Shown here: positions 1 through 54,053 of the stretch, piece after piece
Layout: each line of letters begins with the position of its first letter
Position numbering within the stretch: the first letter of the stretch is position 1
Notes under the pieces: model-generated
The model's database searches: none
The model's input: only the letters and a program-made list of their open reading frames with translations
Told to the model about the DNA's origin: nothing
Origin: Dirinaria sp. TL-2023a
Lineage: Eukaryota
Length of the DNA: 54,053 nucleotides
Assembly: GCA_051941275.1 (NCBI GenBank)
Contig: JAVEBF010000016.1
Location: forward strand, 1-54,053
Direction: 5' to 3'
Made by a program: the position numbers and the translations under genes

Positions 1-241
1 CTTACTAAGCTCGGGGCGACTACTTAACCGTTTTCACTAAGGCGAACCTTCTATCACACTCTGAGCGCTGAGCTTCGAGACGAAGCTCAGAGAGGGATCC
101 GAATAGTGTGTTACGACCCTGAAAACAAAATCAAGTAGTAAGATAGGCACCAAGTCCTTTGACTTGATTTAGTTAGTCTTTTGGCGCTACCGGGACTTTT
201 ATCATTGGGAAACCTATCTAATCAAGGTTGGGTCTTTGACA
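1..241 (+). mobile_element. 3' part of a miniature LTR retroelement (internal domain 1-108 plus 3' LTR 109-241), cut by the window edge
   Basis: 1-241 is a near-exact reverse complement of ~742-979. LTR 109-241 starts TGTTACGACC and ends CTTTGACA (TG...CA termini) and is preceded by purine-rich GAGAGGGATCCGAATAG. Confidence 0.85.
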
Positions 242-741
242 GATATAAGATTAAATAAAAAGACTGACTCAAAGAATATGACGAGTGAATCTCTGAATCA
301 AATATGAGAAATATATCGAATTTAATTCGAATATACGAAGAGTCTGGGAATATTAAACGTCGACGAATCGTCAAAAGAAAGTCGAATAGTTTCTCTTCTT
401 TCGAAAAGCAAAGCGCGTCAGCAACAAGACGTTCTAAAGAAAGAAGAGCGACAAATACACTGCGACGTAGCACTAAAAATAAATCAGTGAGATGATTATG
501 AATTATTTGCTATTCGAACTATTCTTGCTAAAAGTTTAATTCTCGTCGAAATAATAAGACGAGATCGACTTGATGAATTTCGAAAAGATATCAATAGTAG
601 AAGAGCGTATCTTTATCTTTTTAATCGATACTTTGATTCTTTTACGAGAAGATATTTTCTTCTCGTTCTCGTTCTCTTTCTCTTCATCGCCTCGATTCAC
701 ATCGCTAGTCTCATTAACTCTCTCGTCATCAATTTCATTAT
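242..741. repeat. AT-rich, hypermutated (RIP-like) relic, probably a decayed transposon
   Basis: AT-rich with only three CC/GG dinucleotides by eye in 500 bp (GGG at 346-348, CC at 690-691). The ORFs here are low-complexity, and the segment lies between two LTR-element copies. Confidence 0.6.
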
Positions 742-1200
742 TGTCAAAGACCCAACCTTGATTAGATAGGTTTCCCAATGATAAAAGTCCCGGCAGCGCC
801 AAAAGACTAACTAAACCAAGTCAAGGGACTTGGTGCCTATCTTACTACTTAGGTGTTCCAGGGTCGTAACACTACCCGGGTCCCTTTCTGAGCTTCGTCC
901 CGAAGCTCAGCACTCAGGGTGTGGGTAGGCGGTTCGCCTTAAGTGGAACGGTTAAGTAGTCGCCCCGAGCTTAGATAAGCTCTCAGCCGACAGACCTCGC
1001 CGAAAAACAACCCTTCAAGCGTCCGGGCTGGGATTCGAACTCAGAACCTTGCGACCGTGTTGACTTGGTTTAATGTCAAAGATCCAACCTTGGTTAGATA
1101 GGTTTCCCAATGGTAAAAGTCCCGGCGTGGCCAAAAGACTAACTAAACCAAGTCGGAGACTTGGTGCCTATCTTACTACTTATCTTTCAGGATCGTAACA
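742..1200 (-). mobile_element. Non-autonomous miniature LTR retroelement (TRIM-like): 5' LTR 1200-1074, internal domain 1073-872, 3' LTR 871-742
   Basis: Two ~130-bp direct repeats with TG...CA ends enclose a 202-bp non-coding internal domain. A PBS-like segment at 1060-1072 follows the 5' LTR, and a purine-rich tract (AGAAAGGGACCCGGGTAG on minus) abuts the 3' LTR. No matching TSD seen (ATTAT vs GAGTT). Confidence 0.85.
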
Positions 1201-1211
1201 GAGTTCTGATA

Positions 1212-1651
1212 CTCGTAGTCACCTCCTTTCTTGGTTCATCTACTTTCTTGATAGGATTAGGATTAAACATCTTCGTCTTATCAAAACGTCTTTCTTTATC
1301 AAATAATCTGATACTTCGGACTGACTAATATGCATCGATTTAAGAGATAACTATGAAACATTTCTTTTAAAATGCTCTATCGATATTAATTGAAACTTGA
1401 ATTATATTATACATATAGATAATTATTTCGCGTCTCTCGAAAAGACGATGTTTTGTCGCGATCGACAGTTTCGCAGCGCAATTTCGTATCGCAGATTCTT
1501 CAGATCGATGATATCTCTGACTCTTAAGTTGATGCATTTTAGATAGCAGATTATTTGACGTTGCAAGACGTTGCGGTTGAAGTGAATATTGTAACCCTAA
1601 ACCTATCAAGAAAGTAAGGTAGGTGAACCAAGAAAGGGGGGTGAATACGAG
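1212..1651 (-). mobile_element. Internally deleted Tc1/mariner-superfamily (pogo/Fot1-like) DNA transposon / MITE
   Basis: Imperfect ~55-60 bp TIRs (CTCGTAGTCACCTCCTTTCTTGGTTCATCTAC... at 1212; ...GTAGGTGAACCAAGAAAGGGGGGTGAATACGAG ending at 1651) with TA on both sides (1210-1211, 1652-1653). The minus-strand remnant SEESAIRNCAAKLSIA loosely resembles the N-terminal HTH of fungal pogo transposases. Confidence 0.8.
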
Positions 1652-2441
1652 TATGGAAAATATATTTGAGCTAAGTGAAATCACATTTAAGACGAGCTAC
1701 CAATCGTATCAGGATCATCATGATACTTGATAATCCTTTAGATAGTTCTATAAAAGTATCTTTTATCTTTCTTAGTAATCGGATCATACTACGACACGAG
1801 ACTCCAAGTAACGTAAAGGTTAGCATCTAGCTATTAACAAGAATAGGTAGATAAATTACGCGATAACCCTAAGGAATTTTTGACCATAAGGTAGGTCTGA
1901 GTAAGGTAGGTAGGTAGTGAGGCAAGCGAGAAGGGGTTGAGTTCTGAGTCAAGAACAACCCACAAGCAATAGTAACAAAGAGAGACGTCGAAGGAGAGTT
2001 CCGCAGCTTGACAAAGCTTTCCATCGACAAATTCCCGCACAGAAGACCGCATCGGTATTTGCAAAGTCATTGTTGGTCTGTTCTGAGGCATAAGGACCCC
2101 ATTTGATCTTTTTGAAGGTTGTCTTGCTAGCCAAGCACATATCTTGAGGAATTCTACTCATTACTAGTTGTCGGTCCTTGGCAAGGTCAAATCGTCTCTC
2201 GTCAGCATTATTCCCCTCAACCTACTTTTAGGCCCAGCGGCGTTCCATCGTCGGTGTCTCGACTGATCTAGGGCGGCCCCTAGTTCCCCTTAGAGGCTTT
2301 GCTCTTGCCAATCTAATTTCTGACAACCTTACTTATAACGATCATGGCTTTTTGGGTCGACATCTTCGTCGGCTCCACTCGTGCTCGTTTCGACAACCTA
2401 ACGGCGAGGGTACCTCAACAGCGCTCTCGTTGTCGGCATCA

Positions 2442-3986
2442 ATGGCAGATATTGCCAATGGCATGGCCGTCAAAAGCCCGCCTTCTTCTCTAGTCGAGTC
2501 AGACGATGTAAGTCACCTACTCAGCTCTGACGATCAATTGAGACGGATTGACCAGCTCTAGCGCTCCTTCCAGAGCACAGACGAAATGTAGGCTCTCCTC
2601 TGCTAGCCTTCATAACCGATTGGATCTCACATGGCATAGCGACTTGGACCTAGCATCAATCACCTCAAGTGTACTGGACTACGAGTTTGAGAACGGCCGA
2701 CGATATCATGCCTACAAAGCAGGCTCCTATCCTTTGCCCAACGACGAAGTAATGCTTGACCGTTTTTAGGCCCTTTCAAGGCCCCTACTTCGATGAATCA
2801 GTCGATAGACATACTGTTGCTCGAGCTAATGAAACCCGGTTTGCAGGCGGAAATGGAGCGCATGGACATCAAGCATCATATCTTTATCCTATTGTGCAGC
2901 GGGAATTTACATTTGGCACCTTTGACAAAGCCAGAGAGAATTCTGGATCTTGGTACAGGAACTGGCATTTGGGCCATGGAAATGGCCGACCAGTACCCTG
3001 AATCGACAGTGATTGGAACAGATTTATCTCCTGTGCAACCAACATGGTACCGGCAAATACTCTGCGAAAACTGGTGTCAAGCGGATCATACTGATGCCAT
3101 GGCTTTCTAGGGTGCCGGATAATGTTCGTTTCGAAATCGATGATTTCGAAAGAAATTACTGGTTCTGGCCGGAAAGTTACTTTGATTACATCCATTCTCG
3201 CTTCTTGGTCAGTTCTGTATCGAGCTACCCTGCTCTGATACGAAAAGCATTCAAGTCAGTCTGTATTCCTACCTTAATCTACAAGGTTTTGTACATCTGA
3301 CCGCCAAAAAATTAGACATTGCCGACCGGGCGGCTATTATGAACTACAAGATCTCAACCCTCGATTTTATTCCGATGACAGCACTCTTGAACACGATAGC
3401 AGCCTAAGTTACTGGTCCAAAGTTATTTGTGAAGCGTCAGCAGCGTACCGGCGCCCTGTCCCGCATCACACTGAGTTTACCGCATGGTTCGAAGAGGCTG
3501 GTTTCGAAGACGTGAAACAAATCATTTTAAAGTCGCCCACGAATCCTTGGCCCAAGAGCAAGACCCTCAAAGAGTCAGGTAACTTCCAATTGCTTGCTCA
3601 CCTTGAGGGCTTGGAAGGGATCTCTCTTGGACTGTTGACCAGAGCACTTGAATGGAAACCGGAGGAGGTCAAGATTCTAATGGCCAAAATCAGACCGGAA
3701 TTGAGAGATAAGACGATTCATTCTTATCAGATTCAGTAAGCCGCATCGCTTGAAAACTATTATCGCAGTCTTACTGATCTTCGAGTAGCTTCACTATCTT
3801 CGGTAGAAAACCCAAGGGTATACCATCGCCTCTTGCGACTTCACCTAGACTTTCCCCATCGGCACCTATCGTTGCTCCAAGCATAGCCAAAGGTAACTTT
3901 TTGCTGGTGATGATTTGCAAGCCGTGAACTCACACAATGTAGATGCGGGTCAGAAGTTGGCATCGAGTCACACAACAGCCGATTAA
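2442..3986 (+). CDS. LaeA-like class I SAM-dependent methyltransferase (multi-exon)
   Basis: Spliced frames give SITSSVLDYEFENGRRYHAYKAGSYPLPNDE, ILDLGTGTGIWAMEMADQYP, VIGTDLSPVQP, FDYIHSRFL and PTNPWPK, joined by GT-AG introns (e.g. GTAAGT at 2508). The terminal exons are less certain. Confidence 0.9.
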
Positions 3987-4605
3987 ACCGCCCTTTTCAC
4001 ATCCATCACAAACCTTACGTACTTGTTGCGGGAAAATGCCCATCACCGCCAACTATTGAAACAAAGCTTTCCAAGTACCCATGCTCGTCTACTGAGCCAC
4101 CAGACTGACTGGGCTACGTAGGATTCCGATCAGTCTCGCTTCCTGAAAATGGAGAGCGAGACCATAGAGGTGGATCAAATCGAGTGCTAGGGCCAAGATC
4201 CAAAGCGGGCACAATAGCAGTTGAAGATCACAAGCGACGTGAAGATTTTGGCGACACGCAATAACAAGTGTTGCATAGCCAGTCATGACGAACTCGAGAG
4301 AGTGACTGGGGGCAAAATCATAAGGTGACCTTACCATTGTGGTGAGCCATCATATGGTGAGGGAGCATCAGCAGTCTACCCCTTTTCACTGTTGTCACAC
4401 CCTCTTTACTACAGCTCGCCTACAATTTATGTTATTTGCCAGGCCAGCTTTTGGTCTTCTGGGAGCATGCAAGACAGGGGACTTGTAGCTTTTTGAGATT
4501 GCTCCCTTCCGTAGTGCATTGCTCTTGTTAGGGTGGATATCACTGTTCTTCCGGCTCTCCCTATTCTCGTGGGATATATTCGAATGGTCTGAGACGGATT
4601 CTATA

Positions 4606-5772
4606 TTACTTGGCATGCTTTCGATGAATCTCAATGACCTTTTGCACCTCGTCGTAGCTTCCCAAAAAGATGCCGGACCGGTCATGTATATGTTCAGGGA
4701 CCACATTGAGCATACGTTCCATACGGCTGTTCACGGCTTGGCCGCCAGCTGCGAGGAGAAGTCAATTATCGGCCATGGAATCGAGTGGAGGATGGAGTAA
4801 AGGTCTTACCATTCTCAAAAACCATCGCCATAGGAGCACATTCATACAGAATCCGCAATTTGCCTTTGGGACTTTTCTTGTCCGCTGGATACGCGAAAAT
4901 TCCTCCATAGAGAAGGGTTCGATATGCATCAGCAACCATACTACCAATATAGCGGGAGCTATATGGTTTTCCCGATTTTTCTAGCGGGTACTTTAGACAA
5001 TTAAAATACTCCTTGACGGGCTCTTCCCAATAAAGGCTGTTGCCCTCGTTGACGCTATAGATGGCTCGAGTCTTGGGCAACCGCATGTTGGGGTGCGTGA
5101 GAATGAACTCTCCCAGAGCGTTATCCATCGTAAATCCGTTTACGCTGCCATTCTTCATTGTCATGACAAGCTGAGCGCTCGCGCCATACATAGTGAAACC
5201 ACTAGCGACCAACTCTGTCCCCGGCAGCAGAAGCTCTTCTTGCTGACCTTCGCTTCCTTCCGCCAATCGAAAAATACCAAAGATGGTGCCCACGCTGACT
5301 CCTGCATCCAGATTGCTCGAGCCATCGATCGGGTCGCACACCACTGCATAGCGAGCTTTGGAGTTTTCGTGGAAGACGATGCATTCATCCTCTTCTTCAG
5401 AAACAAGAAGCCGGCACTTGCCAGACGTCCGCATTGCGGCGATGAACAAGTCATTACCGATCACGTCTAGTTTTTTCTGTTCATCCCCCGTGGTATTGGA
5501 GGAACCGGCAAGACCGGTCAGGTTGATCAGTGTCGCTCGCCGAATATAATAGGCAATCGACTTGAACGAGAATTGGAGGGCGTGGCACAAAAGACTGTCA
5601 CTGTTTGTTAGCCTACAGCCACGTCCGCTTTGGATGTTGGCTCGGCTTGCGTGAAGTCACCTGTGGCTTCTTTGTGCTTTGATTGTTCTTCGGTGAGGAA
5701 GCGTGTCAGCGTCACGATATCAGTATTGATCTTTTCTTGAGCCACTGGAACAGCTTCGCCGTTGGTCGCCAT
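4606..5772 (-). CDS. FBP1: Fructose-1,6-bisphosphatase
   Basis: Motifs GDEQKKLDV, DPIDGSSNLD, RYIGSMVAD and GKLRILYEC. Exon 1 reads MATNGEAVPVAQEKINTDIVTLTRFLTEEQSKHKEATGDF; two introns; ends ...HRKHAK* (TAA 4606-4608). Confidence 0.97.
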
Positions 5773-8300
5773 GGTTTTACGCTTGGTTTAGATGCAGCTC
5801 CTGAGCGTGGTTGATTTGATACTTTAGGAAAAGGGAGTCGGGGGCTCGACAATGGTAATACAGGGTCGACAAGACCGAGAGCAAAACAGGCGAAGGGTAC
5901 GAGCGTCGAGCCAAGCCAATCAGTAGAGGTACCTAAAGCAAATGTAAAAGTGACGTCGGTGGTCGACACCGCTGATGGTACGTCCGCAATGAACAGTAGA
6001 ACACTACTTTACCTTAGGTATCTTACTTACTACAGTACATTACATATTAATCTGGTTTGATGACCCCTTGCTGTCTCAGTCATGCGCTTGGGAGAGCAGG
6101 CTTTTCTTCCGACTGATAACTTGGCACGCAGACTAGGAGTCTAGGTAATGGACGGACTTAAGATCGTCCTCTACCAAAGCTCATTGGTATCTCGCTCGTG
6201 CAGCTACACAGAACATAACATGACTTACAAAGAGTCGGTATGGTGGTTTTATACCTGCAGTCGAGTACATGCACCTTACATTGGGTCCTTCAAGCATCTT
6301 ATTAAGGATGATCGTACGATCACGTGCATGGCGGGCAAGGTGATGTGTGTAAGGTAGGTACAGTACTTGGGTAAGAGACCAAGGTAAGGTAATCTATATG
6401 TACCTTACATGGTGCTTACATGTAAGATATGATACTTAGATGAGGTCAAGTTACGCTGTATAGATTTTCTTAGTATCTGAGTACCAAAGCTCAATCGGAG
6501 ACCACAGGGACCACTTTTTACACGCTCGCTGCAAGTTGTCTTGCTCGCCTGAGTTTCTACATTACTACGATGATCTCTTCTTGAGGTCTGGCATCACAGT
6601 GTAGGTCTTCCCCAGATTTCGCAGGACCCACTCGGAACCTTTCAACCTGATGATTTGTAAAAACCGCAAAACTAGAGTCTTTGACCTTTCGAGGAATGTA
6701 AATTCCAATGCACACGTCAGTCTGATTAAGAACACTCTGTCGTCAGGTTACCGCCGACTTAGTACTGGTCAAAGACTCTGGTAGCTAACAACTTGTGTCT
6801 GTATAGTGCTCTCTACTTATTCACATGGTATGTTGCATTACCTGATTACCCAGATATTTCTCCAGGAGCGGAGATGATTATGTCGTACATCGTACGCTGG
6901 AAATTACCGACTGAAGCCGTTAGTGGCTTTCGACGATATCAAATGGCTGTGGCTGAGCTCTGTTAAAGCTATTTTCAGCGAGGAGAACTTCGAGCACTTT
7001 TATGCAGATCAAGCCTAACATCTAGCAGTGCATCAGTGAATATTCTATTGCCTATCCTCATCAAGCTTCCAGCTACTATTTTGCATCCTAGACTATCGAG
7101 CGATAGCTATCAGTCCATCACCAATTGAACCTCTGAACCTTGGAGTTAAGCCCCACCGGCGAGGAGCTTGTCGAACATAGGGCAAGAGATTCTAAAGCGT
7201 ACTGTACCCATCGTCATGGTCTCAGAAGGTCTAGACATTGGCTTACAAGATGAATGGCACTGGGCTCCAACGGCATTTTACTGCTAAATGAACGACATGC
7301 CTTCCTGTGGCTGGTCCAAGAAAACCATGCCCACTGACGCACAATGATGCTGGACATCAAATCGCAGCGATCATGAGAATCGTGCATGAGCTGACTGATG
7401 AAGTTTCTTCAAAGGGCTTTCAACCCGATCCGAGCACTTGAGCCATAAATATCCAAGAGCGTTCGACGAGAAGCTCCGAATCCGTGGAAATCTTAGTACG
7501 GTAAGCGGTCTTTCCTCCAATCAACAATCATTTGCAGGATGAATGCTTAGATGACGAGTCTGATTGAAGAACTTCCCATGTAGACGAATCTATTTTACCA
7601 TTCATGCATTTCTGACAAACCTCTGAAATCTGTATTATGCGACCATCTTGTTTGTACTCGTACCCTTACTGACTGGAGTCGGTTAGATTTCTTCGGACTC
7701 TTCAACACGGGATTGCCAAAGTTTGTAAGTCGTGGAAATTCCGTTCTCTGGGATCGCTGTTCCACGTGATGATCTGTATTTTCAACGACAAGCATATGTC
7801 CGAGCCGGTTTTACCACCACTGAAGACGAGAATATTCTGACTGACACAAGGCTAAGAGTCTATGCCAAAAACCGGTTTCTATTTTGCAATAATTACTGAC
7901 AATTCCACTCTGTTTCCTAGTTATTTGGGTGTTGCGAGAATTGTACGTGACGCTCTTCCTATTGGCTTGTCCTCCTACGGTTTCCCTACGCATGATGATC
8001 CATTCTACAATCTCACGACGGTCGGCATAGCTACCAATCAGCTTTGATGAGATTTGCTCTGACCGGGCATACAATCTGAATTGCTATACTTCACGGTATA
8101 GCACGTTGCGGAGCTGCGGAAACTGTCTGAAAATTTCGATATGACGTCATACTAACCCTCACCTTCGCTACAGGCCTGATTGATAATTGATCTTAAGTGC
8201 TGCCCTTCGTATACATCAACGGCATTACCGACCATATCGCAACCGATCTTTCACAGTCCCAGCAAGAACGTTCTCTGAATGAAACCTTGCATTACCCACA

Positions 8301-8609
8301 ATGTCTGACCGACAAACCTATCAGACCTTCTCTTCCTCCTCCTATTTTTCCAGCAGCGACTCCAATGGCAACACTTTCACTCAATCGACTGCTACCAATC
8401 CATCCGGGACCACTATACACACTACTTCGAAGCGCTCTGGCGACCCCGCTTACTGTGAGACGGCTCGCCTCCCTGCGGGAGCAACTGGTCCTCAGCAGCA
8501 GGTCGAGGGCACCAATGGGTCCAGGAGGATTGAGGATGTGACGGATGTAGATCGGGAATACGTAGAGAAAATGGAGGACGAGTACGCTAAGAGGGAAGGA
8601 GGTGCTTAG
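8301..8609 (+). CDS. Small Ser/Thr-rich fungal hypothetical protein ending MEDEYAKREGGA
   Basis: 102-aa ORF with a good start context (ACAATG). The C-terminal RRIEDV...YVEKMEDEYAKREGGA motif is recognised from uncharacterised Pezizomycotina proteins. Confidence 0.8.
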   Translation: MSDRQTYQTFSSSSYFSSSDSNGNTFTQSTATNPSGTTIHTTSKRSGDPAYCETARLPAGATGPQQQVEGTNGSRRIEDVTDVDREYVEKMEDEYAKREGGA

Positions 8610-9507
8610 CAGCCGGTCATATAGTGTGAATGGCGCCTGCGTTGATTTCTGGGTTTGTGGAATTAGGGCATTTGGAGCTGGCTCAGCGTCACTCCAGGAC
8701 GTCCCGAGGGTATTTTGAGGCACGTCTGGGGATGTATCATCATTAGCAAAGACCGTCCACTACCAATTACCAACTGCAGCCTTGACGCATTAAGGTAGCT
8801 TACTGTTCGTTGCATGCTTGGTGTGGGCGGGCGTTATGGTAATAATGATTCTGTGCCTCGTAGATTGAGCGGAAATCCGCCAAAGCTAATCTTCAGCTGC
8901 CCGTAAGCCACCAACATTATCGATGTGCGGAGGCAACACTTTCCACATCAGCCTGTCGATGGCCTGTCCTAAGAACGCAGGTTTATCGCCTGACTGTGCC
9001 CGTTCGCTTCCACTGTTGATCTCACCGAGTGCCCCCATCTCGACCGACTACAGTACTAAGTATCGCGGGTTGGGGGCAGAAGTCCAGGAACAAACATGAA
9101 GGAATGCTGACTTGTCAATCCGACCCCTGTCGCTCCTTTGTAGCCAGATTTTTCTCCATTTCACGTTAGTGCAGTGAGCCCAAAAGTAGACCAGGAGCTC
9201 CGCAATAATCTATAAGTTGAGACAACGGTGTGAGAATGTTTGTGTAAGGATCATATTAGGGTTTGTGCTCTGCTAGTGGGTATCTAAGCTACTAACAACG
9301 CTGCGCAATTGCAGCTCTAATAGTGCCCTGTTCCGACGTTTCTCATCTCTGCCATGAAAGCCTAAGGTATCTCCCAAAGCCTTTGGCCATCGGTAGAACC
9401 CCGGGAAAATGCTTGATATGCTCGCTAAATAAAAGTAAATGTGCCCGGTTAACTCAGTCAACTCCGAATAACACCTTGCAAGACGCTCTAGGATAACAAA
9501 AACCTCG

Positions 9508-10722
9508 TTAGACCCGGACGCGCGGGTTCGCAGTAGCATTGTTCAAGTTCAAGAAACGGGCAATAATGCCACCACCGCCAATCTTGACCTTCTTCGCCGG
9601 CTTCTCGTCCACGCTACCGCAACTGAGCATGTGATTCCCCAATGACGGTCGCAGAGTGTATGTAGATTCGCTCATGTAGCCGTCCTCATGGCTCGACATG
9701 ATAGCGACATCGTCCACATATGAAGAAATGGATGATGCCGGGGTCCCGTGGGCATTGGATCGAGGAGATACGGAAGATGAGCGAGACGATGAATATGTTG
9801 ATGCCGTACCAGGTCTTGTAAGAGCAGGTAGAGCGTCGATTGACGGAGGGGAGACAGAACGGTTGTGAGGGTGGTGAGGTTGGCGGATAGGCCGCCGTGG
9901 CGCTACCGGTGGCGGATCAGAGTCTCTAGAAAAGCGCTCGAGATCCGAAATGTACGTTGAGGACGTGTAGACGTTGGGTGAGGCATACACGCCAATGGCT
10001 GGTGGTGGAGTGGGTAGTGACGTTGTGGATTGAGAGATCAAGGGTTTCCCTGAATAATAAGCCCGTTGTTGCTGGACAAGACTGTGCTCTCGGGCTCTGT
10101 GATGACGCTTGAATTCCTCCAAGGCCATGCGCTCTCGGATAGGAGCTAAGAAAGGCTCAAAATGCATGAATAGGTCGTCATTCGTGATTCGTAAGTCCCA
10201 GTCTAATAAGAATAGAAGCTGCTTTTCCATGAGATTCACCTCCGTTACAGAAAACCCAAAACCGTCGTAACCCTTCACTGATGAATAACGTGCCCAATGC
10301 TTGTTCTTAGGCGAAGAATCGTTGAGATTCTTGGCAGCAAGAATTAATGATGCTAAGAATATCCGGTGAACTGTGCATGGCATACCCTTAGCGACGGGAG
10401 GGAGCTTCTGTTGTAGCCGTGAAAGATAGATTAGTGAGCTCATCAGAGTGGGTACTTGGACGTGAGAACGGTCCACCAAGCCCTGAATGAAGACTGTCAA
10501 CGGGGGAAGTAATGGCTTTAACGATGATTCTGGCTCTTCAGCTGGAGGTGGTGTTGAGGGCGGTGTAGGAGGAAGGTGCTTGTCTATATGCGGTAGTCGT
10601 TGCTCGCAGCGGATGACACCAGCAGCTTTCTCTGCAAGATGGGCTATCATGGCCGACGAGACGGGCATTATGATGAAGCAATCCAGTGCAGCCTGATTTC
10701 GATGTGACGTGACTGCCGCCAT
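9508..10722 (-). CDS. PCL1: Pho85 cyclin of the Pcl1/PclA family
   Basis: 404-aa intronless ORF with cyclin-box motifs SHVQVPTLMSSLIYLSRL, HRIFLASLILAAKNLNDSSPKNKHW and EVNLMEKQLLFLLDWDL, followed by a Ser/Pro-rich tail. Confidence 0.92.
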   Translation of the reverse strand: MAAVTSHRNQAALDCFIIMPVSSAMIAHLAEKAAGVIRCEQRLPHIDKHLPPTPPSTPPPAEEPESSLKPLLPPLTVFIQGLVDRSHVQVPTLMSSLIYLSRLQQKLPPVAKGMPCTVHRIFLASLILAAKNLNDSSPKNKHWARYSSVKGYDGFGFSVTEVNLMEKQLLFLLDWDLRITNDDLFMHFEPFLAPIRERMALEEFKRHHRAREHSLVQQQRAYYSGKPLISQSTTSLPTPPPAIGVYASPNVYTSSTYISDLERFSRDSDPPPVAPRRPIRQPHHPHNRSVSPPSIDALPALTRPGTASTYSSSRSSSVSPRSNAHGTPASSISSYVDDVAIMSSHEDGYMSESTYTLRPSLGNHMLSCGSVDEKPAKKVKIGGGGIIARFLNLNNATANPRVRV

Positions 10723-12891
10723 GGTAGCTATCGTGTGTTACGTGATTTGCACGTAGTATGTGATGGATATTTAATTGCAAGAACTCCGAACCTGGGGTGA
10801 CGTCGTAGGATGTAAATTGCCTAGACCTGGTAGATTTGCACGCTTCGGAGGTCGACCCTGATTAGATATGGTAAAGGGCTGATCTGGGGTAAGCCGGATC
10901 CAAAGATGGTTAGGGAGAAGCTGCCGAAAAGGAATTAAGGATTATTAGCTTGGGGGCGGACGGGTGTGCCTGGTAGATTGATGGAAAGTGTTGGGAGCTG
11001 CGTTGATCGTATGATAATCTTTCCGAATGCAGAAAGCCACCTGAGACCAGCAAAGGTGTTGCCCTAGGGAAAGTGCCAGACAATGAAATTATTCAGTTGA
11101 AGTCCGAAGACTAAGGACAATGGCAGGAGTGTTGCAAGTTCCGACCAGCGGAAAAGTTTGTCTCGACAAAGGCCTTGTTGCTCTCGGCGGCCAGCGCAGA
11201 CAAGCCAAAATTTGAGAGCGGACAGCGGATGTTGTGCGGGTGTTGGTGCGAACTTTAAAGGTTTACTATTATCTGTTTACGGAGAAGCGGCCGCGAACAA
11301 GCTAGAACTCGGCGTTAGAAATTGGCGGAAGATGCGTAGTAGGTAAGAGCTCCGGGCGATGCCTCACGGAGTAGGGGTGAATCTGAAAGGGGCCGAACTC
11401 CTTCGCGAGATGCAGTGCGGGCTGGGAGATCCTTGAACGGGAGGAAGTCTGGTGTGCACACGGTGTACGGAAATGTAGCTGCTAGCTGCGGAACGAAAGA
11501 TGGCGTTGGAAGGCGTGTTGCTGCCGTCAAGTAGTGCGAGGACAGGTTTTCAAGTATCGACAGCTGGGTTTCCCTTTAATGAATTCCTCAAACCAGTGAG
11601 GAGGAGGCGGAGGTGGACGTGAAGGATACCAAAAGGAACAAGAGTAGTAAGTCCCAGGTACTAACAAACCATAACACGATCCCCAAACAAGAAACGAGTA
11701 GAATGCGGTGGTGGTGAATGAGTTGTGTGGGTGTTTCGGACTCGAAGCAGATGGGGTGAGCGATCTTTAAGATAGAATGAAGATGAAGGTGAAGCAACAC
11801 ACCCCTGTTCCCTATCCCTGCACTGGTGTCTGAACTGCAGCTGGCAAACGCGATGCCACTGGCTTAGACAACACGTTTTAATTATTGTAGAGAAGCAGGT
11901 CGCAGATAGAGCTCCCCCTTCCTCAGCGGGTGGTTGCTGCTGCTGGAATTGCCAGCGTCGCGGCCCTCGCAGGCTACCTGAATGCGTGAGAGGCTCTGAG
12001 AATCTGATGGTCTGATAGGCTGACGAATGTCCTCTACTCCACTTAGCGCGCGCCCAAAGAAAGCATGTTAAGACAAGCGAATAGAAACTCGCGATTTCCC
12101 TACCGATTCGACAGGGAAAGGCGCAGAAGGGTTCGGCGCGTCTTTTGGATGACATACAGTTTCACGACTCTCTCCGCGTTTCATAACGGCCAAATAGCGC
12201 AGGGGGATGAACTCATTGGTCTCTGTTACCAATTGTGAAGCAAGTCGTGCAAGGCCCAGCAGCACCAGGAATAACTTCCTTAAAAGCTAAAGGTTCACCG
12301 TTCGAAGAAGCCGATACACCTAGGAGTATCTTGCAAGAGAGTACTCGATGGCTCGTTGATATCTGCGACGCGTTCCACAGAAAGGCGGGAAATGGGCCGA
12401 GGAAAGATGACCGCGGGATTATTCGTCGAGGGTTCGACGCGCTTTTTGAACTCGACACAGCGACTGCTGATCACTAGCCCTAACATGTGAAGCTGGGGAA
12501 GAATCGTGGACATCGAGAAGCTGTCAGCTGTGATGCTTGCACTAGTACTGTCCCATGCCCTCTGCGACGCAAGGTCAGGAGCGAATGGCCCAAGACACAC
12601 TTGCGCGGACGGGGATGGTTGCCATGGCTGAGATGGTCGGCGATGATCCCTCTCGTGCACGAGACGGCGAAAGCATCATAGGACGGCTGTGGCGACTCGT
12701 GATGCTCACCGCTCAACCGGACCAGTACCTCTGGAGTGTGAGCGTGGACCATTCGACTGGCCAATACCCTCATGGGCAGCAACCATTTGGGTTTGTATCT
12801 AGCTGCCCGGCGTCGGACGAGGGAGCTGGGCACCGGAGGTACAGGCTACCTTAGTCTTCAGTCAACGATGCCTTTGCTCACGAGCTCCCAT

Positions 12892-12920
12892 CACCACCAC
12901 CACCACCACCGCCGCCGCCG
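12892..12920 (+). repeat. Compound microsatellite (CAC)n(CGC)n
   Basis: caccaccaccaccaccaccgccgccgccg. Confidence 0.8.
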
Positions 12921-14599
12921 ATAATGGTGGTGTCGGAGATGATCACACGACCGCGTATCTTTATTGGTTACGGTTTTAATTCCCGTCCGGAGCGGGGCAT
13001 TAATAGTAGGAGCCGTGAAGTAAAGTACGCAGACAGCCATCATGATGATAATCCAATGTGGCTCAGCTTCCTACCACTCGTCTGGCCCGCTAAACGATTT
13101 TATCGTTTTGGCCAAACTCTCGTTGAGTCTGTCTGGATCTACACTACTACTACTGCAGTACTTGCTTTACTCTGTTGCCCACCACTTCAGCCACACCATC
13201 AGCCACACCTTCATTCAAACTAGTTTCGGCACGGTTACGGACCCAAGCCACATACTATTTCTACACGCTACTCAGCTTCCGAGGGATCGGCAGACATCTG
13301 CGAAGATAGGGAGACGCGCATGAACCCACTGCGAAACGTAGTCGAATTGGAGCTACAGGGTTCTATAGGACCGTAAAACCTGGGTTGTTTCGTCAAGCTG
13401 GCTGTAAACGCCGAGGTTGGCAACAGCATGCATACTTCCTTGACCTACCTTAGGTGTTCCGTTATTTGACCATAGGGTAATTTAGCTACGAGCGGCGATC
13501 AACTGCAGTGACCTTGTCACGGAATTATGATAAGCGAATCCCTGGTCCATATTGGGATATCTGTCGCGTAGCCAAAATGCTTACTCGAGGATTGGTGGAG
13601 GCGTTTGGAGAGGAACGCTGGAGAGAGGGTTCTGGGTGTGAGTGAAATGATAGGTAGACTCTGGTAGAGTATTCGAAAAGCGCTAGAGTAGGAGGACAAT
13701 CGGAATTTGTGTGCCTCGGCAACAAAAATAATGACTTCGACTTTATAGGCATGTATATGCTCCTTGCTATTCGGATCCTCATCCTCTCAAAAATAGAACA
13801 TGGGAAATCCTATGGAACCTTCTGTCCGTTTGCCTCATGCAGCCGGCTGCTAGTTTCAGCCTGAGCGATTATTATTGGCGCTGACTTGGCCTTTGTTCCA
13901 GGCTTTTGCGACATCGCTGATGCATCGTTGTACTCCACTCTCAATTTCCAAGGCTTTCATTCAAAGTACTCAAAATGTACTTACCCGTACCTTAGGCTGA
14001 TGCTCTTGGCTCTGGATGACGCCCGTGCACAGGGCTGTAGCCGCTTTGTATGCCGTCAAAACCGATGCATCATGCACTGACAGTTGCATGCTGTTTGATC
14101 TCTACTCGGCGGCTTCTCCGCTGAATATGTACTACGATTCGTGCGTGGTACAGTAGCCTCTCACATTCCGAATTAGAACTTGCGTAATGGGCAAAGCCGG
14201 GTTCGAGGCCCTTGTCGCCCGATTTCCATCGCCATACATTGCTAGAGCTTTTCTTAGTTGGGTGGGTACTCGTTACTTCAAATTTATCAATGAAACTTCG
14301 GCTGCGTGCTTGATCCGCCAGCTAGATAGAATATCCCCAAGCTTTCTTGCTGTATCCACCTGCTGTTTGTCAGTAACTTATTGTTGATACTAGCTGTGAA
14401 GAAGGCTAGTCAGTCCAAATTTCACGGTCACGGTAAGAGTTCCGAGAATATGATCTTATGCAGGTAGAGAGAAAGACCTGAATTGGTGTTTTGCGGCTAT
14501 CTATCTGTCCATCGATGCGTCTGAACGGATACAATCGTTGATGTACACAGAAGCTAGCAGACCGGCGTACTGAGACACCGCTCTCATTTCAAAACTTAT

Positions 14600-15765
14600 T
14601 CAAAGGATGGTACCAAACCTGTTGGAAGAATGTTAGCCAGAATTGTTCTTCGTGGGGAAACAAGAGACGCCAACCCGAATGTAGTCTTGATACTCCTGAC
14701 GTAATACTCTCCCCAATTCCTCTTTGTCACCTCTTCCTGTCCTATCGGCACACCGTCCCATGTGACACGCATAACCGTCACAGCATCGACTTCATTCTGG
14801 TCAAAGCCAATCTTCAACGTGCTGTAGTGGCCTTCTGGCCATTGCCCTAGCCGCCATTGCTGCACTATCTTTGTCGGTCTCTCCAACTCAGTGTACTGAC
14901 CAGTGACATTTCCGCCAAACAGCTCGAATCTCCCTCCGACATGTGCGCCCTCAAATACCTTCGGAGGCGCCCGGGTGAAAGCAGCGAGACGGTCTGGGGA
15001 AGTAAAGGTTTCGAAGAGTTCAGCAGCTGTAGTGCGGAATTCTTCGCTCGACATGACAGTCGTGGTATTGACTAGGCTGCCTTTCTGACTTGTTGGGGAA
15101 GCGGTCGAAGTCGACGTGGCCTTGGCCTTGGCTTCTGCAGCGGTCGAGACTTTGACGGTAGTTGTGGGCGCCTGAGATGGCGAGGTGCCTGGAGCGTGCT
15201 GAATGTCTTTGCCATGTTCCGCTATGAGGGCAGGGCCAAGTTTGACAAGCTGTCTGCGTAGCTGGGGCACTATCTTCGAGCGAACAAGCTCTTTCACAGG
15301 CTGTTTGGAGGCTTCGTCTGCGTAGATATCTATTTCGAACTGGGTTTCCCAAACATTTTAGTATCGCTCGAGAGAAGACTCAAGTAAGGCATAAAGGGAA
15401 CATACGACGTACTCATCTTCCTCGGTGTCATGCGCTACCTCTGGTACAGTGATGCTTCCGTTGACGTTTTCCACTTCTTTAGCCCTACCTACGGATCGAA
15501 TCAGCGCCTCCCGCTTGCTACTCACACGAGTGGAATGGATACCTTCATATTCAAGCTGTAACTTCACATCGAATAACGTTATGACCTTGCCCTTACGCTG
15601 ACTGACGTCGACATCCCCATCCATGCTTCGCACTTTCGTGACCTTTGCACAAGCATCCGATTCTTCGCTAGAAATGCCAATGAGCTTCTTCTCTAGATAT
15701 GATCTTGCCCATTCTGAAGCGTCCTTGTTAACCCAATGCCAATTGTTGGGATTGTGCAGGACCAT
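14600..15765 (-). CDS. AHA1: Hsp90 co-chaperone Aha1
   Basis: N-terminal NPNNWHWVNKD motif, VSQRKGKVITLFDVKLQL, and a C-terminal START-like domain (KIVQQWRL...WPEGHYS; NWGEYYVRSIKTTFG). Three introns; spliced end FGTIL*. Confidence 0.96.
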
Positions 15766-16369
15766 CTTGAAGTTTAAGCGACCAAATAGAGACTAGTCGG
15801 TTGAAAATTAGTCTTGCTTCTCTGAAGTTCGATGCACGGTTCAAAGGTGGCTAAGAGAGCTATCAGAAGAGCGGAGGTCGATGCTCCCGTAAAGCTAGTC
15901 CGCAGCAACAGAGTACAGTATACAAGTCTTCTAGGACTGGTGCCAGCTAGATACTATCATCATAGAATGCGCAATAAACAAGGAAATGAAAATGGCCGTC
16001 GTACCTATCATCGATGGATTTTTGAGCGTCCTTAACATCCGAGTTTGGAGTGATAGAAGGCTCGAGAAACAAAGTCCAGGGAATAGCGGTCCGAAGAGTC
16101 TCGCCTATACCTTCCTTAAGCAGGAATCAGGATTCCTGAAGACACTACGAGACTACCTAAGTACCTTAAGGTTGGATGATCGATTTCGTAAGGTATACAG
16201 TACTCGATTTTGCGAAATAACCATAGCTAGTTCGATCTGGGGTATCTACAAAGACAAGCTACAGCTTGTTAGTGGTTTCCCTGTTGTCCGTGAAATCCGT
16301 CCAGCATTAATGCCCAACAATGATCTGTACAAGACTAAGTATATACACCATATGCGCAACCTGCCAATA

Positions 16370-18559
16370 CTATGTACATGTAAGAAGCATCATAAAGGGA
16401 AGCACCAACAGCCTCAAGAGTAGGGCAATGTTTGGGTCGCTTGTTGCAGTGCTTTTCTTCGTCTCGCTTGGCGTAGCTGTAGCAGTATACACTCCCGTCA
16501 GAAGTTCGCTAGTCGTTACTGATGAGCCGCTCCTCGAAGTGGAAGACACAGGCCGGACCGCTGTAGAGGCGGGTACAGAGCCAGGGTATCCTGCATCACC
16601 TGATACTGACGATGCGGGAGCCCTCCAGTCACTCTCAGAATCGTAGAGCACGCCGTTGATGATCACCCCTTGGCCATTCCTCAGCTTATCTATCTGATCA
16701 CTGTCGCATGTGCTCTGGATACTCCGAATCCAGCAGGTCGGATCAGCCTGATCAGGAGCAGTGTTCGTGTGCGTCGCGTTGGCGTCACCACTGCTTGCGA
16801 ATGTGGCTAGGTCGATTGGTTCTCCCAATGAGATATCAGTACCCATGATAATTCGGGTGAAGACCGTGAAAGCCGTCTCTGGCTGATATGCGGGTACTAA
16901 ATGGCCGGCGTCATAGATCCGCGAGAACGACAAATTACCGTATTGACGACTGGCCCCCCCAACGTATGTGCTGTTGACGACAATATCGGCGTAGCCAGCA
17001 GAATAGAAAGGAGCATAAGTTGGTGATTGCGCTGCAATCGAGAAGGAAACTGCCTCGCCACCGAGCCAGTTGCAGATATAATCTCGATCGCCATATATTA
17101 AGGCTACTCGTACCCCCAAGGATAGTAAATACGACATGTCATTAATCTGGCCACCACGTTCATAATCGCCTGTCTGATTGAATGCGCTCGCGACGGCGCC
17201 ACTGCTTTGAGTGTAGTTCACGGCGGCACCAACAGCACCTTGTACTTCTGCGGAATTTAGGTACTCAAGGTATGTGCTTGCAGGGAAAGAGTCGGGTAGC
17301 TTCTGGGATATATCGTAGATACTTCTGCCAGATGCCGTATATGGCGCCAGAACGTTGTTTTCACAGATTGTCTGCGCGTTGGAGCAGGCTGCGTTGACGG
17401 TAGCCACATCCCCATCGTTGGTCTGGTCCATTGAATTGATCCCGTCCCGACAGGTCTGAATGAGTTGCTGACATCCGCCAGTGCTGAGAAAGCTATTCGC
17501 CGCATTTTGTTGCTGAACAAGAGATATAGCCTGAATGCCATACGTGTTGTTATTCGCGAATATTGGATAGAAACGTCCCTGAACCAAGTCATCAACGCAT
17601 CCTTGCATTATTCCAAGTGAAGCGAGCCGGATCTCTAGGGTCTTATTGAGGGGCAGAGATCCATTCAACCGCCTTAGATTCTGCTTCTCAAAATATGCCG
17701 CAAAAACTGGGCCAAATTTGCCGCCGTAGCTTTCAGTGAAGAGATGGATTCCCGCGACGCCAGGTTGAGTGCTGTTGGGACGAGTACCTGGATTATACTG
17801 AGGAAAGGTGCCGAGGAATCCCTGCAACATGTGCCACAGTGCATGCGCGGCAATTTCGGTGGTGTTGGTCGTTGAGGCGCTGTTGTTTGAGCTGAAAGTA
17901 CCATTGAGAAAAGTATGCGGCGGTTGATTCCCTGATCCTAAGGACGGTGGCGTTGAAATAGTAGATGTGATAAGATTTAATGTTCCGTCTGTGGTGTTGT
18001 CGTAAGAGAACCCTGTCAAATTCGGCTGATCAATGTACAAGATGTTTGAACTGCGATCCCAACCCCATTCTCTGGGTTGCGTGCCCAACTTGCCTTCTGC
18101 TATTTCGACAACTTCGCAGGGCCCGTTCTCTTGGAATAACCCGACCATACTGCTGGTTCCGGGGCCACCGTTCAAAAAGACGGTCAGTGGGGCCGTGCTT
18201 GGGCTCGTCCTTGCTTCGATGAACCAAAAGAATGTGTTGATAGAGTAGTTCTGCTGTACCGGAGCCAACTCGAACCTTGGCAAAGAGACATAACCTGTAT
18301 ACTGTTGCTGTTGTGGGAAGGCCGTTGTGCAAGTGCCCACAGGCGGAATTTTGAAGTGTATCAAGATGTTTCCATCGACCGGCGAGGGTATGGAGTTGAC
18401 ACCAGAGTCTGAATTGATGAATGGTGCGTACTGTCCGGTGGTGAAGACGGACAAAATGAGGAAAAAGCCAATTGCTGAACGTAGGATGGCGGGGAGGAGT
18501 GGTGGTCGCTACTCAGGATCAGCATCTAACCGTTCAGATACATATTCAGTTCCCACCAT
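16370..18559 (-). CDS. Serine carboxypeptidase (peptidase S10), secreted, probably GPI-anchored
   Basis: Motifs LNGGPGTSS, YIDQP, TESYGG (catalytic Ser), GDRDYICN and DAGHLVP. A signal peptide appears after splicing ATG (18559-18557) across a 48-nt intron. Ser/Thr-rich linker and hydrophobic C-terminus. Confidence 0.92.
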
Positions 18560-19822
18560 GATGGAGGGTGGCTGGAGAACCCCGTAACGTTGGGGTGGCA
18601 CTTTTCAAGCTTCATTGACCAGTTACTTCGACCATTACTTTTATAGGTAGTTGGCTAGCTCGCCGTTTTTTTGAGATGAGGGATCGTAGACCGTCAAGAT
18701 CGAAAGTCAAACCACCAAATGCTGCCAATGTACGCAAGAAGAAAGATTATATGAAGCGAGCTGAAAGCCTGCAAACAAAGAGCAATGCTGCCGTACTCAA
18801 AAGATAGTATTATTAAACATTAAAAGGGTCGGATGCCGTGCCCGTCAGTAGAGGCGTCTCAGAGATGTGCTGATCCTAAGGTAAAGTCAGGAAAAAACCA
18901 AATCGCACAATGTCCAGCGAGTGAGTGTAAAGGGAGGGTGGTTGTTTGCGACCAAATTGAAAGAAACGGTATCCAATAATGCACCTCACACGATCTTTAG
19001 ACATGCGAAAGTTGAGCGCCAAGCCTTCTATGTAACTTGCTTCGTAAGGTATGTACCTTAGGACTTACGATACTGATGTACTAAAGTAGGTAAGGTGTGT
19101 ACTGTAGTCTCTGATCCAAGACAGCGGATTTACTAAGGTAATCGGGCAGCGATCAAAATGGAACCCCGTCCCCGATCTACCTTACTTAGGTACGGAGTAC
19201 CTTACCGACTACCGGGAGCTACCGATAGCTCACTCTGTACGTAGTACACTAGCGTTTTGCACAGCCCATTTGCCAAGTCGGCTGGCGTCATTCCGTCGAC
19301 CTTCATGATGACCGTTTTGCGCTTCGACCTCAAATCATGCCCAGCCTGAATCACGCTGCCCAAGCATCGCATCCAGATATTACCCTATCTTACTTACAAC
19401 ACTACTCTTCGTTGCCGGCTGCCACACACCTTTACTCTGCATCGAGCCTACGAAGCTGTTTGTCCGGTGCTTAGTGACGACTTCTACCCCGCTATTATCC
19501 AACCCCCCTGGGACAACCTTCAACATCCGCAGCAGCCATTGATCCCTTGGAACACACCTCGACCCTCTGCTAGCTCTCATTTGCTCGTGTCAGACAATTC
19601 TGCCCAGCTCTCGCTAACTTCCCAGCCAAGACCGGGAGGCTTTGAAGTGCTTATGGGTCAGTTTCGCCATATTTCCCTCATTATCCCCCATATATCGCGC
19701 CCTTTGCCGCTGCGCACAAGTATCTGATCCAGTGAGCTTGTCTTACACGCACTCACTTCCGCTAAAGGATGCTTGCATTCCCTTCGTCTCTAATACCCTT
19801 GGATTGTTGATTACTGATCGCA

Positions 19823-21337
19823 ATGGAGCAAGCAGCTGCATCCAGATTGAAGTCTAGCTTCAGACGCCATGCTTCAAATAGCGCTGTCCCTCAGTTTCGT
19901 GGTAGGGAGGATGCGCACACAGAGAACGGCAACATGATCTCATCCACTGTCTCCGAGACTGTGAATGAACACTCCCGCCTCTTGTCTCGTCCTTTCTACA
20001 ACGCCGACGGCCTGCCGCTGTATGAGGATTCCAGGAAATGGGTGCGCTGGCCTTCGGAGACTGCTCACATTATATATAAAGTCCTTGCGAGCAATTATGT
20101 CAATGTTCTATTGATATTTGTGCCCTTAGGAATTATTGCCGGAGCAGTAGGATGGAGCCCGACTGCCATCTTTATCCTCAACTTCCTTGCTATCATACCA
20201 CTGGCTGCGCTCCTGAGCTTTGCCACTGAGGAGTTGTCCGTCAATATAGGACAGACTTTGGGAGGTTTACTCAATGCCACTTTCGGCAATGCTGTAGAGT
20301 TGATCGTAAGTGCTTGAAGCTGATATTTAGTCGGCAACAACTGATCGGATATGAAGGTCAGTATAGTTGCATTGAAGAATGGGGAGATCCGAATTGTCCA
20401 GTCAAGCATGCTGGGCTCGATTCTTTCCAATATACTCCTAGTCCTCGGCTGCTGTTTCCTTGCCGGAGGCACTCGGTATCCAGAGCAGTCTTTCAACGAA
20501 ACAGTCGCTTCAACAATGTCGTCCTTAATGGCTGTATCGTCTGCGTCGTTAATCATTCCCGCGACACTTTACGCTGCCATGCGTGGTTCCAGGGCAGACG
20601 ATGAAAAGGAAGATAACGTTTTGATTTTGTCGCATGGAACTGCTATCATTCTACTAATTATCTACGTACTTTACCTCTTCTTCCAGCTCCGAACTCATTC
20701 GCACTTGTTCGACGAAAAGCCGGACGAGGAAGGCGACGCGACGCAGAAAGAGCCAAACATATTACATCCTTGGCCTGCTGCAGTCGTTCTTGTCGCGATT
20801 ACAGTTTGTGTAGCCGTCTGTGCCGAATACCTGGTTGACAGTATCGACTCGATTGTCCAAACGGCTCACATCAGCAAGACATTCATAGGCCTGATCCTAT
20901 TGCCCATTGTGGGCAATGCTGCTGAGCATGTGACAGCCGTGGTTGTTTCACTGAAAAATAAAATGGACCTTGCAATCGGTGTGGCTATTGGGAGTAGTAT
21001 GCAGATTGCGTTGCTTGTCACCCCATTCCTGGTCATTCTTGGCTGGATCATGGGACAACCCATGACTCTGCATTTTGAGACTTTCGAAACTGTCGTGTTC
21101 TTCCTGAGTGTTCTTATCACCAACTACCTTATTCAGGTTCGTCGTTCGTCGCGCTAAAAGCTGGCTTTGCTAATGTGCTGTTTAGGATGGCAAGTCTAAT
21201 TATCTCGAAGGCGCAATGTTGATCGGTCTATACGCAGTCATTGCCTTGGCTTTTGTACGTGCTTTCCTGGTCATGAATGATTTGCATGCTAACGAACCTT
21301 TTAGTTCGTCTACCCTGATAATGCTAGTATTGTCTGA
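19823..21337 (+). CDS. VCX1: Vacuolar Ca2+/H+ exchanger (CAX family)
   Basis: Motifs GGLLNATFGNAVELI, SMLGSILSNILLVLG, PIVGNAAEH, IGVAIGSSMQIAL and DGKSNYLEG. Three introns; ends FVYPDNASIV*. Confidence 0.95.
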
Positions 21338-22136
21338 AGTATATTTTGGCCGTCCTGAGCCGCGATACGTATCATACCACTTGTGTAGTTCTACCTAACC
21401 GCTTAGGCTTGAGGCGTATGTACATACGAATTATGGGGTGATTAAGAGGCCAACAAAATCAAAAAAAGATGGCCGTGGGAAAACAAATCCCGAATGCTGC
21501 AATACCGATGTAGTGCATAAGCAATGATTGCCAACGGCTACGCTATCACTGACGGGCTCTCAGAATATGATTTTCAGCTGAAGTCCTTCTCTGTGAAGTT
21601 CTAGGTGGGATAATGATGTGCAGTCAATCTCTCCCGTTACTCAGACACGGTTGAGCATTTTTAAAGTAACTTTTCGTATGGCGGTTTCATCTTACTCACG
21701 GTCCAACCTTTCGATTGAGTCCCAATGGCCAAAAGAGCGGGGAAGATTCAGTGAGCGACTAGCAGTGCATGTTCAGAGTCAGGAAAAGACGCGATCAGGC
21801 TTTAGTCCTTCAAAGTCTGAAGCATGAAATACACGATATTGGCAGCTATTCCTCCAATTGTGATGGTACGATAGATACCGTTTTACCCATGGGCAAAGTA
21901 ACCATGTCACTTGGTCAGACTGTTACCACCAGTAGCAAGTAATCACTAGCAAGACCTTGGCTGAGATGGGAGAAAATAAATACGCGTATCAAATGTATTC
22001 AATCAATGTTTTTACTGTATCCTCAATTTGTGCCGTACCGCCGTGGGACTTTGGACACACAACCTATGATTCCGAGTGCAAAACCTGTTAATGCTCGCTG
22101 TGATAGTACGACATGTTGCTAGATCCAGGCATTCAC

Positions 22137-23405
22137 CTATTCTTTGACCCACACAGCTGCCATGCCCATCCCCGTTCCGACGCACATGCTTGTCACCCCA
22201 ATCTTCTTTCCACTTCTTCCCAGTTCATTCAGCAGCGTCGATATTTGTCTGGCTCCTGTACACCCGAGGGGGTGCCCCAAAGCAATGGCACCGCCGTTCG
22301 GGTTAACGCTGTTTTCCGGAAGCCCAAGCTCACGTATACACCAAACACACTGGCTTGCGAATGCCTCATTGATCTCGTACACGTCAACCTCTTGCTCAGT
22401 AATCCCAGCTTTCTCCAGAGCTACCGGGATAGCTTTCCAAGGTCCTATACCCATGAGTAACGGCTTAACCCCGACAACCGAGCTCGCGATGAATTTGCCA
22501 ACGATGGGCTGTCCCAGCTTCTCAGCCGCAGACCGCTTCATCAGCAAGACCGCGGCTGCACCGTCAGAAATTTGACTTGCATTACCACCGTGTATGCTTC
22601 CGTCCTTTGCAAAGGCGGGCTTGACCTTAGCAAGGCTTTCTGGCGTTACACCAGGTCTTATACCATCATCTCTCTCCACCATAATCTCTGTCTCTTCGTC
22701 TGTCTTTGGGTCCACAAACTTTGTCTTCATTGGTGCGATCTCTGCAACGAAGCTTCCCGCTTGCTGTGCTCTGAGCGCTTTCTGGTAGCTCTTGGCAGCA
22801 AAAGCGTCTTGGTCTTCTCTTGAGATGGATCGGTCCTTTGCCATTTGCTCACTGAGGACACCCATGGGAACTTTGCAGTTCTTCGCTTCTGGATGTGATT
22901 CTAGGAGCTCGCTGAACTCGGTCACGGCTCCAGGACCGTACTGTTGCGACATACTCTCAACTCCGCTTCCTACGCCAATGTCAATCATCCCCGAGCGAAT
23001 TGCGTTTGCGATATCGACACATGCTTGCAGCCCGCTACTGCATTGTCGATTCAAACTCTTCACAGCGGTACTCTCTGGGAAACCTGCCACTAGCGCAGCC
23101 GCTCGGAACTCTGTTGCGCCCCCTCCTGGCGGCAATACCGAGCCCACAGCGATGTCTTCAACTAGTGCAGGATCGATCTGGGAGCGAGAGATGAGCGATT
23201 TGAACGTGTGAGCAAGAAGATCTGATGCAGCAGTGTCCTTGAAACCACCTCTACCACCTTTTGTGAGGGGAGTACGGAGGGCACAAGTTATAACGACATC
23301 TGAAGGAGATTTAGAGAAAAGGCTTTCGCGGCCACGAGGAATATCTGCCTCGGATGAAGACAGGTGAGATTGCACTTGAGCGAGTCGCTGATTTGCTCGA
23401 GACAT
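22137..23405 (-). CDS. POT1: Peroxisomal 3-ketoacyl-CoA thiolase
   Basis: Motifs NRQCSSGL, INEAFASQ, GGAIALGHPLGCTG and SMCVGTGMG. N-terminal PTS2 RLAQVQSHL after ATG at 23405; intronless. Confidence 0.95.
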   Translation of the reverse strand: MSRANQRLAQVQSHLSSSEADIPRGRESLFSKSPSDVVITCALRTPLTKGGRGGFKDTAASDLLAHTFKSLISRSQIDPALVEDIAVGSVLPPGGGATEFRAAALVAGFPESTAVKSLNRQCSSGLQACVDIANAIRSGMIDIGVGSGVESMSQQYGPGAVTEFSELLESHPEAKNCKVPMGVLSEQMAKDRSISREDQDAFAAKSYQKALRAQQAGSFVAEIAPMKTKFVDPKTDEETEIMVERDDGIRPGVTPESLAKVKPAFAKDGSIHGGNASQISDGAAAVLLMKRSAAEKLGQPIVGKFIASSVVGVKPLLMGIGPWKAIPVALEKAGITEQEVDVYEINEAFASQCVWCIRELGLPENSVNPNGGAIALGHPLGCTGARQISTLLNELGRSGKKIGVTSMCVGTGMGMAAVWVKE

Positions 23406-24506
23406 GATCCATTCAGGAGACAAGCCTACCGGTTTAATAAGGTATCGAGGAAAGTAAAGAGGGAAAATTCAAAGCAAACAATACTGTTAGGTAGTGTATC
23501 TTAAGAAGAGCAAGACATATGCTTGATGTAGGAAGAGTTCCCTGAACCTCGGCACCGAGGCCCGATCTAGCGTGCGCATACCTGCAAAACTCTTGGCACT
23601 AATTTATTGGCCTTAATTGTTGGCCTACTTTACATTAGGTAAGCTCGATAAGGTACCTTGACTCTGAGGAACTTCTACAATTGCTTTACAAATCGTTCAT
23701 CAACCAATGCTTCAATGCGCATGATGAAGATTCGTTGAAATTTGCGCGACATCGTGTATGAGTAACCTTATCACCCTCCTGGCGCAGCGAATGTTCCCTC
23801 GAGTTTGAAACAAATGACACCTTGAACTCTCCAGGTTCTCCTGTCTGACTATTATTGTTGTTGATGCTTTTGGACTTGTACAAGGAGGAGACGCTTAAGG
23901 AAGGTTTCGCGTCTTTTGCTGATATCAAGTAATATCTTTACTTAAACGGTACTCAACATGACTTAATTAAATACTTTCAGAGCTCTGAGATCATCAGTAT
24001 ATTTGTTTCAATCAACTTACTCTTCTCTGTTGTTCGTCACCATCGGCCTCATCATCGAAGGAGCTTACAAGCCCAAGGGCCCGCATGTACAGACAGTACT
24101 GTAGAGGAAAATCAGATGCCAAGCTTTCACAACACTTGCGCTCGTGCCAAATGCAGCCGGCTTTAATTCGGATACGACCGCCTCAGTAAGCGCGCTTAAA
24201 TGTCGTGCGTGTAAATCCAACCCTGACGAATTCCTCTTACTCTACCTCGAACAGATATCTAGAGACATTGTACGCTCGATGTCATCGTAATCGAAACCGC
24301 TCTCATATCTCCACATCACTGCAATTACCGATTGAGAGGATCCCCGGCCAGCACCTCACGATTTGCCACCGCATTCTGCTTAGCACCTGCGTCAGAGCTC
24401 TGATCTCCGGGTATTCCCTTTCAGACCGGCTTTTCCATCGTGTGCAATCTCAAGCTGTGTTGGAGTATATTTCAGACTGCGCTGACGCAGTCGGACTGTC
24501 GCATCG

Positions 24507-26463
24507 ATGTCAAAAGTTGTACGAAGCGTCAAGAATGTCACTAAGGGCTATTCCCACGTCCAGGTCAAAGTCCGCAATGGTAGGGATTTGGGTATGTTTT
24601 AAAGCCAAGTCGTCGCTCACTGTAGCAAATAGCAACTAGCAATGACCCGTGGGGCCCTACCGGTACGGACATGACCGAGATTGCTGCGCTGACTTTCAAC
24701 GGGTGAGCCGCACTGGGTTGCGCAACTTTATCCTGCTCACCAAATGGCAGTTCAAATGACTTCTACGAGATCATGGACATGCTTGACAAGCGGCTGAACG
24801 ATAAAGGCAAGAACTGGCGTCATGTGTTAAAGTCGCTCAAAGTTCTGGATTATTGCCTTCATGAAGGCTCTGAGCTGGTAGTTACTTGGGCCCGAAAGAA
24901 TGTTTACATCATCAAAACACTTAGAGAATTCCAATATGTCGATGATGATGGCAAGGACGTGGGGCAGAATGGTAAGTCTGCGGCCATTTAGCAAATGGGC
25001 ATAACTGAAGCGGAGCAGTTCGCATATCTGCCAAAGAGCTTACATCTCTCATTCTCGACGAAGAGCGGCTAAGAACCGAGCGATCTGATAGGAAAACGTG
25101 GAAGTCCAGAGTGACAGGCATTGAGGAATTTGGTCCTCAAGGTTCAGCTTACCCTGGAGGAGGCGGGCCAGCGACCCCACGTCGACGGACTGACAGACGC
25201 CCGCAGACGAATGATGAAGAAGATGCAGAATACAGGCTTGCAATAGAAGCCAGCAAGTACGAAGCTGAGGAGGACAGAAAGCGGCGAACGAAATCCGAAG
25301 TAGCTGTTGATGATGACGATCTCGCGAAGGCCATAAAGCTTAGCAAAGAAGAGGAAGAATTGCGGCGCAAAGAGCTTGAAGAGAGCAACGCCTCGTCATT
25401 GTTCGACGATACAACCACAACGAATACGCAACCACAATTTACAGGCTACAATCAGGGTTACCAGCAACAAGGGGCGGTAGATTGGTTTGGCAATCCAGTT
25501 GAACAGCAACTACAACAGCCGCAGAGCACGGGATACCTCAATAGTGCGTATTCTCAGCCAACTGGGTCTCAACCCCAGCAGACAGGTTATCAGAATGCCT
25601 TCCAACCCCAGCAAACCGGCTTTGAGCAGTCTCAGTATCAGCAGCAGCAGCAGCAACAACAACCAAATTATCTGCAACATCAGTCAACTATGCAACCACA
25701 GCAAACCGCATTCAATACGTTCAATAACCCATACGCTCAGCAGCCGAATGACTTTAATAGCCAGTTCCAGCCGCAGCAACACCAACAGCCGCAGCAACTG
25801 AGCCAACTGCAAACCGCCAGCCACAACCCTTGGGCAGGTAGCCAGCAGAATCAATCTGACGGTCTTCAAGCAGCAGCTACTGGCTCCAACAACCCTTTTG
25901 CCTCCAATTTTAACAAACTACAACCTCAACAGCGGCAGACAGGACCACCATCTCTCAACACGCTCGCAGAGCAGAAAACTGCGACTCAGCCAAACCATTC
26001 CTTGTACAATCCAATTACTTCTTTCGAGGCCCCACAGCACCCAACAGCTGCACAAAAGGAGCAGAACCCTCAGCACGCAAGGCTTAATGCTCTGCTTGCG
26101 TCAGGCGAAGGCATGGATACCTTTGGCAATACTGGAGACTTAAGGATTCCGGCTCAGCATACAGCGCCAGGGACTTTTGTTAATAGCGCTGGCCAGGGAC
26201 TGAACAAATTGCATACCGCACAAACCGGCAGCAATCCGTTCTTCAGCCAGCACTTTACGGGCGCGCCACAGCAGCCGGCCTCTGGTGGGCCCTTTGGCTC
26301 ACAGCAGCAGCAAAGCCGGGTATTCCCAGCACAGACTGGACCAGCTGGGATCAACGGTTTTGGCGCAAACCCATATGGGCAGCCCAATAATAATCCTTTT
26401 GGAGCGCCGCAACAGCCGCACCCAGGCCAGGCCCAGAACACTGGCAGTCTGATCGATTTGTAA
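24507..26463 (+). CDS. ENT1: Epsin (ENTH domain, UIMs, NPF repeats)
   Basis: MSKVVRSVKNVTKGYS, ATSNDPWGP, DKGKNWRHVLKSLKVLDY, UIMs (LAIEASK, LAKAIKLSK), Gln-rich QxTG repeats, NPF motifs and a C-terminal clathrin box SLIDL. Three introns. Confidence 0.95.
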
Positions 26464-27261
26464 ATATGCTGAAGTAGGGAATTGAGACGCACCGGCAGCC
26501 TTCGATGGATCATGATTTGTTCATACAGACGTCTAATTTGCTCGATTAGCTCTATATGAGGGTTTAAAGGGAACGCGACCCATAAAAGCCCTGATTATGC
26601 AGCAATTTACAAATATTTCATCTCCCAGATTGCTCCGCGATAGCCTGCCGGGTTATTATAAGCCCACTTTGCAGTACTTCTCATGCGGTATGTCGTTCGT
26701 TGCTTGGAATTAGTGATAATCATGCTCTTTTACCTACCCAGGATCTGGGGAAAGTCATTTATAGCCTTTTCACTATTTGTCGTTAGTTCCGGAAAGAACA
26801 CATTCAACTGCCGTGTATCAGAGATCCAACATATGCACCATGGTACGAGTTTGGATGGGTGACGGATTTCTTAACATCCTCCACAGTCCCTTTTCCTGGA
26901 ATCATCTACGCCCCGCAATGCCCTTCCACCCTTTCGCTCAGTCCTATCGGTTGTCAACTTATGCGGAACTACCAGATTAGTTCAGTTCTGAAATCTCACT
27001 CTGTCAGCGCGCACAATGGCTGCAGGCGGAGGAGAATCACTGAAGTGAAGTCTTTGCTAAGCAGGACCACAAAAAAACCCACGCTTCCACTAGCAGCATC
27101 AATCGTTCAGTCTATCTCCAACGATTTGAATAGGCAAACTTACATTACCGCAACACAGGAAAATGTGCAAGTGTTGCTCTTCACTGCCTCATCCAATTTA
27201 ATTCTGGACAGTCGATTTGTACATCCACCGCCAAATCGCTGCTCTCTTGCTATTTAGTGTT

Positions 27262-28467
27262 ATGGCTGCCGGCATGCCTGGACACATCGATATCGAAGAT
27301 TCTGCAAGTGAACAGCTCATTTCAAGCATGATTGCGCAGGACCTGGGTGTCGAGCACCAAGGCGAAGATGCATTGGGTGAATACGTTGAGGAAAGCCTAT
27401 TCATCGAGCCAGTAGGTAATAACTACATTACTGGTATCCCGAGCAACGCGACAACATCTGTTGCCGCTCCTGTCACTGGCATCAGTCAAGCAGGGAAGCA
27501 GACCAATAAGCAAATTTGGCCACAGCGACCGCCGTCCAGTCACTCCAGCAGAGAAAACAAAGGCACATATAACAACAAACGAATTGAAGTTTGTCATACC
27601 ACGCTCCCTTCGTCCTCATCTGCTACTGAGCCTAAACATGCTTACACCTCATCCACCAATGCACCAATACAGGAATCCTTCAACACAATAGACGAGCATT
27701 AGCATACTGGTCTCCAACATATGAAACCCTGGACACTACATGAAGATAAAATAACTGACATATCGATGGAAGGCCAGCCTGAAAACAAATTTCGTCCTCT
27801 ATACCATAGTCGCCGATTTCGTGATCAGCTCTGGAGCAACGCCCCAACTGGAAGAAGCATGTCGGACCGTAACCCATTTGATTCCTTCCACGATCATCAG
27901 TCACCGTACCTACACATGGCGCATCAGTCTTTGTCTCCGGCAAGCCGCGAGTTTCCCTCTGATCGTCAGTTCATAAGGAGCCAGCCGAATTCTTCCATTT
28001 CAATCTCCACACGAACACACAAGGGAAAAGCCACGCCTGTGCGCCGTATGCATAATTCGGACTCTCCCAACTACTTAACTGTCGAAACTGACACCATTGC
28101 GGCTGCTTCTCTTTCTGGAAAATGTGCTGGAGACATGACGAGCTTTAGATACCCGACTGTCATGTACCAGGGTATCGAGCACATAGCGATCAACATCCCC
28201 TGGGCTGGCAAGCCTGGATGGGTCGAGCGCACAGTTGATGATAGCTTTGATGGTGACGAGCTTGAGGACACTATGGGAGTCCAACACCGATCCATCCTAA
28301 GGAATCTGCGATTCGCTGAGCGGATGGGACAGGCAAGGCGTCGCAAAGAAGAGGCGACGGCGGCGGAGATCAGGATTGGGGAAGACGAGACGCTTGATTC
28401 GATCATGGCAGGCATGGTCGGGGAGGAGCGCCGTGAGATGAAGGGAAAGGGAAAGGCCTTGACTTGA
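27262..28467 (+). CDS. Hypothetical protein; reading frame interrupted by a single TAG at 27700-27702
   Basis: ORFs 27217-27702 and 27721-28467 are in the same frame and separated by one stop. Both ends look protein-like (DSASEQLISSMIAQDLG; IRIGEDETLDSIMAGMV). Confidence 0.55.
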
Positions 28468-29076
28468 GGAGATGGCGGTGGCATAACCGAAATTAGCTTT
28501 ATAAAAGCTGAAGTTTCACGAGCAGCGAAGTAACAGCGGAATATGGAGATTACAGAGAACGTTCCATGATGATTACAATATCACCGGAGAAGGTGATCAA
28601 GATGTGTCTTGCTCGACGATGATCGTGCGTCTGTGTTTTCAGCAGTCATTCATCAGCAGCGTACCTGACCTTGATACGCTTGAATCGAGTTCAGGGCTGG
28701 ATTTGGTTCTACATAGCACGAGTTATCAGCTGATAATGCATGCACATGCCTACAGTGCAGTTCAAGTCCAACACACAATGTCCTGACGCCTCACCTTCTC
28801 AGCAACTAAGATAGGAGCAAGGCTGTTGATGCATTGTAGAATTCCGTCTCAAGGTGTTTGGAGGGTGACACTACTTAGCAGCTGAGCTGGCTGGCCCCAA
28901 ATGGCCCTGTACTGCGTCTACATCGAAGAGCATTCCTTCCCTAGGCGGTTCTGAAGTGCCTACAGCGCATATCGGAGTCAGCAGCTTATATCTGCATGCC
29001 AATTTTGCTTTTCCATTTTTCCGTTAGATGGATTTGATGTGAATCCGCTATGAAATTTAACTATCCCTACTTATGC

Positions 29077-30878
29077 TCAAGCCTTATACAAGGTATCCAG
29101 AAAACCACCCGCTAGCTGCACAACGACGCTCTTATCGGGTAAGCTTCCTGCAACGCCGTAGAGTGCCGCTGCCTGACCCTTCGCTGGCCCTTTCTTACCT
29201 CTGCCCTCCACAGCTCGCACTCTCTCCTTCTCTTTCTCCTCTTCCACCACCGCGATTAGATCTGCTAACAGACGATCCACAGACCCTACCATGGGCAAAG
29301 TCACTGCTACGTGTATCGCCGGCGGATTCTGGAGAGCATTCAGATGCCAACCTTTTTCGGTCATGGCGTCCGCGATGTCATATATGTCCAGAGAAGTGGA
29401 TCTGAAAGCTACAACGCTGACTAGGGGCTTCCCAAGTACAGACAGATCTTCGCGAAGAGCGGGGTTCTCTCGAAGAGCGGATTCAATCTTTTTCGCGGCA
29501 CCGACGATGGAATGACACGCCGAAATGTATCCATTCTCTCCCTGAGACATCAGACTCGCCCAGCAACCGGCAATTAATGCCCCCGGCCGCGATCCAGCGA
29601 TGCTAGGAGATGCGTAGACTCCACCGGACCAATTGGGAGAAACGAAATATTGGTACGACCTTAGGGTCGAGGTGCGGTAGAGAATTGTCGAGGTGCCTTT
29701 CGGAGCAAAGCCATACTTGTGCGTGTCACAACTGATACTAGTTACGCCCTTGAGCGAGAAGTCAAAGGGTATGCTGGCGAAACCAGCCTGGGATAAGAAA
29801 GGTATCAAGAATGAGCCAAGGCACGCGTCAACATGAAGCGGGAGTCGTTTGCGGAGGGCAAGGCGCGAGAGGGAGGAAATATCATCAATGATGCCGTGGG
29901 GATAGGACGGTGCAGAGCCAACAAGCAGAACGGTATTGCTGTTGATGAGGCGAGATATTGACGAGACCTGAGGACTGTAATTTGGAGCCGGACAGGAAAC
30001 TAGGTGGACTTTGATGCCGAAATACGACCCTGCCTTCCAGAAGGCAACGTGAGCGGTCTCAGGAATAACCCTAGAACGCCTTAATAGCTTTAATGAGAAT
30101 ACGGGGAGTATTGTACGAACATTTCTGGCTCGGAGACTCCCCGCTCAATATACGCCTTTTGCTTTGCACTGAAGCATGCCATAAGTATTGATTCTGTTCC
30201 ACCAGCTGTCGTTACACCGGCCGCTTCTGGAGGCGCATTATACAAGGACAGGACCATAGCAACAATCTCGGCTTCCATCTTCCGTACTCCGGGAAAGACA
30301 TCAGGATGTATTGGATTGGCGACACTGAATCTTTCATACGCTTCCCCTTGCAGCTTGATCAAGCTACTTCCGCCGTGATACACTGCCCCACTGACCATCC
30401 CATCTTCCCAGCGTGTGTGATGCATATCGCTGAGCCTCTGCAACTCCTGTTTGACTTGTTCTTCTGTCCATCCTTCCTTCGGCAGTGTCAAATATCGACT
30501 AATTCCCGGTCCCTGTGGGACTAGCTTTGCCTCAAGATTGGCAATCGCTTCCGCGACTTGCTTTTTGACCTGAGATCTGACACCGGGGACCCTCAATAGG
30601 ACGCTATATATGGCCCGGTGACATAATGTGTAGAAGTCGTTAGCTGTGCCAAATATCCCCCGGCCTCGGAGCTGTAGAGCGGCTTTGCGAGTCCACCGTA
30701 GCAGGAAGAGGAAGAAGACAATATTCCGTAGTCTGCCTTGTCATTAACGTTGCATGTAAACACGTCGCAATTCTCTCGCTCACAGCTCAGCGCCTCCTTT
30801 CAGTTGACTGCTGCTCGGTGTGGCTCTTTGTCTGAAGATACTATTGTGGAGGCTGGCTGGTAAGCGCGAGCTTCCCAT
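29077..30878 (-). CDS. DPL1: Sphingosine-1-phosphate lyase
   Basis: Motifs WEDGMVSGAVYHG, NPIHPDVFPGVRKMEAEIVAM, GGTESIL, LHVDACLGSF, PLP lysine motif SISCDTHKYGFAPKG and GFLDTLYKA. Two introns. Confidence 0.96.
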
Positions 30879-31591
30879 GGCTGCCAATATAACCCCAGTG
30901 TATTCTACACATACACACGCGTCGGCTTTAATGGTTATTTTAGCTAATAAAGACGTTTCTTCGTGAGTATGGTTGGATGGAAGTCGAAAGCAACACCAGA
31001 AGGCAGGCACTTTGAGCATGTGATCATGGGCTTGGCATTTGTCCGCAAACTACATATAAGGTACCTTAAGATACCTATATCGTGAGGTACATGGACTGTA
31101 TAAGGTAGTCACCTATTAATGCCGAGTGTTGTTTGGGGTTAGGCTTGCGAGATTCTTTTTCTCATCGTCTCTCAGGTGAGTCACCAGCACCTCAACCAAT
31201 GCGTAAGAATGAATAGCCTATGAAGATTTCTCCCAAATGATTCTAGACTCGTGCGTAGCTTCGCAATCCTCTCCAACGCGAAATCAACCCTTCTGCTTAG
31301 ACAATCCAACGCGGTGACAGTATGCACCCTTAGATGTAGGCCGAAACAGCGGGAATCATCTAGCCGTGGTGTGGACTAGGAGGCTCAAGGATCTTCTCCT
31401 TAACCCACTACATTGCCCATTTCGTCCCCTGCCCACCGTATGAGCACGTGTCCATTGTGTCTTTGTGAACAAGGACCCAAACCGCAGCTGGTTCTTAAAT
31501 CCTCCTTCATCGGCCGTTCACTATGGGAGACTATTTTCCATGCGAGTATTGGTGGCGCAATGTCCATGACATGGGGTTGCTCGGGTGTCAC

Positions 31592-31852
31592 TCAGCCTGG
31601 AGCGGGGGCTTCGACATAGTAGCCAGGATCTGGCTTCCTTGCTAACTTCACGGTACGTTTGGAGAGCGCCTCATCTACCTCGGAGACTGCGACGAGTTCC
31701 TTAACCTTCATGATTTGACCGGCCACCTGTGGACTGACAGGGTGGAAGACTGTTTGCATTCGCTTTCGAAGACCAAGTGCCGCTAGTACGCCATTGGTTC
31801 TTCGTGGTAGACCAATTGCTGATCTTATAAGAGTTATCCTGAAGAACGCCAT
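31592..31852 (-). CDS. MRPL33: Mitochondrial ribosomal protein uL30m
   Basis: [14 protein letters not shown]...[31 protein letters not shown]...[10 protein letters not shown]. Confidence 0.95.
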
Positions 31853-32281
31853 GAGGGATGAGGTAAGCGGAGAGGAACAGCGGTGCTCAGTGTTAGGAAT
31901 GTGGATGCCTGCACAGAGTGCTGCGGATATAGGTTAGGTTCGGACTGTGATGTGTAGCGAAAGGGTGTGACAAAGTCTTTTTGGATCTTTTCGATGGAGA
32001 GGAAACAGAGATTTGATGCTTTCGCGTAAGTTTGCCGGTCTAGATTGATGGAGTCGAGGGACTCGGGTGGGTTTCTGCTGTGAGAAATCAAAGTAATAAA
32101 TCAAGAAAGAGGAGCTACTTGTAAAAAATGTTATTTTTCTGAATCATGATTGCGGTCCGAGCCGAGATCTTTCGGCAATACCTAAATCCCTCCGGAGTAT
32201 GAAGTATGATCAAGGCGAACTCCAGGCTCAATCTAGCATGACCTCGTAACACTTCTGAATGACCATGATCACGATTACAAC

Positions 32282-34558
32282 ATGGCCGAAACCGACGGTT
32301 CCATCGTCCACCTGGCAGACCTTCTACGCCACCCTGATGACCTCGACAAGTTACCTTTCCTTAAATCCGAATTCATTCGCAAAAAGGCTGCCGTGGACGG
32401 CCAGCTCAAGGCCGGTCTGAAAGAGCAGCTGGAAGTTACGCAGCGTGGCATGAATTCAATTACCGATGGACAACGAGTGGTCAACCAGATAAAAGAAGAG
32501 ATGATGAAAATTGATAAACTATGCGCCGAAGCCCAGAACATGGTCCGCGATTTTCCCAACTTGCACTTGGTCTCCCAGGTACACAGGAATTTTTGGCACG
32601 TCGAGAGCATGAAGTCAAATATCGAGTCCTTCGACGGGCGACTGAAAGACCTTGAGCATCTACTTCGCGAGGACGATCAGGACATTGAGAACCAGCCAAA
32701 TCTACTAAACATACATTACGGGCTCACCCAGCTACGCGACATACGGGACGAGGCTATGGATCAAATCAAGCGGGCATCTGACACCTCGCTCGAGAATACC
32801 CTTCTCCACCATTTTACGCGGCTCGATGATGTGGTAGACTGGTTCGACGATCACTTTGGCACGGCTTGCATGAACCTCATACCACTTGTGCAGGCAGACA
32901 ACAGAGGTATGATTGTCCGTCTAGCGTTGATCATTGAGGAAGAGGAAAAGAGTGATAAGAAGGTCAAAGCTCTGCAAGATGCCAAGAGGGAATACAAAGA
33001 TCTTGCTTCGCGATTAAAGTCCATTGCTGGTGGACCAAAACAGCTGCGTGGATACAAGGGAAAGTTCCTGAAGGCGATCGATCTGTATGCTCAACAGCAA
33101 TTCGACGGTATAGAGGCGGCTTTCCAAGAGAATCCAGATAAATTAGGCAAGCACTTCAAGTGGTTTTTCAATGACCTCTACGCGGTCAAGGTCGGCATGG
33201 TCGGCTTGATGCCGAAGAAGTGGAGGATATTTAGTACATACACAAATATTTACCACAAACTCATGCACGACTGGCTCGCCAGCCACCTAGATAGCCCAGA
33301 CCTATTGCCACCCCAGATGTTGAGCATTTTGGATTGGAGCGACCAATATTACACTAAAATGGCCAAGCTCGATTGGAAGCAAAGCGATTTGCAACCTCAT
33401 GTAATCGACGAGAGGGAAAGCGAGCTTTTACGCGAATATCGTCAACTCATTGTGAAGTCGGTGGACGAATGGATGGATCGAATGTTCACCACAGATAAGG
33501 CGTCCTTTATCGAAAGAAAGCAAGATGCGCTGGATACTAATGAGAATGGATACTTTCGGACGAAGACGCTTTCTGATACGTGGCGAATGCTTCGAGAACA
33601 AATTGTTGTTGCTGGCAACTCTCGGCGATCCAATGTCGCAGAAGGTGTAATTGATGCTATGTTCATGTCACTCAAATCCCGGCAAAGAAAATGGCAGAAG
33701 ATGGTCGACGATGAATCGGCCAGGTATAAGATTCCGTCAGCAGATCCTGAGAACTTGCAGATCCTGCAAGACTGGCTGGTAGCAATAGCCAACGACCAAA
33801 TCATGTGCATAGATGACAATGAGGAATCTGGCCAAGTAGGGTACCTCACACGATTTCAACGAGATTTCGAACCTTTGGTCTCTCCCAAGTATGTTAAGCA
33901 TGCGCACAGCGAGCTTGAAAGCCTGCGTGATGGGTTTGTCGATCTCGGTACTCATTGCATCAGCACATTCGTGTCCATTATCTTTAAAGTCGACCTTAGA
34001 CCAACCTTGTCCGACTTTTTTACCCCGAAATGGTATAATGAGTTTGGCATGAAAAGAATCGTTACAACTTTCGATGATTACGTGGGTGATTATTGCAGAA
34101 CTCTTCACCACTCACTCCTGGACATTCTTGTCGAGGAGCTTTCCGACGAACTCCTGGTGGCTTACCTCTCGTCCGTGAGAAACAAAGGCGCCAAGTTCCG
34201 GCGCCCAGACCCATTCACGGACAAGTTCAAGGACGACGTCTTGACCACGTTCGAATTCTTCCAGGGTTTGCGCGAAAGAGAAGATATGGCTTCCTTTAAT
34301 GTGGAGTTTACGGCGATCAAGCAAAAGTGGCGAGCTGTCGATTATCTAGTCAGAATGCTGGAATCTGATAAAGCTGCTGTGCCGGCAGTGTACGAATCCT
34401 TCAAGATGGATTATTGGGACCTGCAAATGACCTGGGTTGAGAGCGCATTGAGAGCGAGAGATGATTATGACCGGAGCCTCTTGAGCAGTGTGAAGGCTAA
34501 GGCGGGCGAATTGTATGTGGAGAGAGGGCCAGAAACTGTCATGGGGAAAGTCAAGTGA
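32282..34558 (+). CDS. SEC6: Exocyst complex component Sec6
   Basis: 758-aa intronless ORF with LLRHPDDLDKL, KKAAVDGQLKAGL, WLVAIANDQI and YWDLQMTWVESALRARDD, ending ETVMGKVK. Confidence 0.95.
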   Translation: MAETDGSIVHLADLLRHPDDLDKLPFLKSEFIRKKAAVDGQLKAGLKEQLEVTQRGMNSITDGQRVVNQIKEEMMKIDKLCAEAQNMVRDFPNLHLVSQVHRNFWHVESMKSNIESFDGRLKDLEHLLREDDQDIENQPNLLNIHYGLTQLRDIRDEAMDQIKRASDTSLENTLLHHFTRLDDVVDWFDDHFGTACMNLIPLVQADNRGMIVRLALIIEEEEKSDKKVKALQDAKREYKDLASRLKSIAGGPKQLRGYKGKFLKAIDLYAQQQFDGIEAAFQENPDKLGKHFKWFFNDLYAVKVGMVGLMPKKWRIFSTYTNIYHKLMHDWLASHLDSPDLLPPQMLSILDWSDQYYTKMAKLDWKQSDLQPHVIDERESELLREYRQLIVKSVDEWMDRMFTTDKASFIERKQDALDTNENGYFRTKTLSDTWRMLREQIVVAGNSRRSNVAEGVIDAMFMSLKSRQRKWQKMVDDESARYKIPSADPENLQILQDWLVAIANDQIMCIDDNEESGQVGYLTRFQRDFEPLVSPKYVKHAHSELESLRDGFVDLGTHCISTFVSIIFKVDLRPTLSDFFTPKWYNEFGMKRIVTTFDDYVGDYCRTLHHSLLDILVEELSDELLVAYLSSVRNKGAKFRRPDPFTDKFKDDVLTTFEFFQGLREREDMASFNVEFTAIKQKWRAVDYLVRMLESDKAAVPAVYESFKMDYWDLQMTWVESALRARDDYDRSLLSSVKAKAGELYVERGPETVMGKVK

Positions 34559-35112
34559 GCTATATTGCGTTGGCATCCGCACTGCATTGCAGCTTCGGAG
34601 GATATCCATATCCAAGCCCGGGAACCGGTTTTGCCCTATCGCGAGAGCAGTACGCTTCTACCATTACCGCTTGGTCCCCAAAGATCGGTCGTGGTGGCTG
34701 GATGCTGGATATGGACAAAGCAAATGGTGCTTCGTTCCTTGGCCGAATGCTTGGGCAATTCGTATAAGGAGCTCAAAGGAATGCTGAACACGAATTGTAT
34801 AGAGTTTAAGCTGAAGTCAAGAGACGGGCGTTCAGAGCTGCATCCGCTACATGAGAGACAAAGGTTGGTAGAGGTCCTACGGCCTTCGCAGCTGTAGAAA
34901 CTACGAGGACGGAGAATATTAACCGCCTTGAAAGATAAGAGAAGGCATTGCAATGGGTTGATGTTACTAGGCAGATGAAGCTATTTGCATTGAAGGTTTA
35001 GCGCAATATAAGCCAGGTGCAAGCTACCTAAGTACTCACAGCCAATCTTCATGTATTTGACAGGTGGCAACTTACCACTTTCGATGGTCTCCTACATGTA
35101 CGTTGACAGAAG

Positions 35113-38100
35113 CTATCTACCCCCAACCACTTTCTTCTTCTGCATCTTTCCATCACCTTTCACAACCCTACCCCCGCTAACTTTGGCCATCCCTAGACCC
35201 TTCCTTTGCTTCTTCGGATCAAACTTCTTCCCGCTCAGCCTACCTCTACCACTGGCGGCCTCACCCCTCTTTGTTCCATTAGCAGGACTGCCAACCTTTA
35301 CGGCTCCCGCAGGTCGCTCTGATCTGGTCGTCGTTTCTTCATCAACATCCATTGCATCCTTGTCTCTTGGCTTCTCACGCTTGTTGCTGAATTTCAATCG
35401 CCCGCCCCTTCCCCGCTGCACCGCGTCTCGACCTCTGATAGCGTCGACGTAGGCGTTGATGCCGCCTTCCAGGCTCACTTCTTTCCCGTCCGTGGTGCGC
35501 CCGCTTTCGCTAAAGTCTATAGCCATTGCATCAACATCTTCCTCGTCGGATCCGCCAGTGCCTACGACTAGCTTTCCGTCAATGTTGAGTTTGCCTCTGC
35601 TCTTCTTGGGCTGCTGAGGCCGGGTAGGTTTTGATGACGAGATATTACCGAGGGTCCGTCTGTCAAGAAGGTCGAGAGGCATATCCTCATCTTCCATGAT
35701 ATACGCTCTTTCTCCTATTCTTCGCTCCTTGCCATTGCCGTCTTCTGAGCTGGCGTCATCGTCCTCATCAGAGGATGACTGGATAGCTGCGTCATATTCG
35801 CTTGCAAACGTGCCCTTGTTCTTGCCCTTCCGTCCTTCGTCCGTGTCTCCGTTAGCATTGTGGGCCCGTTTTTGCTTCGCTCTCTCTTTGGTTTTTCGAA
35901 TGTTGGCTAGGAATTTTTGACCATCTTCCGGTGTTGACTTGTTGATTTCCTCATACCCGAATCGTCGGATAGCACGCTCGAGGATATGTTTTATCTTCGC
36001 ACGGAAGTGAGCTTTATGCTCCTTCGACCAGGACATAAGTCCTGGTATCAAGGTTCCGAGCTGTGGCTGCACGATGGTCGCAGGAAGGGAGATGATGGCT
36101 ACTTTAACAAAGCCAAGAACAGAACGTACAATCTCACGAGAAGCAGATGTGAGGAACAGACCAAGGGTTTCGATCATGTCTTCTATGGTGGAATTTGAGA
36201 TCTGGCCATGGAACTCGTAAAGAATGCGAGTAAGAGCTGTAATGGATGCTGAGACCATGTGTGGCGTCGATCCAACTAAGCCTGCAGAGACCATGGTGAA
36301 GAATTCTTCCAAATTGGCCTGTACGTCAGGGCTATCTGAGGCCATGTGTGGAATCTTGCTTTGAGATATGTTGCCACCTTCGGACATTTTTTTAGCCATG
36401 AGCACTAGCAAATCGAAAGCAGCAGTGCGTGCCTTTTCGTTGACTTCTTTGACAGAGATGACGGCTTCGGAAAGTATCGATGGAATGAAGTGGAGGTCTG
36501 TCGAGGGAAGACGATTAATGACAGTACTGAGAGTAACTAAGCGGTCATGTCGGCAGGGAGGAGTGGCTGAGGACGCATTTCCAAGCAGTAAAGTCTGGAG
36601 GTCAGCGTTGCGCTCTTCGAGTGCTAGTACACCAGCAGGAGAGATGGCGAGACGGGAAAGAAGCTTGTACGCCTTTTTTTGGAGTTGGGGATCCGCAGTC
36701 TGAGGAAGTATGAGAGCGGCAAGAGAAAAGAGGGCTGGGTGGGCGGATGGAGGAAGGTAAATTGCCATCGTGATCACAAGATCCATGAGTGTGTGTGACT
36801 GAGGCGGCATTCGCTCTGACAGGGGCTGCTTCTGGGTCTGTGTAGCGGCTTGCGGTTGAGAAAATTCAGTCCCTAAAGCAGACTCAAGCAGGCTGGTGAC
36901 ACGTGCGAAGGTTTCGGAGAGCTCATCCGCACGAGTGATACTCAGGTATGCGTTGATGCATTGTAATATATGGCCACGAAACTGCGGTAAGGTTTGACCA
37001 TACACATTGAAAAGCACCGAGAGGAGATTGCCGGCAAATATGGATAGATGATTGAGGTTCGCCTGCGCATCCGCTTTAGTGATTCTTCGTAAAAGGAGAG
37101 TCTCGGCCTCGGTGTCCTCGACCGCCAGCAGCTGTTGATTCGACTCTACGAGGGTGTGGAGACCTTTGCAGACATCAACTCTCAGAGCTGTCTGCTTATA
37201 GAGCAGATTCGATAAAAGCTCAGCCAAGCTCTGGTCGAAGGCTGTTTGTAAATCCAAGGGCAGGAAACAATATCCGGGCAACGTAGCCCATATCTGTTGG
37301 ACCAGAGTCTCAAATATTTTGGTCTGCATCGACTTCTCGGACTCATGACTACTGAGAATCCTTTGGTACATTGATTCGCTCAAGGGCACGAACTCGGACC
37401 TAAAATGAGACAAGTCCGTGTTCGAAATATGATCCCGCAGGATAGGTAGCAGCCAGGCTCTACCAGGCTGGGCAGCCGACAAACCAGACAGGTTAAGTGG
37501 AAGTAATTCAAGCAGCGCCTCTGGGCCCACTGCTTCGATTGCGTGACCAAGTACGACATCTGCTTCTTTTTTGCCAGTGAAGGATTCATTCCCACGCAAT
37601 GCACCAATAGTAATAAGTATATCATTGGTAATGGTTCTTGATCTCCATTTGAATGCCGCAAACAGGGCTGAAAAAACGTGGAAGACCTCCATCCAAGCAG
37701 CTTGATATTTCACCGCTAATAGAGCATTTGAGAGTTTTGCAAGCCTTTCAAGTACCTTCTCATCTTGAACTGAAGGCTCAATGATCACGTTGAAAGGTAT
37801 GCAGTTGGCCAGAAGGGATATGAGACACTCGGAAGCAGACATTCGAATGTTATGAGACCGGGACGCAAGAAATTGAGAGATTGCTTCAAACCCCTCGGGA
37901 AGCTTTTGAAAAACCTCGCCAGGAGAAACCTGCGCTGAAACATCATAGCCTCGAGACAGGACAGCAATCCAAGGTGGCAGCAGTTGGGAGTCATGTTGCG
38001 AAGGACGCAGCTCCCATAGGGCTTCCATCAAACGGGGAAGCTTGGTAGAGGAAGATTCGTTAGCCATGCGTGCGAACATCATCTCAAAAACATCAAACGC

Positions 38101-38941
38101 GGCCCTTGTGAGGTATTGATTGCTCGACTTCGAGATATCCATGAGAATGCTACACAAGGGCTCCATCTTTCTGCTAGGCCAACCTCCCGAAGCAACCGCA
38201 ATCGTCTTGACTAGCTGCAAAGCATGCATAAGGCCAGGCGTATGTTCTTCGTTTTGCCTATGGGCTTTGAAATCATTTCTTTGGCCAGCGCTTGATGCTG
38301 CTAGATCACCGAGACTCTGCATTGCTGCATGAGCGCACATATCTGCTGCGGGATGGTCGAGTGCAGGGCTAGGTGGGGGGTTCTTCAGAATTTGAGTGAT
38401 CGCATCTTGGGCTCGCTTCCGCACCTTTGGTCTATGATCGACCGCAAGTGTCAGTAGTCTAGTAATGGCCCTTCGAGGTCCTTCTTGTGTTGGCGGTAGG
38501 GCCCAAGCCGGAGCATCTTGCGCTACGAGAAGTGACTCGAGGCATCCTATAGACGAGCGCAGCAAAGACGCTTCCACATTGGTGGGCGTTGAAGCGGGCG
38601 CGAGAGAGAGAAATATTTCGGAAAATTTTGAGCGTAGCAGATTTGCTTGCACATGAGATGTGACGAGGTCGAGAAGGTACACGACCGTTGTTGCTAATTC
38701 CTTGTTGATAGGTCCTTTGGCAGGTATGGACTGTTTCAGCAACGCCAGGAGCGCGGCGAAGTAGCCTGCCGGGGTGAACTGGCACTTCTGCTCTTCCAAA
38801 GTACCTTCAATGGCAGAGAGCACCACAGCAGTCTGCGCATGGTCAAAAGCGTACTCCTCAAAATAGCATGATAAGGTCTACTTCTCGTTGGTTCTGCAAT
38901 TTGGGCGACCGAATTTTGTCCAGTTTCTCTGCGAGCGACAT
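35113..38941 (-). CDS. RRP12: Ribosome biogenesis HEAT-repeat protein Rrp12
   Basis: Exon 1 MSLAEKLDKIRSPKLQNQRE, then DHRPKVRKRAQ, LPLNL...GRAWLLPILRD, QIWATLPGYC, REIVRSVLGFVK and HFRAKIKHILERAIRRFG, with a basic/acidic tail. Confidence 0.95.
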
Positions 38942-40220
38942 TTCGCCTCGAAGCTATAAGTCGGAGTATGATCCACTGAACACCATGAGATTGACATGAT
39001 ATAATACGCTGAAGTAAAAGTCAAGTCTTTCTTTGGGCATCAACTACCTTAGTGTACCTACCTTACTTACCAGAAGGATATTTCTTATCTAATCCGGCAA
39101 AACTTCGTCTTTACTTAGCATTAGCGTTAAGGTCGGGCCAGTTTCAAGTTCCGGTCACAATCACATGTCCAAACATTATTGAAAAGATAAAGTATCTACT
39201 CGAGGTCACGCAGGAGCTACCATTGTACTCGACTACGTTAAGCTTGGAATATGTGTTTGAGCAAGGATTTGATTGCCTGGCTTCTACTTGAGAATCCTAG
39301 TTTGAATTCTCTCAACGTCTGGTAAGAATACATAGAATCCCCATCACAATGCAGGATCTCCTTCAATTGCCTGTGACGTTAAGATGAAGAACCGCCTTTA
39401 CGTCCCGCCTCCTTCGCCTTCTCACTGCCAGGGTCGAAGGACCCACTGGACGCTTGGCCGCCCATAGACGCAATGTCCTTCTAGGGAGAATGTAAGGATC
39501 ATGGAACTACCGTGAAGAAACCAAGGAACGAACCTGCTTATCAGGATCCATGCTGGCAAATCCTCCTGCACTAGCGGAACCCCCTTTCTGGGCTGCTGAC
39601 TGAACATCCTCCTTGGGACGGTTGGCAAAGTTGCCGGGATTGTCGTTGCCAGACATAATGAGGAGAAATGCAGAGTTAATTGCTTGACGTAAGGATGGCT
39701 TTTTGTGGGGTGTATGGTTTGGGAGGAGTCGTAATGAAGAAACCCAAGTGTACAGGAGGACACTACTACCTACTTATACGTAAAGTAGCTACTAGCAGTG
39801 CCCAGGGAATGACGAAAGCTCTGCCAACTTGAGCCTTGACGTAATCTAGGGTCATGATGTCAACTTGACGAGCCGGCAGAAGTCAATCTAGGTACTCGTT
39901 CAGATGTGGCGTTCTAGAAAGAACAGGCAGCTATACCATTTCAGCGTAAGATTCAACACATACTAGCCAGACCCCGCCAGAGAATCTTCGACTGTAGCCG
40001 GCGGTGTGAAACCTGATTGTTCTAACCCGAATAGTCATCCGAGGACACGGGGAGGTTGGATTCAATAATGCCAGAGCGAGGCTAGCCGTGCAATTGATTT
40101 TATGGTGACAACACCGGCAGACTGGAGCCCAATGATGTCTATCTGGCCCCTCGATGCGAATTCAACTGCAGAAGCCCTGTAACTGTAGCGCCACGGCATG
40201 CGTAGTTCTGTAACGCTCGA

Positions 40221-41339
40221 TCAGTGAGAGTCGCCAGTCATCTCGACACCTCCGTCCGCTCCCTCTGAAGTAACAGGATCTGCAGTATGAGAGGCAGTAG
40301 CCGTCTGTGGCGCTGTAGGTCTGTTGGCGGTTGTTGCGTATAACTTCTGATCAAGGGCCCTCAACGCTAGCGCTCTCCTCCGTTCCGCTTCTTCTCTCTT
40401 GCCAGCACCTCCTCGTCGTCCATCAGCGTTGAGGAGGCTTGGCAGTCCCCCTTCACCACGAGCCATAGCTTGCTGGTTACCCCACTCCACCTCTTCGGCA
40501 GAAAACGGAGTGCAGATTTTTAAGACCACAAGTGCGTGGTACACGCTGCTTGCAATAACAGCGATCGGTGGCTGGACAGCATCCGGCCAGAAGGATGCAA
40601 AGGCGAACGTTTCCGATGCATCTCCGCGTATTCCATTGTTCCCAGTGCTCGCGCTTGTCAGATCAGACTGCTTCTTATAGAATCGCAGATAGGTCCAACT
40701 TGTCATGAAACCTAGCCAAGCAAGCACTAGGGCGGTATCAGTTCCAAGCACAACCCCAGATATCGTATTCGCAGCGAGAAAAATGGCTGGAAAATGTTTG
40801 ACGCGGATTCTGATGAAGCCTTTCAAGATGGTGACAGTATGTTCAGGTACAAGCTGTTTGAATGCAACCAGGAAGGCGCCTTCGAGAGCCACGGAGCCCT
40901 GGATAGTGGCCCATCTGCACAGAGTGTCAGAGCCGATTAGCAGAGAATCCAAATTCAGTCTCACTCACGCTTGCTCGTCTTCCTTCGTCATCGCAAACCA
41001 TAGTACGTACAGCAAAGCCGCAGCGAAGTTAGGTACGAGAATGACCAGAAGTACAAATTTCCCAAATTCTCTCGATCCCCAAGCCCGCTCCATGTATCTG
41101 CCACCAAAGAAGATGGTGAGACCGGCGATAATCAGAGTAAAGATATTTTGCTCCGCAAAGGTCGCTGTGAAGTAGACCCAAGGATAGAATAATGACCACT
41201 GTGGGATCAAGGCCAGAAAGTTTGGGCTCCTCTTCGTGGCCCAAAGCTCGATGCGCACGACCTGGTATGCGAGGGATATGACCAGAGTCAGGGCTAGAAG
41301 GACTCTTGTTAAAGGCGGAATGTTCACACGTAACTGCAT
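40221..41339 (-). CDS. TMEM115/DUF1751 rhomboid-like integral membrane protein
   Basis: MQLRVNIPPLTR, YPWVYFTATFAEQN, GGRYMERAWGSREF, FLVAFKQLVPEHTV, SWTYLRFY, RGDASETFAFASFWP and EAERRRALALRALDQ. One intron. Confidence 0.9.
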
Positions 41340-41742
41340 TGTGGACGCTTGCGCGCAATGATCGTGCTCCCGGCGCAAGAAGCTGATAGTGGTTGCAGCA
41401 TCGGCACAAACAGATAATCTGCGGAGTCGCGACGATGAACAGATACCTCAAAGGTGCTACATCTGACCACTTTGTGCTTGACGAGGCTAAGACTCGTTTC
41501 GCGTGTTAGGAAAGTATAATGAAAAGTGTTCCCTTGGTTTGCTCTCCCTTTTGATCCTCGGTTAGTAAAGTAGTGTTGTTGGCGCGTGGCTTCGAGTAAG
41601 GTAAGTTACATGTACTTCACTTTTAAGGTATCACTTTTCAACCTGCCCGAGCTGCCTTACCTAACCGACCGAAGCCCCAGGAACAGCTAGTCTGGGGAGG
41701 TGGTGGGTCGAGGTGTGCCAAGCCGACAAGGGCTAGCACGGG

Positions 41743-41756
41743 GTTCTGATTGGCTA
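41743..41756 (+). promoter_or_regulatory. CCAAT box (reverse orientation) in the TMEM115/SIF2 divergent intergenic region
   Basis: CTGATTGGCT = AGCCAATCAG, a full NF-Y/HAP consensus between two divergent genes. Confidence 0.4.
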
Positions 41757-42399
41757 CCCAGCATCGGGTAGCACAGTAGTTCGCTCGCAGATTTACCGTA
41801 CTTCGACGCCCATGTCGTGGCTTGAGTGGTGACTGGTCACTGGTGAGACCTGACAGTGACCGTTGCTCCTACCTCGTCAATATTATTCACACGGCCCAAG
41901 GACCAAGTGAGAACACAACAGCCACGATTTGCGGCTGAGATCGAAGTTGATGTTTTCCTCTCAACACCAGCAACTCCAAATCTCCACGTTGCAAGACGAA
42001 CAAGGCGAACCGCGAACCACTTTATCCTCATCATCTTCCTTCATCCAGGTCCGTGTGCGGCACTACTGCGCTACCCAAACAGCCCAGACGATAGGCCGGC
42101 ATTCCGCGCATCATTCGCAGGAGCGACCAGGGCATGCGGGAGAGCTAAGTTTAGTGCGAGTCTGGAAACACTTGACACTCTTGACGCTTTCCATGTCTGC
42201 CTCCAATTCCTCCAGAGCCTGCTTCAAGCCGCCAACTACCTTAATCCTCCAGCGATCGCCTTACCAGCTGTGCTTGCGTCCGATCATAGCTCTCTTAGAT
42301 CAACCTGCAACCTCGTCCGTATTCATCAAAACCGCTTGACGACAGTTTTCCCTCTACCTTGTTCATCGCATGCAGTTCGGCGATTGAACGTGTTTCGTC

Positions 42400-44520
42400 A
42401 TGCCTCCCATAGGGAATACCTTAACCGCCGACCAACTCAATTACCTGATCTGGAGGTATGTCGTCCGTTTTCGCTTTGTGCACAGTCAATCCACAGGAAA
42501 GCCACACTAACAACTGGACAATAAGGTATCTTCAAGAACAAGGTGTGTAATTATCGATGGACAGTGGGTTTTTGGTGTAATCAATTATTAACCACTTCAA
42601 GGCCAAGCGAAGGCTGCCGTCAATCTCCAGCGCGACTGGAGGAATGGTCAAGACCCGGAGAATTTGCCATTCGCAAAAAGCATCAAGCCATTAGCATTGG
42701 TGAAGCTGGTGCACAAAGGCCTATTGTACTACGAAACTGAACAAGCAATTCAACAAAAGCATGTAAGTCATGGGCATCTCCCTCCCGCTCTCATTTATCT
42801 TCTTGCCATTGATTCATCTAGCATGGTACATTGGCCATCCCATTCTTTGGATACGATCAAGAACCAAATGTATCAACCTTGAATCAGAACGGGACCGAAG
42901 ATAATGCCACTACCGAGTTACGTATTTCCCCGCGATCGCGCAAACATGGGCGAGAAAACGCAGCAAACGGTCTTGGATTAGATCTTCCGACTTCAGCCCC
43001 ATCAGCCAAGAGATTCCGCCGCAGCAATGGCACCGACTACGCGACAAACGGCAACGGCATGGCCATGGCTATTGATCATGATGGGGATGTGAAGTATGGC
43101 CCGCCCGAGCATCCTGAGCCCATTTCGAGGTCAAATTCGCCCGCCGCAGAGGAGACGGGGATGGAGATCGATGCGGACGGAGATGCGCCTGCGCCCGATG
43201 AGGCACCCGCACGCATGACCCTGACGAATGGGCCAAGCGTGGGCATGCAAAGCGACAAGGTAGCCGAATTCGGACCCGAAACAACCGTCCTGCCCCTGCC
43301 CCCCGGAAAGCACGTGACTCACACCGCCTGGAACCCGCACGATCCTTCCCTTTTGGCCACCGCGGGGGATACGCTATGCCGCATCTGGACCATCGCCAAG
43401 CCTCCCCCATCCAACGCTCGCGCCGACCAGGCTTCACCTCCCTATGTCGACATGCTGGATTCCTTCGAAGGTTCATTAGTCTCTACGATTGAATGGGGCC
43501 CGAACGGCGACATGCTCGCGCTCGCGACGCGGAGAGGCCCATCATTGTGTGTCGGGCTGGTATCGCTATGGACGAGAAACGGAAAGTCGATAGATGAATT
43601 GCCAGCAACGGAAGATATGGTCCTGACTTTCAGGTGGAACCCCTCTGGAAGGCTTTTGCTCGGCATCACGAATTCCGGCGCGGGAAACAGTACCCTGATA
43701 GTGTGGCATGCGCAAGACCTCGAATTCAGAGCAGATTTCAAATTAGACGGCATTGTACGCGATGCAGCATGGACGAAAGAGTCCGATTTCATCATCTGTG
43801 GCCACAACTGTATCAAGGATTTCAAAGTAGATGGCAGCGCTATCAAACCATTGCGTTCTCGTACAGAAGACGAGGTCTGCCACAGCTGGACTCACATACG
43901 ATTCGATATGACCACGCGTATCATGGCAATAGCTGCCGAAGAGGAAGGAATCATCGCTATCCTGAATCCGTCCGACAATTGCCAGGTGACTACCGCCCAT
44001 GACCATCCGATTACCGCTCTCGCCTTCCAGCCTATTACGAAGTCTTCATCTCATTCCTCATCATTCCCGCAGATTCTGGCGACTTCGTCACTAGATTACA
44101 GTATTAAACTCTGGGATGCCCAAAGACCATTCAATCTTGTGAGGAGTCTCAGCCTCGGACCTTCAAGTCCGCCTATGGCGATCAGTTTTACTGCCGACGG
44201 CTACCTCATGGCAGCAGCCAACTCAAACAGGGTCGTGATCTGGAACCCTGAGAGAGGTAGCATACCGATGTCAAGCTGGACAGGGGAGTCGAGTCAATGG
44301 CAGGGGCTGGCAACAAATGGTATGGACCAAGACAGTGGGATAGGTGAAGAAGAAGACATGCCTCCCCACTTGTTGAGCTGGGACGCAAGCGGCGGGAAGC
44401 TGGCCTACGGGTTGAAGAACCAGGTTCGTCATATCTTGCATAAAAGCCCCTTCCAACTCGCCATCTAACGGATGGATTCAGGTTGCAATTCTGAATTTCC
44501 GTTCCTCGCCATCACGATAA
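42400..44520 (+). CDS. SIF2: LisH/WD40 protein, Sif2/TBL1-like (Set3 HDAC complex subunit)
   Basis: LisH LTADQLNYLIWRYLQEQG (spliced through a 17-nt exon) and ALVKLVHKGL, then WD40 repeats (HTAWNP, LATSSLDYSIKLWD, LSWDASGGKLA). Four introns. Confidence 0.85.
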
Positions 44521-45830
44521 TATTCTCCATATACGCGTGTGTACATGTGAAAAACGCCATCAGCCCTTGGGTAGCCGCCTCTTGGCATATCATTGCTCGC
44601 TCAGTGCTAATATTCCTGAGTCTGGCACTTGGGGGAAACCATCCTTACCATTCTCTCGTCCACATCACAGCTTCGTTGGAGAGTTTACCTTATCTCCAAG
44701 CCCACTGAGCGTATTCTCGAACAGGAGAAGGATCAGCGCGTGATTATCGAGAATACCAAGTTTAGCGTTCTGCATCTCTGTACCATATGTGGCGGAGTTT
44801 ATCTGGTCATTACGGAATACTGATCTCTAGTCTCACCGTATCTTGAGGATCGGATACACCGCATTATACCGCCGCCGGTTCTGCTGTACTTATGAAGAGG
44901 GTTCACAAGATTTATTTATTCATGTCCAAGCGAATGTGAATGCAATGATTCTAAAGTAATGTAACTTTGTCTCACCAACACTGCCCCGTAATTATCTGGG
45001 ACTTTGGGTGTAATCAGGGTTGCTCTTCCACACGTCGATAACCCTAAATGAGCATCTGACCCTTCCTCTCATTTGAAATTAATTTTTGTTTTCTTTGGAA
45101 AACAACAGCGCATGATTTACAGAGTCACCTGTCTGATTTTTGATCGCAGCCAACGGCTGCGTTCTCTCAAAAAACCTTCTTCTTGATTGCACAAAAACAG
45201 AACTTGCATTCTTTGAAATTCGGGCCACACAAGAACGATCTATCGCAACGTGAGTCACACACCATCGCTACTGTAAGTATCCATTTCTTCACGCCTACTT
45301 GCAGTTGTCCGGTGCATCCGTTCGGTTCGGCTCTGCAGGTGACCGTTGGTGATACAGCATCTGCTCCCTCTCCTCCCTTTTCATTATTTTATTTTTCATT
45401 TTTTCATTTTTCTTGGGGCGGTTTCCTTTTCGAAGTTCTCTTATAGCTGTGGGCCCGGCTAGAAGATTCTGATTGTTTCCAAAGCCAGGAAGAATATACC
45501 TTACCCACGCAATTTCGTATCAAAGTTCTGTTTAAAAGGCTAGATCTCCCATAAATTTTCCAATAGTTGGCCTTCAGATCATCCATTACCCTTTCAAGTC
45601 ACGCCCGCTACATCGACATCATCCCGTAGCCCACGGAGTCTAATGAATGTAGGGATCTATCGACATATGCCTCTTGACTCCCCGCGGGACTTGTCCAGCA
45701 GCAAGCAGTGGGATTTGAAAATTAAAAACTCCTTTCATACCAACCCAATGATTTGCTTGACCCATAGTCCCTGCCTGTATCTTCCACCACAGGCAGTAAC
45801 ACCACCGACAAATTAACCCGCTACTTTCCC

Positions 45831-46473
45831 ATGCCGCCCCCGACACTCGCCCAGGACCGCCTCGCCCGAGCGCAACATCCTAACAGCGCCGCCCAGTCCG
45901 CGGCTTCCCCTGGCCGAGGAGGCCGTGCGAGGCTCAGTACTTCATCTAGTACCTTTTCCGGGTTCGGACCGCGCGCGGGCTCCTTGCCTGCTTCGGCGCC
46001 TGTTCGGCGGGAAAGGGAAGGCTCAGCGACTACCACCGGCTCGGGCAGAGGTGGTCGAGGGGGACGAGACGATGTAGCAGGGTATGAGACACCGCTGACG
46101 GGCGAGGAACGGAAGGCGGTGGAGAACAATGAGATGTGGGAGGACCGGCAGAGGAAGCACAAAGCTGCCATGATTCTGGGCAATTGGGAGCTGTTGGCGT
46201 GGTATGCCGTTGCTGGCCACGAGGTGAGTAATAGTAGTCTCGGTTCCGATCTGTTTTCTTTGGAATCATGCCCTTTGGGGCGGGGTTTCCTGGGTTGATG
46301 GAGTCTGGCAGAGTATTCCGCAGACTCGACTCCGCTTTCAGCGTATGATGATCGGTCTCCCGGATGCCGCGAGTGGCGACGAATGGGAAGATGAGAAGAA
46401 TCCGGGTGAGGATGATTCTGGGCCTCGGAGAGGCAGTAGCTCTGGTAGTGGGGGGATGAAGAAAAAGCATTAA
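45831..46473 (+). CDS. Uncharacterised protein (Arg/Gly-rich N-terminus, short helical core)
   Basis: A GTGAGT...GGCAG intron (46224-46311) joins AAMILGNWELLAWYAVAGHE to SIPQTRLRFQRMMIG, a motif recognised from fungal hypothetical proteins. Confidence 0.7.
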
Positions 46474-46907
46474 AGAGAACGACGTCTCCGGTTCAGAGGA
46501 CGTCACGCCGCCTTTCATGACTCCTGGTCACAATCAGCCATGAGATGGAGAGGGGAACGTCCTCCGAGCTGTATCCAAATATCGATGCGCCGATACCGTT
46601 TCTATTATCTTTAGGTTACCCATCTAGGTACATATGCACAAGATCTTGTTCTCGCTCTACGGCTTATATCCACTTTCTCAGCTGGCTTGTCATGAAATGA
46701 CGGCTACCCGGATACTGATCGTTGTCGGGCTCTCTTCTAGAGCTCTTCTGACGATTTCTTACCCAATGGCGCTTCATTGACCATACTCTCTGCATCCCCC
46801 ACCTGCCTCCTCTCGCTAATCTCTCTGCTCCTTAATCGGCTTCGAATTGCTGCCCCTACGGTACCTAGCGTCAATCCTTGGGTGTTACCCCTCATGACTG
46901 CTAATTG

Positions 46908-48425
46908 TTATTGTAGAGGTTCGGAGCTTGAAGACAGACGATTTAAGTGTAGATAGACATCCGTGCCATAGCTGTTGTCTCAAGATTTGCGTCAGCGCAC
47001 ACGGCAAGGTTTGCGATAGCAGGCAGACTTGACGGATTATGGGAACACGGAACTGGGACCTACCCTTCTAAGCTGATGAGCTTGAGGTCCCCTCCGAAGT
47101 ACCTTGCATAAAGTCTACTAATAGGCAGTCCATATCCAAAACCAGCCATAGGCGCCTTGAAATCGCTCTTGTTAAAGTCCGGATCCAGGCTGGGCGTGGT
47201 CTCGACAGTGGTGTACATGTACGTCCACACCAGTGGGATTGCACTTCTGGGAATGCCACCTCCCTCGTCCGATACCTTGATCGTGATGTCCTCCTTTCCT
47301 TCCGCAACAATCACCTTGGTAACCGGGAATTCCTGCTTGTCCTGGCCATGTGTCTCCACTACAGCCCTCAGACTGTTTTTGAGAGTTTCGAAAAGCATAT
47401 GCGATAAATGCCCCGGTACGTACATAAATTCTAGCTCTGGCTTGCAGACGAGTTGCACTTTCGGTGCGTCAAAGAGCCCGTAGTGGTCTTCGCAAACGAA
47501 CCGCGCGTTCTCAATAGCCTCCTGAGCGAGTTCTCGTACGTTGCTTTTGGTACAGATGATGCCGACGTAGTTGGGATCTGAATGTGAGCGTTGATCCGTA
47601 AGAGCGATATGTTGGCCAATGAGCATACGGATGCCAATGCGTGACATGTAGAAGCGGTCAAGGAAGGATTGAATGTTTGAGTCGATCTGCATGCGCTGCC
47701 TCTTCCTCTTGTATTCGAGGATACCTTGCGCGACAGTAGTGACAACGCTGTCGTGCCGCCGTTTGATACCTTCTAATGTCCGAGCAAAGCGCTTATTATA
47801 ATCACTGAGTTCCGGTGGCCAATCATTGCCATCATCAGTCGAAGCATAGTATCGCCGAGAGGAGGTAGACCCCTTGATGCCCCCATTCCCGCTGCCATTC
47901 GTCTGACGGGAAGTATACTGGCCTTGCTTGACGCTGGGATTCCGCGTTGTGTGGCTGAGGATCTTGGACTCGCGACCGTTTTCTTTGGGATGGCGGACGA
48001 GACGTTCTCGAATATCAGGCGAGAGGCTGGGCCGAGGGAGGGTCGTAAGTTCCTTTCTGGGGCTTAGTGATAGCTGCTAATCATGGGGTCTCGACAGATA
48101 TACCTCGAATGATTGCGCATACCAGTCCTGAACCTTCTTGATTGATGGCATTTCACTCAATTGGTCAGGCAACTCACCAAGCTCCTGGACCCGGTGGGCT
48201 AATCGTATAGGGAGCTCTTCGGACAGGAATTGAGATGCGCGGAAGAGCGTGCCTTCAGCAAAATATACATCAGCGATTTTTCCGATCTCGGCAGGTATGC
48301 TCGACAGTACCTGTAGATGGCTTTTCGCCAAATTGAACCATCTGCCGGAGGCTGACTCCGGTAGCTGGGAAACCAGAGTAGTGCTTGATAGTCTCCATCA
48401 ATCTCTCGGATGCCTTCCATGCCAT
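46908..48425 (-). CDS. Mitochondrial pyruvate dehydrogenase kinase (BCDHK/PDK family)
   Basis: TGVSLRQMVQFG, LSEELPIRLAHRV, FLDRFYMSRIGIRMLIGQH, ETLKNSLRA, SDEGGGIP and AGFGYGLPISRLYARYFGG; ends EPLQ*. Three introns. Confidence 0.96.
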
Positions 48426-50073
48426 CGTGCTTCGTGATAGGCCGAGCGCACTATCGGTGCTCGAGGATCTTGTCTTCTTCAGGCACGAGATGGATGTAGC
48501 ATGCTATTTCCGGTCCCACCTCAAACGCAATTCTGCTCTCACAACCGCAACCGTAGGCCCGGTATCATTGAAGATCTCGAGTGGCGCCGTACTTGGTTTC
48601 ACTGCGTCCTGAGCCGATATGCTAGAATCACCTCATGATGGTCGTGCAATAGACGCAACAAGCCGAGAGCTCTGCTTTTACGTGGAGTCGCAACGGGCCG
48701 TGGCTCGTCATCGGAGACTTTTGGTGCTTTGAACACTGGTTGGTAGTGTGTCAAGTAGGTATGGCAATCACTGTAAGGTACGAGTACATGTACTTTACCT
48801 TATAATTTTTTTTTATTTTATTGTTTTTATTTTTGTTTTGACTCATTCAATGAGCCAATATTAATCCGAGGTCCGCCGGGGGGTGAGAATCCCATTTCCC
48901 CACAAGAGCTCCTCGAGCCAAGATCAAGCGAAAGCCAAGTCGTTTTAGCTGTTCTTCATGTGACTTCCTCCGTTCTTCCGAGGTTCCGATGGCACATGTA
49001 ACGTTAAAGTAAGGTAAAGTACATTGCGGAGATCGACGAGATAAGTCCTGGCTAGCGTCATGAGCGCCAAGACCAGTCGTCCAGGTAACTACAGATAGAC
49101 TTTGTAGAGCCTGGGTAGCAAATTGGAACGCTCGGGTGATCATATTAGGTGGTCCCCTAGGCGACTTTCAGTTGACCCTACCTGTAGCAGTAGCTGCGCT
49201 AGCCAGGACTTATGGCGTCGATCTCCGTACGTTGCTTTGGGTAGGTAAGGTAAGTACCGAGGTACCTAGTCATTGGAATTTCACCAATTCTTCATGCTGC
49301 CTCGGCGAAGCTCCTCATATCTGGATGCGTCCCGTCCGCGCGTTGTGCTGGCTTGAGTCATCAGAATACTGTACATGTAAATAGTGATTGGCAATCGTCG
49401 CGTCTGTCCGTCATCCACCTCCGACCCACACACGCTCGACAACCTCCGGAAGAACTCCGGTCATCCGGAACAAAAGCTTTAGTCTGCCCTCGGGATATCC
49501 CTAAGTCAACATTCATACTTACTTTACGCTTCCAACTTTCATGCACCTTTTTTTTATTCAACTGCTTCTCTTGCTCGATGGTGTGTTGAGCACAAATTGG
49601 TTGACAGACCTGACAGCCAATTCCGATAACTAGTCGAGTACGCAAGGCAATCGTACACAGGTTGATACTGCAAATGAAAGTATCGGAGAAACTAGCTGAT
49701 TCTATTGTGAATGTTACATCATGAACAGTCTTCTGCATTCCCTTACTGTATTTGTTTGATGACGATTGTAGATGAGATTGGAAAGTCTCCTTTCATAGAG
49801 CTTGTTGAGCGCATTGAAAAATGCAGTCTTCTCTTTTAGCGGGAATGGTGCTTCGCGGCAGGTGCTATCCTGTCAACACTCATACCTGTAGGGTCTCTGC
49901 GCCTCGCACACTCAAATATTAGGCTTAAGCGAGCCAAAGCTTACCTTAGGCTTCTATCAAGTTTGCCCCTTGATGTCAAGGCTCTTGCACGGGCTTACCT
50001 GCCTACCTTCAGCAGCCGTCACTACCATTAGGAGCCATTTAGAAATTCAAGTTCCACTTCGTCCTCAACCACG

Positions 50074-51427
50074 ATGGCCTATACCATCTCCCGACTTGGA
50101 GCCACGCCAAAGACCCCTAGCCATCTGGAGCAGAGCCCACGCGAGGTCATGGCACGCTCGCGTGAAAGCAGCAAAGCGTACAAGCGGTACCTTCTCTACT
50201 TTATTGCGGCTCTTGTCTCCCTGTTCTGGTTGAAGTCTTTCTTGTTCACTCCCAAACAGACGGATCGGGTCCCATTTACGCACGGTCCTGTTGAAGAGTA
50301 TAGCTTCTAAGGCGGCAAGGACCGCATTCTACTGCAATCTTGCTAACACTATTCCACAGCTTCTTCAACCATTTTGAAGGTCATCAAGAGTGTGGCATCT
50401 ACTCTACCGATCTTTACACTCCACCAATTGCTGGCAAGACAAACAACCATCTACACTACTGCCCGAACCGAGCAAAGCTTCTTACAGCGATGAGCGGTGG
50501 TGGACGTCATGGTTTCGATGCACCGTTTAGTCCAGCTGGCTGCCATTACCGTTGGTATTCGACGCCCGAAATATGCATGATACTGGAACGGTTCGATGCC
50601 ATTGTTTTCATTGGTGACGACCTAGTAAGACATATTTACGCCGCTTTCAACATGCTACTTCGGGAAAATGTAGCCATGGGTAGCCTGAGGCAGTGGGAGG
50701 TGAGCGAGGGTGATCGAGACCTTTGCAGGTGCGATAACCAGATCACAAGACCGGAATGTGCCAAGTACTCTGTCAGCGACAGTGAGGAAATCAGGAAGAA
50801 TGATCCTGGAAGTGGCCACTCAAGTCCTTATTACTGTAGCCGTACGACGTTAAGTCACTTGTATAGGGTATTAGAGGGAGGTGGCTGACAGCTTGCGTCA
50901 GGCATCCCTCACTTCTTCCTGCCCATCACGTCGTCTCCTGCCTCTGAAGAACTCCACAGTATCTTCACCGCGACTTTGGCCAAGAATTCAGACTCTTACA
51001 AGCCCGTACCGGTAATACATTCGCTCGGTCTAGCTACCTCGCTCTCGTGGCCTACGGCAACTGCATCGATGGATGAATGGGTGGCTCTGGCGGACGCATC
51101 GCAACAAAATGTCCCATTCTTGTGGCTAGGTCCAAACGCGGCAGGCCATTTAAAGCCTCCCGGACAGATTATGAGCCAAGGGAACAATGCTCTGTGGCAC
51201 TACACCATTGAAATGGCGAAAGAAGCGAGTAGCAGAGAGCTGGATGCTTTGGGCATGTACAACGTCACCCTACAAGCCGCTAGCTGGGATGGAAGTCATT
51301 ACGCTCAGAAAGTGGTTCTCGTCCAAGCTATGATGGTATGATGCCCATCTTCCTCTCAACCCGTCCTTGTCACAATTGACAATTTTGGCAGGTCATTAAT
51401 TGGCTTTCGAGGCTCGAGACGACATGA
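50074..51427 (+). CDS. Uncharacterised type II membrane protein with SGNH/PC-esterase-like motifs
   Basis: N-terminal TM helix (YLLYFIAALVSLFWL), Cys-containing lumenal domain, AIVFIGDDLVRHIY and C-terminal SWDGSHY...QAMMVINWL. Three GT-AG introns. Confidence 0.8.
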
Positions 51428-52201
51428 ATGACGTACCACGCCAGCCTCGACCCATCCTCCCGGACATGTCAATTCTTGCTTGAAGCTTCGCAGCATTTGC
51501 AGCATGGTTCCAAGCAAACTTGTACATTGCATTCCACGAAACTAGGTATAGGATTCGTGAGTAGACACATGCCTGAAGAATATATATGTAGTCCTATGGC
51601 CTTAGGTTGTGAGCGACCACTGTAAGTCCCGGGCGTCAAGCCTCTTCATTTGACGCAATCATTCAACACCACCATGCTTCAAGGGTCCAACAACGGGCTG
51701 CCACTAGGGCGAGAAGCAATTCGACTTTCGATTTGATGTCCAACGAAAAGCATTTGGTGCTACCATTGGGCGTTATAGTCTGCTAGGTTTGCATTTAGTC
51801 AGGTTAGCTTAATCGCAGATACTAAGAATCTGCATCTTGAGCTGCACTTCAAACCCTTGCAGAAGACATCCAACAACAACAACTGTCAGGTTTGCAATTG
51901 TTGCAGCAATTGCGAGAAGATTCCACACTTCGCTTATGTCATACTTGAATGTCTTGGCATTTAAGCTGTTTGAGGAGTTCGCAGCGCTTTGAGTATGATA
52001 ATAGTATCTAGATTGCGTCTTGTCGTCTCGTCACTTTGTCTCAGGATCAATGACATATCCGCGTCGTGAGACAGAATCATCATATAAAAGACCATGCATT
52101 GGTCAGAAGCAGAGTTTCGCCCCTGGAGCTGTCAACAAACATAAGAATCCTACTGCCTGCTGCAGCTTCAATAATTCCAATGCTACTCAAGCTGCACTGC
52201 C

Positions 52202-53190
52202 ATGAGCGCAAACGCAGAAAGCTGCAACGATAATCCACATCTTCGGCACAGAGCTACTGTCATGAGTACGCTACAGACTCGCACTCACCAGGCTCAGGGG
52301 CATGAAGCGGGATCCCTCCGATCCAGAGCCTCAAGCGTGGTGTCTACTGGGACTAAATTCAGCATTTCCACCCTCCCAAACGACGAGCATTTGCAAATCG
52401 ATAGTTTACTCGATAGACCCAGACATTCGATTGCATTCCGTCCGCGATCCGTATTCAGCGCCATATCATATGACCAGTCCCTCCCCCCCTACGAGCCCTA
52501 TGATGAGACACACTCCGGAGACATCGTGGCTGATATGCCCAACCATAATCATACCGAACTTAATCCAGAACTTCCTGCCGCAGCGGACGAAAGCCAGTCA
52601 TCGCCCGGATCACCGACAAGTGACCCAGAAAATGCTCTAAGCAGACACTACAGTCGCGTTGTCAGAATGATTGATCAGAATCACCTGAACCAAATGCGAC
52701 GTCTCAAAGAGGCTCACCAGGAAGAGCTCGGTGCGGTGCGGCATTCTATCGACCAGACTTATCGTAAGGAACTAAAAGCTAAGGACCATGAGGTGGAAAA
52801 AATACGCGAAGAGATTGAAAGCCTTAAAGCCACGCATGAAGCGGCTATCGCCAGTATGCAACGAGAGGTCGTGGAGCGGGAAAAACGCGTGAAGAGATGG
52901 CTGGCCTTACGGCCACGCCTGAGGCGGCTGTTGCTGGCATGCAGCGAGAAGTCGTCGAGCATTTTGAGGAACAGGTTCAAGCGCACAGGATGGCCATTGC
53001 TAAGACGTGTAACCCTATTGAAGACGTTTGGAAAACCCGTTAGAATGGCCGAATGCGCCTTGCCGATAAGACGACAAGCAAAGCAAAGTTTCAACATCAG
53101 GAGGACCTTATCTAGCTAATACAAGAAAGAGATGCTGCGGTCGCAGAACGTGGAAAGGTTATAGAAGACCGTGTCAAACAGCGGATCTAG
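52202..53190 (+). pseudogene. Coiled-coil hypothetical gene with a frameshift and premature stops in its 3' part
   Basis: The frame is intact to ~52885 (HYSRVVRMID...YRKELKAKD). An 84-bp internal duplication has lost one A in its second copy. The protein-like continuation lies in the shifted frame, with TAG at 53041, 53113 and 53188. Confidence 0.6.
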
Positions 53191-54053
53191 CAATTCAGCA
53201 TCATGCACGTATAGCATTAAGACGAGATCGAAACCCTGCTGGCATCTTTCAGCGTCTAGATCAGCAGCTCAATCACGATCAGTAGGCAAAAAGGTAAAGG
53301 ACACAACTAATCTGATGACTCTGTCAAACCTGAGAGGTTGACCTGCATTCCATATAAAGGCTAGTACGAGTACGTCATCACAGTTTGATTGCAAGAACCT
53401 TGCGACCATATTTACCGTCTTCAGGAATTCTTTTATGCAGATTCTGCTCACTATCTCCTTCGCTTCGTGATCAATATTAACTTTCTAGGTTCTATATATC
53501 CACTATCTACATACAAATCTACCTACTACACACTAACATTACTATCTGTGCTTGCACAAGCTCACTAAAAAAGTAGGAGAGGAGGATGACGCTCTCATGC
53601 ATTCATTATATTGTGGCGATCGGCTGCTTGATCTGCATACTGCGGCTTTTTGGATTCTTGAACTTCTTGTTCCAGGATATTAACTTTCATCTATATTCTA
53701 TGCTTTTATTGATTCGTCGATATACAAAGACGAGAATCAAATCAGACCAATATGAGTTCCATTATGAGCATCAAAGCTTCTTGACAGCTTTTGAGCTTTG
53801 GATCGTTCTATGACACGCACTTTCGTTTCAACCTCGTACCGTGCTATATGAGTCTACAATATCGGCTGTCTTTTCTAAAAGGCCTAATTATCCTCATGTT
53901 CGACTACGCTACGGCTGGGCTCTTAAACCTAGAGAGGTGTCTGGCAGAGAACCTATAAGTTTATGGCACTCGCTGTTCATGCACATGAATCATCTGGCCG
54001 AGAGGCTTCTCTAACCCCAACCATTACGCTTGCTTGAAATCCCCGATGTACCC

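Follow-up and report, generated by a model that had tools for sequence, protein, structure and literature searches.

Within the first 1200 positions of the 54,053-nt window, by which we mean the whole stretch of DNA analysed here, related repeat copies carry hairpins that differ in their loops and largely agree in their stems. The question is whether this pattern marks a structured RNA under selection. A sequence-only reading had proposed that it does, and that the 202-nt internal domain of the repeat is a compact folded RNA, either a packaging or dimerisation signal or a catalytic or guide-like module. We find that the hairpin stems are best read as replication signals of an ordinary kind, belonging to a miniature LTR element that primes itself, and that the case for a novel class of structured or catalytic RNA does not hold up. 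The set available for comparison consists of three LTRs and 1.5 internal parts in total.

A blastn search of 1–1200 against the window returned three related pieces only, all of them inside 1–1200: A at 1–245 on the plus strand, B at 979–739 on the minus strand (89.1% identity to A), and C at 1200–1070 on the minus strand (88.8% identity to the matching part of B). C and B belong to one full 459-bp element, and copy A (1–241) lies tail-to-tail with it, in the opposite orientation. Features are read along the element strand, which is minus for copies B and C and plus for copy A.

1200–742, minus strand: full element (copies C and B), 459 bp, LTR–internal part–LTR, protein-less
1074–1200, minus strand: 5′ LTR (copy C), 127 nt, TGTTACG...TTTGACA, a direct repeat of 742–871
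872–1073, minus strand: internal part, 202 nt, non-coding
742–871, minus strand: 3′ LTR (copy B), 130 nt, with hairpin 1 at 815–834, hairpin 2 at 786–808 and the U5 hairpin at 750–767
1–108, plus strand: 3′ part of the copy A internal domain, cut by the window start, with hairpin 5 at 68–90
109–241, plus strand: 3′ LTR of copy A, 133 nt, with hairpin 1 at 149–168 and hairpin 2 at 175–197, each with one broken pair

Both LTRs of the full copy have the same start and end, of the TG...CA type, and their identity over 127 and 130 nt is 88.8%. The LTR ends are a near fit to the short inverted repeat consensus 5′ TGTTRNR...YNYAACA 3′ given in the excerpted text of PMC3601003, which favours the minus strand as sense. 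No target-site duplication was found around the full copy, the one such copy examined, whose flanks (AACTC and ATAAT) differ. Because its LTRs are only 88.8% alike (11% different, subtype clusters included), the full copy may be a recombinant of two insertions. The internal part contains no stop-to-stop frame of at least 70 aa, and a Pfam search of the 10 stop-to-stop frames of 1–5656 found no transposon protein. No autonomous partner element was seen, a point that counts against the explanation that we prefer below. The first 2 kb of the window are AT-rich (39.5% GC) and without genes, the closest being a methyltransferase-like one from ∼2.7 kb and that of fructose-1,6-bisphosphatase at 4766–5656.

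One sequencing run alone (X1, share 0.05), and no RNA data set, shared words with the stretch, and it gave one 228-nt contig. The contig is identical over 803–871 and continues as unrelated sequence exactly from 871/872; within 242–1073 it covers 803–871 and nothing else. Divergence at precisely this junction indicates that the repeat terminus is real, and the different flank places a B-type LTR at another locus. Pattern searches added no further relatives: the LTR pattern occurred at five loci in viral contigs and two in metagenome contigs, with no blastn likeness beyond the pattern itself, and the hairpin-5 pattern occurred at eight bacterial loci in prokaryote genome contigs and at none in viral contigs, all chance matches by blastn. 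An index of the surveyed stretches likewise gave no similar sequence.

The hairpins are placed as follows.

815–834, minus strand: hairpin 1 of copy B, loop CCTT
1147–1165, minus strand: hairpin 1 of copy C (5′ LTR), ACCAAGTC-TCC-GACTTGGT, whose 3′ arm begins the putative self-primer
149–168, plus strand: hairpin 1 of copy A, loop CTTT, 3′ arm GACTTGAT, in which a G>A change breaks one pair
1118–1140, minus strand: hairpin 2 of copy C in its extended form, AGTCT-TT-TGGC-CAC-GCCG-GGACT, 9 bp including two G-U pairs, in both the centroid and the consensus fold
786–808, minus strand, and 175–197, plus strand: extended hairpin 2 of copies B and A; in A the closing G is A and the pair is broken
967–982, minus strand: hairpin 3 of copy B, GAGCTT-ATCT-AAGCTC, a chance-level stem
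872–928, minus strand: three-tier stem-loop of CTACCC/GGGTAG, CCCT/AGGG and hairpin 5, in the MFE fold, abutting the 3′ LTR
1082–1099, minus strand: U5 hairpin ATCTAAC-CAAG-GTTGGAT, in the MFE fold, just upstream of the primer-binding site

All the hairpins that had been described by eye are present. Hairpin 1 is found in all three LTRs, and hairpin 2, described as TTTTGGC-(GCT or CAC)-GCCGGGA, in copies B, C and A, where a longer pairing that includes a 2-nt bulge (AGTCT-TT-TGGC-loop-GCCG-GGACT) improves the stem to 9 bp. A variable spacer does follow TGTTACGACCCTG in the LTR copies, and the internal length is indeed 202 nt. Hairpin 3 is whole in B, but in A only CTT-ACT-AAGCTC (1–12) is seen, its 5′ arm being cut by the window start. 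The perfect 10-bp hairpin, hairpin 5, does occur in both copies, and its place at 68–90 was given correctly, but the second lies at 888–910 and not at 878–900. In B it is nested within CTACCC (928–923) and GGGTAG (877–872), next to the 3′ LTR, as had been noted. The variability of the loops is likewise real, but two of the three hairpins that display it lie in the LTR and not in the internal part to which the folded RNA had been assigned. In the U5 hairpin two copy B differences (761 and 751) keep pairing through G-U. The three-tier stem-loop has a purine run, AGAAAGGGA (889–881), on its 3′ side. The run ends 9 nt before the 3′ LTR, and the bases that abut the LTR are CCCGGGTAG; a purine run set off from the LTR in this way is a weak point of the LTR reading.

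Chance levels were obtained from 2000 dinucleotide shuffles of the 332-nt unit. Perfect stems of at least 10 bp number one, against 0.0005 expected per shuffle; for at least 8 bp the figures are two and 0.033, for at least 6 bp three and 0.52, and for stems of at least 7 bp with G-U allowed five and 2.45. By these counts hairpins 1 (8 bp) and 5 (10 bp) are non-random, far beyond chance. Hairpins 2 (a 7-bp stem with G-U pairs) and 3 (a 6-bp stem), as first described, are at chance level on their own, and the argument that the G-U pairs of hairpin 2 point to the RNA strand is unsupported, since it depends on such a stem. The internal 202 nt are more stable than shuffles on the element strand (−76.6 kcal/mol, z −2.43, a level reached by 6 of 200 shuffles) and less clearly so on the opposite strand (z −1.31, 23 of 200). 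The LTRs alone fold no better than shuffles (z −0.74 and −0.41), which again counts against the explanation preferred below.

The copies differ at 40 alignment columns, and the differences are of two kinds, transitions and multi-base non-transition clusters. Three such clusters occur in the LTR: the spacer after TGTTACGACCCTG, the loop of hairpin 1 (CCTT/CTTT/TCC) and the loop of hairpin 2 (GCT/CAC). Together they avoid every paired column, an outcome matched by random placement in 0.6% of 200,000 trials (p 0.006), and two of them fall wholly inside hairpin loops, as happened in 0.007% of 200,000 random placements (p 7e-5). Beyond the spacer 12 LTR columns vary, 7 of which are loop columns of hairpins 1 and 2. 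Since both hairpins also appear in the single-sequence fold of B, the result is not just circular, and the placement of the clusters is the one real support for the idea that stems are kept while loops are free. The other locus, represented by the 228-nt contig, repeats the B-type spacer and loop without a single difference, so they are markers of a subtype and not local decay; the spacer and loop differences seem to separate subtypes and to date from a time when the element still replicated.

The transitions are of another nature. Among the 24 transition columns 15 stand in a CC/GG context (C before C, or G after G), compared with 39 of 119 C/G background positions, and these biased transitions look like decay after insertion by which structure was not spared. 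When the substitutions of copy A were placed randomly on B, 34.5% of 400 trials equalled or exceeded the real copy A in stability (fold of −30.0 kcal/mol for real A and a mean of −28.6 kcal/mol for random placements); the changes in copy A are as destabilising as randomly placed ones. In the reverse direction, with the A-to-B changes placed randomly on A, only 1.75% of the resulting sequences were not less stable than B, so that B exceeds ∼98% of them, which fits a structured ancestor. The stems of hairpins 3 and 5 are without any CC or GG, so selection is not required to explain why A and B agree in them perfectly. Of the earlier claim that conserved stems reveal selection, what stands is confined to the LTR: the placement of its three difference clusters suggests selection on structure in the LTR hairpins only.

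Covariation adds little to this. The LTR consensus fold has 36 pairs, of which 32 are invariant, one has a double change, one has a one-sided change and two are broken in copy A, and the 32 invariant pairs are uninformative either way. Covariation in 1 of 36 LTR pairs is equalled by 150 of 500 shuffles, and none of the 23 pairs of the internal overlap is doubly changed, both counts being taken over two to three rows only and hence without power. The sole double change in the LTR, from C-G to T-A in copy C, belongs to the terminal inverted repeat, a site that integrase recognises as DNA. Inspection by eye adds a C-G to T-A change of copy A in the outer helix CTACCC/GGGTAG, and shows that the one-sided changes at 918, 761 and 751 leave G-U pairs on the element strand alone; where a C>T/G>A mutator is active, both the C-G/T-A change and the G-U retention are only weak evidence. 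The proposal of a compact folded internal RNA is partly supported, as far as its element-strand fold and hairpin 5 go beyond chance, but it finds no covariation, and the changes in copy A show no sign of sparing structure.

What the element does have is a pair of sites of the kind used in self-priming.

1062–1072, minus strand: primer-binding site TAAACCAAGTC, 1 nt past the 5′ LTR, the complement of the LTR's own GACTTGGTTTA
1154–1144, minus strand: putative self-primer GACTTGGTTTA, inside the LTR, in the 3′ arm of hairpin 1

The complementarity of TAAACCAAGTC to the LTR is perfect, over 11 nt for its own 5′ LTR and over 13 nt for the B-type LTR. Its 10-mer AAACCAAGTC occurs three times in the window against 0.10 expected, and the three occurrences are the primer-binding site and the complements in LTRs B and C. 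In the MFE fold of the 107-nt R-U5-site stretch a 13-bp long-range helix forms (z −2.49, 4 of 200 shuffles as good), and this primer:site helix encloses two local hairpins, hairpin 2 and the U5 hairpin. The first 20 nt past the LTR do not start with TGG and are the complement of the LTR itself; by these criteria there is no tRNA-type primer site. The primer has a look-alike 8-mer of the site beside it in hairpin 1, and the true site lies 80 nt away. In a modelled RNA that contains the primer and both of these partners, pairing with the look-alike (−37.0 kcal/mol, 17% of the ensemble) and pairing with the true site (−38.0 kcal/mol, 83%) differ little in energy.

In Tf1, Tf2, Tj1 and their relatives, according to the excerpts of PMC10085805 and PMC4600332, the element's RNA anneals by its own 5′ end to a site just past the 5′ LTR, and an RNase H cut makes the primer; the region so enclosed contains two further duplexes. 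On balance the hairpins are probably cis-acting replication signals of a 459-bp protein-less, TRIM-like LTR retrotransposon that primes itself in the Tf1 manner and is copied by the enzymes of another element. Under this model the element RNA would start at or near GACTTGG, and its 5′ end would fold back onto the primer-binding site, with the long-range duplex enclosing hairpin 2 and the U5 hairpin; RNase H of the partner element would then cut the duplex to leave the primer. With the start site at the primer, U3 comes to only ∼46–50 nt, which is very short and a further weak point of the LTR reading. Hairpin 1 would form where no primer-binding site follows, in the 3′ LTR RNA or in plus-strand strong-stop DNA, and would there mask the primer sequence with the look-alike of the site. 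Together with the two helices that surround it, the 10-bp hairpin would present the purine run near the 3′ LTR for plus-strand priming, and may serve packaging too; a packaging or dimerisation role of the internal part, as had been suggested, is possible. The loops and the U3 spacer would be free to change during replication, giving rise to LTR subtypes, and the remaining differences would be later C>T decay, biased to CC/GG and blind to structure. It is plausible that hairpins 1 and 5 and the primer:site helix are the stems that function as folded RNA.

A bolder version, which we regard as distinctly unlikely, would make hairpin 1 a built-in decoy of the primer-binding site, a switch in what would be the first self-priming TRIM and a parasite of a chromovirus in a lichen-type fungus. 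Such a switch could time the start of reverse transcription, or could prevent the 3′ primer copy, or the plus-strand strong-stop DNA, from pairing back to the site.

The closest likeness is to the Tf1/sushi chromoviruses, among them Tf1 and Tf2 of Schizosaccharomyces pombe, Tj1, Tosmo1-3 and Tcry1. As far as the excerpts on them extend, these share with the present element the position of the site directly after a CA-ending 5′ LTR, an 11-nt site complementary to the element's own LTR, and further duplexes in the enclosed U5 region. Unlike them, the present element is only 459 bp long and without gag or pol, and its RNA 5′ end is a predicted one. Its two extra duplexes are local hairpins, candidate counterparts of those in the published three-duplex ‘pretzel’. 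The excerpts make no mention of a second, site-like sequence adjoining the primer on its upstream side, such as forms hairpin 1 here. In its ∼130-nt direct repeats, short non-coding core and total well below 1 kb the element resembles TRIMs as the excerpts of PMC6934838 and PMC10886601 portray them, but it differs in having neither a tRNA-complementary primer site nor a visible target-site duplication. No description of a self-priming TRIM was found in the literature searched, the coverage of which is partial, so that this absence is no proof of novelty.

Other families of small or hairpin-bearing LTR elements were compared in turn with the present element. The TRIMp3 elements Helenus, Ajax and Cassandra, whose LTR contains a polymerase III promoter of tRNA or 5S origin, are also miniature LTR elements with a tRNA-like piece, and Helenus is recorded in fungi, namely Pucciniales and a few Agaricomycetes, in the excerpted part of PMC10886601. 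There the tRNA-like sequence of Helenus has A and B boxes and lies in the LTRs; the present element has a B-box/T-arm-like piece only, in the internal part.

1031–1041, minus strand: B-box-like AGTTCGAATCC, with a T-stem and an acceptor-like 3′ strand; a T5 run follows 25 nt downstream (1004–1008)

This is the sole match at no more than one mismatch in the window, over which 0.76 would be expected by chance. Taken together, the B-box-like piece, T-stem, acceptor-like strand and T5 run resemble the 3′ half of a tRNA gene. Because the piece is in the core and not in the LTR, and has no A box, a Helenus-type TRIM is ruled out; no tRNA was found here by ARAGORN or Rfam. The Conserved Hairpin Site of GalEa copia elements likewise belongs to a Pezizomycotina LTR element with no tRNA primer site and with a hairpin whose loop is least conserved, but in the excerpts of PMC5445492 it is a palindromic 9-mer (CTGATCAGT or CTAATTAGT) directly past the LTR, with its partner 12–41 nt away and no LTR complement. 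The post-LTR sequence here is TTAAACCAAGTC, with a complement in the LTR, which rules that site out. SIRE elements and HIV share a stem-loop just upstream of the 3′ LTR that contains a purine run, but in the portion of PMC3601003 that describes them the stem uses U3 and the tract is in the loop; in the present element the whole stem precedes the LTR, with the purine run on the 3′ strand of the stem. A retrozyme or other self-cleaving ribozyme was rejected as well, 1–1200 giving no covariance-model match in Rfam at E up to 10.

Three other explanations have to be weighed against the self-priming element. It is hardly credible that the internal part acts as a catalytic, self-cleaving RNA or as a guide-like one. 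The stable, compact fold and the long perfect hairpin would suit such a module, and the excerpts of PMC10886601 mention retrozymes, non-autonomous LTR elements that carry ribozymes. However, Rfam searches of both strands of 1–2400 at E up to 10, ribozyme models included, placed no family on the hairpins, and the three weak matches obtained lie outside the element copies or are unrelated to them; at the gathering score the whole window yields only four snoRNAs, all outside the element, whose families bear Aspergillus and yeast names and mark the DNA as that of an ascomycete. Nor do two copies define a conserved unpaired core, and nothing suggests a target for a guide. Very unlikely, if less so, is that the repeat is no LTR element at all, and that a tRNA-derived SINE-like or tandem repeat, transcribed by RNA polymerase III from the B-box-like piece, has its unit body or tail mistaken for an LTR. 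The 10/11 B-box match with T-stem, acceptor-like strand and T5 run in the internal part agrees with this, as does the lack of a visible target-site duplication, and copy C can be read as a truncated unit. Yet there is no A box, no tRNA fold and no A-tail, and polymerase III would terminate at the T4 and T5 runs in the unit, short of the 3′ repeat. Copy C and the copy in the 228-nt contig both begin exactly at TGTTACG, unlike the products of random 5′ truncation, and both the TG...CA ends and the complement of the primer site in the repeat speak for an LTR element.

The most serious rival, which we still consider rather unlikely, denies the inverted repeats any role as RNA structure. They would be DNA-level features, either protein-binding or integrase sites or by-products of copying errors, with loops that are mutation-prone in a hairpin or cruciform. 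Perfect Watson–Crick stems are the same on both strands and palindromes are equally features of DNA, so that the strand and the RNA level of the hairpins are putative. The outermost LTR helix, which carries the only double change, would on this account be the terminal short inverted repeat recognised by integrase; the LTR folds that do not rise above shuffles and the missing covariation also agree with it. The strand asymmetry of the internal fold (z −2.43 against −1.31) argues the other way, as do the one-sided changes at 918, 761 and 751, with pairing kept through G-U on the element strand only. So does the 11-nt complement to the post-LTR site, which has a known RNA-level function in Tf1-type elements in the excerpts that describe them.

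If the self-priming model is true, this 459-bp element would be a gene-less natural template that carries everything required for self-primed reverse transcription, and it would help to delimit the smallest set of cis signals that a Tf1-type element needs. Self-priming elements of Pezizomycotina would then also be shown to have miniature LTR parasites.

The core of the element, its 202-nt internal part (1073-872), contains a segment resembling the 3' half of a tRNA:

1000-1055, minus strand: tRNA 3'-half-like piece (B-box-like motif, T-stem, acceptor-like 7-mer, T5 run)

The B-box motif is matched at 10 of 11 positions, and the T-stem pairs at 4/5, or at 5/5 once one GG>GA change is reverted; the acceptor-like 7-mer is present and the T5 run lies 25 nt downstream. 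The element may have captured this piece from a tRNA gene. The arm pair GAGCTT/AAGCTC is common to hairpin 3 (967-982) and hairpin 5 (888-910), the latter directly preceded by a tandem CTGAG repeat, and therefore the arms of one hairpin could pair with those of the other, either within a single RNA or between two.

Of the 24 columns where the copies (742-1200 and 1-241) differ by C/T or G/A, 15 have a CC or GG context, against a background of 39/119, a bias consistent with RIP-like mutation that favours CC. Two changes in the LTR terminal inverted repeats are matched, at alignment columns 9 and 124, where copies A (the truncated second copy) and B (the 3' LTR) have C-G and copy C (the 5' LTR) has T-A:

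863/751 in copy B, 1192/1083 in copy C: matched terminal-repeat pair from the LTR alignment

This double change in copy C could have arisen by chance under a C>T mutator; alternatively, it could reflect co-variation of two integrase-binding ends. Immediately adjoining the 5' LTR is a MITE-like fold-back unit of ~446 bp (1209-1654), for which no clear target-site duplication was found. Complementarity between its arms, which are ~105 nt long, is 79-92% (inverted repeats I6, I7, I9 and I11).

Elsewhere in the window, three C/D-box snoRNA genes (Afu_300, Afu_513 and snR75) are clustered within at most 750 bp on the plus strand (6867-7617), probably as a single unit, polycistronic or intron-hosted. 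A further snoRNA lies apart:

15862-15965, minus strand: Afu_190 snoRNA, an Rfam match

Copies A and B are inverted relative to each other (1-245 versus 739-979), with 89% identity over ~245 nt and an AT-rich spacer of 496 bases between them. On this arrangement, a transcript reading through both copies would form a long double-stranded hairpin, a possible origin of small silencing RNAs directed against the element family.

Follow-up and report, generated by a model that had tools for sequence, protein, structure and literature searches.

A probable miniature LTR element with a putative primer-binding site complementary to its own LTR in DNA of a probable lichen mycobiont

Introduction

How would reverse transcription be primed in an LTR element that encodes nothing and whose putative primer-binding site is complementary to a segment of its own LTR? 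The question arises at positions 742-1200 of a 54,053-nt stretch of DNA (the window, by which we mean the whole stretch analysed). A first-pass annotation, made from the letters alone, had proposed a miniature LTR element there, about 460 bp long and non-coding, that primes itself in the manner of Tf1 and lives as a parasite of a self-priming chromovirus. In Tf1, the RNA's first 11 bases pair with the primer site, and cleavage by RNase H falls between bases 11 and 12 (PMC7175516). Tj1 is predicted to self-prime like Tf1 (PMC4600332). Tf1 is the element in which self-priming has been demonstrated; for other elements of fungi, plants and vertebrates it is a prediction. We combined repeat searches, LTR alignments, chance controls and RNA fold predictions with comparisons to further copies in the window and in a related lichen fungus, and weighed self-priming against other explanations of the locus.

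Genomic setting

We read the window as nuclear DNA of a filamentous ascomycete, probably a lichen mycobiont or else a fungus dwelling in lichens. Four C/D-box snoRNAs of Aspergillus- and yeast-type families score above the Rfam gathering score (Table 1), and Pfam identifies housekeeping genes among the long open frames, including RRP12, Sec6, a thiolase and fructose-1,6-bisphosphatase. The GC content is 39.5% in positions 1-2000, against 45–53% in the rest of the window, and these first 2 kb consist mostly of repeats.

The surroundings hold other features. At a distance of 8 bp, the right side of the LTR element is followed by a foldback or MITE-like element (1209-1654) with imperfect terminal inverted repeats of ~135 nt (1209-1346/1521-1654, 106 of 146 aligned columns identical) and no obvious target-site duplication; its left end has an 18-nt inverted match at 2677-2694. 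The gene at 1976-3000 is covered by RNA-library contigs of a relative (see below), whose spliced joints omit 2508-2561 and 2749-2846 (both GT..AG), with further skips of 2201-2339 and 2585-2639. Pfam returned no family for two open frames tested, 2884-3255 (-) and 3278-3739 (+).

Architecture of the element

The element occupies 459 bp of the minus strand (742-1200) and is composed of LTR A, a core and LTR B. On direct reading, both LTRs have TGT..ACA ends. The repeat search returned direct repeats at 738-822/1070-1154 (85 nt, 92%) and 827-851/1158-1182 (25 nt, 100%), and the alignment of LTR A with LTR B has 5 gap columns and, outside these, 92.9% identity. These repeats and ends bear out the architecture given in the first-pass annotation, with one boundary shifted by 1 base. 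The non-coding character holds as well: stop-to-stop frames that overlap the element reach 50 aa at most. The core (872-1073) is rich in local hairpins, for example a 10-bp stem at 888-910.

The candidate polypurine tract is weak, because the purine run at 881-889 does not abut the LTR; of the 6 nt that do adjoin it (872-877), 5 are purines on the element strand. Orientation on the minus strand follows from two observations: the complementarity described below exists only on that strand, and the sole purine run near an LTR edge (881-889) fits there. The 5-bp target-site duplication sought for such an element is absent from 742-1200, the single complete copy examined, which is flanked by ATTAT on the left and GAGTT on the right. 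Assuming an inversion between the two inverted copies of the window likewise restored no target-site duplication.

Table 1. Coordinates of the features discussed, in positions of the window
Feature	Positions	Strand	Size or detail	Basis
Second copy, inverted, cut by window start	1-241	+	3' part of core 1-108; LTR C 109-241	Repeat search, alignment
3' LTR (LTR A)	742-871	-	130 nt	Direct repeats, alignment, direct reading
Non-coding internal domain	872-1073	-	202 nt	Direct reading, repeat search, ORF scan
5' LTR (LTR B)	1074-1200	-	127 nt	Direct repeats, three-LTR alignment
Candidate polypurine tract	881-889	-	9-nt purine run, 9 nt upstream of 3' LTR	Direct reading
Putative primer-binding site	1060-1072	-	13 nt, one base (1073) past 5' LTR	Inverted-repeat search, chance controls
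Putative self-primer in 5' LTR	1144-1154	-	Element positions 47-57; also 3' arm of LTR hairpin	11-nt exact complement
Primer-segment copy in 3' LTR	812-824	-		13-nt exact complement to primer site
LTR B hairpin	1147-1165	-	8 bp; arms 1147-1154 and 1158-1165; 3-nt loop	-9.9 kcal/mol
LTR A hairpin	815-834	-	8 bp; arms 815-822 and 827-834; 4-nt loop	-10.5 kcal/mol
snoRNA cluster	Afu_300 6867-6958; Afu_513 7243-7339; snR75 7534-7617	+		Rfam
snoRNA Afu_190	15862-15965	-		Rfam, above gathering score

Putative primer site and LTR hairpin

A site following the 5' LTR and unlike the usual tRNA-type sequence had been reported at plus 1060-1072, and our analysis confirms it at one base from the LTR edge. 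It contains no TGG and is therefore not of the tRNA 3'-end type. Its reported complements in the two LTRs were recovered at the same positions and lengths, the 13-nt pair at 100%. Exact complements to the 20 nt past the 5' LTR extend to at most 11 nt within LTR B, 13 nt within LTR A and 8 nt within LTR C, the LTR of the second copy; the opposite orientation yields no more than 7 nt. Of 20 000 shuffles of the LTR, 6 gave a complement of 11 nt or more and none gave 13 nt or more. Blocks from other parts of the window with the geometry of LTR and primer site (131 nt plus the following 20 nt; n = 2758) served as controls and never reached 11 nt; their maximum of 10 nt occurred once. The complementarity between LTR and primer site is far beyond chance and lies exactly at the position expected of a primer site.

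The complementary LTR segment doubles as the 3' arm of a hairpin, as the first-pass annotation had noticed, and does so in both LTR A and LTR B, with arms ACCAAGTC/GACTTGGT at 815-822/827-834 and 1147-1154/1158-1165. In LTR C, a single transition leaves a weaker hairpin of 6 bp with -6.4 kcal/mol. The 5' arm of the hairpin repeats the sequence of the primer site's 8-nt core, so the element contains three related segments.

Predicted RNA folds

In the predicted fold of an RNA that starts at plus 1154 (element position 47), nt 1-13 pair with the primer site, one of the 13 pairs being G.U, and the fold-back encloses about 80 nt of U5. With this start, pairing between the 5' end and the primer site belonged to the minimum-energy fold for every 3' end tried, and the mean pair probability with the site was 0.99–1.00 for the 5' end versus 0.00–0.01 for the 3' LTR copy. 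In an RNA carrying the whole 5' LTR, the hairpin forms instead, and the centroid fold pairs the site with the 3' LTR copy. The fold of the whole element has a z-score of -2.54. The first-pass annotation had suggested that a start in the hairpin loop would free the primer at the 5' end while the 3' copy stays sequestered in the hairpin; by these probabilities the suggestion is thermodynamically coherent in silico for an assumed start at plus 1154, and the modelled switch depends wholly on that start.

The same folds could be taken one step further, to an LTR with a built-in decoy of its own primer-binding site: a start in the loop would free the 5' primer, and the hairpin would lock the 3' copy. 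We consider this doubtful. If true, the decoy would work as an RNA device for distinguishing the two R copies, perhaps one general to Tf1/sushi-type elements, in an element small enough for such a device to be dissected.

Second copy in the window

The truncated copy at the window start is 88.5% identical to the complete copy over 244 columns. Its terminal base 241 corresponds to 742, and the flanking DNA is unrelated. Both copies lie within 1.2 kb of each other. The 500-bp spacer between these inverted copies (242-741) is AT-rich, with short open frames only and a TTCTCG microsatellite at 660-682; a contig of the relative is alike at 657-691 only and diverges on either side.

LTR C and LTR A are 96.1% identical, and all five of their differences are C>T or G>A toward LTR C. 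One transition falls inside the primer segment of LTR C and leaves the 8-nt complement. In the core part of the comparison of 1-241 with 742-985, 10 of 11 differences are transitions, and 8 of 11 are C>T or G>A toward the truncated copy. The differences of the truncated copy thus form a RIP-like pattern, which would be consistent with the low GC of the first 2 kb. Identity between LTR A and LTR B (92.9%) is lower than between LTR A and LTR C, and the complete copy may therefore be recombinant or converted and not the product of one clean insertion. BLAST of the element against the remaining 52 kb of the window gave only chance-level matches of at most 23 nt.

Copies in a related lichen fungus

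The only public runs containing words of window positions 1-3000 were four RNA runs (one lichen-metagenome sample; 5–7% of the sampled words). Contigs from these libraries are 90–99% alike to the gene neighbouring the element, none reaching 99%, and so derive from a relative and not from the same strain. They represent assembled sequence that carries neither start nor strand and is not proof of transcription, and the comparison has no cover of 1-600, 700-900 and 1201-1900.

The element occurs in at least three different contexts among these contigs. Record 1 (188 nt) matches 1074-1145 and then continues past the LTR edge at 1074 into unrelated flanking DNA, and so represents either a solo LTR or the outer end of an element. 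Record 15 (419 nt) matches 1131-1200, has 133 unmatched nt and then matches 955-1105, that is, an LTR end, a partly diverged core and an LTR start in the order of the window; its word depth is 33.8, and that of the contigs of the neighbouring gene is 18–30. Its listed substitutions are at 1008, 1026, 1031 and 1034, and its listed indels at 976, 990, 994, 1003 and 1029 in the core and at 1080, 1082 and 1091 in the LTR start. No substitution is listed from 1035 to about 1075 and no indel from 1030 to 1079, and the primer site and first LTR bases are therefore apparently unchanged, in a difference table that seems to leave out substitutions closer than about 30 nt to piece ends. Records 2 and 9, with a loose end before 1165, carry an LTR variant that differs at 2 of the 11 primer positions. 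Only 6+3 nt of this variant would pair with the site of record 15, and the two possibly belong to different copies.

The occurrence in several distinct contigs of another species suggests that the element is dispersed across genomes. Of the dispersal that the first-pass annotation named as a check, the second copy in the window and the several contigs of the relative have been found, and the other 52 kb of the window holds none. Its expectation that the pairing would be kept among copies would be in line with the primer site of record 15, where no change is listed, and is contradicted by LTR C, where 8 nt are left, and by the LTR variant of the relative, with its 2 of 11 changed positions.

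Searches for a partner element

Pfam detected no gag, reverse transcriptase or integrase in 17 of the 59 window frames of at least 120 aa, 11 of which matched housekeeping families. In metagenome contigs, a degenerate pattern of the LTR hairpin had 0 matches. An exact 20-mer across the junction of primer site and LTR matched twice (L001, L002), in unrelated DNA with no LTR context; about 2 chance matches would be expected by a rough estimate. Prokaryote genome contigs gave 0 matches to the element patterns. In viral contigs, a 22-mer had one match (L003) that is unrelated to the element and lies in what we take to be a phage promoter, and three further patterns had 0 matches. The spurious 50-aa frame, which runs across primer, U5 and primer site, had no candidate among proteins of 27–88 residues. 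Altogether, the metagenome, prokaryote-genome and viral collections contributed neither an autonomous partner nor a further copy.

Weighing the alternatives

The locus need not be a retroelement. A 332-bp unit duplicated 1.4 times, as a tandem duplication or short satellite, and recopied nearby in inverted orientation would have the same outline, since LTR-core-LTR is geometrically equal to 1.38 tandem units, and the complementarity would then be the palindromic content of the unit itself. Such an origin would suit the missing target-site duplication and the closeness of both copies, which share 1.2 kb at a GC-poor and repeat-rich end of the window beside a foldback element. It does not account for the discrete, canonical TGT..ACA ends, for the reuse of the same end in different flanks (742, 241 and record 1) or for a complement located exactly where a primer site belongs; moreover, several distinct contigs of another species carry the element, and Tandem Repeats Finder reports no array. 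We consider a tandem unit quite improbable. A miniature LTR retroelement primed in some other way, for instance from within a tRNA like fungal Copia elements and Helenus, is unlikely too, if slightly less so. Most fungal Helenus TRIMs have sites complementary to tRNA anticodon loops and not to tRNA 3' ends (PMC10886601). The complementarity could in that case have another RNA function, for example in circularising the genome, in packaging or in dimerisation, or could arise as a side effect of the LTR hairpin, whose 5' arm has the sequence of the 8-nt core of the site. That the complementarity is imperfect in LTR C and also in an LTR variant of the relative points the same way. Against this, the complement of 13 nt exceeds the 8-bp hairpin and starts one base from the LTR edge, and self-priming is the predicted rule for those Ty3/gypsy elements of filamentous ascomycetes that the consulted sources name.

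The core also contains a stretch at about plus 1017-1045 (-) that, in our own reading, resembles a tRNA's T arm plus the 3' strand of its acceptor. Nine nt after it comes a five-T run (1003-1007), as in the 3' half of a tRNA gene with its terminator; the region concerned is 1003-1055. Just upstream of the tRNA-like stretch stands GGTTC, given as the conserved core of box B (PMC10886601). The element could on these grounds be derived from a small RNA and driven by polymerase III, as a SINE or a Helenus-like TRIMp3 whose promoter is this tRNA-like piece. However, ARAGORN finds no tRNA in the window, the Rfam models of tRNA, 5S and hammerhead have no match at E up to 10, whether in 1-1700 or in 985-1110 alone, an A-rich tail is absent, and the tRNA-like stretch is the most divergent part of record 15 (3 substitutions and a 2-nt deletion in 1026-1034). 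A polymerase III origin is therefore very improbable in our judgement.

Proposed mechanism and significance

We conclude that the element is, with good confidence, a decayed TRIM-like retroelement. That it is, beyond this, a TRIM-like parasite of a self-priming chromovirus, primed in the Tf1 style, is our main reading, to which we assign a probability of roughly 55%; its chromovirus part leans on the literature on fungal self-primers. Several observations count against it: the absence of a target-site duplication, the 92.9% identity of LTR A and LTR B, the weak polypurine tract, a U3 of ~46 nt, the change in LTR C, the variant in the relative and the failure of the scanned frames and collections to yield an autonomous partner. 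The copy at 742-1200 is old and probably dead.

Because the element encodes nothing, Gag, reverse transcriptase/RNase H and integrase must be supplied by an autonomous LTR element. The helper would most likely be a Tf1/sushi-type chromovirus, a group that includes the predicted fungal self-primers. We infer the transcript start, the cleavage, the helper and mobility itself, and envisage the following course. Transcription would begin within the hairpin loop of the LTR or immediately past it, around plus 1154-1157, leaving a U3 of only about 46 nt. The 5' end of the RNA would fold over about 80 nt of R-U5 and pair with the primer site one base past the 5' LTR, through 11 nt in this copy and 13–15 nt with the LTR A version. 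The helper's RNase H would cut where the duplex ends, releasing a 3' OH that would prime minus-strand synthesis as in Tf1. At the 3' end of the RNA, the primer segment would be locked in a local hairpin by the upstream arm, which has the sequence of the primer-site core.

If active, a 459-bp element with cis signals alone (LTR ends, primer, primer site and U5 fold) would represent a minimal RNA for self-priming, and self-priming chromoviruses would, like tRNA-primed ones, support miniature parasites. For annotation, such elements of ascomycete and lichen genomes would escape LTR finders that require a primer site of the tRNA type. The practical importance is modest.

Comparison with known systems

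The element resembles Tf1-type elements in that the site past the 5' LTR complements an LTR segment and not a tRNA 3' end (11 nt in Tf1, 11–13 nt here) and in that the predicted fold-back closes over U5. It differs from them in scale and content: Tf1-type elements are autonomous Ty3/gypsy elements of the 5-kb class with gag-pol, whereas this one comprises 459 non-coding bp with LTRs of 127–130 nt. In Tf1 the primer is the exact 5' end of the RNA and its cleavage has been demonstrated; here both are deduced. A hairpin able to mask the 3' copy of the primer is present here and was not found in the descriptions of Tf1-type elements consulted.

Size, short terminal direct repeats, a non-coding core, solo ends and multiple copies are shared with plant and animal TRIMs, including the bivalve TRIM (PMC6934838, PMC10886601). 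The TRIMs described there have tRNA-type primer sites, or none that can be assigned (bivalve TRIM), whereas the present site is self-complementary; unlike TRIMs, this copy also has no target-site duplication. The TRIMp3 elements Helenus, Ajax and Cassandra, whose LTR carries a polymerase III promoter of small-RNA origin, are, like the element, miniature and non-autonomous (PMC10886601). Helenus generates 5-bp duplications and was found in fungi, namely in Pucciniales (rusts) and some Agaricomycetes but not in Ascomycota (PMC10886601). Its LTR holds a tRNA-like sequence and is not complementary to the primer site (PMC10886601), whereas here the LTR is complementary and matches no small-RNA model. 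With no tRNA by ARAGORN and no Rfam match at E up to 10, the element is not of the Helenus/Cassandra type, nor is it a retrozyme: no hammerhead or other ribozyme family was detected in 1-1700 (Rfam, E up to 10). In Umbilicaria pustulata, a lichen-forming fungus, the pipeline results cited list one TRIM consensus with 11 copies (PMC8773270), which shares with the element the TRIM class label.

A preprint on transposable elements of Peltigerales makes no mention of TRIM, LARD, non-autonomous elements or self-priming, and the full-text literature searched contained no self-primed TRIM, Repbase and subscription journals being outside its reach. Self-priming is the predicted norm of ascomycete chromoviruses, and a miniature derivative that uses it is for that reason expected and not surprising. 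TRIMs in plants, animals and fungi are known, as is the self-priming of Tf1; what would be new, by the literature searched, is a putative self-priming site in a miniature LTR element.
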